From: Anaeramoeba ignava BMAN
Taxonomy: Eukaryota > Protista > Anaeramoebae
Reading direction: 5' to 3'
Length of the DNA: 64,000 bases
Assembly: GCA_028826165.1 (NCBI GenBank)
Contig: JAPDFW010000129.1
Coordinates: 62,001-126,000 of the forward strand
The position numbers and the translations under genes are program-made. Below the pieces are notes generated by a model, which was not told the origin of the DNA, did not search any database, and worked only from the letters and a program-made list of their open reading frames with translations. Below, piece after piece: positions 1-64,000 of the stretch (position 1 is the first letter of the stretch; every line of letters begins with the position of its first letter).

Positions 1-2006
1 CTTTCTTTTCTATTTAAAACACAACATTTATTCACAATACTATAAAAAGGATGGTCATTTGGAAGAACAGGAAACTTATTTTCAGAAAGAAGATAATTTG
101 AAATTTGATCTGAAGTTGATCCAAAAAAAGGGAGTTTTCGAGTTCCCAAATAAAATAAGATACAACCAAGTGAATAAATATCGGAGTCTTTTGAATATTC
201 TTGATGAAGAAATACTTCTGGAGGTGAAAAATTAGGGGACATTTCAAGCAAGTATTTCTCATTATTGATAAATTGAGGAATTTCAAAATCACAAATAAAA
301 ATTTTTTCCGCATTTGATTGAATCAATATATTTGTTGGCTTGAAGTTTTTATGGCAAGTTTCAGAGGAATGAAGAGAACGTAATGAGACGGCAATTTTGG
401 AAGCGAGCTTGATTTGAATATTCTCAGGAATTTCGTGATTTTGAATGACATAATCTTGCAGACTTCCTTCGGGGAAGTTTTTCATTGTTAAAAATAAAAA
501 AGGACCTTTAAAATAATATCCTTCATAAAAAACAAGGTTATCCTTTTCAATGACTTGCATTACTGAAAATATATCTGCCAACTGATTGTGGATGTCTTGC
601 TTTTCATTGAGAAACATGAGCAATTTTTCAATCTCTATTCTTTTGACAAAATATTCTTGATTGTCAATTTTCTCTTTGAAAATAATCGAAATTGGACCGG
701 CTCCAATCTGTTGTTTGAATGCAAACAACGCGGGAGAAATCCCGAAGTATTTCGACTTAATAATGTACTTGCAGTCGTGCAACGGAGAGGGGCTGTTTTG
801 AATCAAACGCATGATATTTTGGCGTGCTTTTTGGAATCTTGTTTGGAGATTGTAGAAATTTCCAATGCAAATATAGGCGTCCACAAATTTGGGGTCTTTT
901 TTCACGATTTCGTGGAAGATTTGGAGCGCCTCAATCACTTGACTTTTCCTTTTGGAAATCAAACCCAATTGGAATCGAGCATCGATGAAATTTGGGTTGA
1001 TTTTTAAAATTTTATTGAAACATCGCGATGATTGCTCCAAACTATTCATGCGATTAAAATTCAATCCAAGAAGAAACAACCCCGGTATTGATTCCTGGTT
1101 GATTTCAAGCACCTTTGTGAGATACTTGCTTGCTTTGTCGTATTTTTCTTGATCAAAACATATTTCTGACAAGTGGTAATTGCATTCATAAACAAGTTTA
1201 TTTTGAGACAAAACAAGTTTGAAATATTTTTCTGATTCTTTGAATTGATGGATTTTTTTCAATGCAACTGCAAGATTATAATAAATTTGGAAATCAACAT
1301 CCTTTGTTTTTTCAATATATTTTTGGAACATTTTGACTGATTTTTTAAACTGTTTGTCATAAAACAAACACAATGCAAATTTCAAAAGAAGAAACGGATT
1401 TTCGTTTTCATTTTCATTTTCAATCGAAATTGAAATTGCGATTGATAAAAAACTAATTGCAAGTTGATAATTTTTTTCGCGAAAATAAATATCGCCAAGA
1501 ATATGAGAAGATATAAATCTGTGCTTTTGATTTTGCGAATTCCTCGCCACAAATTTAAATTGGGCCATTGCTTTGGTAAGATATGACTTATCCAGATGGT
1601 AATAAATAGTTCCCAAAAAATAATGTATTTCTTCACAATTTGGTTCAATTAAAAGTGCTTTCTTTAAATATTCAATTGCAATATCATATTGTTTTTTTTC
1701 TGCGAAAATCAATCCAAGATAAAAATAACTTTTATAAAATGTTTCATCAAGATTCAACAAGTTGAAAAAGTGCTGAATTGCTTTTTCATATTTCCTTTGT
1801 TTATAATAAATCACTGCAAGATGAAATAACGGATTGACAGCTTCCGTTGAATTTTTTGCAAATTTAATTGCTTTTTGAAAAAATTGAATTGCTTTTTCAT
1901 ATTTTTTTTGTTTATACAATAAAATTCCAAATGAAAGATATGATTGAATCATTAAAGTATTTTGTTCTTTTGGAATTGAATAAGGAATAATTGTTTCTTC
2001 ATTCAT
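1..2006 (-). CDS. TPR-repeat protein with C-terminal protein-kinase-like (pseudokinase) domain; 3' end runs off the window
   Basis: Not in the ORF track because there is no stop inside the window. Manual translation from ATG 2006: MNEETIIPYS...GILLYKQKKYEKAIQFFQKAI...LAVIYYKQRKYEKAIQHF (TPRs), then QIGAGPISIIFK, YFVKRI, EGSLQDY, CHKNFKPTNILI, ICDFE, FSPPEVF, DIYSLGCILF (kinase subdomains I-IX). Confidence 0.88.
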   Translation of the reverse strand, partial: MNEETIIPYSIPKEQNTLMIQSYLSFGILLYKQKKYEKAIQFFQKAIKFAKNSTEAVNPLFHLAVIYYKQRKYEKAIQHFFNLLNLDETFYKSYFYLGLIFAEKKQYDIAIEYLKKALLIEPNCEEIHYFLGTIYYHLDKSYLTKAMAQFKFVARNSQNQKHRFISSHILGDIYFREKNYQLAISFLSIAISISIENENENENPFLLLKFALCLFYDKQFKKSVKMFQKYIEKTKDVDFQIYYNLAVALKKIHQFKESEKYFKLVLSQNKLVYECNYHLSEICFDQEKYDKASKYLTKVLEINQESIPGLFLLGLNFNRMNSLEQSSRCFNKILKINPNFIDARFQLGLISKRKSQVIEALQIFHEIVKKDPKFVDAYICIGNFYNLQTRFQKARQNIMRLIQNSPSPLHDCKYIIKSKYFGISPALFAFKQQIGAGPISIIFKEKIDNQEYFVKRIEIEKLLMFLNEKQDIHNQLADIFSVMQVIEKDNLVFYEGYYFKGPFLFLTMKNFPEGSLQDYVIQNHEIPENIQIKLASKIAVSLRSLHSSETCHKNFKPTNILIQSNAEKIFICDFEIPQFINNEKYLLEMSPNFSPPEVFLHQEYSKDSDIYSLGCILFYLGTRKLPFFGSTSDQISNYLLSENKFPVLPNDHPFYSIVNKCCVLNRKE

Positions 2007-2120
2007 TTTTTAATTTTTTAAATTTAAAAAAAAAAATGAAAATTAAAAAAGGAGAAAAATTTTTTTTTCATTTTTTTTTTCTCTTTTTTAAAAAAAAAAT
2101 AATTTTATTAATTTCTAATT

Positions 2121-3705
2121 ATGGTTATTGGTTATCACGCAAGTAAAGGACTTAGTATTATTATTGCTTTTCTTTTTCCATCTTACAGATCTTATAAAGC
2201 AGTTAAAACACCTGATAAAGGAGATGATACAGAAGTATAACAAAAATTATAATTAAATTTTTTCAATTAAATTTTAATTTTTATTTTTATTTTTATTTTT
2301 ATTTTTATTTAGTGGGTTTGATTTTAAATTTTAAATTTTAATTTTTAAATTTTAATTTTAATTTTAATTTTCCTTTTTTTTAGCTTGTAAATTATTTTTA
2401 ATTCTTTATTGTTAATTTTAATTTTTAATTTTAAATTTTTTTTGATAGATTTGTAAAAAATTTTAATTAAATTTTAATTTTAATTTTAATTTTTAATTTT
2501 AATTTTTAATAATTTTTTTAGATTGGACAATAACGTAAAAAATAAATTATCAATTAAATTATAATTTTTTTAAATATTTCATTCTTATTCTTCTTCAATT
2601 ATTTTCTTTATAGTGCCTTCTTTACCTTTTTTGAATTTTTTGCTGATTATTGTTTGCAAATATTTCTTTTATTTTTTTTTATTTTAAAAATTTAAATTTT
2701 AAATTAAAAAATTTTTATTATTTTTAAAAATTAAAATAGTGGTTAATTGGATTCCTTTATATTATGAACTGTATTTAAAAATTAATTTAAAATTTAGAGA
2801 GGAAATAATTTTAATTTTTTAATTTTAATTTCTTTTACAATTTTAAAGGAAAATTTTAATTTTTGGTTTTAATTTTAAAAGGAAAATTGTTTTTTAATTT
2901 AATTTTATTTTAATTTTAATTTTAATTTTAATTTTAATTTTAATTTTAATTTTAATTTATTTAATTTTTAATTTTAATTTAATTTTAATTTTAATTTTAA
3001 TTTTAATTTTAATAATTTTTAATTAATTTTTAATTTTAATTTTAATTTTAATTTTAATTTTAATTTTTAATTTTAATTTTAATTTTAATTTTAATTTTAA
3101 TTTTAATTTTAATTTTAATTTTAATTTTAATTTTAATTTTAATTTTAATTTTAATTTTAATTTTAATTTTATTTAATTTTAATTTTAATTTTAATTTTAA
3201 TTTTTAATTTTTAATTTTAATTTTAATTTTAATTTTAATTTTAATTTTAATTTTTAATTTTAATTTTTAATTTTAATTTTAATTTTAATTTTAATTTTAA
3301 TTTTAATTTTAATTTTAATTTTAATTTTAATTTTAATTTTAATTTTAATTTATTTAATTTTAATTTTAATTTTAATTAGGGATCTCAATTACTTTGGAAA
3401 GTAAAATTTTATTAAATAATTTTATTGCAAAATAATTTTATATAAATATTTTTTTATTAAATAAAGCATGTTGTTGAACCTTTCCTTGATAAAAGATCAA
3501 AAGATATTGATCAAAAATTAGTTCAAGCAACAGAATATATTACAAAAAAAGCACTTCAAGGAAGAAAAAAAATGGAGGTTAATTTTTATATTAAATTAAT
3601 TATTAAATTAAATTAATTAAATTAAATTAATTTATTTATTTTTAGACGGTAGCTGAAGATCAAATGATTGATAGTTTTAAGAAAAATGCTGGACTTAAAG
3701 ATTAA
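2121..3705 (+). CDS. REEP/Yop1/TB2-DP1-HVA22 family ER-shaping protein, about 11 exons including micro-exons
   Basis: Exons 2121-2234, 2313-2315, 2384-2386, 2449-2452, 2522-2534, 2614-2651, 2740-2770, (2849 or 2882)-2888, 3380-3400, 3467-3577, 3646-3705, all GT-AG. They splice in frame to ...FLFPSYRSYKAVKTPDKGDDTEWLIYWTITAFFTFFEFFADYLVNWIPLYYELK...GSQLLWKHVVEPFL..., matching the family YPxYxSxKA...DDxxWLxYW...WxPxYY signature. Confidence 0.88.
2890..3378. repeat. (AATTTT)n hexamer microsatellite inside a REEP intron
   Basis: About 490 bp of A/T-only AATTTT repeats. Confidence 0.95.
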
Positions 3706-3940
3706 AACAATTTAATCAAAAAAAAATTCATTCTTCTTTTTTTGATTTTTCAATTCAATTCAATTTTTCTTTTTTTTTCTTTTTTTTCTTTTAATCAAAT
3801 TCAAAACAAAAAAGCAAATAAACAATTCAATCCAAAATAAAAAAATAAAATAAAAAAAAAGCAAATAAAAAATTTGGAATTTATTCTTTTTTTGGATAAA
3901 TCAAAAAAAAAAAAAGCAAATAAAAATTAATATTTTCTTT

Positions 3941-6541
3941 TCAACAACATTTCTTTTTTTTTTGTGGAGGTTCATTTGGAGAATCAATTTTAATTTGAGG
4001 TTCTTGTTGTCTCCAATTTTTAAGTTTAAATTTTTTTAAAATTGTAGAAGCAAGAAGAACAAAAGCATTTTCAACATTAGTAGAATTTTTTGCACTTGTT
4101 TCAAGAAAAGGAATTTCTGTTTGATTAGAAAAATTTTGTGCAATTTCTGTTTTAACCATTTTTTGATTTTCAAGATCACATTTATTTCCAACAATCATTT
4201 TTATTACTTCTGATTCTGCATTTGTTTCAACTTCATTTATCCAATGTCCAATATTTTCAAAAGATTGTGGATTAGTAACATCATAAACAATAATTACACC
4301 TTTTGCTCCTCTAAAAAAAATTAATTCAAATTAATTAAAAAAAAAAGTGGAATAAAAAATTTTTACCGATAATAACTTGATGTTATTGTTTTAAATCTTT
4401 CTTGTCCAGCAGTATCCCACTATAAAATTATTTATAAAATTATTTATAAAATTAATTTAAAAAAATTATTTATAAAATTATTTATAAAATTAATTATAAA
4501 ATTATTTATAAAATTATTTATAAAATATAAAATTATTTATAAAATTATATATAAAATTATTTATAAAATTATTTATAAAATTAATTATAAAATTAATTAT
4601 AAAATTATATATAAAATTATTTATAAAATTATTTATAAAATTATTTATAAAATTATATATAAAATTATATATAAAATTAAATATAAAATTAAATATAAAA
4701 TTAAATATAAAATTAAATATAAAATTAAATATAAAATTATTAATAAAATTATTTATAAAATTAAATTTATAAAAAAATATAAAATTAATTATATAAAATT
4801 AAATATAAAATTATTTATAAAAATTATTTATAAAATTATTTATAAAATTAAATATAAAAAATTAAAATATTAATAAAATTATTTATAAAATTATTAATAA
4901 AATTAAATATAAAATTATTTATAAAATTATATATAAAATTAAATATAAAATTATTTATAAAATTAATTATAAAATTATATATAAAATTATTTATAAAATT
5001 ATATATAAAATTGTTTATAAAATTATTTATAAAATTATTTATAAAATTAAATTTTTATAAAATTATTTATAAAATTATTTATAAAATTATATATAAAATC
5101 ATATATATAAAAATTATTTATATAAAAATTATTATAAAAAAATTTATATAAAATTATTTATAAAATTATTTATAAAATTATTTATAAAAATTAAATATAT
5201 AAAATTAAATATATAAAATTATTATATAAAATTATTAATAAAATTAAATATAAAATTATTTATAAAATTATATATAAAATTATATAAAATTATATATAAA
5301 TATAAAATTATTTATAAAATTAATTATAAAATTATATATAAAATTATTTATAAAATTAATTATAAAATTATTTTATAAAATTATAAAATTATTTATAAAA
5401 ATTATTTATAAAATTATTTATAAAAATTATTTATAAAATTATATATAAAATTAAATATAAAATTATTTATAAAATTAAATATAAAATTATTTATAAAATT
5501 ATTTATAAAATTATTTATAAAATTATTTATAAAATTATATATAAAATTATTTATAAAATTAAATATAAAATTATTTATAAAATTATATATAAAATTTATA
5601 TAAAAATTTATATAAAATTATTTATAAAATTATATATAAAATTATATATAAAATTATATATAAAAATTATTTATATATAAAATTATATATAAAATTATAT
5701 ATAAAATTATTTATAAAAATTATATATAAAATTATTTATAAAATTATATATAAAATTATTTATAAAATTAAATATAAATTAATTATAAAAATTTATAAAA
5801 ATTAAATATAAAATTATTTATAAAAAATTAATTAAATATAAAATTAAAATATTTATAAAATTAATTATAAAATTAAATATAAAATTATTTATAAATTCAT
5901 TTGTAAATTCATTTGTAAATTCATTTGTAAATTCATTTGTAAATTCATTTGTAAATTCATTTGTAAATTCATTTGTAAATTCATTTGTAAATTCATTTGT
6001 AAATTCATTTGTAAATTCATTTGTAAATTCATTTGTAAATTCATTTGTAAATTCATTTGTAAATTCATTTGTAAATTCGTTTATAAATTTGAGAATGGAA
6101 AAAAATCCAATTAAATCATTAAAAGTTAAAAAGAATTTGTTTACAATTTGAAGTTTAATTTTTTGACCATCTTTTTCTATTGTTTTAATTTTCTAATAAA
6201 AAACAAAATTAAACAAAAATAATAATAATAATAATTAATTTGAATTTTCTTACAAAATCAACTCCAATTGTTGGATTATAACTGTCTTGAAATCTATCAT
6301 CCTTTTTTTTGTTAAATTAAATAATAAAAAATTATTTAAAAAGAAAAATTTATAATAATTATTATTTTTACTGCAAATCTTAATAATAAACTACTTTTTC
6401 CAACAGCTATTTTTATTTAAAAAAATTTTTTCAATTAAAAATTTTTTTCAATTTTTTTTTATGTATTTTTAATCATTTTTTACCAATATCCCCAACTAAT
6501 AAAATTTTAAGAAGATAATCATAATCATAAGTTTGAGCCAT
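3941..6541 (-). CDS. Rab GTPase, Rab1-like, 6 exons
   Basis: Exons 6541-6484, 6406-6372, 6301-6254, 6192-6145, 4419-4367, 4310-3941 give [85 protein letters not shown]...GNKCD...ETSAK...KKKKCC (G1-G5 motifs, RabF motifs, CC prenylation tail). Confidence 0.93.
4421..6090. repeat. 12-bp tandem repeats filling the 1.7-kb Rab intron 4: degenerate TATAAAATTATT, then near-perfect TGTAAATTCATT
   Basis: Directly visible periodicity; the unit switches at about 5895. Confidence 0.95.
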
Positions 6542-6599
6542 TTAAGTAAAAAAAATACAACAAAAACAGAAAAAGAAAAAAAGAAAAAAAGAAAAAAAT

Positions 6600-6637
6600 G
6601 ATTTTTATTTTTTCATTTTTTTCATTTTAAATAAAAA
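6600..6637 (+). promoter_or_regulatory. Example of the recurrent TTTTTCATTTT (initiator-like) motif just upstream of the ATG
   Basis: tttttcatttttttcattttaaataaaaaATG; similar motifs precede most start codons in the window on the coding strand. Confidence 0.5.
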
Positions 6638-8161
6638 ATGGAAACTTATTCAAATTTAGAAAAACTTTCAAATGATTTAAAAAATTTATTTCAAAATCAA
6701 AATGAAAATGAAAATGAAGAAGAAAGTTATTTTGATTTTGAAATAATTTGTGAACAAAATCAAGTTTCATTTAAAACTCATAAATCAATTCTTTCTTCAA
6801 GAAGTTATTATTTTAAAACTCTTTTTAAATCTAAAATGAAAGAATATCAAGAAAATAAAATGATTCTAAAAGATGTTTCAAGTTCAATTCTATCTTCAAT
6901 TTTAAATTATTTTTATTCAGGAAAAATTGAAATTAATTTAGAAAATGCAATTCAAATTTTAATTTTTTCATCAAAATATTTAATTGATGAATTAATTGAA
7001 ATTTCTTCAAATTTTATCAAAAAGAATCTACAATTTGAAACTATTATTGATATTCTTAAATTATCTGAAACAATGAACTTAAATCAATTATTAAATTCTT
7101 GTTATCAATTTATTTCTGAAAATCTTGATAAATTTATCAAAACTCCATTTTTTTTTGAACTTGAAGAAAATCATTTAAATTTTATTTTATTAAATGATAT
7201 TATTCCAATAAATGAATTTGAACTATTCCAATCAATAATAAAATGGGGAAAACATAAATCAAATATTAATCAAGAAAAAGAAAATCAAAATATTGAAAAA
7301 GAAGAAAAAGAAAAATTTCAAAATCAAATTTCAAATATTATTAATAAAATCAGATTTATTGATTTCACAAAACAAGAACTTAAAGATACTTTGAAAGAAG
7401 ATTTAATTCCAAGTCAAATTTCAGAAAAATTAATTCAATTCCAAATATTTCAAAATCACAAAAATGAAACAAATTTTCAAGAATTTATTGAAAAAGAATT
7501 TCAAAATGAAAATTCATACATTTTCAAAACAAGATTCAAATCATCCATAATTCAAGAAAAAGACCATATTGATAAATTAAGAGAATGGATAAATGATGAT
7601 AATTTCTTTTTAAAAATGAAGTTAAGATATTCAACAAAAAAAGAAGGAATTGATTGTAAAAAATGGCATTCAATTTGTGATAATAAAGGAAAAACATTAG
7701 TTGTTATTAAATCCAAAGATAATTTTATTTTTGGAGGATTTACTTCAGTTGGATGGATAAGTGATGAATCAAAATGGTCACGTATTTATGGAAATGATGG
7801 ATATATTTCAGATCCACATGCATTTATTTTCTCCTTAAGAAATGATAAGAATGATCGAAAACCTGAGAGATTTAAAATTAAACAAAAAAGAAAAGATTAT
7901 GCAATTTCTTATAATCAACATTTTGGTCCAAATTTTGGAGGAGAAAATCCTTATAAAAGTTATCTTTATTTTAATTTTAATTTACAACAAGGTAAAAGTC
8001 ATGATTTTTGTTTTAATTCTAATTTAAAACAAGGTGATTCAAATTTTGGACATACTTATAATTTATCTAATGATATTAAATACAAAACAAATGAACCCAA
8101 AAATTATTTAGCAGGTTCTTCTTCATTTGAAATTGAAGAACTTGAAACTTTTTTCATTTAA
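6638..8161 (+). CDS. BTB-BACK-TLDc protein, copy 1 (intact, 507 aa)
   Basis: BTB: FDFEIIC...FKTHKSILSSRSYYFKTLF...ILNYFYSG; BACK: NEFELFQSIIKWG...IRF; TLDc: WHSICDNKGKTLVVIKS...IFGGFT...AFIFSL...GPNFGG...ELETF. Confidence 0.92.
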   Translation: METYSNLEKLSNDLKNLFQNQNENENEEESYFDFEIICEQNQVSFKTHKSILSSRSYYFKTLFKSKMKEYQENKMILKDVSSSILSSILNYFYSGKIEINLENAIQILIFSSKYLIDELIEISSNFIKKNLQFETIIDILKLSETMNLNQLLNSCYQFISENLDKFIKTPFFFELEENHLNFILLNDIIPINEFELFQSIIKWGKHKSNINQEKENQNIEKEEKEKFQNQISNIINKIRFIDFTKQELKDTLKEDLIPSQISEKLIQFQIFQNHKNETNFQEFIEKEFQNENSYIFKTRFKSSIIQEKDHIDKLREWINDDNFFLKMKLRYSTKKEGIDCKKWHSICDNKGKTLVVIKSKDNFIFGGFTSVGWISDESKWSRIYGNDGYISDPHAFIFSLRNDKNDRKPERFKIKQKRKDYAISYNQHFGPNFGGENPYKSYLYFNFNLQQGKSHDFCFNSNLKQGDSNFGHTYNLSNDIKYKTNEPKNYLAGSSSFEIEELETFFI

Positions 8162-8217
8162 AAAATTTTATTTTTTTGATTTTTTCATTTTTTCATTTTT
8201 TTCATTTCAAATAAAAA

Positions 8218-9768
8218 ATGGAAACTTATTCAAATTTAGAAAAACTTTCAAATGATTTAAAAAATTTATTTCAAAATCAAAATCAAAATGAAAATGAAAA
8301 TGAAAGTTATTTTGATTTTGAAATAATTTGTGAACAAAATCAAACTTTCATTTAAAACTCATAAATCAATTCTTTCTTCAAGAAGTTATTATTTTAAAAC
8401 TCTTTTCAAATCCAAAATGAAAGAATATCAAGAAAATAAAATGATTCTAAAAGATGTTTCAAGTTCAATTCTATCTTCAATTTTAAATTATTTTTATTCA
8501 GGAAAAATTGAAATTAATTTAGAAAATGTTGTTGAAATTTTAATTTTTTCATCAAAATATTTAATTGATGAATTAATTGAAATTTCTTTAAATTTTATCA
8601 AAAACAATTTACAATTTGAAACTATTGTTGATATTCTTAAAATATCTGAAACAATGAACTTAAATCAATTATTGGATTCTTTGCTTATCAATTTATTTTT
8701 GAAAATCTTGATAAATTTATCAAAACTTCATTTTTTCTTGAACTTGAAGAAAATCATTTAAATTTTATTTTATTAAATGATGATATTATTCCAATAAATG
8801 AATTTGAACTATTTCAATCAATAATAAAATGGGGAAAACATAAATCAAATATTAATCAAGAAAAAGAATTAGAAAAAGAAGAAAAAGAAAAATTTCAAAA
8901 TCAAATTTCAAATATTATTAATAAAATCAGATTTATTGATTTCACAAAACAAGAACTTAAAGATACTTTGAAAGAAGATTTAATTCCAAATCAAATTTCA
9001 CAAAAATTAATTTATTTCCAAAAACTTCAAGAAAATGAAAATGAAACAAATTTTCAAGAATTTATTCAAAAAGAAAATCAAAATGAAAATTCATTCATTT
9101 TCCAATCAAGATTCAAATCATCCATAATTCAAGAAAAAGAGCATATTGATAAATTAAGAGAATGGATAAATGATGATAATTTCTTTTTAAAAATGAAGTT
9201 AGGATATTCAACAAAAAAAGAAGGAATTGATTGTGAAAAATGGCATTCAATTTGTGATAATAAAGGAAAAACATTAGTTATTATTAAATCCAAAAATAAT
9301 TTTATTTTTGGAGGATTTACTTCAATTGGATTTACAAATGATGAATCAAAATGGTCAGATAATTATGGAAATAATGGATATATTTCAGATCCAAATGCAT
9401 TTATTTTCTCCTTAAGAAATGATAAGAATGATAGAAAACCTGAGAGATTTAAAATTAAACAAAAAAGAAAAGATTATGCAATTTATTATAATCAACATTT
9501 TGGTCCAAATTTTGGAGGAGAAAATCCTTATAAAAGTTATCTTTATTTTAATTTTAATTTACAACAAGGTGATTCAAATTTTGGAGGAGAAAATCTTTAT
9601 AAAAGTCATGATTTTTGTTTTAATTTTAATTTACAAAAAGGTGATTCAAATTTTGGACATACTTATAATTTACCTAATGATATTAAATATAAAACAAATG
9701 AATCCAAAAATTATTTAGCTGGTTCTTCTTCATTTGAAATTGAAGAACTTGAAACTTTTTTTATTTAA
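8218..9768 (+). CDS. BTB-BACK-TLDc protein, copy 2 (frameshifts near 8345 and 8685; assembly error or pseudogene)
   Basis: ATG 8218 with the same METYSNLEKL start; ORF pieces 8330-8761 and 8968-9768 are near-identical to copy 1. Confidence 0.85.
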
Positions 9769-9820
9769 AAAAATTTTTTTTTTCATTTTTTTCATTTTTT
9801 CATTTTTTCATTTCAAATAA

Positions 9821-11255
9821 ATGGAAACTTATTCAAATTTAGAAAAACTTTCAAATGATTTAAAAAATTTATTTCAAAATCAAAATCAAAATGAAAATGA
9901 AGATGAAAGTTATTTTGATTTTGAAATAATTTGTGAACAAAATCAAGTTTCATTTAAAACTCATAAATCAATTCTTTCTTCAAGAAGTTATTATTTTAAA
10001 ACTCTTTTCAAATCTAAAATGAAAGAATTTCAAGAAAATAAAATGATTCTAAAAGATGTTTCAAGTCCAATTCTATCTTCAATTTTAAATTATTTTTATT
10101 CAGGAAAAATTGAAATTAATTTAGAAAATGCAATTCAAATTTTAATTTTTTCATCAAAATATTTAATTGATGAATTAATTGAAATTTCTTCAAATTTTAT
10201 CAAAAAGCATTTACAAATTGAAACTATTGTTGATATTCTTAAATTATCTGAAACAATGAACTTAAATCAATTATTGGATTCTTGTTATCAATTTATTTCT
10301 GAAAATTTTGATAAATTTATCAAAACTCCATTTTTTCTTGAACTTGAAGAAAATCATTTAAATTTTATTTTATTAAATTATGAAATTCCAATAAGTGAAT
10401 TTGAACTATTTCAATCAATAATAAAATGGGGAAAACATAAATCAAATATTAATCAAGAAAAAGATAATCAAAAACTCAAAAAAAAAGAAAAAGAAAAATT
10501 TCAAGATCAAATTTCAAATATTATTCATAAAATCAGATTTATTGATTTCTCAAAACAAGAACTCGAAGATATTTTAAAAGAAGATTTAATTCCAATTCAA
10601 ATTTCACAAAAATTAATTTATTTCCAAATACTTCAAAATCCTAAAAATGAAACAAAACTTCCAAGAATTTATTGGAAATGAAAATGAAAATTCATACATT
10701 TTCAAACCAAGACGGGAATTCAAATCATCCATAATTCAAGAAAAAGAGAATATTGATAAATTAAGAGAATGGATAAATGATGATAATTTCTTTTTCAAAA
10801 TGAAGTTAGGATTTTCAGCCAAAAGAGATGGATTTGATTATAAAAAATGGCATAATATTTGCGATGATAAAGGAAAAACATTAATTATTATTCAAACAAA
10901 AGATAATTTTATTTTTGGAGGATTTACTCAATTTGGATGGATTTCAGGAAAAGAAGATAGATGGACTGCTGATTCAAAAGCTTTTCTTTTCTCGATAAAA
11001 AATCCCAAAAACGATCGACCTCAAAAATTTCCTGTGAGAAAAAGTAGTCAACAACATGCTATTAGATATGCTTATGATCGAGGTCCAATTTTTGGAGGAG
11101 ATATTAAATTAGTTCAAAATCTTCAACCTTATGGTATGTTTTTTGGAAACTCTTATACTCTCCCAAAAGGTATTTCATCAGGCACAGAAGAAGCTTTTGA
11201 TTATTTAGCAGGTTCTTCTCCTAAAATTACAGAACTTGAAACTTTTTTCATTTAA
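9821..11255 (+). CDS. BTB-BACK-TLDc protein, copy 3 (one frameshift near 10658; divergent TLDc C-half)
   Basis: ORFs 9821-10681 and 10647-11255 are colinear with copy 1. Confidence 0.87.
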
Positions 11256-11302
11256 AAAAAATTTTATTTTGATTTCTCAAAAAAAAATAAAAATAAAAGG
11301 AT

Positions 11303-14300
11303 TCATTTTAAAAATAAATCAATTATTGAATTTTGATTTAATTGATAATAATCTTTGGCATCTTCAAATTCTTCTTTCATTTTTTCATTGATTTCTTTTG
11401 TTTTATCAAATTCATCATGATAAAGAAAATAGATTAATTGATTTAATGTTTCAAACGATTTTCCTGAATAATCATGAACTTGATTTGATGAATCTTGAAC
11501 ATTTAATTCAAACATTCCTTTGAATAACTCACTTCTTATTATTAATATCAATTTATGAATTAGGATTTCTTTTTCTTTCTCATTTTCTTCACAAATTAAT
11601 TTAAAATCTTTTGTTTCAATCTGTTGATATAATTTCTGAAAATCTTGTAGTATTCCATCTAATCCCTCTTTCTTTTTGATCCAGTTTGAATCAATTTCCA
11701 TTTCTTGAAAAAATTCATAAAGCAAATTTTGGTTTTCTTGATTTGAGAAATCATCTGAAAAAAAATCTTCATTAATATCAAATTTGAAATTTTGATTTGG
11801 ATCAAGTTTTTTGTTTTGAATCATTGCCTGAATTTTTTGAATAAATTTATCAAAATCAACAAATCCTGTATAAAGGAAATTGAGTGCAATTTGGACAATA
11901 TCTTTGGGTGTTTTTCGGCAAATGTTGAGAAATATTGAAAGAAGTGATTGATTGAAATCAAATCTTATGAGTAGAATTTCTTTATGAACTGGGATTTGAG
12001 ATCCATCACTGCATTTTATTTGAAGATCGGAAAATTGGGTTGATTTTAAGAATTTGTTTAAATCATCGTTGAATGAATGCACTCTTACAAATAACTCAAC
12101 CATTTCTTTTGTCATTTCTGTCTCATTCAAATCAAAAATACTGGTGTGTTTAGTGAAGAAAATTTTGATATCATTTGAATAATTGTTTTTTAAAGCAAAA
12201 TGTAAAGGTGTTTCATTCCAATAAGTTTTGATATTCAAATCAGATCCTTTTTCAATAAGTGTATAAATCATTTCATTGGAATATTGCTTTTTCAAAGCAA
12301 AATGCAAAGCTATTTCGTTGCTTTTGGTTCTTAAATTGATATCTGCTCCTTTGGAAAGTAATAAATGAATCACTTCGTTTGATGATCTTTTTTCGAAAGC
12401 AATATGTAATGGTGTTTGATTCCAATGGTTTTTTGAATTGATATCAGATCCTTTTGAAATTAGTAATTGAATAACTTCAAAGGATGATTTTTTTCTCAAA
12501 GCAATATGCAAATGTGATTCATTTTCATTGTTTCTTGAATTGATATCAGATCCTTTTTCAATTAGTAATTGAATAATTTCAATTACGTATTTATTTTCCA
12601 AAGCAATGTGTAAAGGAATTTGATTTGTTGAATTTTTTGAATTGAGATTAGATCCTTTTTCAATCATTAATTGGATAATTTCATCTGAAAAATTATGTTT
12701 CAAAGCAATATGCAAAGGAATCTCATTGAAAAACTGTCGCGAATTCATATCTGATCCTTTTGAAATTAAGTATTTGACAACTTCATTTGATAATTCATTG
12801 TGCAAAGCAATATGTAAAGGTATTTCCTCGTTATAGTTTTGTATATTGATTCCAGCTCCTTTTGAAACTAACAAATCAATGATTTCCATTGATAAATTAT
12901 TTTCAATCGCAAAATGCAAAGATGTTTTGTCTTCAATATTTTTTGAATTGAGATCTGATCCTTTTGCAATCATTAATTCTATAATTTCTTTTGGGTGTTG
13001 AAACCTCAAAGCAAAATGCAAAGGTGTTTCTTTATCATCATTTACTGAATGAAGATCTGCTCCTTTTTCAATTAGTAGTTCAATAACTTCATCTGCTAAG
13101 TTGTTTTCCAAAGCAAAATGTAAAGGAGTTTTATTTTGATTGTTTTTGAATTGAGATTCGATCCTTCGTCAATTAGTAATTCAACAATTTCTTTGCTTAA
13201 TTTGTTCCTCAAAGCAGACATTAAAGCGGTTTTCATTTTGATTGTTTTTGGATTTCAGATCAGATCCTTTTTCAATCAGTAACTCAATAATATCAGCTGA
13301 TACACCATTTTGTAAAGCAAAATGCAAGGGTATTTGCCTCGAAAAGGCTTTTGAATTGAGCTCGGTTCCTTTTGAGATTAATCCAATAATTTCCTTTGGA
13401 TACTTGTTTTTTAATCCCAAGATTAAAGGTGTCTCTATGTAAAAATTTTTGGAATTAACATCAGATCCTTTTTCGACTAATAATTTAATAATTTCATTTG
13501 AGTTTTTTTTCCTCAACGCAATATTTAAAGGTATCTCATTTCGTTTCAACGAATTTCTGTAATGAATATCAGCTCCTTTTTCAATCAACAATTTGATAAC
13601 TTCAAATGAAGATTGTTTTTTCAAAGCAACATTCAAAGGTGTTTCATTCATTTTGTTTTTGGAATGAATACCAGATCCTTTTTCAACCAATAATTGAATA
13701 ACTTCATATGAACATTTTTGTTCCAAAGCAATATGTAAAGGAGTTTCATTTTGATTATTTTTTGAATTGAGATCTGATCCTTTTGCAATCATTAATTCAA
13801 TAATATCTTTTGATAGATTGTTTTCTAAAGCAAAGTGCAAAGGTGTTTGATTCATTTTGTTTTTGAGATTGAGATCTGATCCTTTTTCAATCAATAATTG
13901 TATAATTTCTTTTGGATATTTGTTTTCCAAAGCAAGATGCAAAGGTACTTCATTCCAATGAGTTGTGGTATTAACTTCAGTTATTTTCTGAATAAGTAAT
14001 TCAACAATTTCATCTGAAAATTTTTGTTTCAAAGCAATATGTAAAGGTGTTTCATTTTGGTTATTTTTGATATTGATATCAGATCCTTTTGAAATGAGTA
14101 ATTTCACAATTCCATTTGAATATTGATTTTTCAATGCAATATGTAAAGGTGTTTCGTTCCATGTGTTTTTTGCATTAGCCTCAGATCCTTTTTCAATCAA
14201 CATTTCAATAATTTTTTGTGGATGCTTGTGTTTAAAAGCAATATGTAAAGGTGTTTCATTCCATTTATTTTTTGAATTGACCTCGGATTCTTTGCGAATT

Positions 14301-15376
14301 AATATCTCAACAATTTCTTGTTTAAAAACATTTTCCAAAGCAATATGTAAAGGTGTTTCATTTTCATTGTTTTTTGAATCGATATCTGATCCTTTTGCAA
14401 TTAATAACTCAACAATTTCATCTGAATAATTTTGTTTCAAAGCAATATGTAAAGGAATTTCATTTTCATTGTTTTTTGAATTGATATCCGATCCTTTTGC
14501 AATTAATAACTCAATAATTTCTTTTGTGTTTTGATTTCTCAAAGCAATATGTAAAGGAATTTCATTTTCATTGTTTTTTGAATTGACATCCGATCCTTTT
14601 GCAATTAATAATTCAATAATTTCTTTTTTCACAATGTTTTTTAAAGCAATATGTAACGAAATTTCATTTTCATTATTTTTTGAATTGAGATCAACTCCTT
14701 TTACAATTAATAAATCAACAATTTCTTTTGAATATTGATTTCTCAAAGCAATGTATAAAGGTGTTTCATTTTCATTATTTTTTGAATTGATATCCGATCC
14801 TTTTACAATTAATAACTTAACAATTTCTTCTGAATATTGATTTTTCAAAGCAATATGTAAAGGAATTTCATTTTGATTGTTTTTTGAATTGAGATCAACT
14901 CCTTTTGAAATTAATAATTCAATAATTTCTTCTTTCACAATGTTTTCCAAAGCAATATGTAAAGGAATTTCATTTTGATTATTTTTTGAATTGATATCTG
15001 ATCCTTTTGCAATTAATAATTCAATAATTTCTTTTGAATATTGATTTTTCAAAGCAATATGTAAAGGAATTTCATTTTCATTATTTTTTGAATTGATATC
15101 AACTCCTTTTGAAATTAATAACTCAACAATTTCTTGGTTTGCATTGCTTAAAAAGCATAAATGTAAAGCATTGTATCCAACTTCATCATTCCAATTAATT
15201 TTAGTTTCTTTTTCAATAAGTTTTTGGATCATCTCAAAAGATGAATTTTGTTCAACTGCGAAATTTAAAAATGACTGGTTCTCTTTCTCCAATGTTTCTA
15301 TTGGTTTTAAGGAAGAAATTGAATTAAAAAATTCCAAGTCATTGTCTAAAATTGCTCCATAAACTTGATTCATCAT
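11303..15376 (-). CDS. Long ankyrin-repeat (roughly 30 repeats) protein with C-terminal tandem BTB domains; frameshift(s) near 13170-13230
   Basis: Repeated TPLHIAL...EIIELLIxKGSDINSKN units in ORFs 13181-15376 and 11303-13111, then FSDLQIKC...VHKEILLIR and KDFKLIC...IHKLILIIRSELFKGMF BTB domains. Confidence 0.9.
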
Positions 15377-15470
15377 TTTCTTTTTTTAAAATAAAAAAGA
15401 AAAAAAATGAAAAATGAAAAATAATTTTGGAATTTGATCAAATTTTTATTTTTAAATTTTAATTTTAACT

Positions 15471-17261
15471 TTAATAAATTAAACATTTCCTTTTTTGAAT
15501 TTGAATTTGATTTTGATTATTAAATTTTTAATTAATAAATCAAATAAATTTGGATTTGTTTGATTTAATTGAAAATAATCAATTCCAATTTTAATTTCAT
15601 TAATAATTTCTTGAGTAATTTCAATTTCATCTTTAATTTTGATTTGAATAAATCCAATATTCAAATATTTGAAATGATTCTTCACTTAATTCACTATAAT
15701 CTGTAACTTTATTAGAAGTTTATCTTCTGTTACAGATAAAAACATTCCTCGATATAATTCACTTCTCATTATTAATATTAATTTTGGAAATTTATATTGT
15801 TTTTCTTTTCTTTCAATTATAAAATCTTTTTCATTTTCATTTAAATAAATTCTTTTCATTGTTTCTTCTATTTTTTCATTTGAATTTATAATTTCTTTAA
15901 TTTCAGAATATAATTTTGGATTTGTTATTCTGTTTGAATAAATCATTTCAAATATTTGATTTGATTCTTTAATTGATTTTTTTGAAATAATTTCTTGAAG
16001 TTTTTCAATTTCATTTTGATTTAATCTATATTTCAATATTAATTTATGAGCTTCAATTATTTCTCCATTTTCTGGTTTTAAATGAAATATCACAAAATTC
16101 TTTTCTTTGAAATAGTTTTATCAAATCTTCTTCAAGATTGGAAAAAGGAGAAAGAAAAGGAGAATAATAAAGAAATGATTTGTAATATCCACAAGAAAGA
16201 TGATAATTGGAAATATCTTCATTAAATCTTAATTCAGGAAGTTCAACTTGAATTGGAATTGGTTGAAAATAAATTGGATCTCCAGTTCCTAATTCACCAT
16301 AATGATTTCTTCCAAATGAAATAAGCTTTCCTTTGGAAGTTAAAATCAAAGTATGAGAATCTCCAACAGAAATCTCAAGAATATAATCATTATCAAATAA
16401 AGATGATTTGATTTCAGTAAATTCATAAGTATTTTGATTTTTGCCAAGTCCATTATTTAGAGTATCTCCACATGAATAAAGTTTTCTTTTTGCTTTAAAT
16501 TCAATCAATATTATTGAATGATAATATCCAGATTGAATATCAATTATTTTACCTTTTGGAATATTTTGGATTTTAGTTAATTTTTTGATTTTTGTTTCTT
16601 CTTTTCTTGATTCTCCTAATCCAATTTGACCATAATTATTCCATCCGCATACAAATAATTCTTGATTTGAATTTAAAAGAAAAACATAATTTGAATAATT
16701 TCCTGAAAATATTTTAGAAACATTTTTCATCATTAAAATTGGTTTTTCTGTTTTTTCAAGTGTTTCATTATCAAAACCAAGTTGACCAAATTCATTTGAA
16801 CCAATTCCATAAACATTTTGATTTGAAGTTAATAAATAAATTGAACTTTGACCAGAAACAATATCTTTAATTATTCTATCATTTGTATCTTCAATTAATG
16901 ATGAAATATTGATAAATTCATTTGGATTATTTGGATTAATATCTCTTCCTTTGGCAAATACATTTCCTTCTTTTGTTAAAATAGCTTCATTACCACCTCC
17001 AACAGTTACTTTTTGAATATTTTCTTCAATTTGGATTTTTTGAGGATTTTGATTTGGATTTTTTTCATTTAAATATTCTATTGCTTTTCCATTTTCAAAA
17101 AGGAAAATTGTTGAACAATAACCTGATGAAATTTGTTTAATTTGTTTTTCATTTTCATTTTCATTTTCAAATTTAAATTGAATTGGTTTTGTTATTATTT
17201 CTTCTTCATTTTTAATAAGTTTTGGATATTCATTTTGACCAAAAAATAAACAATCATTCAT
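15471..17261 (-). CDS. RCC1-propeller + tandem BTB protein, copy A (frameshifts in 3' half; predicted tail QKRKCLIY)
   Basis: GxNxxGQLG / GxxHS RCC1 blades in ORF 16053-17261; BTB pieces in 15686-16093; tail read manually at 15471-15500. Confidence 0.85.
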
Positions 17262-17299
17262 TTTTGAAAATGAAAAAAAATGAAAAAAATGAATTTTGG

Positions 17300-17393
17300 A
17301 ATTTTGATTATTAAATTTGTTAATTAATAAATCAAATAAATTTGGATTTGTTTGATTTAATTGAAAATAATCAATTCCAATTTTAATTTTATC
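17300..17393 (-). pseudogene. Duplicated RCC1-BTB 3'-terminal fragment (KIKIGIDYFQLNQTNPNLFDLLINKFNNQN) downstream of the copy B stop
   Basis: Near-exact repeat of about 17535-17620. Confidence 0.85.
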
Positions 17394-17404
17394 AAAAAAT
17401 TAAT

Positions 17405-19391
17405 TTAACAAATTAAACATTTCCTTTTTTGATTTTGAATTTGATTTTGATTTTGTTTTTGATTTTGATTTTGATTTTGATTTTGATTTTGATTTTGATT
17501 TTGATTTTGATTTTGAATTTGATTTTGAATTTGATTTTGGTTATTAAATTTGTTAATTAATAAATCAAATAAATTTGGATTTGTTTGATTTAATTGAAAA
17601 TAATCAATTCCAATTTGAATTTCATTAATTATTTTTTGTGTAATTTGAATTCCATCTTTGATTTGATTTGAATAAATCCAATATTCAAATATTTGAAATG
17701 ATTTATTACTTAATTCACTATAATCTGTAACTTTATTAGAAGTATCATTTGTTACAGATAAAAACATTCCTCGATATAATTCACTTCTCATTATTAATAT
17801 TAATTTAGGAAATTTATATTGTTTTTCTTTTCTTTCAATAATAAAATCTTTTTCATTTTCATTTTCATTTAAATAAATTCTTTTAATTGTTTCTTCAATT
17901 TTTTCATTTAAATTTATAATTTCTTTAATTTCAGAATATAATTTTGGATTTATTTTAGAATTGTTTGAATAAATCATTTCAAATATTTGATTTGATTCTT
18001 TAATTGATTTATTTGAAATAATTTCTTGAAGTTTTTCAATTTCATTTTGATTTTGATTTAATCTATATTTCAATATTAATTTATGAGCTTCAATTATTTC
18101 TCCATTTTCTGTTTTAAATGAAATATCACAAAATTCTTTTCTTTCAAATAATTTTATCAAATCTTCTTCAATATTGGAAAAAGAAGAAAGAGAATAATAA
18201 AAAAATGAATTATCATATCCACAAGAAAGATGATAATTGGAAATATTTTCATTAAATCTTAATTTAGGAAGTTCAATTTGAATTGGAATTAATTCGAAAT
18301 TTGTATCTCCATTTCCTAAATGACCAAAATAATTATTTCCAAATCCTATTAATTTTGGTTGTTAAAATCAAAGTGTGATCGAGTCCACAAGAAAAATCAA
18401 GAATATTATCATCATTTTCAAATAAAGATGATTTAATTTCAGTAAATTCATAAGTATTTTCATTTTCATTTTTGCCAAGTCCATTATATCGATAATCTCC
18501 ACATGAATAAAGTTTTCTTTTTGGATTTTCATTTTCATTTTCATTTTCATTTTCATTTTCATTTTCATTTTCATTTTCATTTTCATTTTCATTTTCATTT
18601 TCATTTTCATTTTCATTTTCAATCAACATTATTGAATGATAATTTCCGCATTTAATATCAATTATTTTGCCTTTTGGAATATTTTGGATTTTGGTTAATT
18701 TTTGGATTTTTGTTTCTTCTTTTCTTGATTCTCCTAATCCAAGTTGACCATGTTCATTATTTCCGCATCCAAATAATTCTTGATTTGAATTTAAAAGAAA
18801 AACAGAATTTGAAATATTTCCTGAAAATATTTTAAAAACATTTTTCATCATTAAAATTGGTTTTTGTGTTTTTGGAAGTGTTTCAGAATCAAAACCAAGT
18901 TGACCAAATTCATTTGAACCAATTCCATAAGCATTTTGATTTGAAGTTAATAAGTAAATTGAATTTCTTCCAGAAACAATATCTTGAATTATTCTATCAT
19001 TTGTATCTTCAATTAATGATGAAATATTGATAAATTCATTTGGATTTTTTGAATTAATATTCATTCCTTTGGCAAATACATTTCCTTCTTTTGTTAAAAT
19101 AGCTTCATTAAGAGCACCAACAGTTACTTTTTGAATATTTTCTTCAATTTGGATTTTTTCAGGATTTTGTTTTGAATTTTTTAAGTATTCTATTGCTTTT
19201 CCATTTTTAAAAAGGAAAATTGTTGATAAATTTCCTGTTGAAATTTGTTTAATTTGTTTTTCATTTTCATTTTCATTTTCATTTTCATTTTCATTTTCAA
19301 ATTTAAATTGAATTGGTTTTGTTATTTTATTTGGTTTATTTTTGATAATTTTTGGTGAATAATTTAAACCAAAAAATAAACAATCATTCAT
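17405..19391 (-). CDS. RCC1-BTB-BTB copy B (frameshift near 18350; long EN tract; C-terminal QKRKCLIC CaaX-like tail)
   Basis: ORFs 18333-19391 and 17405-18160 are colinear with intact copy C. Confidence 0.87.
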
Positions 19392-19429
19392 TTTTGAAAA
19401 AGAAAAAAATGAAAAAATGAAAATAAAAT

Positions 19430-19749
19430 TTTAATTTTAATTCTAATTTTAATTTTAATTTTGATTTTGATTTTGATTTTGATTTTGATTTTGATTTTAA
19501 ATTTAATTTTAATTTTAATTTTGATTTTAATTTTAATTTTAATTTTAATTTTAATTTTGATTTTAATTTTAATTTTAATTTTAATTTTAATTTTGATTTT
19601 AATTTTAATTTTAATTTTAATTTTGATTTTAATTTTGATTTTGATTTTGATTTTGATTTTAATTGTAATTTTAATTTTAATTTTAATTTTGATTTTAATT
19701 TTAATTTTGATTTTTAATTTTAATTTTGATTTTGATATTAAATTTGATT
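19430..19749. repeat. (ATTTTA/ATTTTG)n hexamer spacer between RCC1-BTB copies
   Basis: Direct; similar spacers at about 21585-21700 and 23515-23700. Confidence 0.9.
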
Positions 19750-21546
19750 TTAATTTTGATTTTGATTTTGATTATTAAATTTATTAATTAATAAATCAAA
19801 TAAATTTGGATTTGTTTGATTTAATTGGAAATAATCAATTCCAATTTGAATTTCATTAATTATTTGTTTTGTAATTTGAATTTCTTCTTTAATTTTATTT
19901 GAATAAATCCAATATTCAAATATTTGAAATGATTTATTACTTAATTCACTATAATCTGTAACTTTATTTGAAGTATCATTTGTTACAGATAAAAACATTC
20001 CTCGATATAATTCACTTCTCATTATTAATATTAATTTAGGAAATTTATATTGTTTTTCTTTTCTTTCAATTATAAAATCTTTTTCATTTTCATTTTCATT
20101 TAAATAAATTCTTTTCATTGTTTCTTCAATTTTTTCATTTGAATTTATAATTTCTTTAATTTCAGAATATAATTTTGGATTTATTATTCTGTTTGAATAA
20201 ATCATTTCAAATATTTGATTTGATTCTTTAATTGATTTTTTTGAAATAATTTCTTGAAGTTTTTCAATTTCATTTTGATTTTGATTTAATCTATATTTCA
20301 ATATTAATTTATGAGCTTTGATTATTTCTCCATTTTCTGTTTTAAATGAAATATTACAAAATTCTTTTCTTTCAAATAATTTTATCAAATCTTCTTCAAG
20401 ATTGGAAAAAGAAAAAGAATAATAAATAAATGATCTATAATATCCACAAGAAACATGATAATTGGAAATATCTTCATCAAATCTTAATTTAGGAATTTCA
20501 ACTTGAATTGGAATTAATTGATATTGATTTGCATTTGGAATTCCTAATTGGGCTAAATAATTATTTCCAAATCCTATAACTTTTCCTTTTATTGTTAAAA
20601 TCAAAGTATGTTGATTTCCAACAGAAAAATCAAGAATATTATCATCATTTTCAAATAAAGATGATTTAATTTCAGTAAATTCATAAGTATTTTCATATTT
20701 GCCAAGTCCATTATAATGATAATCTCCACATGAATAAAGTTTTCTTTTATTTTTTTCATTTTCATTTTCAATCAACATTATTGAATGAAATTCTCCAAAT
20801 TGAATATCAATTATTTTGCCTTTTGGAATATTTTGGATTTTAGTTATTTTTTGGATTTCTGTTTCTTCTTTTCTTGATTCTCCTAATCCAAGTTGACCAT
20901 ATCCATTATATCCGCATACAAATAATTCTTGATTTGAATTTAAAAGAAAAACAGAGTTTGAAATATTTCCTGTAAATATTTTAGAAACATTTTTCATCAT
21001 TAAAATTGGTTTTTTTGTTTTTTCAAGTGTTTTAGAATCAAAACCAAGTTGACTAAATTGATTTGAACCAATTGAATAAGCATCTTGATTTGAAGTTAAT
21101 AAGTAAATTGAACTTTGACCAAAAAAAATATCTTGAATTATTATATCATTTGTATCTTCAATTAATGATGAAATATTGATAAATTCATTTGGATTATTTG
21201 GATTAATATCTTCTCCTTTGGCAAATACATTTCCTTCTTTTGTTAAAATAGCTTCATTTCGAGAACTAACAGTTACTTTTTGAATATTTTCTTCAATTTG
21301 TATTTTTTGAGGATTTTGATTTGAATCATCTTTATTTAAATATTCTATTGCTTTTCCATTTTTAAAAAGGAAAATTGTTGATAAATTTCCTGTTGAAATT
21401 TGTTTAATTTGTTTTTCATTTTCATTTTCATTTTTATTTTCATTTTCATTTTCAAATTTAAATTGAATTGATTTTGTTATTATATTTGGTTTATTTTTGA
21501 TAATTTTTGGTGAATAATTTAAACCAAAAAATAAACAGTCATTCAT
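19750..21546 (-). CDS. RCC1-BTB-BTB copy C (intact, 598 aa)
   Basis: RCC1 blades, then FCNISFKTENGEIIKAHKLILKYR and KDFIIERK...PKLILIMRSELYRGMF BTB domains; ends NNQNQN*. Confidence 0.92.
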   Translation of the reverse strand: MNDCLFFGLNYSPKIIKNKPNIITKSIQFKFENENENKNENENEKQIKQISTGNLSTIFLFKNGKAIEYLNKDDSNQNPQKIQIEENIQKVTVSSRNEAILTKEGNVFAKGEDINPNNPNEFINISSLIEDTNDIIIQDIFFGQSSIYLLTSNQDAYSIGSNQFSQLGFDSKTLEKTKKPILMMKNVSKIFTGNISNSVFLLNSNQELFVCGYNGYGQLGLGESRKEETEIQKITKIQNIPKGKIIDIQFGEFHSIMLIENENEKNKRKLYSCGDYHYNGLGKYENTYEFTEIKSSLFENDDNILDFSVGNQHTLILTIKGKVIGFGNNYLAQLGIPNANQYQLIPIQVEIPKLRFDEDISNYHVSCGYYRSFIYYSFSFSNLEEDLIKLFERKEFCNISFKTENGEIIKAHKLILKYRLNQNQNEIEKLQEIISKKSIKESNQIFEMIYSNRIINPKLYSEIKEIINSNEKIEETMKRIYLNENENEKDFIIERKEKQYKFPKLILIMRSELYRGMFLSVTNDTSNKVTDYSELSNKSFQIFEYWIYSNKIKEEIQITKQIINEIQIGIDYFQLNQTNPNLFDLLINKFNNQNQNQN

Positions 21547-21698
21547 TTTTAAAAAGAAAAAAATGAAAAAATGAAAATAAAATTTTAATTTGAATTTTAA
21601 TTTTAATTTTGATTTTAATTTTGATTTTGATTTTAATTTTGATTTTGATTTTAATTTTGATTTTGATTTTAATTTTAATTTTAATTTTAATTTTAATT

Positions 21699-23475
21699 TT
21701 AATTTTGATTATTAAATTTGTTAATTAATAAATCAAATAAATTTGGATATGTTTGATTTAATTGAAAATAATCAATTCCAATTTCTATTTCATTAATAAT
21801 TTCTTGTGTAATTTGAATTTCTTCTTTAATTTGATTTGAATAAATCCAATATTCTAATATTTGAAATGATTTATTACTTAATTCACTATAATCTGTAACT
21901 TTATTTGAAGTATCATTTGTTACAGATAAAAACATTCCTCGATATAATTCACTTCTCATTATTAATATTAATTTAGGAAATTTATATTGTTTTTCTTTTC
22001 TTTCAATAATAAAATCTTTTTCATTTTCATTTTCATTTAAATAAATTCTTTTCATTGTTTCTTCAATTTTTTCATTAGAATTTATAATTTCTTTAATTTC
22101 AGAATATAATTTTGGATTTGTTATTCTGTTTGAATAAATCATTTCAAATATTTGATTTGATTCTTTAATTGATTTTTTTGAAATAATTTCTTGAAGTTTT
22201 TCAATTTGATTTTGATTTTGATTTAATCTATATTTCAATATTAATTTATGAGCTTTGATTATTTCTCCATTTTCGGTTTTAAATGAAATATCACAAAATT
22301 CTTTTCTTTCAAATAATTTTATCAAATCTTCTTCAAGATTGGAAAAAGAAGAAAGAAGAGGAGAATAATAAAGAAATGAATTTTGAAATCCACAAGAAAT
22401 ATGATAATTAGAAATATCTTCATTAAATCTTAATTTAGGAAGTTCAATTTGAATTGGAATTGATTGATCTTCTGTATTTCCATTTCCTAATCCACCATAT
22501 GAATTTCTTCCAAATCCTATCAATTTATTTTTTGTTGTTAAAACCAAATTATGATCAAGTCCACAAAAAATTTCAAGAATATTATCATCATTTTCAAATA
22601 AAGGTGATTTGATTTCAGTAAATTCATAAGTATTTTCATTTTTGTTAAATCCATTAGATCTATAATCTCCACATGAATAAAGTTTTCTTTTTTCATTTTC
22701 ATTTTCAATCAACATTATTGAATGATAATCTCCACATTTAATATCAATTATTTTACCTTTTGGAATATTTTGTATTTTGGTTAATTTATGGATTTTTGTT
22801 TCTTCTTTTCTTGATTCTCCTAATCCAAGTTGACCATATCCATTATTTCCGCATCCAAATAATTCTTGATTTGAATTTAAAAGAAAAACATGAGTTGAAA
22901 TATTTCCTGTAAATATTTTAGAAACATTTTTCATCATTAAAATTGGTTTTTCTGTTTTTTTAAGTGTTATAGAATCAAAACCAAGTTGACCATCTTGATT
23001 TAAACCAATTGAATAAGCATTTTGATTTGAAGTTAATAAATAAATTGAAAAGTATCCAGAAACAATATCTTGAATTATTCTATCATTTGTATCTTCAATT
23101 AATGATGAAATATTGATAAATTCATTTGGATTATCTGGATTAATATCTCTTCCTTTTGCAAATACATTTCCTTCTATTGTTAAAATAGCTTGATTTTGAA
23201 AACCAGCAGTTACTTTTTGAATATTTTCTTCAATTTGTATTTTTGAGATTTTGATTTGAAGGATTATTTAAATATTGAATTGCTTTTCCATTTTAAAAAG
23301 GAAAAATTGATAAATTTCCTGTTGAAATTTGTTTAATTTGTTTTTCATTTTCATTTTCATTTTTATTTTCATTTTCATTTTCAAATTTAAATTGAATTGA
23401 TTTTGTTATTATATTTGGTTTATTTTTGATAATTTTTGGTGAATAATTTAAACCAAAAAATAAACAATCATTCAT
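21699..23475 (-). CDS. RCC1-BTB-BTB copy D (frameshifts near 23240-23310)
   Basis: ORF 23293-23475 (N-terminus identical to copy C) plus ORF 21699-22937. Confidence 0.87.
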
Positions 23476-23699
23476 TTTTGAAAAAGAAAAAAATGAAAAA
23501 ATGAAAATAAAAAATTTTAATTTTAATTTTAATTTTAATTTTAATTTTAATTTTAATTTTAATTTTAATTTTAATTTTGATTTTTATAAATGAATTTTTA
23601 ATTTTGATTTTAATTTGATTTTGATTTTAATTTTAATTTTAATTTTAAATTTTTTTGATTTTTAATTTTAATTTTAATTTTAATTTTAATTTTAATTTG

Positions 23700-25454
23700 A
23701 TTAAATTTGTTAATTTTAATTCTAATTTCAGTTTTTGATTTGGATATTTTAATTTTCAATTTCTGATTTTCATTAATAATTTCTTCTTTAATTTGAATTC
23801 CATCTTTTTGATTTGATTTGAATAAATCCAATATTCAAATATTTGAAATGATTTATTACTTAATTCACTATAATCTGTAACTTTATTTGAAGTATCATTT
23901 GTTACAGATAAAAACATTCCTCGATATAATTCACTTCTCATTATTAATATTAATTTTGGGAAATTTATATTGTTTTTCTTTTCTTTCAATAATAAAATCT
24001 TTTTCATTTTCATTTTCATTTAAATAAATTCTTTTCATTGTTTCTTCAATTTTTTCATTTGAATTTATAATTTCTTTAATTTCAGAATATAATTTTGGAT
24101 TTGTTATTCTGTTTGAATAAATCATTTCAAATATTTGATTTGATTCTTTAATTGATTTTTTTGAAATAATTTCTTGAAGTTTTTCAATTTGATTTTGATT
24201 TTGATTTAATCTATATTTCAATATTAATTTATGAGCTTCAATTATTTCTCCATTTTCGGTTTTAAATGAAATATTACAAAATTCTTTTCTTCTAAATAGT
24301 TTTATCAAATCTTCTTCAAGATTAGAAAATTCTGCATAATAAAGAAAAGATTTGTAATATGCACAAGAAAGATGATAATTGTAAGGATCAAAACATAATT
24401 CAGGAAGTTCAATTTGAATTGGAATTGATTGATTATTTGTATCTCCAGTTCCTAATTGACCATACTGATTATTCCCAAAACCTATCAATTTTGAATTGGA
24501 AGTTAAAATCAAAGTATGAACATATCCACAAGAAAAATCAAGAATATTATCATTTTCAAATAAAGATGATTTGATTTCAGTAAATTCATAAGTATTTTCA
24601 TCTTCTTTGCCAAGTCCATTATACTGATAAGCGCCAGTTGAATAAAGTTTTCTTTTATTTTCTTCATTTTCAATTTCAATCAACATTATTGAATGATAAA
24701 ATCCACATTGAATATCAATTATTTTGCCTTTTGGAATATTTTGGATTTTGGTTAATTTTTGGATTGATTGATCTTTTCTTGATTCTCCTAATCCAAGTTG
24801 ACCAAATTCATTCCATCCACAACAAAATAATTCTTGATTTGAATTTAAAAGAAAAACATGATTTGAATTGGTTCCTGAAAATATTTTAGAAACATTTTTC
24901 ATCATTAAAATTGGTTTATGAGTTGTTTTCACAGAACTAAAATCAAAACCAAGTTGACCAAAAAGATTAGAACCAAATCCATAAGCATTTTGATTTGAAG
25001 TTAATAAGTAAATCGCATTAGCACCAGAAACAATATCTTGAATTATTCTATCATTTGGATCTTCAATTAATGATGAAAGTTGATACCATATATCAGGACC
25101 ATCAGAAATATCTGAATCATTAGCAAAAGCAAAATCTTGTTCTTCGTTTTTTGCAAGAACTAATCCTTCTTTTGTAAGAACTATAACTTGATTTGAACCA
25201 ACAGATACTTTTTGAATATTTTGCATATAAAGTTGATTTGTTTCATTGGAAAATGATAAATATTCATTTGCTTTTCCATTTTTAAAAAGTAAAATTATTG
25301 TAAAAACACCTGATAAAATTTGTTTAATTTCATTTTCATTTTCATTTTCATTTTCATTTTCAAATTTAAATTGAATTGGTTTTGTTATTTTATGTTCATA
25401 ATTTTTTAAAAGAAGTTGAAAATTATTTTGACCAAAAAATAAACAATAATTCAT
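23700..25454 (-). CDS. RCC1-BTB-BTB copy E (most divergent N-half; frameshifted/degraded 3' end)
   Basis: ORF 23931-25454 plus 23756-24019; has a unique segment NEEQDFAFANDSDISDGPDIWYQL. Confidence 0.85.
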
Positions 25455-25539
25455 TTTTGAAAAAGTAAAAAAATGAAAAGTGAAAAAATGGAGAAAAATT
25501 TTTTTGGATTTTTGCTTTTTTTTTATATTCGATTTTTTA

Positions 25540-27387
25540 ATTGAATTTAATTTGAATTTTTATTTGATTTTTGATTTAATTTGATTCGATTTAATTTGAT
25601 TTTGATTTGATTTGATTTGATTTGAATTGATTTTTGATTTTTGATTTTTGATTTGATTTGATTTTGATTTGATTTTGATTTTGATTTGATTTGATTTGAT
25701 TTTATTTTTGAATTTTGATTTGATTTTTGATTTGATTTTGATTTGATTTGATTTTTTATTTGAATTGATTTGAATTTTGATTTGATTTTGAATTTTGATT
25801 TGAATTTTGATTTGAATTTTGATTTAATTTTGATTTTGATTTGAATTGATTTTTGATTTAATTTGATTTGATTTGATTTGATTTTGATTTAATTTTTATT
25901 TGAATTTTTATTTGAATTGATTTGATTTGATTTGATTTGATTTGATTTTTGATTATGATTTAATTTTGATTTGATTTAATTTATTTTTGATTTTTTGATT
26001 TTTGATTTAATTTTGATTTGAATTGATTTGATTTTTGATTTGAATTTTGATTTGATTTGATTTGATTTGATTTGATTTGATTTTTGATTTTTGATTTTGA
26101 TTTGATTTTAATTTGATTTTGATTTGATTTAATTTGATTTTGATTTGATTTGATTTGATTTGATTTGATTTGATTTGATTTGATTTTGATTTGATTTTTA
26201 ATTTGGATTTGATTTTTGATATTTGATTTTGATTTTGATTTGATTTTGATTTGATTTTTGATTTTATTTTGATTTGATTTTGATTTTGATTTTGATTTTG
26301 ATTTATTTTGATTTTGATTTTTAATTTGATTTGATTTTGATTTAATTTGAATTTAATTTTGATTTGATTTGATTTGATTTTTGATTTGATATTTATTTTT
26401 GATTTGATTTTTTATTTGAATTTTGATTTGAATTTTGATTTGATTTTGATTTTTAATTTGATTTTTAATTTGATTCGATTTGATTTTTTATTTGATTTGA
26501 TTTTGATTTGATTTTAATTTTGATTTGATTTGATTTTTGATTTGAATTTGATTTTGATTTGATTTTGATTTTGATTTTTGATTTTGATTTGATTTTGATT
26601 TATTTTTTTGATTTGGATTTTGATTTGAATTTGGATTTGATTTTGATTTATTTTGATTTTGATTTAATTTATTTTGATTTTGATTTATTTTGATTTTGAT
26701 TTTTAATTGAATTTGATTTGATTTGATTTGATTTGATTTGATTTGATTTTTGATTTTTGATTTTTGATTTTTTATTTGATTTAATTTGATTTAGATTTTG
26801 ATTTTTGATTTTTGATTTAATTTGATTTAGATTTTGATTTTTGATTTTGATTTGATTTTGATTTTTAATTTTGATTTTTAATTTGAATTTGAATTTTGAT
26901 ATTTGATTTTGATTTTTGATTTGATTTTTATTTGATTTTTATTTGATTTGATTTTGATTTGATTTGATTTTGATTTATTTGAATTTTGATTTGATTTTGA
27001 TTTTATTTAATTTGATTTAATTTGATTTTATTTTGATTTGATTTAATTTGATTTGATTTGATTTGATTTGATTTGATTTTTGATTTTTGATTTTTGATTT
27101 GATTTGATTTTGATTTAATTTGATTTGATTTGATTTGATTTTGATTTGATTTTAATTTGATTTGATTTGATTTGATTTGATTTGATTTTAATTTGATTTG
27201 AATTTTGATTTGATTTGATTTTAATTTGATTTGAATTTTGATTTTTAATTTGATTTTTGATTTGAATTTGATTTTGATTTTTAATTTGATTTTGATTTAA
27301 TTGAATTTGATTTGATTTGATTTTTGATTTGATTTGATTTTTGATTTTTGATTTTTGATTTTAATTTGATTTTGATTTATTTTGATT
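25540..27387. repeat. About 1.9-kb degenerate (GATTT)/(GATTTT)n satellite continuous with the low-complexity PARG C-terminus
   Basis: Direct. Confidence 0.93.
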
Positions 27388-29096
27388 TTAATTTTTATTT
27401 GAATTTTGATTTGATTTTTTATTTGATTTTTTATTTGAATTTTTATTTGAATTTTGATTTGAATTTTGATTTGAATTTTGATTTGATTTTGAATTTTGAT
27501 TTGAATTTATAATTTCAATTTGATTTTCATTTTGATTTGAATGATCCATTAAAATTTGAGAAGAATCAACACCAGTATAACTTTTATCGCCCATATAAAC
27601 AAAGTTTTTACAAGAAGAAAAACGATTATAAAAAGGAATAAAATTTCCAACTGATTTTGCATTATGATCATCAAAAATACCAAAAGCAATTTTACGAAAT
27701 TTACCTGAAAATTGTGGTTCAAAAATAACTTGGTAAAAAAGATCAGCAATATGAGCAGGAGGACAACGGAAAGCACCGCAACCCCAAGCAGAAAGCACTA
27801 TTGTTTCATGGAATTCGAGAAGAGCGGTTGCTAAAATAATTCTCATTTTGGATTTGAAATTTGTTGCAATTGGTTCTTCAATTAAATTATCTTCTGTTAA
27901 TTTTGGATGTGAATATGCTGCTGCAGAAATACTTGCAAATGTTAATGGTTCGCTCATAAATTTATATCCTTTTTTTTCGTTTGATCGAAAGAATATTACA
28001 TTTGGTACGTAAATGTTGGAAATTTTATTAATTGGATAAAATGGTTTGAATTGTTCTTGATAATAAATAAAAGTGGATCGTCTTTTGATTTCAAAATGAA
28101 TTTTAATTTTAAAATGAATTTATTTTGATTTTGATTTTGATTTTGAAATTTTTAAAATGTTAAATTGATTTTAAATTTTGATTTTTTTGATTTTGATTTG
28201 AATTTTGATTTTTAATTTAAATTTTTGAATTTTTAATATTTTGATTTTAAATTTTGATTTTAATTTTTTTTAATTTTGATTTTTGATTTTAAATTAAATT
28301 GATTTTAATATTTAAAATAAATTTAAATATTTGATTTTGAATGGGAAATGTACCGAAATAAATTTTCTTCTTGTGCACCAGCTCCAGTTAAAAAACCACC
28401 ACCAGGACGTTTTTTGGAAGCCATATTCAAAATAACAGGAGTATAAGCTCTAAGTTTTACATTTGGATCATTTGCGAATTTTTCCAAATCTTGACGATAC
28501 ATAATCTCAGCAATATCAACACAATCACCTTTATAAAGAATAATTTCAGTATCAAATTTCTTCAAATTTCTTTTTTGAAGATCAGAAAGCAAAAGTTTAT
28601 CATCTGAATATAATTTAACTTGGTTTTTGCTTTTTTCTAATAATTCTATATCCAATTTGACTTCTTTTTTTTCCCCATTTTCTTCTTTATAAAAATATGA
28701 TCCTTTTTTGATACATTCAAGTGTTTCAAGTATGATTTCTTTTCTTAAATTGCGAAGTTCAAATGAATGTCTTGCTTTTGATTCTTGTTCGAATTTTTCA
28801 ATCCATTTTTCACTTGAAAGATATTCTGTTTGTGTTTTTGGATCTATTGAAATTAAATCCATTATATTTGTTCTGAATTTCGAAATATTTTTGTTTTCTT
28901 TATATAAATAATAATATTCATCAATTTTAATATGTTTTTCTTTCGGAAATCTATTTCTATTATTTTCATTTTTATTTTCATTTTTATTATTTTTTTTGTC
29001 TTGATAAAAAAATTGTTGTTTTGATTTATTTTTATTTTTATTTCTGTTTCTGTTTCTATTTCTATTTCTATTGTTTTGATTTTTTTTATCGCTCAT
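27388..29096 (-). CDS. Bacterial-type poly(ADP-ribose) glycohydrolase (DUF2263/TIGR02452 macrodomain), 2 exons
   Basis: Exon 1 29096-28354, GT-AG intron, exon 2 28081-27388. Motifs LNMASKKRPGGGFLTGAGAQEENLFRRST and VLSAWGCGAFRCPP match the PARG GGG-x6-QEE and GAWGCGAF loops. Confidence 0.9.
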
Positions 29097-29180
29097 AATT
29101 AAAATTTAAAATTTAAAATGAGAAAAATGAAAAACGAAAAATTTATTTTTTTTTTCTTTTTAAAAAAATGAAAAATGAAA

Positions 29181-29189
29181 TTACGTCAT
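29181..29189 (-). promoter_or_regulatory. Possible CRE/ATF-like site ATGACGTAA about 85 bp upstream of the PARG ATG
   Basis: CpG-containing bZIP-type motif directly adjacent to the TTTCATTTTTCATT motif in otherwise A/T-only DNA. Confidence 0.25.
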
Positions 29190-29268
29190 TCGATTTAAAA
29201 AAAAAGCAAAAAAAAAAAAAAGGAGAATGAAAAATTTTTTGGATATTTTTTTTAGATTAATCTGTTTT

Positions 29269-30736
29269 TTAAATGAAATAAGTCTCAAGTTCATTTACTT
29301 TCCATTCATTATAAGAACCAGCTAAATAACTTTTAGCTTCCTTTGAATTGAATTCAATTCCTTTAGGAAGATGAAAACTAGAACCTAAATTGGTATGACC
29401 AGATTTTAAAGAGGAACTTAGCAAAAAATCTGGACCTTCACTTTCAGAAAGTCCAAAAATTGGACCATGATTGAAATAGGAATAATAAATTGAATATTCT
29501 TCTTGCCCTTGTATAATTTTAAATCTTTGAGGCTTTCTATCATTCTTATCATTTCTTAAGGAGAAAATGAATGCATTTTTATCTGGAATATATCCACTTG
29601 AAAAGCTCCAATTTCCTTTTTTCCATTTTGATTTATCATCTGTAAATCCAACTGAAGTAAATCCTCCAAAAATATAATTCTTGTTAGTTTTGATAATAAT
29701 TAATGTTTTTCCTTTATTATCACAAATTGAATGCCATTTTTTGCAATCAAATCCATCTCTTTTTGCTGAAAATCCTTTTTTCATTTTGGAAAAGAATCGA
29801 TTATCATTTATCCATTTTTTTAATTTATGGATATGCTCTTTTTCTTTGAGAATTATTGATGATTTAAATATTATTCTGGATTTGAAAATGAGTGTATTTT
29901 GATTTTCTTTTTCAATAAATTGATTTAATTCATCATTTTGTTGAAGTTTTTGGAATTGAATTAATTTTTGTGAAATTTGATTTGGAATTAAATCTTCTTT
30001 TAAAATATCTTTAAGTTCTTGTTTTGAGAAATCAATAAATCTGATTTTATCAATTACATTTGAAATTTGATCTTGTAATTTTTCTTTTTCTTTTTTTTCT
30101 AATTCTTTTTCTTGATTAATATTTGATTTATGTTTTCCCCATTTTATTATTGTTTGGAATATTTTAAATTCATTTGCAGAAATTTCATCATTTGATAAAA
30201 TAAAATTTAAATGATTTTCTTCAAGTTCAAGAAAAAAAGGAGTTTTAATAAATTGTTCAAAATTATCCAAAATAAACTGATAAGAAGAATTTAGTAATTG
30301 ATTTAAGTTCATTGTTTCGGATAATTTTAAGAATATCAACAATAGTTTCGGGTTGTAAATTGTTTTTGATAAAATTTGAAGAAACATTAATTAATTCATC
30401 AATTAAATATTTTGATGAAAAAATTAAAATTTCTATTGCATTTTCTAAATTAATTTCAATTTTTCCTGAATAAAAATAATTTAAAATTGAAGATAGAATT
30501 GAATTTGAAACATCTTTTAGAATTATTTTATTTTCTTGATATTCTTTCATTTTAGAATTGAAAAGAGATTTAAAATAATAACTTCTTGATGAAAGAATTG
30601 ATTTATGAGTTTTAAATGAAGTTTGATTTTGTTCACAAATTATTTCAAAATCAAAATAACTTTCATTTTGGTTTTCATTTTGAAATAAATTTTTTAAATC
30701 ATTTGAAAGTTTTTCTAAATTTAAATAATTTTCCAT
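29269..30736 (-). CDS. BTB-BACK-TLDc protein, copy 4 (frameshift near 30325)
   Basis: ORFs 30263-30736 and 29269-30387 are colinear with copy 1. Confidence 0.87.
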
Positions 30737-30812
30737 TTTTTATTTAAAATGAAAAAAATGAAAAAATGAAAAATCATTTTTTTTTCTTCATTTTTTAAAA
30801 AATTAATTAATT

Positions 30813-31487
30813 ATGGATTCAAGAATTGAATTTGCAGAACAAAGAATTAAAGAAATTGAAGAAAAATTGAAAATTAAACATGAAATTGAAGTTACTAAAG
30901 AAGATGAAAAAATACTAGAAAAAATACCAGAAAAAGTATTAAAAGCAATAAAAGAAAAAAAAATGAAAGCAAAACCAAAATATGTTCCAAGTGATTATTA
31001 TGAAAAAACATTAGAAAAAAGAAGCAAAATATTAAATGCACCAAGTATAAATCATTTATGCAAATCAATTATTTTGGAAAATATTCATTATGAGAAAAAT
31101 TTGGAAGAAAATAATTTATTGAATCAAAAAAAAGAAGATGAACTTTTAAATGCAAAATATTTTTTGGTTCTTGTTCAATATTCAAAAAGATTAAATTTTG
31201 CGAAAATTGCGAATTTTTTCCGTTCTCTTTTAAAAGATGAAAAAAGAAAATTTGAATTCAAATTGGCACCAGAAAATATTTCTTTTGATTTAAGTGGTTT
31301 TGAACATAATGCAATTACACCAATTGGAATGAATGTGGATTTGCCTATTATTATTTCAGATTCCATTTGTGCTCTTTCTCCTCAGTTTTTTTGGATGGGA
31401 GGTGGTCAAGTTGATTTGAAATTATGCTGTTCAACTCTTGAATTCATGAATATTTTTCATCCTCTTATTGCTTCAATTACTGATTAA
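30813..31487 (+). CDS. YbaK/ProX-like aminoacyl-tRNA editing domain protein
   Basis: HLCKSIILEN (conserved Lys), LSGFEHNAITPIGM, FFWMGGGQVDLKL motifs. Confidence 0.82.
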   Translation: MDSRIEFAEQRIKEIEEKLKIKHEIEVTKEDEKILEKIPEKVLKAIKEKKMKAKPKYVPSDYYEKTLEKRSKILNAPSINHLCKSIILENIHYEKNLEENNLLNQKKEDELLNAKYFLVLVQYSKRLNFAKIANFFRSLLKDEKRKFEFKLAPENISFDLSGFEHNAITPIGMNVDLPIIISDSICALSPQFFWMGGGQVDLKLCCSTLEFMNIFHPLIASITD

Positions 31488-31549
31488 TTGATTTTCATTT
31501 TTTTCTTTTCAAAAAATAATTAAATAAATAAATAAATAAAAAAAGTGAA

Positions 31550-33454
31550 ATGAATGATTGTTTATTTTTTGGTCAAAATAATTTTCATTTTGTTGAAAAA
31601 GATACAAATCTAATAACAAAACCTTCACAATTAAACTTTGAATTTGAAAATGAAAATGAAATTAAACAAATTTCATCAGGTTATTTTGCAACAATTTTCC
31701 TTTTTAAAAATGGAAAAGCAATTCAATATTTAGAAGATTCAAAACAAAATCCTGAAAAAATACAAATTGAAAATATTCAAAAAGTAACTGTTGGTTTTTC
31801 AAATGAAGCTATTTTAACAATAGAAGGAAATGTATTTGCCAAAGGAATGAAGATGGATTCGAATTATCCAAATGAATTTATCAATATTTCATCATTAATT
31901 GAAGATACAAATGATAGAATAATTCAAGACGTTGTTTCTGGTGCTTATTCAATTTACTTATTAACTTCAAATCATAATGTTTATGGAATTGGCTATAGTT
32001 ATGATGGTCAACTTGGTTTTGGTTCTGAAACAATTCCAAAAACAGAAAAACCAATTTTAATGATGAAAAATGTTTCTAAAATATTTTCAGGAAATTCTTC
32101 AAATTATGTTTTTCTTTTAAATTCAAATCAAGAATTATTTGTATGTGGATATAATGGATTTGGTCAACTTGGATTAGGAGAATCAAGAAAAGAAGAAACA
32201 AAAATCCAAAAATTAACCAAAATCCAAAATATTCCAAAAGGCAAAATAATTGATATTCAATCTGGTTATAATCATTCAATAATATTGATTGAAAATGAAA
32301 ATGAAAATGAAAATCTAAAAAGAAAACTTTATTCATGTGGAGATTATCGAACTAATGGACTTGGCAAAAATGAAAATACTTATGAATTTACTGAAATGAA
32401 ATCACCTTTATTTGAAAATGAAAATGATAATATTCTTGATTTTTCTGTTGGATATAATCATACTTTGATTTTAACAATAAAAGGAAAATTGATAGCATTT
32501 GGAAGTAATTTATCTGGCCAATTAGGAACTAAATATACAAAAGATCAATTAATTCCAATTCAAATTGAACTTCCTAAATTAAGATTTAATGAAGATATTT
32601 TTAATTATCATGTTCTTTGTGGATATTTAAATTCATTTATTTATTATTCTCCTTTCCTTTCTTCTTTTTCCAATCTTGAAGAAGATTTGATAAAATTATT
32701 TGAAAGAAAAGAATTTTGTGATATTTCATTTAAAACCAAAAATGGAGAAATAATTGAAGCTCATAAATTAATATTAAAATATAGATTAAATCAAAATCAA
32801 AATCAAATTGAAAAACTTCAAGAAATTATTTCAAATAAATCAATTAAAGAATCAAATCAAATATTTGAAATGATTTATTCAAACAGAATTATAAATCCAA
32901 AATTATATTATGAAATTAAAGAAATTATAAATTTAAATGAAAAAATTGAAGAAACAATGAAAAGAATTTATTTAAATGAAAATGAAAATGAAAATGAAAA
33001 AGATTTTATTATTGAAAGAAAAGAAAAACAATATAAATTTCCAAAATTAATATTAATAATGAGAAGTGAATTATATCGAGGAATGTTTTTATCTGTAACA
33101 AATGATACTTCTAATAAGGTTACAGATTATAGTGAATTAAGTAATAAATCATTTCAATTATTTGAATATTGGATTTATTCAAATCAAATTAAAGATGAAA
33201 TTCAAATTACACAAGAAATTATTGAATGAAATTAAAATTGGAATTGATTATTTTCAATTAAATCAAACAAATCCAAATTTATTTGATTTATTAATTAATT
33301 AAAAATTTAATAAAATAAAAAATCAAAATTAAAATTAAAATTAAAATTAAAATTAAAAAAATAAAATTTAAAATCAAAATTAAAATTAAAATTAAAACTA
33401 AAATTAAAAAAATTAAATTAAAATTAAATTCAAAAAAGGAAATGTTTAATTTGT
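31550..33454 (+). CDS. RCC1-BTB-BTB copy F (frameshift near 33224; remnant QKRKCLIC tail at 33431-33454)
   Basis: ORF 31550-33229 plus downstream paralogous sequence. Confidence 0.85.
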
Positions 33455-33461
33455 AAAAGAA

Positions 33462-33563
33462 ATTATTAATGAAATTAAAATTGGAATTGATTATTTTCAA
33501 TTAAATCAAACAAATCCAAATTTATTTGATTTATTAATTAACAAATTTAATAATCAAAATTAA
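33462..33563 (+). pseudogene. Duplicated RCC1-BTB 3'-terminal fragment (IINEIKIGIDYFQLNQTNPNLFDLLINKFNNQN*)
   Basis: Near-exact repeat of about 33218-33300, located after the CaaX-like tail. Confidence 0.85.
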
Positions 33564-33603
33564 AATTTCAAAAATATTTTTTTTCATTTTTTTCTTTTCT
33601 AAA

Positions 33604-35420
33604 ATGAATAAAATTATATTTTTTGGAAGAAATCAATATCCAAAACTTATAAAAAATGCACCAAATAAAATAACAAAACCAATTCAATTTAAATTTGAAA
33701 ATAAAAATGAAAATGAAAATAAAAAACAAATTAAACAAATTTCAACAGGTTATTTTTCAACAATTTTCCTTTTTGAAAATGGAAAAGCAATAGAATATTT
33801 AGAATATCCTAATCCAAAACAAAATCCTCAAAAAATTCAAATTGAAGAAAATATTCAAAAAGTATCTGTTGGTTATCATAATGAAGCTATTTTAACAATA
33901 GAAGGAAATGTATTTGCAAAAGGATATGATATTAATCAAGAAAATTCAAATAAATTTATCAATATTTCATCATTAATTGAAGATACAAATGATAGAATAA
34001 TTCAAGATATTGTTTCTGGTGCTTATTCAATTTACTTATTAACTTCAAATCAAAATGTTTATGGAATTGGTTCAAATTATGATGGTCAACTTGGTTTTGA
34101 TTTTAAAACACTTGAAGAAGCAGAAAAACCAATTTTAATGATGAAAAATGTTTCTAAAATATTTTCAGGAAATTCTTCAAATTATGTTTTTCTTTTAAAT
34201 TCAAATCAAGAATTATTTGTATGCGGATATAATTCATTTGGACAACTTGGATTAGGAGAATCAAGAAAAGAAGAAACAAAAATCCAAAAATTAACCAAAA
34301 TCCAAAATATTCCAAAAGGCAAAATAATTGATATTCAATCTGGTTATAATCATTCAATAATATTGATTGAAAATGAAAATCAAAATGAAAATCAAAATGA
34401 AAATGAAAATCTAAAAAGAAAACTTTATTCATGTGGAGATTATCGAACTAATGGACTTGGCAAAAATGAAAATACTTATGAATTTACTGAAATGAAATCA
34501 TCTTTATTTGAAAATGAAAATGATAATATTCTTGATTTTTCTGTTGGATATAATCATACTTTGATTTTAACAATAAAAGGAAAATTGATAGCATTTGGAA
34601 GTAATTTCTCTGGCCAATTAGGAACTAAATATACAAAAGATCAATTAATTCCAATTCAAATTGAACTTCCTAAATTAAGATTTAATGAAGATATTTTTAA
34701 TTATCATGTTCTTTGTGGATATTTAAATTCATTTATTTATTATTCTCCTTTCCTTTCTTCTTTTTCCAATCTTGAAGAAGATTTGATAAAATTATTTGAA
34801 AGAAAAGAATTTTGTGATATTTCATTTAAAACCAAAAATGGAGAAATAATTGAAGCTCATAAATTAATATTAAAATATAGATTAAATCAAAATCAAAATC
34901 AAATTGAAAAACTTCAAGAAATTATTTCAAAAAAATCAATTAAAGAATCAAATCAAATATTTGAAATGATTTATTCAAACAGAATTATAAATCCAAAATT
35001 ATATTCTGAAATTAAAGAAATTATAAATTTAAATGAAAAAATTGAAGAAACAATGAAAAGAATTTATTTAAATGAAAATGAAAATGAAAAAGATTTTATT
35101 ATTGAAAGAAAAGAAAAACAATATAAATTTCCTAAATTAATATTAATAATGAGAAGTGAATTATATCGAGGAATGTTTTTATCTGTAACAGAAGATAAAT
35201 CAAATAAAGTTACAGATTATAGTGAATTAAGTAATAAATCATTTCAAATATTTGAATATTGGATTTATTCAAATCAAATTAAAGATGAAATTCAAATTAC
35301 ACAAGAAATCATTAATGAAATTAAAATTGGAATTGATTATTTTCAATTAAATCAAACAAATCCAAATTTATTTGATTTATTAATTAATAAATTTAAAATA
35401 ATCAAAATCAAAATTAAAAT
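33604..35420 (+). CDS. RCC1-BTB-BTB copy G (true end near 35400-35420; the poly-IK extension in the ORF track is a frameshift into the hexamer tract)
   Basis: ORF 33604-35664; paralogues end KFNNQN*. Confidence 0.88.
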
Positions 35421-35588
35421 TAAAATTAAAATCAAAATTAAAATTAAAATTAAAATTAAAATTAAAATTAAAATTAAAATTAAAATTAAAATCAAAATTA
35501 AAATTAAAATACAAATTAAAATCAAAATTAAAATTAAAATTAAAATTAAAATTTCATTTTTCATTTTTCATTTTTCATTTTTTTTGAA

Positions 35589-37625
35589 ATGCAAACAAAT
35601 TCACCCTTTCAATCAAAAACAAAACACAAAAAGAAACAAAACAAAAAAAGACATAATCAAATAATGCATTTTCAAACACAATCTTCAAAGATTTCACAAC
35701 AAAGCAATCAACAACAATTCGAACAAAAAGAAATTCAAAAACAAGAAGAATCAGAAGAAGAAAAACAATTTCAACAAGAACAAAAAAAATCAAGAAAATC
35801 CAAAAAATCGAAACAAAATGAAAATAATCAACAAATTTCAATTCTCAATCATTTCAAAGAGGAAAAGGTTAATAAGGTTGAATTGATTGATATAAATAAC
35901 AACTTAGGTTTTCCTAAAGAAATGGAAAAGTGTCAACTCAACAATTCAACACCAATTTTAATTAGACATCTAACACACCACATTCTTCAAGATATCAAAA
36001 CAAAAAATAAACCAGAGGAAATTCTTGAATCTTATATGCTCAAAGGACCACCAGGAGTTGGAAAATCATATACGCTTTATCATATCGCAAATTATTGTTC
36101 TAAATTGCAAAATTGGATCGTTCTTTATTTACCAAACACTGCTGATTTAAGAGAAACAGAAAGCTATATTGCTGCAAAGAAAATTATTTCCAAATTAAAT
36201 AAGCACTATGAACCATTACTCCAGAAGCATTTCCATTTCAACTATGATGAGAAAATCTGGGAGATAAAAAATCCAACCAAAAAACAACAATTGAAAATGG
36301 TTGAAAATGCTAAATATTTGTTGGCAGAACTTATCAATTTGGATTGCGAAAAGGTTCGAATTTTGATTGCAATTGATCAATGGAATATCTTATTCCGTCA
36401 AGAACAGAAATATCCAGAGCATATTTTAGATATTTTCCAATTTATTCCAAAAATAACTTATGGATTTTTCTTAGCTGCTGTGAGCTCAAGCTTTCAAGAG
36501 CCTGATAAATCTTATGATGATAATTCATTTGACGCTATAAAAACACCTTTGGGCATTTTTGATGAAGATGAATTTAAATCAATTATAGAATGGTCAAAAA
36601 CAAATGGATTCTTACCTCAATACTTATCAATCTCAGAAATTGAGAAATTTACAGCAAAAGTTCCCAAATTAATTGGTTTTCTTTTTCAATCATTTCGGAA
36701 TTATCAATTGTTTAATCAAAAAAATTGGTTAAGTGAAGCACACAAACTCGCTCAAAATTTTTATGAAAAGTTGATTTCACATGTTGTTACTAAAACCAAA
36801 AACCAATATGATGAAATCTATTTTATTATGGATATTTATTTAAATTCACCAATTCAAAATTTATCGCCACAATGGGAATCATTAGGATTATTTAAACAGG
36901 ATGAGAAAACTAATGAAATTCTTCCAATTTGTGAATCAGTTAGAAAAGCTTTTATTTCTGTGTTTGACACAAATCTTGATCGATATCTTGGCTTTTTAGC
37001 AAGTGGAACCAAAACAAAATGGAGAGCTTTCGAATTATATGTTTTCAAATCTTTCATCTCTAAAATTGGTGGAGAAATGATAATTCCAAATATCAATCTA
37101 AAAGGACAACAATCAACAAAACCAGACATTTGGCAAATTTCATTAGATCAACAAATTTATCAACCACGTTTACATGATCTTGATAAGCTTGAACCAGGAA
37201 CGTTTTTGATTTGTTATGAAGATCATCCTGTTATTGATTGTGTTGCTTATTCAAAAAATGGAAATTTATTTTATATTCAAATTTCAAAACAATCATATTC
37301 AAAACATTCTGCCAAAGTAGATTCACTTTTTAAAAAAAAATTTAATAAAACATCTGAGACAATTTTGAAATATTATTCAAGAATTTGTGGAATGAAATCA
37401 AAACCCAAAAAATGTCAACTTAAAACAGAAAAAAAAAATCGAGTTATTCAATTACCTCCAAATCAATATTATGTTTATCTTACAACAAGTTCGCATTATT
37501 ATTTAGATAATGGTGATTCTGATTATTCAAATGATCCTGTTATTTTAATCAATTCTGAAAATATTGCTAGACTCCATCCAAAAGCCTGGCATCCACTTTC
37601 AAAATATTTTTCTAATCAAAATTAA
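35589..37625 (+). CDS. P-loop NTPase + PD-(D/E)xK restriction-endonuclease-fold protein, Crinkler/RHS (CR-NTPase + CR-REase)-like, intronless, 678 aa
   Basis: Walker A YMLKGPPGVGKS; Walker B ILIAIDQWN; C-terminal W-x-x-FE helix (KWRAFELYV) followed by DHPVIDCVAYSKNGNLFYIQISK (D...Q-x-S nuclease core). Family call is from motif recall. Confidence 0.72.
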   Translation: MQTNSPFQSKTKHKKKQNKKRHNQIMHFQTQSSKISQQSNQQQFEQKEIQKQEESEEEKQFQQEQKKSRKSKKSKQNENNQQISILNHFKEEKVNKVELIDINNNLGFPKEMEKCQLNNSTPILIRHLTHHILQDIKTKNKPEEILESYMLKGPPGVGKSYTLYHIANYCSKLQNWIVLYLPNTADLRETESYIAAKKIISKLNKHYEPLLQKHFHFNYDEKIWEIKNPTKKQQLKMVENAKYLLAELINLDCEKVRILIAIDQWNILFRQEQKYPEHILDIFQFIPKITYGFFLAAVSSSFQEPDKSYDDNSFDAIKTPLGIFDEDEFKSIIEWSKTNGFLPQYLSISEIEKFTAKVPKLIGFLFQSFRNYQLFNQKNWLSEAHKLAQNFYEKLISHVVTKTKNQYDEIYFIMDIYLNSPIQNLSPQWESLGLFKQDEKTNEILPICESVRKAFISVFDTNLDRYLGFLASGTKTKWRAFELYVFKSFISKIGGEMIIPNINLKGQQSTKPDIWQISLDQQIYQPRLHDLDKLEPGTFLICYEDHPVIDCVAYSKNGNLFYIQISKQSYSKHSAKVDSLFKKKFNKTSETILKYYSRICGMKSKPKKCQLKTEKKNRVIQLPPNQYYVYLTTSSHYYLDNGDSDYSNDPVILINSENIARLHPKAWHPLSKYFSNQN

Positions 37626-37645
37626 AAATAAAAAAATAAAAAGAG

Positions 37646-39454
37646 AATGAAATTATATTTTTTGGTTTAAATTATCATCCAAAACTTTTCAAAAATGAAT
37701 CACAAATAATAACAAAACCAATTCAATTTAAATTTGAAAATGAAAATGAAAATAAAAAACAAATTAAACAAATTTCAACAGGAAATTTATCAACAATTTT
37801 CCTTTTTGAAAATGGAAAAGCAATAGAATATTTAAATGAAAATGATTCAAAACAAAAACCTTCAAAAATCCAAATTGAAAATATTCAAAAAGTAACTGTT
37901 GGTTTTTCTAATGAAGCTATTTTAACAATAGAAAGAAATGTATTTGCCAAAGGAAAAGATATTAATTCAAAAAATCCAAAAGAATTTATCAATATTTCAT
38001 CATTAATTGAAGATAAAAATGATAGAATAATTCAAGATGTTGTTTCTGGTGCTAAATCAATTTACTTATTAACTTCAAATCAAAATACTTATGGATTTGG
38101 TTCAAATAAAGATGGTCAACTTGGTTTTGATTTTAAAACACTTCCAAAAACAGAAAAACCAATTTTAATGATGAAAAATGTTTCTAAAATATTTTCAGGA
38201 AATATTTCAAATTATGTTTTTCTTTTAAATTCAAATCAAGAATTATTTGTATGTGGATATAATGGATCTGGACAACTTGGATTAAGAAAATCAAGAAAAG
38301 AAGAAACAAAAATCCAAAAATTAATCAAAATACAAAAATTAACCAAAATACAAAAATTAACACAAATCCAAAATATTCCAAAAGGCAAAATAATTGATAT
38401 CAAATTTGGAGATTCTCATTCAATAATGTTGATTGAAAATGAAAATCAAAATCAAAATCCAAAAAGAAAACTTTATTCATGTGGAGATTATCGAACTAAT
38501 GGACTTGGTAAATATATTCATGCTTATGAATTTACTGAAATCAAATCATCTTTATTTGAAAATGATAATATTCTTGATTTTTCTATTGGTGATAACCATA
38601 CTTTGATTTTAACTTCTAATTCAAAATTAATTGGATTTGGAAGTAATTTTTATGGTCAATTAGGAACTAAATATACAAAAGATCAATTAATTCCATTTCA
38701 AATTGAACTTCCTAAATTAAGATTTAATGAAGATATTTCCAATTATCATGTTCTTTGTGGATTTCAAAAATCATTTCTTTATTATTCTCCTCTTTCTTTT
38801 TCTAATCTTGAAGAAGATTTGATAAAACTATTTGAAAGAAAAGAATTTTGTGATATTTCATTTAAAACCAAAAATGGAGAAATAATTGAAGCTCATAAAT
38901 TAATATTGAAATATAGATTAAATCAAAATCAAAATCAAATTGAAAAACTTCAAGAAATTATTTCAAAAAAATCAATTAAAGAATCAAATCAAATATTTGA
39001 AATGATTTATTCAAACAATTCCAAAATAAATCCAAAATTATATTCTGAAATTAAAGAAATTATAAATTCAAATGAAAAAATTGAAGAAACAATGAAAAGA
39101 ATTTATTTAAATGAAAATGAAAATGAAAATGAAAAAGATTTTATAATTGAAAGAAAAGAAAAACAATATAAATTTCCTAAATTAATATTAATAATGAGAA
39201 GTGAATTATATCGAGGAATGTTTTTATCTGTAACAAATGATACTTCAAATAAAGTTACAGATTATAGTGAATTAAGTAATAAATCATTTCAAATATTTGA
39301 ATATTGGATTTATTCAAATCAAATTAAAGATGAAATTCAAATTACACAAGAAATCATTAATGAAATTGAAATTGGAATTGATTATTTTCAATTAAATCAA
39401 ACAAACCCAAATTTATTTGATTTATTAATTAATAAATTTAATAATCAAAATTAA
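37646..39454 (+). CDS. RCC1-BTB-BTB copy H; the frame is open from 37646 but the family ATG is replaced (aaa gag aat gaa att... instead of atg aat gaa att)
   Basis: NEIIFFGLNYHPKLFKN... is in frame with ORF 38168-39454; ends NNQN*. Confidence 0.85.
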   Translation, partial: NEIIFFGLNYHPKLFKNESQIITKPIQFKFENENENKKQIKQISTGNLSTIFLFENGKAIEYLNENDSKQKPSKIQIENIQKVTVGFSNEAILTIERNVFAKGKDINSKNPKEFINISSLIEDKNDRIIQDVVSGAKSIYLLTSNQNTYGFGSNKDGQLGFDFKTLPKTEKPILMMKNVSKIFSGNISNYVFLLNSNQELFVCGYNGSGQLGLRKSRKEETKIQKLIKIQKLTKIQKLTQIQNIPKGKIIDIKFGDSHSIMLIENENQNQNPKRKLYSCGDYRTNGLGKYIHAYEFTEIKSSLFENDNILDFSIGDNHTLILTSNSKLIGFGSNFYGQLGTKYTKDQLIPFQIELPKLRFNEDISNYHVLCGFQKSFLYYSPLSFSNLEEDLIKLFERKEFCDISFKTKNGEIIEAHKLILKYRLNQNQNQIEKLQEIISKKSIKESNQIFEMIYSNNSKINPKLYSEIKEIINSNEKIEETMKRIYLNENENENEKDFIIERKEKQYKFPKLILIMRSELYRGMFLSVTNDTSNKVTDYSELSNKSFQIFEYWIYSNQIKDEIQITQEIINEIEIGIDYFQLNQTNPNLFDLLINKFNNQN

Positions 39455-39740
39455 AATTAAAATTAAAATTAAAATTAAAATTAAAATTAAAATTAAAATC
39501 AAAATTAAAATTAAAATTAAAATTAAAATTAAAATTAAAATTAAAATTAAAATTAAAATTAAAATTAAATTTAAAATTTAAATTTAAAATTAAAATTAAA
39601 ATCAAAATTAAAATTAAAATTAAAATTAAAATTAAAATTGAAATTAAAATTAAATTTAAAATTTAAAATTAAAATTAAAATTAAAATTAAAATTAAAATT
39701 AAAATTAAAATCGAAAATCGGATAAAAATTAAAATTAAAA
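39455..39740. repeat. (AAAATT)n hexamer tract
   Basis: Direct. Confidence 0.9.
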
Positions 39741-39919
39741 TTTTCCTTTGTTGAAAAAAAAAAAAAGAAAGAAAACAAAAATCAAAAAGAAAAGAAAAAG
39801 GAAAAAAAAAAGAAAATTTGAGAAAAAAAAATAAATTCTTTTGAATTCGAAGAATCAATTTGATTTGCAATATTTTTTAAAAAAAAAAATTTAAACTTTT
39901 TCCAAATTGATTTAAAAAA

Positions 39920-42900
39920 TTATTTTTCCAAACTTAATTCAAAAATTTCTTTAGCAAAATCATCTTCCATAATTTGGTGAATATCAAGTTCAGTTAATTT
40001 ATCAAAACCATATTCTTGGTAAACTTGAATAATACTAGGATTAAGCTTATTAAGGAAAGAGAAAAACAAACTTCCTGAATTCAAAAGTAATTTTTCCGGC
40101 GAATCGAATTCATGAATTTTTTTTGAACTCATAATCATAGTTCTATCTGTTCTTAATAAAATAGTGGGACTATTTGTGACAATTAGAATTGTTGAATGCT
40201 TGAAATAAGAATGAAGAATTTGTTGCAATCGAATTTCGAAGTCTTTCTTATTCAATACATTTTTAAGTAAATCATCAACAAGTACAATTTGCTTATTTTT
40301 GTAAGTTAAAGCTCTTGCAAAACTAAATAAATGTTGAGTTTCCATTGAAAGTTTTTGGAGTTCTGAAATATCAGCATCTAATTGTTGTGGAATATCAGAA
40401 ATTATATCTTTTAGCCCAAGTTTGTCAAGGTTTTCCCATATAATTTGGTCTGGAATTCTTCGTGGATCATTTAATGGATATGGTGTGAAATTTTCCCGAA
40501 TTGTTCCTCCAATGTATATTGGTCTTTCTGGAATGTATACCATTTCAGAGCGTAAGTTTTGTGGTGGTAATTTTTGGATATCGTGATCGTCAATGAGAAT
40601 TGTTCCTTGTTTGGGTTCGAATAGTCTGAAGAAAGATGAGAGTAAAACAGATTTACCGGATCCTGAACAAAAAATTTTTAAATATTAAATAAATTTTAAT
40701 TTTAATTTTAATTTTAATTATTAATTTTAAATATTAATTTTAATTTTAATTTTAAATTAAATTTTAATTTTAATTTTAATTTTAATTTTAATTTTAATTT
40801 TAATTTTAATTTTAATTTTAATTTTAATTTTAATTTTAATTTTAATTTTAATTTTAATTTTAATTTTAATTTTAATTTTAATATTAATTTTAATTTTAAT
40901 TATAATTTTAATTTTAATTTTAATTTTAATTTTAAATAATTTTAATTTTAAATTAAATTTTAAATAAATTTTAAATAAATTTTAAATAAATTTTAAATTA
41001 AATTTTAAATAATTTTTAAATAATTTTTAAATTAAAATTTGTACCACTTGGCCCACAAATTCCAATCTTTTCACCAGCAAAAATATGGAAATTCACATTT
41101 TTCAAAACAGTTTTTGAATCTGAACTGTAACCTAACTTAACATCCTGGAATTGAATCTCACCATTCTTAATCCAACCGAAAGGAAGCCTATTTTCCAAAC
41201 GATCCAAACCAGGTTCTTTATGGATAAATTGAAGATTAGAAATGGAAGAAATAACTTTTGTTTTGGCTTGAAGTTCGACTTTCATTCTGATAAAAGAACC
41301 AAGATAATTAGAAACAATAAAACTAGCAGCAATAGCAAGAGCAACATAACCAGTATCAACATCACCACGAGTTGTAACGGCAATGATTGCAACGCAAGTG
41401 ATAATGACAGTAAAGATGATATGAACACGGAAACCAAGCCATCGATGCGCTTCATTTTCGGAAAGAAGAACTCGATAATTTGAATCGATTGTTTTGTGAT
41501 TTTGATGAACTAAATGATGCTTGTTTTCAAAGCAATTAATTGTTGCGATTCCTTCGAGTGTATTTTCAAACTCGGAATGAATAACATTTTTGGACGAAAC
41601 TTCAAGCGCTCGAAGCTGCTTGGAAACGGCAGTATAACTGCGGTCGATTCTCCAATAAAAGAAGATAACAACAACAAGCGGGATGATGAACCACGGAAAA
41701 ACAATGCAGATAGTAATGAGAATCGCGATAAGTTGAGTCAAGTAATTGAAAGTGAAATTCATTGAGCTAATAATGTTCGAATCCATCATGTGCAAATGCG
41801 ATCCAAAAGCCTTTTGAATCATTGATCTTCCCATGTTGTTGAAAAAAGACAGTGGAACTTGAATCAAATTCAAAAATAACTTCGAATGGATTGTTTTTGA
41901 TGCAATCACACTTGCGTGCGCCATCAAACACGATTTCAGCGCATAAACAACAATGATTGCCGCGTTGATCACCGCGAATAAAGACGTGTAGAATTTTCTT
42001 TTCTTGTCCCATTCGCCGTCAGTCCAAAAGGAAAGCCAGAAATAACTAAACACAACACCCGCACTTGTGACTAAATATAAGAAAAACAACAGCGAATAGT
42101 ACCCATATCCCCCGCTTAATTTCACGTATGATGTTGTCTTCATTTCCGGTTTACGAGGCGCCAATAAAGACTCATCTTCGTCCTCGTTTTCTTTCTTTGT
42201 GCGGAATAGATCAATCTGTAGCTTATCAAGTTCGTTTCCTTCATTTTCCGTTATGAAAACACTTCGATATAGATCGTTTTCAAACCGTTTTTTATCCGAT
42301 TTGATAACGTTAAGCAATAATTCGTTGTTGTCGTTGCATATTTTTTGGAACGTTCCGTTGGCGACAATCTCTCCTTTTTCTATCACATAAATTTCGTTTG
42401 TTCGCGATAAAATTTGTGGATTGTTTGAAATCAAAATCCGCGACTTATTCTTTAAAAACCCGAAAATGCATCTGTCTACTAGATCGTTTCGTATGTGTTC
42501 TGTAAGCTTTTCAGAGAAATCATCGATTAAATAAATGTCTGAATTGTGATAAAGTGCTCTTGCAAATGATATTCTTTGCTTCATTTCTTCATTTAAATTC
42601 AAATTCGGATCCATTATTGTTTCGTCTTTCATTGATAAATTATGTATAAAATTATTCAATCCACAAACTGTTAGGATTTTTTGATAGTGTTGTTGGTGGT
42701 ATTTGAAGGATCCGATTATATTGTTTTTGACTGTTGTTTTTTGGAACCAAGGATGTGCTGGTATGTAACTTATTTTTCCATCTAAATATATTTTTCCTGA
42801 GACCATTTTGACTTGGCCTAATAAGCCTAACAACAACTATAGAATTTTTTAAATTAAATTTTTAAATAAATTTTCAAATAAATTTTTAAATAAATTTTTA

Positions 42901-45900
42901 AATAAATTTTTCAAATAAATTTTTAAATAAATTTTCAAATAAATTTTTAAATAAATTTTCAAATAAATTTTCAATTTTAATTTTTTAAATAAATTTTTAA
43001 ATAAATTTTTAAATAAATTTTTAATTTTAATTTTTAAATAAATTATTAAATTAAATTTTCAAATGAATTATTAAATTAATTTTTAAATAAATTTTTAAAT
43101 AAATTTTTCAATTAATTTTTAAATTAAATTTTTAAATTAATTATTAAATAAATTATTAAATAAATTTTTAAATAAATTTTTAAATAAATTTTTAATTAAA
43201 TTTTCAAATAAATTTTTAAATAAATTTTTAAATAAATTTTTAATTAAATTTTTAAATAAATTTTTAAATTAATTTTTAAATAAATTTTTAAATAAATTTT
43301 TAATTAAATTTTTAATTAAATTTTTAATTAAAATAATTTTTAAATAAATTTTTAATTAAATTTTTACAGCTGTTTTCTCTGTAGGATTCGTGCCAGCAAT
43401 TCCTATGATTTCTTCACTCATTAATTGAATTGAAATCTGTTTCAAAATTTGATTATTAGCAAATCCAAAATAACCATTTAAAACTTGTAATTTTGCTTGT
43501 TTATACAATTTCTCAACTTCACTTTTCTGGTCAGTTTCATCATCAGAAAAACTATCAATTAAATCAATATCAGTTTGATTTTCTTTAAAATCTGAATCAC
43601 TAAATTCATCTTCATTCTCAATACGATTCCCATATTTTGAAGAATAATTCTGTCTTGTTTCAACATTTATCCATTGATTTACAAGTGCAATTGGTGCTAT
43701 GTCTCTTATTGGTTTGTGATAATCATTTTCTTCCATTGCTTCGTTAATATTTTCAGGAAAATCTGCTATCATTTCATTTTCATAAATTGTTTGATCTTTT
43801 TCTGATTTTATATATTGCTCAATTCGGGCAAATGATTGTTTGATTAGTTTGTATTTAGGCCATAATTGTGGAAATGAAACTAGCGCATTTCGAAGAATAT
43901 AATATAAAACCAATGAAACAAATGCCTATTTCAAAACCAATCCAAAATTTATATTTAATTTTTAATATTTAATTTAATATTTTTAATATTTTTAATATTT
44001 TTAATATTTAATATTTTTAATATTTTTAATATTTAATATTTTTAATATTTAATATTTTTAATATTTAATTTAATTTTTAATTTAATATTTTTAATATTTA
44101 ATATATTTAATATTTTTACTTTTTTGGGTGTTAAAGTGTTATCTGCATAAACATAGCAAATAAAAGTTATTGTAACTGCAAGAATTAAAGCTAAAATTAT
44201 TTGAAAAGTAAATTTTTAATTTTTAATTTTTAATTTTTTTTTTAATTTTTAATTTTTAATATTTACAAAACATAAATAATGTCCAAGACCAAGCTTTAAT
44301 TCTTTGAGATTTTTCAATAGGTTTGAGTTCCATATTTCTTAATTCTATTTTATTTGAATTTATTTATTTTATTTTATTTGAATTTATTTATTTTTTGAAT
44401 TTATTTATTTTTATAAACAAACCATTAACTTTTCTATTAAATGGTTCTTCCCATGAATTAATTTTGATAAATTTTATTGAATCAAAAATTGAAAAGATTA
44501 AATTTGATCTTCTTGATGATATATTATCAATCATAATAGTTTGTGTTTCTTTTGCATGACTCATTGCAGAATTAATTGGAATAAATAATAATAATATTCC
44601 AGCACCTAAAATAAATTAAAAATAAAATTAATATTAAAATTAAAAATAAAATTAAAAATAAAATTAAAATTAAATTAAATTAAATTAAATTAAATTAAAT
44701 TAAATTAAAATTAAAATTAAAATTAAAATTAAAATTAAAATTAAAATTAAAATTAAATTAAAATTAAAATTAAATTATTAATTAAATTAATTTAAATTAA
44801 TATTTAAATTAATAATTAAATTAAAATTAAATTAAATTAAAATTAAAATTAAAATTAAATTAAATTCTTACCAATTAAGGAAAATGCACCAATTTGATTA
44901 GCAATTAAAAGAACTGCTGCAATAACAATTAATGGTTGTGTCCAAAGATTGTGAATATCTTGTGGATATGAAACAACTCTCTCACAATCAAAAGAAATGA
45001 GTTTTAATAATTTTCCTGATACATTTGCTCCAGCTTGTTGAATAATTAACAATTTGTTAAAAATCACAGAAATTAAACTTGTTCGAATCTTTTTAATTTT
45101 AATTTAAAAAAATTGAGAATTAATTTTTTGAATAAATTTAATTTTAATTTTTAATTTTATTTTTATTTTTAATTTTAATTTAATTTTAATTTATTTTAAT
45201 TTTAATTTTAATTTATTTTAATTTAATTTTTATTTATTTTTATTTTTAATGCTTACTTTAATTCCTGTTTTAATAGCCAAAGAAAAGTAAAATTCTTCTG
45301 TTAAACCTTCAAAAAAAGCCACAAGCAAAAATCCAAATACGAAGAAATAACCCCAATTTTTGTCTTTTGTTCTATCTGAAACATGTTCAATTCTATAAAA
45401 AAATTAATAAATAAAAAATTAATAAATAAAAAAATTAAATAAAAAATTAAATAAAAAATTAAATAAAAAATTAAATAAAAAATTAAATAAAAAATTACGT
45501 TGCTGCAATTAATAAAGGAAACATAAATAAGAGAACATCATGAATAAATTTAATAATTCCACTTCCAATTAAAGCTCCTCGAAATTGTTGATTTATTGAT
45601 TTTGAAACTGAATGTCTTAAAAATCTTTTTTTTTTTTAAATTTTAATATTAATTATAATTTTAATTTTAATTTTAAATTTTAATTTTAATTTTAATTTTA
45701 ATTTTAATTTTAATTTTAATTTTAATTTTAATTTTAATTTTAATTTTAATTTTAATTTAAATTTTGATTTTAATTTTAATTTTAATTTTAATTTTAATTT
45801 ATTTTTTTTTAAATTTTAATTTTAATTTTAATTTTAATTTTAATTTTAGTTTTAATTTTAATTTTAATTTTAAAGGGAAATTTGAATTAAAAAATATTTG

Positions 45901-46504
45901 GAATTTTTTTTAATTCAAAAAGAAGAGCTTAATTTGAAATGTACCTGTTTTTTTTTAGTAATTTCTTTGATTCCTTTTCGAGTTCAGAAACAGATTCATT
46001 TTGAAATTGTGTGGAAATATCTTCAAAATTTAACCGTTTTGATTTTGCAAGTGAAATTAAAGAACTAATTCCACTAAAAGTGAAACTAATTTTATTTTTT
46101 TAAAAAAGTAAAAAATAAAGAAGAAAAAAATTTTTTTTAAATAAAATTGAATAAAAAAAAAGAAAGAAAAAAAAGCAATTTTAAATTTTGAATTAATTAA
46201 GAAATTTTAATTTTAATTTTAATTTTAATTTTAATTTTAAATTTTAATTTTAATTTTAATTTTAATTTTGTTTTTAATTTTTATTTTAATTTTAATTTTA
46301 ATTTTTAATTTTGTTGTTGTTTTTGTTTTTTTAGGGTTTTTTTTTAATTGATTTTTAATTGATTTTTAATTGATTGTTAATTTTCCTTTTAAAATTGTTC
46401 CAAAGTCATTTATAAAGAGGAAATAAGAATAAGAAAGAGAAAAGGGAAAAAAAAAGAAATTAAGAAATAAAGAAAGACGTTAATTACCTTGAAAAGAAAC
46501 CCAT
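39920..46504 (-). CDS. ABCC/MRP-family full transporter (TMD1-NBD1-TMD2-NBD2), multi-exon, with degenerate nucleotide-binding motifs
   Basis: Start MGFFS|SFTFSGISSLISLAKSKRLNFEDI (lasso motif); ORF pieces 44855-45067, 43356-43913, 41016-42836, 39920-40543; NBD2 GICGPSG|SGKS spliced across an intron; GGTIRENF and RISFARALY motifs. Confidence 0.9.
42845..43360. repeat. Degenerate 12-bp (AAATAAATTTTT)n repeat in an ABCC intron
   Basis: Direct. Confidence 0.88.
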
Positions 46505-46779
46505 TTAAAAAAGGTTAAAGAAGAAAAAAAAAATGAAAAAATTTTTTGTTTTTCTTTTTTTTTTAAATTAAAAAAAATAAAAAAAATTTTCTTATTAATT
46601 TTAAATCAAAATTACTCATTTTTATTTTAAATAAAAATAAATAAAAAAATAAATCATTTTAATTTTAATCAAAATTAAAAACAAATTTAATTAAAATTTA
46701 AATTAAAATTAAAATTAAAATTTAATTTTGAAATGGATCTAAATAAACGGAAAAAAAATTATTATTAAATTCAAATAAA

Positions 46780-47835
46780 AAATGTGGAATAAAAACGGAA
46801 AAAAAATTAATTAAATTTATAATAAAATTAATTATTAAATTTATAAAGAAATTAATTATTAAATTTATAATAAAATTAATTATTAAATTTATAATAAAAT
46901 TAATTATTAAATTTATAAAGGAATTAATTATTAAATTTATAATAAAATTAATTATTAAATTTCTAATTAAAAATGTGGAATAAAAACGGAAAAATTAATT
47001 AAATTTATAAAAATTAATTATTAAATTTATAATAGAATTAGTTATTAAATTTATAATAAAATTAATTATTAAATTTATAATAAAAATTAATTATTAAATT
47101 TATAAAAGGAATTAATTATTAAATTTATAAAGGAATTAATTATTAAATTTATAATAAAATTAATTATTAAATTTATAAAGAAATTAGTTATTAAATTTAT
47201 AATAAAATTAATTATTAAATTTATAAAGGAATTAATTATTAAATTTATAATAAAATTAATTATTAAATTTATAATAAAATTAATTATTAAATTTATAATA
47301 AAATTAATTATTAAATTTATAAAGGAATTAATTATTAAATTTATAAAGGAATTAATTATTAAATTTATAAGAAATTAATTATTAAATTTATAATAAAATT
47401 AATTATTAAATTCAAATAAAAATTGGAATAAAAACGGAAAAATTGATTAAATTCATAAATAAAAATTAATTATTAAATTTATAAAGGAATTAATTATTAA
47501 ATTTATAATAAAATTAATTATTAAATTTATAATAAAATTAATTATTAAATTTATAATAAAATTAATTATTAAATTTATAATAAAATTAATTATTAAATTT
47601 ATAATAGAATTAGTTATTAAATTTATAATAAAATTAATTATTAAATTTATAAATAAAATTAATTATTAAATTTATAATAAAATTAATTATTAAATTTATA
47701 ATAAAATTAATTATTAAATTTATAAAAAAATTAATTATTAAATTTATAATAAAATTAATTATTAAATTTATAAATAAAAAATGTGGAATAAAAAATGTGG
47801 AATAAAAATTGGAAAGGAATTAATTATTAAATTGG
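46780..47835. repeat. 24-bp minisatellite (AAATTTATAATAAAATTAATTATT; variant ...AAAGGAATT...) interrupted by recurring TGTGGAATAAAAACGG-like units
   Basis: Direct; intergenic between ABCC and KAR. Confidence 0.9.
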
Positions 47836-47881
47836 AAAGGTATTTTTTTGAAAGAAAAAAAAAACTAGAAAAAAAATTTTT

Positions 47882-49470
47882 TTAATCTTGTTTTGATTTG
47901 TCCAATAATTGTTGTTTTTCAATTGCTCTTCTTCTCAATTTTCTTCCAATCTGAGCAACATAATTCATGAAGAAATGAACGAAAAAATTAGAGAAAATCT
48001 CGATAACTCGATGAATAGGAACAGGATTAATATCAATTTGAGGAGAACCAATTCTATTCAAAGCAGTTCGAACAAATTTTTGAGCAGAAGGAACAGTAAA
48101 AGAAGCTCGCATTTTTGTCATATTTGTCGCAATAAAAGAGGGTTTGAAACAATGAAACTTGATTCCTGAATCTTTATATTCATAAGCCAAAGAATTAGTA
48201 AAATTTAAAACAAAACTTTTTGTTCCAGCATAAAGACCAAGTAATGGCGCTCCGTGGATCGCTGATAAAGACCCCATAGTCAAAATTAAACCGTTCTTTT
48301 TCTCCATCATTTTCTCAATCATTAATTTTGTTAACTCCACAAAGTTAACTGCGTTGATGTTCATGATATTTTTTCTTGTTTTTTCATCCAGTTCGTGAAA
48401 AAGTAATGGAAATTCATTGCTTTGCCCTGCATTATTTACAAAAATCTCAATTTCTAAATCATTGATTTTGCTCGCAATTTTTTCGATTGATTCTTTTTCT
48501 GAAAGATCTGCTGATATGATTAGTGTTTCTCTGCTTGGTTCTTTTTCTTTGATTGTTTTTGATACTTCTTCCATTTTTTCTGTTGTTCTGGAAATTAAAA
48601 CTATATTGTATCCTTTTTGACTTAATTGAATTGCAAATTCTTTACCAATTCCATCAGAAGCTCCTGTTACAACTATTTTTATTATAAATTTAATTATAAA
48701 TTTAATTATAAATTTAATTATAAATTTAATTATAAATTTAATTATAAATTTAATTATAAATTTATTTATAAATATAATTATAAATTTAATTATAAATTTA
48801 ATTATAAATTTAATTATAAATTTAATTATAATTTTAATTATAAATTTAATTATAATTTAAATTATTAAATTTAATTATAATTTTAATTTATAATTTTAAT
48901 TTATAATTTTAATTAATTATAAATTTAATTATAAATTTAAAAATTTAATTATATAAATTTAATTATAAATTTAATTATAAATTTAATTATAATTTTAATT
49001 ATAAATTTATTTAATTATAATTTTAATTATAAATTTAATTATAAATTTAATTATAATTTTAATTATAAATTTAATTATAATTTTAATTATAAAATTTAAT
49101 TATAATTTTAATTATAAATTTAATTATTCACATTAAATTTAATTATAAATTTAATTATAAATTTAATTATAAATTTAATTATAAATATAATTATAAATTT
49201 AATTATAAATATAATTATAAAATTTAATTATGAATATAATTATAAATTTAATTATAAATTTAATTATAAATTTAATTATAAATTTAATTATAAATTTAAT
49301 TATAAATTAATTAATGAATATAATTATTGAGTTTAATTACCTGCCCATGAACCTTTTTTCACTTTTGCGAAAAATTTTGATTTAAAGAAAAACATGTAAT
49401 AAACCTCAATAATTATCTTATAAAGAATAAAGGAAAAACAGAGAAAACCAAAAAAAGACAAAAATCCCAT
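47882..49470 (-). CDS. Very-long-chain 3-ketoacyl-CoA reductase (KAR / HSD17B12 / Ifa38-like SDR), 2 exons
   Basis: Exon 1 49470-49341 (hydrophobic N-terminus...GSWA), exon 2 48672-47882: VVTGASDGIGKEFAIQLSQKGYNIVLISRT, FVNNAG, YAGTK (YxxxK), PSFIATNM. Confidence 0.9.
48680..49320. repeat. 12-bp (AATTATAAATTT)n repeat in the KAR intron
   Basis: Direct. Confidence 0.92.
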
Positions 49471-49554
49471 TTTCTTATTAATTTTGGAAATGAAAAAAAT
49501 GAAAATGAAAAAATGAAAAAATGAAAAAATTTAATTTTAAAATAATTTTTTAAA

Positions 49555-50490
49555 TTCCAATTTAAATTTAAATCTTAATTTTAAATTATTTTTTAAATTA
49601 AAGATCCTTATTAAAAAATAAATCCAAAATTTAATCAAAAATTAATCAAAAATTAAATTTTTTTATATAAATTAAATTATTAAATTTCAATTTAAATTTA
49701 AATCTTAATTTTAAATTATTTTTTAAATTAAAGATCCTTATTAAAAAATTAATCAAAAATTTAATCCAAAATAAATCAAAAATTAAATTATAAATAAATT
49801 ATAAATATTAATAAAATAAATTATTAAATTTCAATTTAAATTTAAACCTTAATTTTAAATTATTTTTAAATTAAAGATCTTTATTAAAAAATTTAATTAA
49901 AAATTTAATCGGAAATAAATCAAAAATAATTTATAAATAATTTATAAATATTAATAAAATAAATTATTAAATTTCAATTTAAATTTAATCCTTAATTTTA
50001 AATTATTTTTTACATTGAAGATCCTTATTAAAAATTTAATCAAAAATTTAATCCAAAATAAATCCAAAATTAAATCATAAATAAATTATAAATATTAATA
50101 AAATAATTTATTAAATTTCAATTTAAATTTAAATCTTAATTTTAAATTATTTTTTAAATTAAAGATCCTTATTAAAAATTTAATCAAAAATTAAATTAAA
50201 AATAAATCAAAAAATAAATTATAAATAAATTATAAATATTAATAAAATAATTTATTAAATTTCAATTTAAATTTAATCCTTAATTTTAAATTATTTTTTA
50301 CATTGAAGATCCTTATTAAAAAATTTAATTTAAAAAAAGTAGAATAAAATAAAATAAAAGAAAAAATTTTTTCTTTCTGTTTAAAACTGACGAATTGAAT
50401 AAAATAATTATAAAATATAAATAAAAGAAAGTAAAACAAATTAATCCTTAATTTTCAATTATTTTTTAAATTAAAGATCCTTATTAAAAA
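49555..50490. repeat. About 144-bp tandem repeat (6-7 units, each with AAGATCCTTA-like core) in the divergent KAR/kinase intergenic region
   Basis: GATC cores at about 49603, 49733, 49876, 50020, 50164, 50308, 50476. Confidence 0.9.
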
Positions 50491-50719
50491 ATTAAATAAA
50501 AAATTGATCACAAAAAAAAGGAGAAAAATTAATTTAAAAAGGAGAAAAATTAATTTAAAAAAAAATTTTTTTTTACAGTAGAGATCCTTATAGTTTTTTT
50601 TTTGTAAGGATCACCAGTCATTTTTTTTCTCTCATATTTTGAGATTCTTTTACTAACAAAACAATTTTTTATAATTAATTTTTAAAGCAAAAAAAAGCAA
50701 AAAAAAAAAAATAAGCAAA

Positions 50720-52926
50720 ATGCAAAGTTCTATTGGTAAATATATTATTCAAAGAACAATTGGAGAAGGAAGCACAAGTAAAGTGAAACTAGCAATTGAA
50801 CCCGAAACAGGAAAAGAGGTGGCAATAAAAATTATCCCCAAAAACAAAGTGACAGCCAAAAGCACAACATTGATTCGTTCTGAAAGAGAAATAGCAATTT
50901 TGAAACTTTTCAATCATCCAAATATTGTTAAAATTTTCGAAGTTTTTGAGTCTGATGAATATCTTTTCCTTGTTATGGAATACATGCAAAAGGGCGAACT
51001 TTTGGACTATTTGATTTCCAAGAAAGCAATCTCAACAACTCAATCCCTGTTCTTTTTCCAACAGATTATTTATGCTGTTGAATACTCTCATTCGCATTTG
51101 ATTTCTCATCGTGATTTAAAACTTGAAAATATTCTACTTGATTCATTTGGAAATGTTAAAATTGTTGATTTTGGAATGGCTGGTTTAGTCGATAATCAAA
51201 ATTTGTTAAATACTTCTTGTGGTTCTCCTCATTATGTTGCTCCTGAAGTTGTTACAGTAAATATTTATTTTTTTTTTGTTTTTTTATTAAAAAAAATTGA
51301 ATTGATGAAAAAATAATTAAAATAGGGGATTAAATCAAATAAAATTTTTTCTATTATTTTTAATTGAATTTACTAATAGAAAATTAATTAAAATCCAATT
51401 TTATAATTAATTTATTAAGACATTCAAATATTAATTTGATTTGATCTCAATATTTTATTAATAAAAAAATTTTTCAATTTAAAATTAAATTTAAAATTAT
51501 TTTTAATTGAATTTACTAATAGAAAATTAATTAAAATCCAATTTTATAATTAATTTATTAAGACATTCAAATATTAATCCAATTTGATCTCAATATTTTA
51601 TTAATAAAAAAATTTTTCAATTTAAAATTAAATTTAAAATTATTTTTAATTGAATTTAATAATAGAAAATTAATTAAAATCCTAATTTTATAATTAATTT
51701 ATTAAGACATCCAAATATTAATCCAATTTGATCTCAATATTTTTATTAATAAAAATTTTTCAAATTAAAATTAAATTTAAAATTATTTTTTAATTGAATT
51801 TAATAATAGAAAATTAATTAAAATCCAATTTTATAATTAATATATTAAGATATTCAAATATTAATCCAATTTGATCTCAATATTTTATTAATAAAAAAAT
51901 TTTTCAATTTAAAATTAAATTTAAAATTATTTTTAATTGAATTTAATAATAGAAAATTAATTAAAATCCAATTTTATAATTAATTTATTAAGATATTCAA
52001 ATATTAATCCAATTTGATCTCAATATTTAATTAATAAAAAAATTTTTCAATTTAAAATTAAATTTAAAATTATTTTTAATTGAATTTAATAATAGAAAAT
52101 TAATTAAAATCAATTTTATAATTAATTTATTAAGACATTCAAATATTAATCCAATTTGATCTCAATATTTAATTAATAAAAAAATTTTTCAATTTAAAAT
52201 TAAATTTAAAATAGGGAAAAAGTTATGATCCTTTCAAAGCTGATATCTGGAGTTGTGGAATCATTCTCTATGTTCTTCTTGTTGGAAGACTTCCTTTTGA
52301 TGCAGATTCTATTCAAGAAGTTTTGATCCAAATCACTCAAAATGAACCAGAAATCCCATCACACTTATCTCCTGATAAATCCCAACTTCTACAAGGAATG
52401 CTTCAAAAAGACCCACAAAAGAGAATGACAATCCAAGAGATCAAAGAAAATCCATGGTTTTGCTCCAACTTCCCACGTTATTTTGAACAACCAAAAACTC
52501 AAATTGATCCAAATTTTTTCTCACCTAGAAAAGTCGAAAATTTATCAACTTCAATCATTTCAAGTTTATCAAGACTTGGCATCGATGAAAATTCAATAAT
52601 CGAGTTTCTTACATCACAAGAAGCTAATTGGGTGAAGGTCTTCTATTCATTAAACTGAACAGAAAATCAAAAAAATTAATAAGATCCAAGTGACTTCACA
52701 AATGAACCAAAACGAGAAAGAAGAGGAACAGTTGGAAATGGAAATTGAAACCCAGAAAAAGGATCATCAGCCAACAAAAAAAAACTCAAAAGAAAATGTA
52801 GAATATCTTTCTCAAAAAAATTCCAATTTTCAACAAAAAAAAAGAATTTTTTTCAATTATAATTCATTTGATCCAAATAATTCAACAAGTAAAAAAAAAC
52901 AATTTTTTATTTATTTATTCATCATT

Positions 52927-52967
<41 letters not shown>

Positions 52968-53474
52968 GATCCATTTCACACTCAAAACCTCAAATCCAAA
53001 TCAAAGAGAAAATCTAAATCAGAAAAAAAAATGAGTAAAAAAAGATGGATTAAAAACATCTTCAAACGCAAAAGCAAAAAAGCAAAAAAGCAAAAGCAAA
53101 AAAAAGAAAAAGAAGAACGAAAATTTTTTGGATTAAATCCTCAATTTGCAAAATTAAAAGAACTCAAACAATTTGAATTTGAAACAACTTCACACAAAAA
53201 ATCAACTTGTGTTTCATTTAAAACGGATTTGCCAATTCTTTCCATTTTATCTAATTTGCAAATTGCTTTAATCATCTCCAAAATTGATTTCCAGTTTCCA
53301 AACTTGTTTTCAATCAAAACAAAAACAAAACACTCAAAAATTGAAATTAGAATTGTTGAATGTCCAATTTTTGCCCACAATAATTTAATTGAAATTCAAT
53401 TCATTCACAAAAAAGGAGATCCAAAAGATTTTTATACTTTTTGTAAAGAATTTTTGAGTATTTTGAATTTTTGA
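50720..53474 (+). CDS. AMPK-related (CAMKL; BRSK/MARK/Hsl1-like) Ser/Thr kinase with probable UBA and C-terminal KA1-like domain, 3 exons, one frameshift near 52654
   Basis: Exon 1 50720-51256 (IGEGSTSKV, VAIK, HRDLKLEN, DFG, NTSCGSPHYVAPE), exon 2 52215-52888 (KADIWSCGIILYVLLVGRLPFD), exon 3 52969-53474 (IQFIHKKGDPKDFYTFCKEFL). Confidence 0.88.
51350..52210. repeat. About 143-bp tandem repeat x6 filling kinase intron 1
   Basis: GATCTCAA at about 51443, 51586, 51730, 51873, 52016, 52158. Confidence 0.93.
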
Positions 53475-53565
53475 GTATTTTTAGTTTAATTTTTTTATTT
53501 GAATAATTAAAAAAAAATTGAAATTTATTTTTTTTCATTTTTTTCTTTTTCATTTTTTGTTTTAA

Positions 53566-53865
53566 ATGAGTTTTTTTAGTTCAATTTATTCTTCATTTAA
53601 ATCATTTTTTTCTTTTTCAACAAATTCAATTAAATTCAAAGACATTCAATCAAATCAAATTGATTGGAATTGTGGTTTATTAGAAAATATTCATCAAGGT
53701 TCTTGTGGAAAAATATTTGAAGAATTTATTTCTAGTTTAATTGATTCAAAAAATTCTGAAGAACAAAAAGAAAAATTTGAACTTTTAAAAAAATGCATTG
53801 AAAAAAATCCAAAAATTAAACCAAATGATCCTTCAAATATTCCTTTTTTCATTAATTTACAATAA
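53566..53865 (+). CDS. Small protein resembling a divergent Mia40/CHCHD4 core
   Basis: IDWNCGLLENIHQGSCGKIFEEFISSL...EKFELLKKCIEKNP aligns by eye to Mia40 [27 protein letters not shown]...CVEKFQHMQDCFRKYP; preceded by the TTTTCATTT motif. Confidence 0.6.
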   Translation: MSFFSSIYSSFKSFFSFSTNSIKFKDIQSNQIDWNCGLLENIHQGSCGKIFEEFISSLIDSKNSEEQKEKFELLKKCIEKNPKIKPNDPSNIPFFINLQ

Positions 53866-54027
53866 AAATACAAATAAAAAAACAAAAAATGAAATCAAAA
53901 ATTGATTTTTAAAATGGAAATTTTTTTATGAATTTTTTTAATTTGAATTCATTATTGGAATTTTTGAAGAAGAAAAAAGAAAAAAAGAAGAAAGAAGAAA
54001 GAAAAAGAAGTAATTAATGAAAATTGA

Positions 54028-55405
54028 TTATTGGAAGTTGATTATCGCATGTTTTTCGAAGTTATAAATTGCAAGAACTTTAACTTGAGCTGTCCAATAT
54101 TCTTTTTTATTACTTTCTTCTAGTTTTTGTGAATCAGATAATTGATCTTTGCTTGAGTTTTGTAAATCTTCTGTGGTCTTATCCTGAATTAGAATAATTT
54201 ATAAAATTCAATATTTAATTTAATATTTAATATTTAATATTTAATATTTAATATTTAATATTTAATTCAATTTAATTCAATATTCAATTTAATTCAATTC
54301 AATTCAATTCAATTTAATTTAATTTAATATTTAATATTCAATTTAATTTAATTTAATTCAATTTAATATTCAATATTCAATATTCAATTCAATATTTAAT
54401 TCAATTTTTAATTAATATTTAATATTCAATATTCAATTCAATTCACCAATTCAATATTCAATTCAATTTAATTCATTTATTTAATATTAATATTTAATAT
54501 TAAATTTAATTCAATATTTCAATATTCAAATTCAATTTTTAATTTAATATTTAATTCAATTAATTTAATTCAATTTAATTCAATTCAATATTCAATTCAT
54601 TCATTCAATTCAATTCAATATTCAATTCAATATTCAATATTCAATATTTAATATTCAATATTTAATATTCAATATTTAATATTTAATATTCAATATTTAA
54701 TATTTAATTTAATTCAATATTCAATTCAATATTTAATATTTAATATTCAATTCAATTTTTAATTTAATATTCAATTCAATTTAATTCAATATTTAATTCA
54801 ATTCAATATTTAATTTAATTCAATTTTAATATTTAATTCAATATTTAATTCAATATTCAATATTCAATTTGTTTTATTTAAAATATTACCTTTTCGATAA
54901 TAATTTTTTTTGGATCACTTAAAATTTTGACAACAATAGAATCAGCAATTCGTTTAAGTTTTGGATATTGGACAATAAAATTATGTCTCAAATTGATAAA
55001 ATATCTGAAGGGTTTATCATAATCGAGAAGAATAATATGATCTTTCTGGGGTTTTTTAAGATTTTGATCTGATTTATCACCATTTGATTGATTAACTCTT
55101 AATTGTGGAGACCTTTCAATTTTTTTTAATAATTTTTTTTTTAATTCTAATTTTTGTCTCTTTTCTTCAATTTCTTTTTCTAACTTTGGAATTTTGGTGA
55201 TATCAAGTTCTCTTCGTAAATTTTCATTTTCTTCATATATTTTTACTAATTTTTCATCAATTATTTTAATTTCTTGTTCTGAAAGTTCGTTTATTTGATT
55301 TTTATAAATATCAAAATTTTTTTCAATTTTTTCTCGTGTTTGTTGATATAATTCTCCATATTTTGTATCAAATTCATCGTTATTTTCTGTTGTTTTCTGT
55401 TCCAT
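54028..55405 (-). CDS. Hypothetical coiled-coil protein, 2 exons (55405-54890, 54183-54028)
   Basis: ORF 54878-55405 with a GT donor after IIEK; in-frame AG acceptor gives DKTTEDLQ...YWTAQVKVLAIYNFEKHAIINFQ*. Confidence 0.72.
54200..54870. repeat. Mixed 5/7-mer (TTCAA, TTCAATA, TTTAATA) repeat in the intron
   Basis: Direct. Confidence 0.88.
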
Positions 55406-55544
55406 TGTTTTAAAAATAAAAAATGAAAAAAAAAAATGAAAAAAAATTAAAAAAAAAATTTAAAAAAAAGGAAAAAGTGGAATTTAAAAAGAAAAAAAAG
55501 AAAAAAAAGGAAAATTAAGTTTCTATTCTTTTATTCTTTTCAAT

Positions 55545-56340
55545 TATTTAATTTTGATTTAAATTTTAATTTAGATTTTGATTTTGATTTTGATTTTAAT
55601 TTTAATTTTAATTTTAATTTTGATTTTAATTGGATTTTAATTTTGATTTTAATTTTGATTTTAATTATAATTTTAATTTTAAATTTATTTCAATTTTAAT
55701 TTTAATTTTAATTTTGATTTTAATTTTAATTTTGATTTTAATTTTAATTTAGATTTTGATTTTGATTTTGATTTTGATTTTAATTTTAATTTTAATTTTA
55801 ATTTTAATTTTAATTTTAATTTTAATTTTAATTTTAATTTTAATTTTAATTTTAATTTTAATTTTAATTTTAATTTTAATTTTAATTTTAATTTTAATTT
55901 TAATTTTTTTAATTTTAATTTTTTAATTTAATTTTGATTTTAATTTTAATTTTGATTTTTGATTTTTGATTAATTTTTCATTTTGATTTGTTTTTGATTT
56001 CCATTTTTTTTAATTTTAAATTTTGAAAAATGAAAAATGAAAAATTAAAAAGGAAAAATTTTGGATTTAAATTTTGATTTTAATTTTAATTTTAATTTTG
56101 ATTTTAATTTTAATTTTAATTTTAATTTTAATTTTAATTTTAATTTTAATTTTAATTTAATTTTAATTTTAATTTTAATTTTGATTTTAATTTTGATTTT
56201 AATTTTAATTTTGATTTTAATTTTAATTTTGATTTTAATTTTAATTTTGATTTTAATTTTAATTTTTAATTTTAATTTTAATTTTAATTTTAATTTTAAT
56301 TTTGATTTTGATTTGATTTTAATTTTAATTTTGATTTTGA
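55545..56340. repeat. (ATTTTA/ATTTTG)n intergenic hexamer tract
   Basis: Direct. Confidence 0.9.
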
Positions 56341-56342
56341 TT

Positions 56343-59300
56343 TTAATTATTTTTTTCTTGTTCCACTTTTTTCAATTTTTCCATTTTTTTTTGTTTTTGT
56401 TTTTCTTTCTCTTTTTGTTTCCTTTTTCTTTTCATTTTATTTCTAATAAATCCTCTTTTATCAATCCATTTTGGAATAAGAAAAGAAAAAATAATTGCAG
56501 AAATAGCTAATAAAAAATTGAAAAAGAAAGAGAAATAATAATTAAATGGGAATTTTGCATTGTTTGTCATTGACCATGAAAATAAAGATCCTGCCACTAA
56601 ATTTTGAATTAATTTTTGAATTAAATTTTCATTTTAATTTTAATTTTCATTTTAATTTGATTTTGTTATAAATGTTTACAAGTTGGACCAAATGCTCTAA
56701 AAAAAGCTGAAGAAGTTTGTCCAATTCCATTTATTCCTCCAATTCTATTTGAATTTGAATTTGAATTTGATTTTATTTTTAATTTTGATTTTAACTTTGA
56801 TTTTGATTTTGATTTTGATTTTAATTTTAATTTTGATTTTAATTTTAATTTTCTAATTGAATTTGATTTTAATTTTAATTTTAATTTTAATTTTAATTTT
56901 AATTTTAATTTTGATTTTGATTTTTGTTTTGATTTTAAATTTTAATTTTGATTTTAATTTTAATTTTGGTTTTGATTTTGATTTTGATTTTAATTTTATT
57001 TTTGATTTTAATTTTGATTTTGATTTTGATTTTATTTTTAATTTTGATTTTGATTTTAATTTTGGTTTTGATTTTGATTTTGATTTTTGATTTTGATTTT
57101 GATTTTAATTTTAATTTTGATTTTGATTTTGATTTTGATTTTAATTTTAATTTTGATTTTGATTTTGATTTTAATTTTAATTTTTATTTTAATTTTAATT
57201 TTGATTTTTGTTTTGATTTTAAATTTGATTTTAATTTTAATTTTAATTTTAATTTTAATTTTAATTTTAATTTTGATTTTGATTTTTGTTTTGATTTTAA
57301 ATTTTAATTTTGATTTTAATTTTAATTTTGGTTTTGATTTTGATTTTGATTTTGATTTTGATTTTGATTTTCAATTTGATTTTGATTTTGATTTTAATTT
57401 TGATTTTGATTTTGATTTTATTTTTAATTTTGATTTTGATTTTAATTTTGGTTTTGATTTTAATTTTAATTTTGATTTTTATTTTAATTTTAATTTTGAT
57501 TTTTGATTTTAATTTTAATTTTAATTTTGATTTTGATTTTGATTTTGATTTTGATTTTGATTTTAATTTTGATTTTAATTTTGATTTTGATTTTGATTTT
57601 AATTTTGATTTTAATTTTGAATTTGATTTTGATTTTGATTTTAATTTTGGTTTTGATTTTGATTTTGATTTTGATTTTAAATTTGATTTTAAATTTGATT
57701 TTAATTTTGATTTTAATTTTGATTTTGATTTGTGTTATAAAAATAAACCTGGATGGTTTTGCACTATTATTAATCAATATAAATGTGCTAGTAAAAGTAA
57801 AACTTGAAAATAAAGAACGAACAACCATTGCTGAAAAATAAAAAGTCCATGCAGCTTTTGAACCAAATTTGATATAAACTGGATTAATAAAAGGAAAAGC
57901 TAGAAAAACTAAAGAAGCCGCACCAACACCAATTCTATAAGCATTTAAAGGTGAAAGATATTCAGAAATTTTTGGATAAAGAAATATTTGAAAAATTAAA
58001 AAAGATCCACCAGCAACTGATGATCCTGCTGCAAGATCACTTGGTTGAAATTCAAGTCCTCCACTTGTTTTATCTTGGAAAAGTAATAATGGAACAATTG
58101 TGTCAAACACTATAAAGATAAATCTATTTTTTTGATTTGAAATTTTTGATTTGAATTTTTTCCAATTTTTTGATAAATAAAACTAACCCAATTAATCCAT
58201 AAAGAAGACAAACTAAAAAAATATATTTATGTGATTTTAAAAAAGTTCCAAAACTTTTTTTTCCATCATCTTTAAAGTTTTTATCAAATATTTGATAATT
58301 TAATTCATCCAATTCATCTTTAAATTTTGAAATTTTGAATTTTTGAATTTTTGAATTTTTGAATTTTTGAAATAAATAAATGAATAAAATAGATTATTAC
58401 CATCTTTTTTATCAAATTTTCTATCATTTTCATATTCATATTCAGATTCATATTCAGATTCATATTCAGATTCATTCTCAAATTCATTTTCAGATTCATC
58501 TTCTGAAATTGAATTTGGATATAATTTATTATTTGATTTTTTATCTAATTTTTTTTTTGATTTTGGGAAATTTTTTGTAAATGATATTTCAGCCCAATCA
58601 TTTTCATTTTGATTTTCATAATTATTTTCTTTGTGTTGATTTTTATTTAAGAAATCTGCATCAGAAACAGAAGTAAAATTTTCAAATTCAATTTCTTCAA
58701 ATTCATCCATTGAAATTATTTCATCATTTAAATTATTTGGAGAACAAATTAAAAAATTTGGATCAAGAACTAAATTTGAAAGTATTTTATTTTCTTTTGG
58801 AATTTCAAAATTTTTATCAGACATTAATCCACAACTAAATAATGGTCTTTTTCTTTTCAAACTTTCTTTCAAAAATAAAATATTAGAAATAAAACCAAGG
58901 ATTGAAATTCCAGCACAAATTCCATTTGGAAGAAAATAAGGATATTCATCCAAAAAACTTCCTTTTTTCACATCTAATTCAACAGTATATCCTCCTAACA
59001 TTGGTCCTCCAACTTTTTATTATTAAAATTTAGCATTTATTATTTTGAATTTTGATTTTGATTTTGATTTTGATTTTGATTTTGATTTTGATTTTGATTT
59101 TGATTTTAATTTTAATTTTAATATTGATTTTGATTTTCAATTTTAATTTTGATTTTGATTTTAATTTTGGTTTTAATTTTAATTTTAATTTTGATTTTGA
59201 TTTTGATTTTGATTTTGAATTTTGATTTTGATTTTGATTTTGATTTTGATTTTGATTTTGATTTTGATTTTGATTTTGATTTTGATTTTGATTTTGATTT

Positions 59301-60809
59301 TGATTTTAATTTTGATTTTGATTTTGATTTTGATTTTGATTTTGATTTTGATTTTAATTTTAATTTTAATATTGATTTTGATTTTCAATTTTAATTTTGA
59401 TTTTGATTTTAATTTTGATTTTAATTTTAATTTTAATTTTAATTTTGATTTTGAATTTAATTTTGATTTTGATTTTGATTTTGATTTTGATTTTGATTTT
59501 GATTTTCAATTTGATTTTCAATTTGATTTTCAATTTGATTTTGATTTTGATTTTGATTTTGATTTTGATTTTGAATTTGATTTTAATTTTTGATTTTGAT
59601 TTTTAATTTTGATTTTGATTTTTAATTTTGATTTTGATTTTGATTTTGATTTTGATTTTGATTTTGATTTTGATTTTGGTTTTGATTTTGATTTTAATTT
59701 TGGTTTTAAATTTTGATTTTGATTTTTAATTTTGATTTTTAATTTTGATTTTGATTTTTAATTTTGATTTTGATTTTGATTTTGATTTTGATTTTGATTT
59801 TGATTTTGATTTTAATTTTGATTTTGATTTTGATTTTAATTTTGATTTTGGTTTTAAATTTTGATTTTAATTTTTGATTTTGATTTTTAATTTTGATTTT
59901 GATTTTTAATTTTGATTTTGATTTTGATTTTGATTTTGATTTTGATTTTGATTTTGATTTTGATTTTGATTTTGATTTTGATTTTGATTTTGATTTTGAT
60001 TTTCAATTTAATTTTGGTTTTGATTTTGATTTTGATTTTGATTTTGATTTTGATTTTGATTTTGATTTTGATTTTGATTTTGATTTTGATTTTGATTTTA
60101 ATTTTGATTTTAATTTTTTCAATACCTCTTCCAATTCCAATTGAAAATCCAACAACTGACATACAAAGTGCTTGATTTCCTGAACTACATATTTCATTTA
60201 ACATTGTCTAATTTTTATTTAAATAATCAATAAATAAATAATAAATCCATTTTTTTTGGAAATTAAATACTTTTGCAATTCCAATATTTCCTATTTAATT
60301 ATTTATTTAATTATTTATTATTAAAAGAAGAGAATAAATAAATAAATCAATAAAATAAATCAATAAATAAAAATACCATATAAAAGACCTGATAAACCTT
60401 TTGTTAGAAAAACCCACCAAATATTAAAAGTAAATCCAAATAAAAGGGTTGTAATAGATAAAGTAAGATTTCCAAATATCATAATTTTCCTTCTTCCAAT
60501 TTTATCAGAAAGAATTCCAAAAAAGAAAGCTTTTGATTTTGTTTTTAAAATTTGATAAAATAATCAATCCATCCAAAATTTTTTTTACTTTTTTAAAAAT
60601 AAATTATAATTATAAAATCAATAAATACAACTAAATATTTGACAAATATGATAAGTTGAGATCAATAAACCAGCTAAATAACCAACTTGCTTTTTGGAAT
60701 CTGTAACATGAAATGATTCAATTAAAAAGGGAATATAAGGACTTGTTTGAGTAAATCCAAGAGCATCAGTTACAACTGAAAATGCAATAACAAAAATTTG
60801 ATCCCACAT
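56343..60809 (-). CDS. MFS transporter, ZIFL/DHA1-like, about 9 exons with two ~1-kb hexamer-repeat introns
   Basis: Spliced: ...SPYIPFLI...VGYLAGLLISTYHICQIFS|SFFFGILSDKIGRRK (MFS motif A)...GNIGIAK|TMLNEI...GGPMLGG...YPYFLPN...SRIGGINGIGQTSSAFFRAFGPT|LAGSLFSWS. Confidence 0.88.
56750..57730. repeat. (GATTTT/AATTTT)n intron tract in MFS gene
   Basis: Direct. Confidence 0.92.
59045..60115. repeat. (GATTTT)n-rich intron tract in MFS gene
   Basis: Direct. Confidence 0.92.
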
Positions 60810-61049
60810 TTAAAAATCAATTTAAAAAAATAAATACAAAAAAAATTGAAATAAAAAAGAAAGAGAAATTATTTTTAATGTTTGAGTTTCTATTTAAAAT
60901 TTTGTTTATCAAAAAAAAAAATGAAAATTTTAATTTTTTTAATTTTAATTTTTTTTTTTTAAATTTGTTTTGAAAAGAAGAAGGAAAATAAAAAATTAAA
61001 CTTTTTTTTTTTAAAAAATGAACTTCATCAAGAAAAAAAAAGAGGAATT

Positions 61050-61439
61050 TTGAATTTTAATTTTAATTTTAATTTTTGATTTTGATTTTAATTTTAATTT
61101 TAATTTTAATTTTAATTTTAATTTTAATTTTGATTTTAATTTTAAATTTTAATTTTGATTTTAATTTTAATTTTAATTTTAATTTTAATTTTAATTTTAA
61201 TTTTAATTTTAATTTTAATTTTAATTTTAATTTTTAATTTTAATTTTAATTTTAATTTTAATTTTTAATTTTAATTTTAATTTTAATTTTAATTTTAATT
61301 TTAATTTTAATTTAATTTTTAATTTTTAATTTTTAATTTTTTGAATTTTTAATTTTAATTTTTAATTTTAATTTTAATTTTAATTTTAATTTTAATTTTA
61401 AATTTTAATTTTAATTTTAATTTTAATTTTAATTTTAAT
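61050..61439. repeat. (AATTTT)n tract
   Basis: Direct. Confidence 0.9.
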
Positions 61440-62555
61440 TTAATTTAATTTAATTTTTTGTCTCTTTAAATGTTGTTGCAGAGATTCTAATAAAATTTTT
61501 AGTTTATGAATTGGAAAATCATCATCTACATTCTCAATAATTGGGAAAGTGAGATTTCCTATGTTTTTTTTTTGAAGTAATTCTTTTAAGTTTTCCCAAG
61601 CTTGATGAAGTTGAAAAGGAAATAAACTTGGTTGAAATTCCAAAATAAGATTTTCTTTTGACATATCTGATAAATAAACCTCATAAGAATTTTGAGTTAG
61701 ATTTTCAAATAAAGCATGATAACATTTTTTTGCTTTATCAACTTCAATTTTACTTGGATAAATTCGTTGTTCTGATAAATTTTTTTTTATGCCTTTTGGA
61801 ACAACAATCAAAAGAGCCCAAATTGGAGGTGATTCAAAATTCTCTACGGGATCATTATAAGGAATAATTAATTGAAGTGCTGTATCTATTTTTTGGTCAT
61901 CGTGTTTACGGAATTGATCCTTTTTTTCAATTAATTTTTTAAGATCTTCTTTAAACGCTGTTTGAATTTTAGATTTCAAATCATAATGTTTTGCAATTTT
62001 ATCATCTCTTGGTTTAAAATTTGTATACATTTTTTCCTCAAGAAATGCTTGTGCATATTTCTTTTTTTCTATTGAATCTAAGCATTTGATCTCGTAAATT
62101 CTATGTTTAAGTATTTTCAGTTCTTCTTGATGAATTGGATCAATTTCTCCATTTGAATTTTCAAGTATTTTCAATTCGCTATCAGCTTTACTTGCAAAAT
62201 TCATAAAATTATAAAAAATTGTTGTATCAAAATTATCTTTAAAAGTTGTATATAAATTTTCTAAATCTTCTTTTGTTATCTTAGGGTTTGTGATATAATT
62301 TAAAAGGATCTCATTTGATATAATTTGCGGAATTTTTAAATTTTGATTTAAACCTAAAAGTTCATTTGCTTTTTCATAATCTTTTTTTGCTTTTTCTATT
62401 ATTAATAATCTTATATAACAACATGCTCTGTTGATATAAAAATCTGGAATGTTCGGTTTTCTTTCAATGGCTTTTGTTAGAAGTTTTTCTGCTTCAGAAA
62501 ATTTTCCTTTTTCAATCATTTCAGTTCCTTGCTTATAGTTTTGAAAATACGACAT
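61440..62555 (-). CDS. N-terminal TPR protein with unrecognised C-terminal domain (371 aa)
   Basis: GTEMIEKGKFSEAEKLLTKAIERKP...FYINRACCYIRL...AKKDYEKANEL is TPR-like. Confidence 0.75.
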   Translation of the reverse strand: MSYFQNYKQGTEMIEKGKFSEAEKLLTKAIERKPNIPDFYINRACCYIRLLIIEKAKKDYEKANELLGLNQNLKIPQIISNEILLNYITNPKITKEDLENLYTTFKDNFDTTIFYNFMNFASKADSELKILENSNGEIDPIHQEELKILKHRIYEIKCLDSIEKKKYAQAFLEEKMYTNFKPRDDKIAKHYDLKSKIQTAFKEDLKKLIEKKDQFRKHDDQKIDTALQLIIPYNDPVENFESPPIWALLIVVPKGIKKNLSEQRIYPSKIEVDKAKKCYHALFENLTQNSYEVYLSDMSKENLILEFQPSLFPFQLHQAWENLKELLQKKNIGNLTFPIIENVDDDFPIHKLKILLESLQQHLKRQKIKLN

Positions 62556-62664
62556 TTTTTTATTTATTTAAAAAAGAAAAAAAATGAAAAAAATGAAATT
62601 TTTTTTTTCCTCTTTTTTCTTTTTTTTTTTTTTTTAAATCAGACAATTTTTTTTCCTCTTTTTA

Positions 62665-62922
62665 TTTAAATGAAAAAGAAAAGAAAAACAATATAAATTT
62701 CCAAAATTAATATTAATAATGAGAAGTGAATTATATCGAGGAATGTTTTTATCTGTAACAAATGATAAAACTTCAAATAAAGTTACAGATTATAGTGAAT
62801 TAAGTAATAAATCATTCCAAATATTTGAATATTGGATTTATTCAAATCAAATTAAAGAAGAAATTCAAATTACACAAGAAATCATTAATGAAATTCAAAT
62901 TGGAATTAAAATTAAAAATTAA
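62665..62922 (+). pseudogene. Orphan 3' fragment of an RCC1-BTB-BTB gene (second BTB only)
   Basis: KQYKFPKLILIMRSELYRGMFLSVTND...EIQIG with no upstream RCC1 or first BTB. Confidence 0.85.
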
Positions 62923-63032
62923 AATTAAAATTAAAATTAAAATTAAAATTAAAATTAAAATCAAAATTAAAATTAAAATTAAAATCAAAATCAAAAATTA
63001 AAATCATTTTTTTCATTTTTTTCTTTTTAAAA

Positions 63033-64000
63033 ATGAATGAAATTATATTTTTTGGTAAAAATGAATATCCAAAACTTATCAAAAATGAACCAAATAAAAT
63101 AACAAAACCAATTCAATTTAAATTTGAAAATGAAAATGAAAATGAAAATGAAAATGAAAACGAAAATGAAAAACAAATTAAACAAATTTCATCAAGTTTC
63201 TTTTCAACAATTTTCCTTTTTAAAAATGGAAAAGCAATAGAATATTTAAGTGAAAATGATTTAAATCAAAATCCTGAAAAAATACAAATTGAAGAAAATA
63301 TTCAAAAAGTAGCTGTTGGTGTTCAAAATGAAGCTATTTTAACAAAAGAAGGAAATGTATTTGCCAAAGGAATGAAGATGAATCCAAAAAATCCAAATAA
63401 ATTTATCAATATTTCATCATTAATTGAAGATCCAAATGATAGAATAATTCAAGATATTGTTTCTTCTGAAAGTTTGATTTACTTATTAACTTCAAATCAA
63501 AATGCTTATGGAATTGGTGGTAATCAATATGGTCAACTTGGTTTTGATTCTAAAACACTTCCAAAAACAGAAAAACCAATTTTAATGATGAAAAATGTTT
63601 CTAAAATATTTTCAGGAAATGATTCAGGACATGCTTTTCTTTTAAATTCAAATCAAGAATTATTTGGATGTGGCGATAATAGTTCTAGTCAACTTGGATT
63701 AGGAGAATCAAGAAAAGAAGAAATAAAAATCCAAAAATTAACCAAAATTCAAAATATTCCAAAAGGCAAAATAATTGATATTAAATGTGGAAGTATTCAT
63801 TCAGTAATGTTGATTGAAAATGAAAATGAAGATGAAAATGAAAATCCAAAAAGAAAACTTTATTCATGTGGAAATTACCAATATAACGGACTTGATGTAG
63901 ATAATTACGAATTTATTGAAATCAAATCATTTTTATTTGAAAATGATAATATTCTTGATTTTTCTGTTGGAAATACTCATACTTTAATTTTAACATCAAA
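63033..64000 (+). CDS. RCC1-BTB family copy I, 5' part (runs off the window)
   Basis: ATG 63033 MNEIIFFGKNEYPKLIKN...VAVGVQNEA...GGNQYGQLG...CGSIHSVML; absent from the ORF track because there is no stop inside the window. Confidence 0.88.
   Translation, partial: MNEIIFFGKNEYPKLIKNEPNKITKPIQFKFENENENENENENENEKQIKQISSSFFSTIFLFKNGKAIEYLSENDLNQNPEKIQIEENIQKVAVGVQNEAILTKEGNVFAKGMKMNPKNPNKFINISSLIEDPNDRIIQDIVSSESLIYLLTSNQNAYGIGGNQYGQLGFDSKTLPKTEKPILMMKNVSKIFSGNDSGHAFLLNSNQELFGCGDNSSSQLGLGESRKEEIKIQKLTKIQNIPKGKIIDIKCGSIHSVMLIENENEDENENPKRKLYSCGNYQYNGLDVDNYEFIEIKSFLFENDNILDFSVGNTHTLILTS

What the first reader, a model, noticed from the sequence alone, without database searches (positions are those of the whole stretch)
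2235..2534. Three consecutive micro-exons of 3, 3 and 4 nt build the conserved WLxYW motif of REEP/Yop1
Seen: after exon 1 (...DDTE) the sequence offers tag-TGG-gtttga (2313-2315), tag-CTT-gtaaat (2384-2386), tag-ATTT-gtaaaa (2449-2452) and tag-ATTGGACAATAAC-gtaaaa (2522-2534), separated by ~60-80-nt AT-rich introns. Joined, they read TGG CTT ATT TAT TGG = WLIYW, the family signature, and the frame holds through the downstream exons. A run of single-codon exons is extreme and implies strict intron-definition or ordered splicing. Gene predictors would miss it.
Basis: partly seen in the sequence, partly recalled or inferred. Interest (0 to 1): 0.75.

Follow-up and report, generated by a model that had tools for sequence, protein, structure and literature searches.

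The report
Gene split into single-codon exons
In an anaerobic amoeba, a membrane-shaping protein's gene has four tiny coding pieces of 3, 3, 4 and 13 bases in a row, each between short introns, which are likely joined one at a time by ordinary splicing; the public gene model misses them and RNA proof is still lacking.

Summary
Exons of 3, 3, 4 and 13 nt (2313-15, 2384-86, 2449-52, 2522-34) lie between GT-AG introns of 62-79 nt in a REEP/HVA22-family gene of Anaeramoeba ignava. Of 384 open splice paths, the one with all four scores best against a family profile (150.9 bits; annotated model 76.3). None of 1000 shuffles reached the real score. A family spacing that is 18 residues in all 26 measurable relatives is restored only with both 3-nt exons. 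The public model (KAJ5067348.1) skips the whole domain. Limits: no RNA read could be laid, so splicing is inferred. About 12 family residues further downstream (2771-3379) cannot be found in this assembly. The first W is common, not invariant (sister species: L). Likely mechanism: canonical intron-defined splicing, one intron at a time. Single 1-4-nt exons and adjacent pairs are published; my searches found no published constitutive 3-3-4 run. The scan noted similar or denser chains on other DNA (unchecked notes). Verdict: real, an extreme new variant of a known kind.

The parts
2121..2234 (+). Exon 1, 114 nt, 38 codons, ends in DDTE
   Evidence: Identical to the start of annotated protein P0001 = KAJ5067348.1
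2235..2312 (+). Intron 1, 78 nt, GT-AG
2313..2315 (+). 3-nt exon (Trp39)
   Evidence: Omission costs 12.1 bits and shortens an invariant spacing; splicing inferred
2316..2383 (+). Intron 2, 68 nt, GT-AG
2384..2386 (+). 3-nt exon (Leu40)
   Evidence: Omission costs 10.6 bits and shortens an invariant spacing; splicing inferred
2387..2448 (+). Intron 3, 62 nt, GT-AG
2449..2452 (+). 4-nt exon (Ile41 plus first base of Tyr42)
   Evidence: Omission shifts the frame and gives a stop; splicing inferred
2453..2521 (+). Intron 4, 69 nt, GT-AG
2522..2534 (+). 13-nt exon (rest of Tyr42 to Thr46)
   Evidence: Omission shifts the frame
2614..2651 (+). 38-nt exon
2740..2770 (+). 31-nt exon, ends inside the Leu codon after YYE
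2771..3379 (+). Unresolved stretch: in-frame candidates 2849-2888 (40 nt) or 2882-2888 (7 nt, Leu-Lys-Ile), then a 491-nt G/C-free AATTTT tract; about 12 conserved residues not found
3380..3400 (+). 21-nt exon (GSQLLWK)
   Evidence: In P0001
3467..3577 (+). 111-nt exon
   Evidence: In P0001
3646..3705 (+). Last coding exon with stop codon
   Evidence: In P0001

Best explanation
The DNA holds four tiny AG/GT-bounded segments of 3, 3, 4 and 13 bases between short A+T-rich introns, which are predicted to be constitutive exons of a REEP/HVA22-family gene and are likely joined by the ordinary spliceosome removing one intron at a time. Shown: the splice signals, the open frame and the fit to the family. 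Inferred: each 62-79-nt intron is recognised across its own length (intron definition), pairing a GT with the nearest usable downstream AG; this is nearly unambiguous because the introns hold only 2-4 G each. Neighbouring introns cannot plausibly be engaged at once across 3-4 nt, so they would leave in turn, and each ligation would merge the micro-exon into a longer exon, so that no free tiny exon has to be recognised. The chain most likely arose by repeated intron gain into a conserved motif (weakly inferred) and has no regulatory purpose.
For: Best of 384 open GT-AG paths against a profile of 18 family members: all four exons 150.9 bits; without the Leu exon 140.3; without the Trp exon 138.8; without both 134.7; annotated single-intron form 76.3. 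0 of 1000 shuffles match. S-x-x-A to YW spacing is 18 in 26 of 29 proteins held (3 not measurable: P0001, P0002, P0025) and 18 in the model. Gapless alignment to four A. flamelloides proteins, 36-37 of 68 identical, 17-18 of 30 in residues 39-68; one of them (P0028) is a EukProt entry, transcriptome-type by its name. 9 of 10 proposed introns hold exactly one AG (partly a result of low G content, not tested against a null). Retaining any of introns 1-4 gives a stop by codon 40-46; skipping the 4- or 13-nt exon shifts the frame. Published micro-exons of 1 nt are spliced accurately and are argued to need sequential, intron-defined removal (PMC4674806; PMC8831610).
Against: No RNA read or contig supports the junctions. 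The public model joins exon 1 straight to 3380. About 12 conserved residues of the second hydrophobic segment are absent from the assembled DNA, so the gene cannot be completed as assembled. Skipping either 3-nt exon keeps the frame, so constitutive inclusion is not forced by frame. No other gene in the window showed such exons. No branch-point consensus was identified.
Confidence: 0.8

Rival explanations
1. The two 3-nt exons are real but optional cassettes, skipped in a sizeable share of transcripts (by regulation or by splicing noise), giving proteins one or two residues shorter.
For: Skipping either or both keeps the frame and gives no stop, so decay of faulty mRNA would not remove such transcripts. 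Alternative 3-nt exons are known (RPS24, PMC11162997).
Against: The spacing they build is the same in 26 of 26 measurable relatives, so shorter forms are probably not tolerated; each loss costs 10-12 bits.
Confidence: 0.1
2. The gene is broken or decaying: the second hydrophobic segment has really been lost, and the main transcript may be the annotated short form that skips the whole domain.
For: The F-x-x-W-L-x-x-P segment has no convincing match in six frames of the window. The annotated protein skips 2235-3379 in frame. A paralog exists (P0002).
Against: Residues 39-68 are as well kept as exon 1 (17-18 of 30 against 18-20 of 38 identities) and all splice signals are intact. The gap borders a 491-nt low-complexity tract in a Nanopore-based assembly, where sequence loss is plausible. 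The annotated form has no Pfam match.
Confidence: 0.07
3. The micro-exons are chance or assembly-made AG-N-GT strings, and the true motif is encoded elsewhere.
For: The neighbouring stretch 2771-2888 looks garbled, so the assembly is not flawless here.
Against: 0 of 1000 shuffles reach the score and 0 of 709 paths give the motif; intron sizes and ends are typical of the window (median 83 nt among 55 candidates); errors would not create five canonical introns in frame.
Confidence: 0.03

Closest known systems
Constitutive ultra-short exons: 1-nt exons of Arabidopsis APC11 (PMC4674806) and VPS55 (PMC8831610), Fusarium CYP621A (PMC12940212); 1-3-nt exons in 89 Coprinopsis gene models (PMC12230235)
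   Same: Tiny coding exon inside a conserved motif, canonical AG/GT ends, needed for the protein, missed by annotation.
   Different: In the passages read these are single micro-exons beside larger exons, and they have RNA support. Here three exons of 4 nt or less, then one of 13 nt, follow each other, with no RNA support yet.
Adjacent 5-nt and 12-nt micro-exons of the plant and Zygnema peptidase M1 gene (PMC8831610, PMC11096116)
   Same: Neighbouring coding micro-exons, overlooked by annotation, explained by gradual intron gain.
   Different: Two exons, not four; larger; conserved across land plants, while conservation of this chain is untested.
Human RPS24, three consecutive micro-exons of 3, 18 and 22 nt (PMC11162997)
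   Same: Three consecutive micro-exons including a 3-nt one.
   Different: Alternatively spliced at the 3' end of the gene; not a constitutive core motif.
Schistosoma micro-exon genes, MEG (PMC10526429)
   Same: Runs of very short exons.
   Different: MEG exons are mostly 15 nt (6-81) and multiples of three, introns 0.1-5 kb, products secreted and variable. Here a conserved membrane protein, short introns, and two of four exons are not multiples of three.
REEP/DP1/Yop1/HVA22 family (Pfam PF03134)
   Same: The spliced model aligns without gaps to family members over residues 1-71.
   Different: About 12 residues of the domain are missing from the assembly. The short N-terminus resembles the REEP1-4 type more than Yop1/REEP5 (alignment; no tree built).

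Membership tests
Spliceosomal micro-exon | Internal exon of 15 nt or less between AG and GT | tested here: met
Spliceosomal micro-exon | Flanked by introns of normal size and make-up for the organism | tested here: met
   62-79 nt, 89-97% A+T; published intron A+T 91.86%; window median 83 nt
Spliceosomal micro-exon | Needed for frame or conserved protein length | tested here: met
Spliceosomal micro-exon | Present in mature mRNA | tested here: inconclusive
   No RNA holder listed; the one run laid on exon 1 gave no cover
Constitutive (not alternative) micro-exon | Near-complete inclusion | not testable with these tools
   Needs junction reads; inferred only from invariant spacing
Schistosoma-type micro-exon gene (MEG) | Mostly 3n exons, long introns, secreted variable product | tested here: not met
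   4- and 13-nt exons, introns under 90 nt, conserved membrane-protein family
REEP/DP1/Yop1/HVA22 (PF03134) | Match to the TB2_DP1_HVA22 domain | tested here: met
   150.9 bits against a profile of 18 proteins that each pass the PF03134 cut-off; the spliced model itself was not scanned against Pfam
REEP/DP1/Yop1/HVA22 (PF03134) | Complete second hydrophobic segment (F-x-x-W-L-x-x-P) | tested here: inconclusive
   Not found in the assembled DNA; may be an assembly loss
REEP/DP1/Yop1/HVA22 (PF03134) | Membrane-curving activity | not testable with these tools
   Family knowledge only (abstract starts)

The most novel reading that the evidence does not exclude
A. ignava splices by near-pure 'GT to nearest AG' intron definition with no practical lower limit on exon size, so chains of single-codon exons are tolerated and hide in many of its genes. 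The one-residue scar at the same motif in the annotated paralog P0002 would be a second case, older than the gene duplication. The organism would then be a natural model for how in-frame 3-nt exons, invisible to mRNA surveillance, are kept without exon definition.
Probability: 0.3. Interest if true: 0.72.

Novelty: new variant of a known kind. Interest (0 to 1): 0.52.

Why it matters
Three successive exons of 4 nt or less push spliceosomal exon size to the limit several times in a row. Two of them can be skipped without a frameshift, so their inclusion rate measures splicing accuracy without the filter of mRNA decay, and intermediates would show the order of intron removal. PolyA RNA-seq of this organism was made for its genome paper, so the test is a remapping job. 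In practice, the public protein lacks its whole family domain, and 3 of the other 6 genome-based Anaeramoeba REEP models seen also look damaged (P0002, P0003, P0025), which warns that this proteome under-calls small exons.

Tried and rejected
RNA check: no RNA holder listed (one run of unknown kind, 0.40 of words). Laying that run on exon 1 plus the start of intron 1 gave no cover, which proves nothing; the micro-exon stretch itself was never laid. No whole genome was held, so no genome-wide survey. DNA of the paralog or of A. flamelloides genes could not be fetched: alignment query not accepted; single-protein scan of metagenome contigs found 0 relatives among 467 pattern hits. Pfam found nothing in exon 1 or the 111-nt exon alone or in P0001. 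A word-based search with P0001 found only itself. Origin of introns 1-4 by duplication of one intron: not supported, since their mutual alignment scores (19-31) are matched or exceeded by an unrelated intron of another gene (24-40), through a shared AATTTT repeat. RNA folding of 2235-2534 gave only A-U pairing, with no shuffle control, and was not used. The missing 12-residue segment was sought in six frames of the window with three relatives as queries; best ungapped scores 28-33, far from the gene, no null run. The 40-nt candidate exon 2849-2888 scores higher than the 7-nt one (150.9 against 133.8), probably by filling the gap; it lacks W and P and is one residue short of the sister-species length, so I do not accept it as settled. 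No earlier notes on this genome or on the paralog's sequence.

Full report
Source. Exon 1 (2121-2234) is identical to the start of one protein on record, P0001, named receptor expression-enhancing protein of Anaeramoeba ignava, KAJ5067348.1. The genome paper gives 80.65% A+T for this genome and 91.86% for its introns, and describes a long-read assembly polished with Racon, Nanopolish and Pilon (10.1101/2023.03.03.530753 = PMC11550330; passages and outline). [quoted passage not shown]

Observation. The four segments are at the stated places. The introns are 78, 68, 62, 69, 79 and 88 nt, all GT-AG, 89-97% A+T, and the joined exons are open to 2770. All 6 AG in 2235-2740 are used as acceptors. 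A scan of both strands of the window gave 5 micro-exon-like sites, 4 of them these (filter written after seeing the locus).

Test against the family. An exhaustive search with P0001 returned 21 proteins; 20 of 21 pass the PF03134 cut-off, P0001 itself has no match. I built a profile from 18 of them (P0004-P0021; the three named Anaeramoeba models P0001-P0003 were left out) and scored every stop-free GT-AG path from 2121 to 3577 with introns of at least 40 nt. Of 384 paths the best holds all four micro-exons (150.9 bits). Without the Leu exon it is 140.3, without the Trp exon 138.8, without both 134.7; the best path lacking the 13-nt exon is 105.5; the annotated form is 76.3. In 1000 dinucleotide shuffles of 2235-2613, 410 had an open path, the best scored 86.8 against 97.5 for the real one, none reached it, and 0 of 709 paths gave W-[LMIV]-x-Y-W. 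The distance from S-x-x-A to YW is 18 in 26 of 29 proteins held (P0001, P0002 and P0025 not measurable) and 18 in the model, so both 3-nt exons are needed for the family length. The model aligns without gaps to four A. flamelloides proteins, 36-37 of 68 identical. The first W is found in 15 of 18 profile members; 6 of 6 A. flamelloides proteins read LLIYW; YW is in 18 of 18.

What does not fit. P0001 joins exon 1 to 3380 and so lacks the domain; I read this as a prediction miss, but how the model was made was not found (the supplement with gene and intron statistics could not be read; 11 of 15 held files were searched with no relevant hit). Between 2770 and 3380 the frame needs 3n+1 bases. Candidates are 2849-2888 (40 nt) and 2882-2888 (7 nt); both begin Leu-Lys-Ile as relatives do, but neither gives F-x-x-W-L-x-x-P. 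With the 7-nt exon exactly 12 residues are missing against the sister species. They have no convincing match in the window. The stretch borders a 491-nt tract of AATTTT units, so loss in assembly is the likeliest cause, but that is inference. No RNA evidence was obtained either way.

Mechanism. Shown: 9 of the 10 proposed introns contain a single AG, and introns 1-4 hold 2-4 G each; retention of any of introns 1-4 gives a stop by codon 40-46; loss of the 4- or 13-nt exon shifts the frame; loss of either 3-nt exon does not. Inferred: exon definition cannot work across 3-4 nt, while 62-79-nt introns suit intron definition, and adjacent introns would be removed in turn. This is the argument made for the Arabidopsis 1-nt exon (PMC4674806; parts 1-2 of 3 read) and backed by read data for plant micro-exons, whose flanking introns leave consecutively, the upstream one often late (PMC8831610; passages). 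Any order works in principle, because each ligation lengthens the exon; what must be avoided is pairing a donor with the second AG downstream. Origin by repeated intron gain is a weak inference: three genome-based A. flamelloides models are whole across the motif, which may mean fewer introns there or better annotation, and recent intron gain in Anaeramoeba is discussed in PMC10710043 (passages). Duplication of one intron is not supported.

Paralog. P0002, a second A. ignava model, reads W-V-N-W, one residue short at this same motif. Asn is the expected product if a 3-nt phase-1 exon before the last two bases of the Tyr codon was missed. This is a hint only; its DNA could not be fetched. Against a genome-wide habit, no other gene in this 64-kb window showed exons under 17 nt.

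Known cases. Single exons of 1 nt: APC11 and VPS55 (PMC4674806, PMC8831610), Fusarium CYP621A (PMC12940212; part 1 of 3). Coprinopsis has 89 gene models with an exon of 3 nt or less (PMC12230235; passages). Amphidinium has exons down to 3 nt (PMC12584245; passages). Adjacent 5- and 12-nt exons occur in plants and Zygnema (PMC11096116; passages). RPS24 has three consecutive alternative micro-exons of 3, 18 and 22 nt (PMC11162997; passages). Schistosoma MEGs have runs of mostly 15-nt exons (PMC10526429; passages). I found no paper on micro-exons in Anaeramoeba or in REEP genes, and none on three consecutive exons of 4 nt or less, in searches; several lists were seen only in part (20 of 1,359, 20 of 26, 20 of 174, 40 of 271) and the library lacks most subscription journals, so this is no proof of absence. 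Earlier notes of this scan describe a denser chain (1, 1, 1, 1, 4, 4 nt) and a pair of 4-nt exons on other DNA, and a gene of 29 small exons; they are unchecked and I did not test them.

Verdict. The feature is real at the DNA level and very probably spliced as proposed (about 0.9 that the exons are used; 0.8 for constitutive use by sequential intron definition). It is an extreme variant of a known kind, with a known mechanism probably sufficient. Interest 0.52.

Noticed in passing
P0002 (KAJ5066463.1), residues 35-44: The annotated A. ignava paralog reads W-V-N-W where the family has W-x-x-Y-W: one residue short. Asn is what the first base of an Ile/Thr/Met codon joined to the last two bases of a Tyr codon would give, the same phase-1 Tyr boundary as window exon 2522.
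   Followed up: partly
window 2771-2888: Odd stretch with 5 AG and three copies of an AGGAAA-like word (near 2800, 2847, 2880), unlike the other introns of the gene; followed by a 491-nt tract with no C and 2 G. Probably where 12 codons were lost from the assembly.
   Followed up: partly
P0003 and P0025 (A. flamelloides): Two more annotated REEP models are damaged: P0003 lacks about 27 residues of the domain, P0025 lacks the normal N-terminus. P0024, P0027 and P0029 are whole across the motif.
   Followed up: no
window 3941-6541, minus strand: Rab1-like GTPase gene (label recalled from the translation, not searched) with ordinary small exons of about 35-55 nt and one low-complexity intron of about 1.7 kb.
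   Followed up: partly
window 47608-47612, plus strand: The only other site passing the micro-exon filter (5 nt), inside an A+T repeat tract with no known gene context; probably chance.
   Followed up: no
window 6635-39454: Tandem arrays of long, mostly single-ORF genes that look like BTB-TLD, ankyrin-BTB and RCC1-BTB proteins (labels recalled, not searched), several with frame breaks that may be assembly errors.
   Followed up: no
window 46488-46504, minus strand: Possible 17-nt first coding exon of an ABC-transporter-like gene (read by eye).
   Followed up: no
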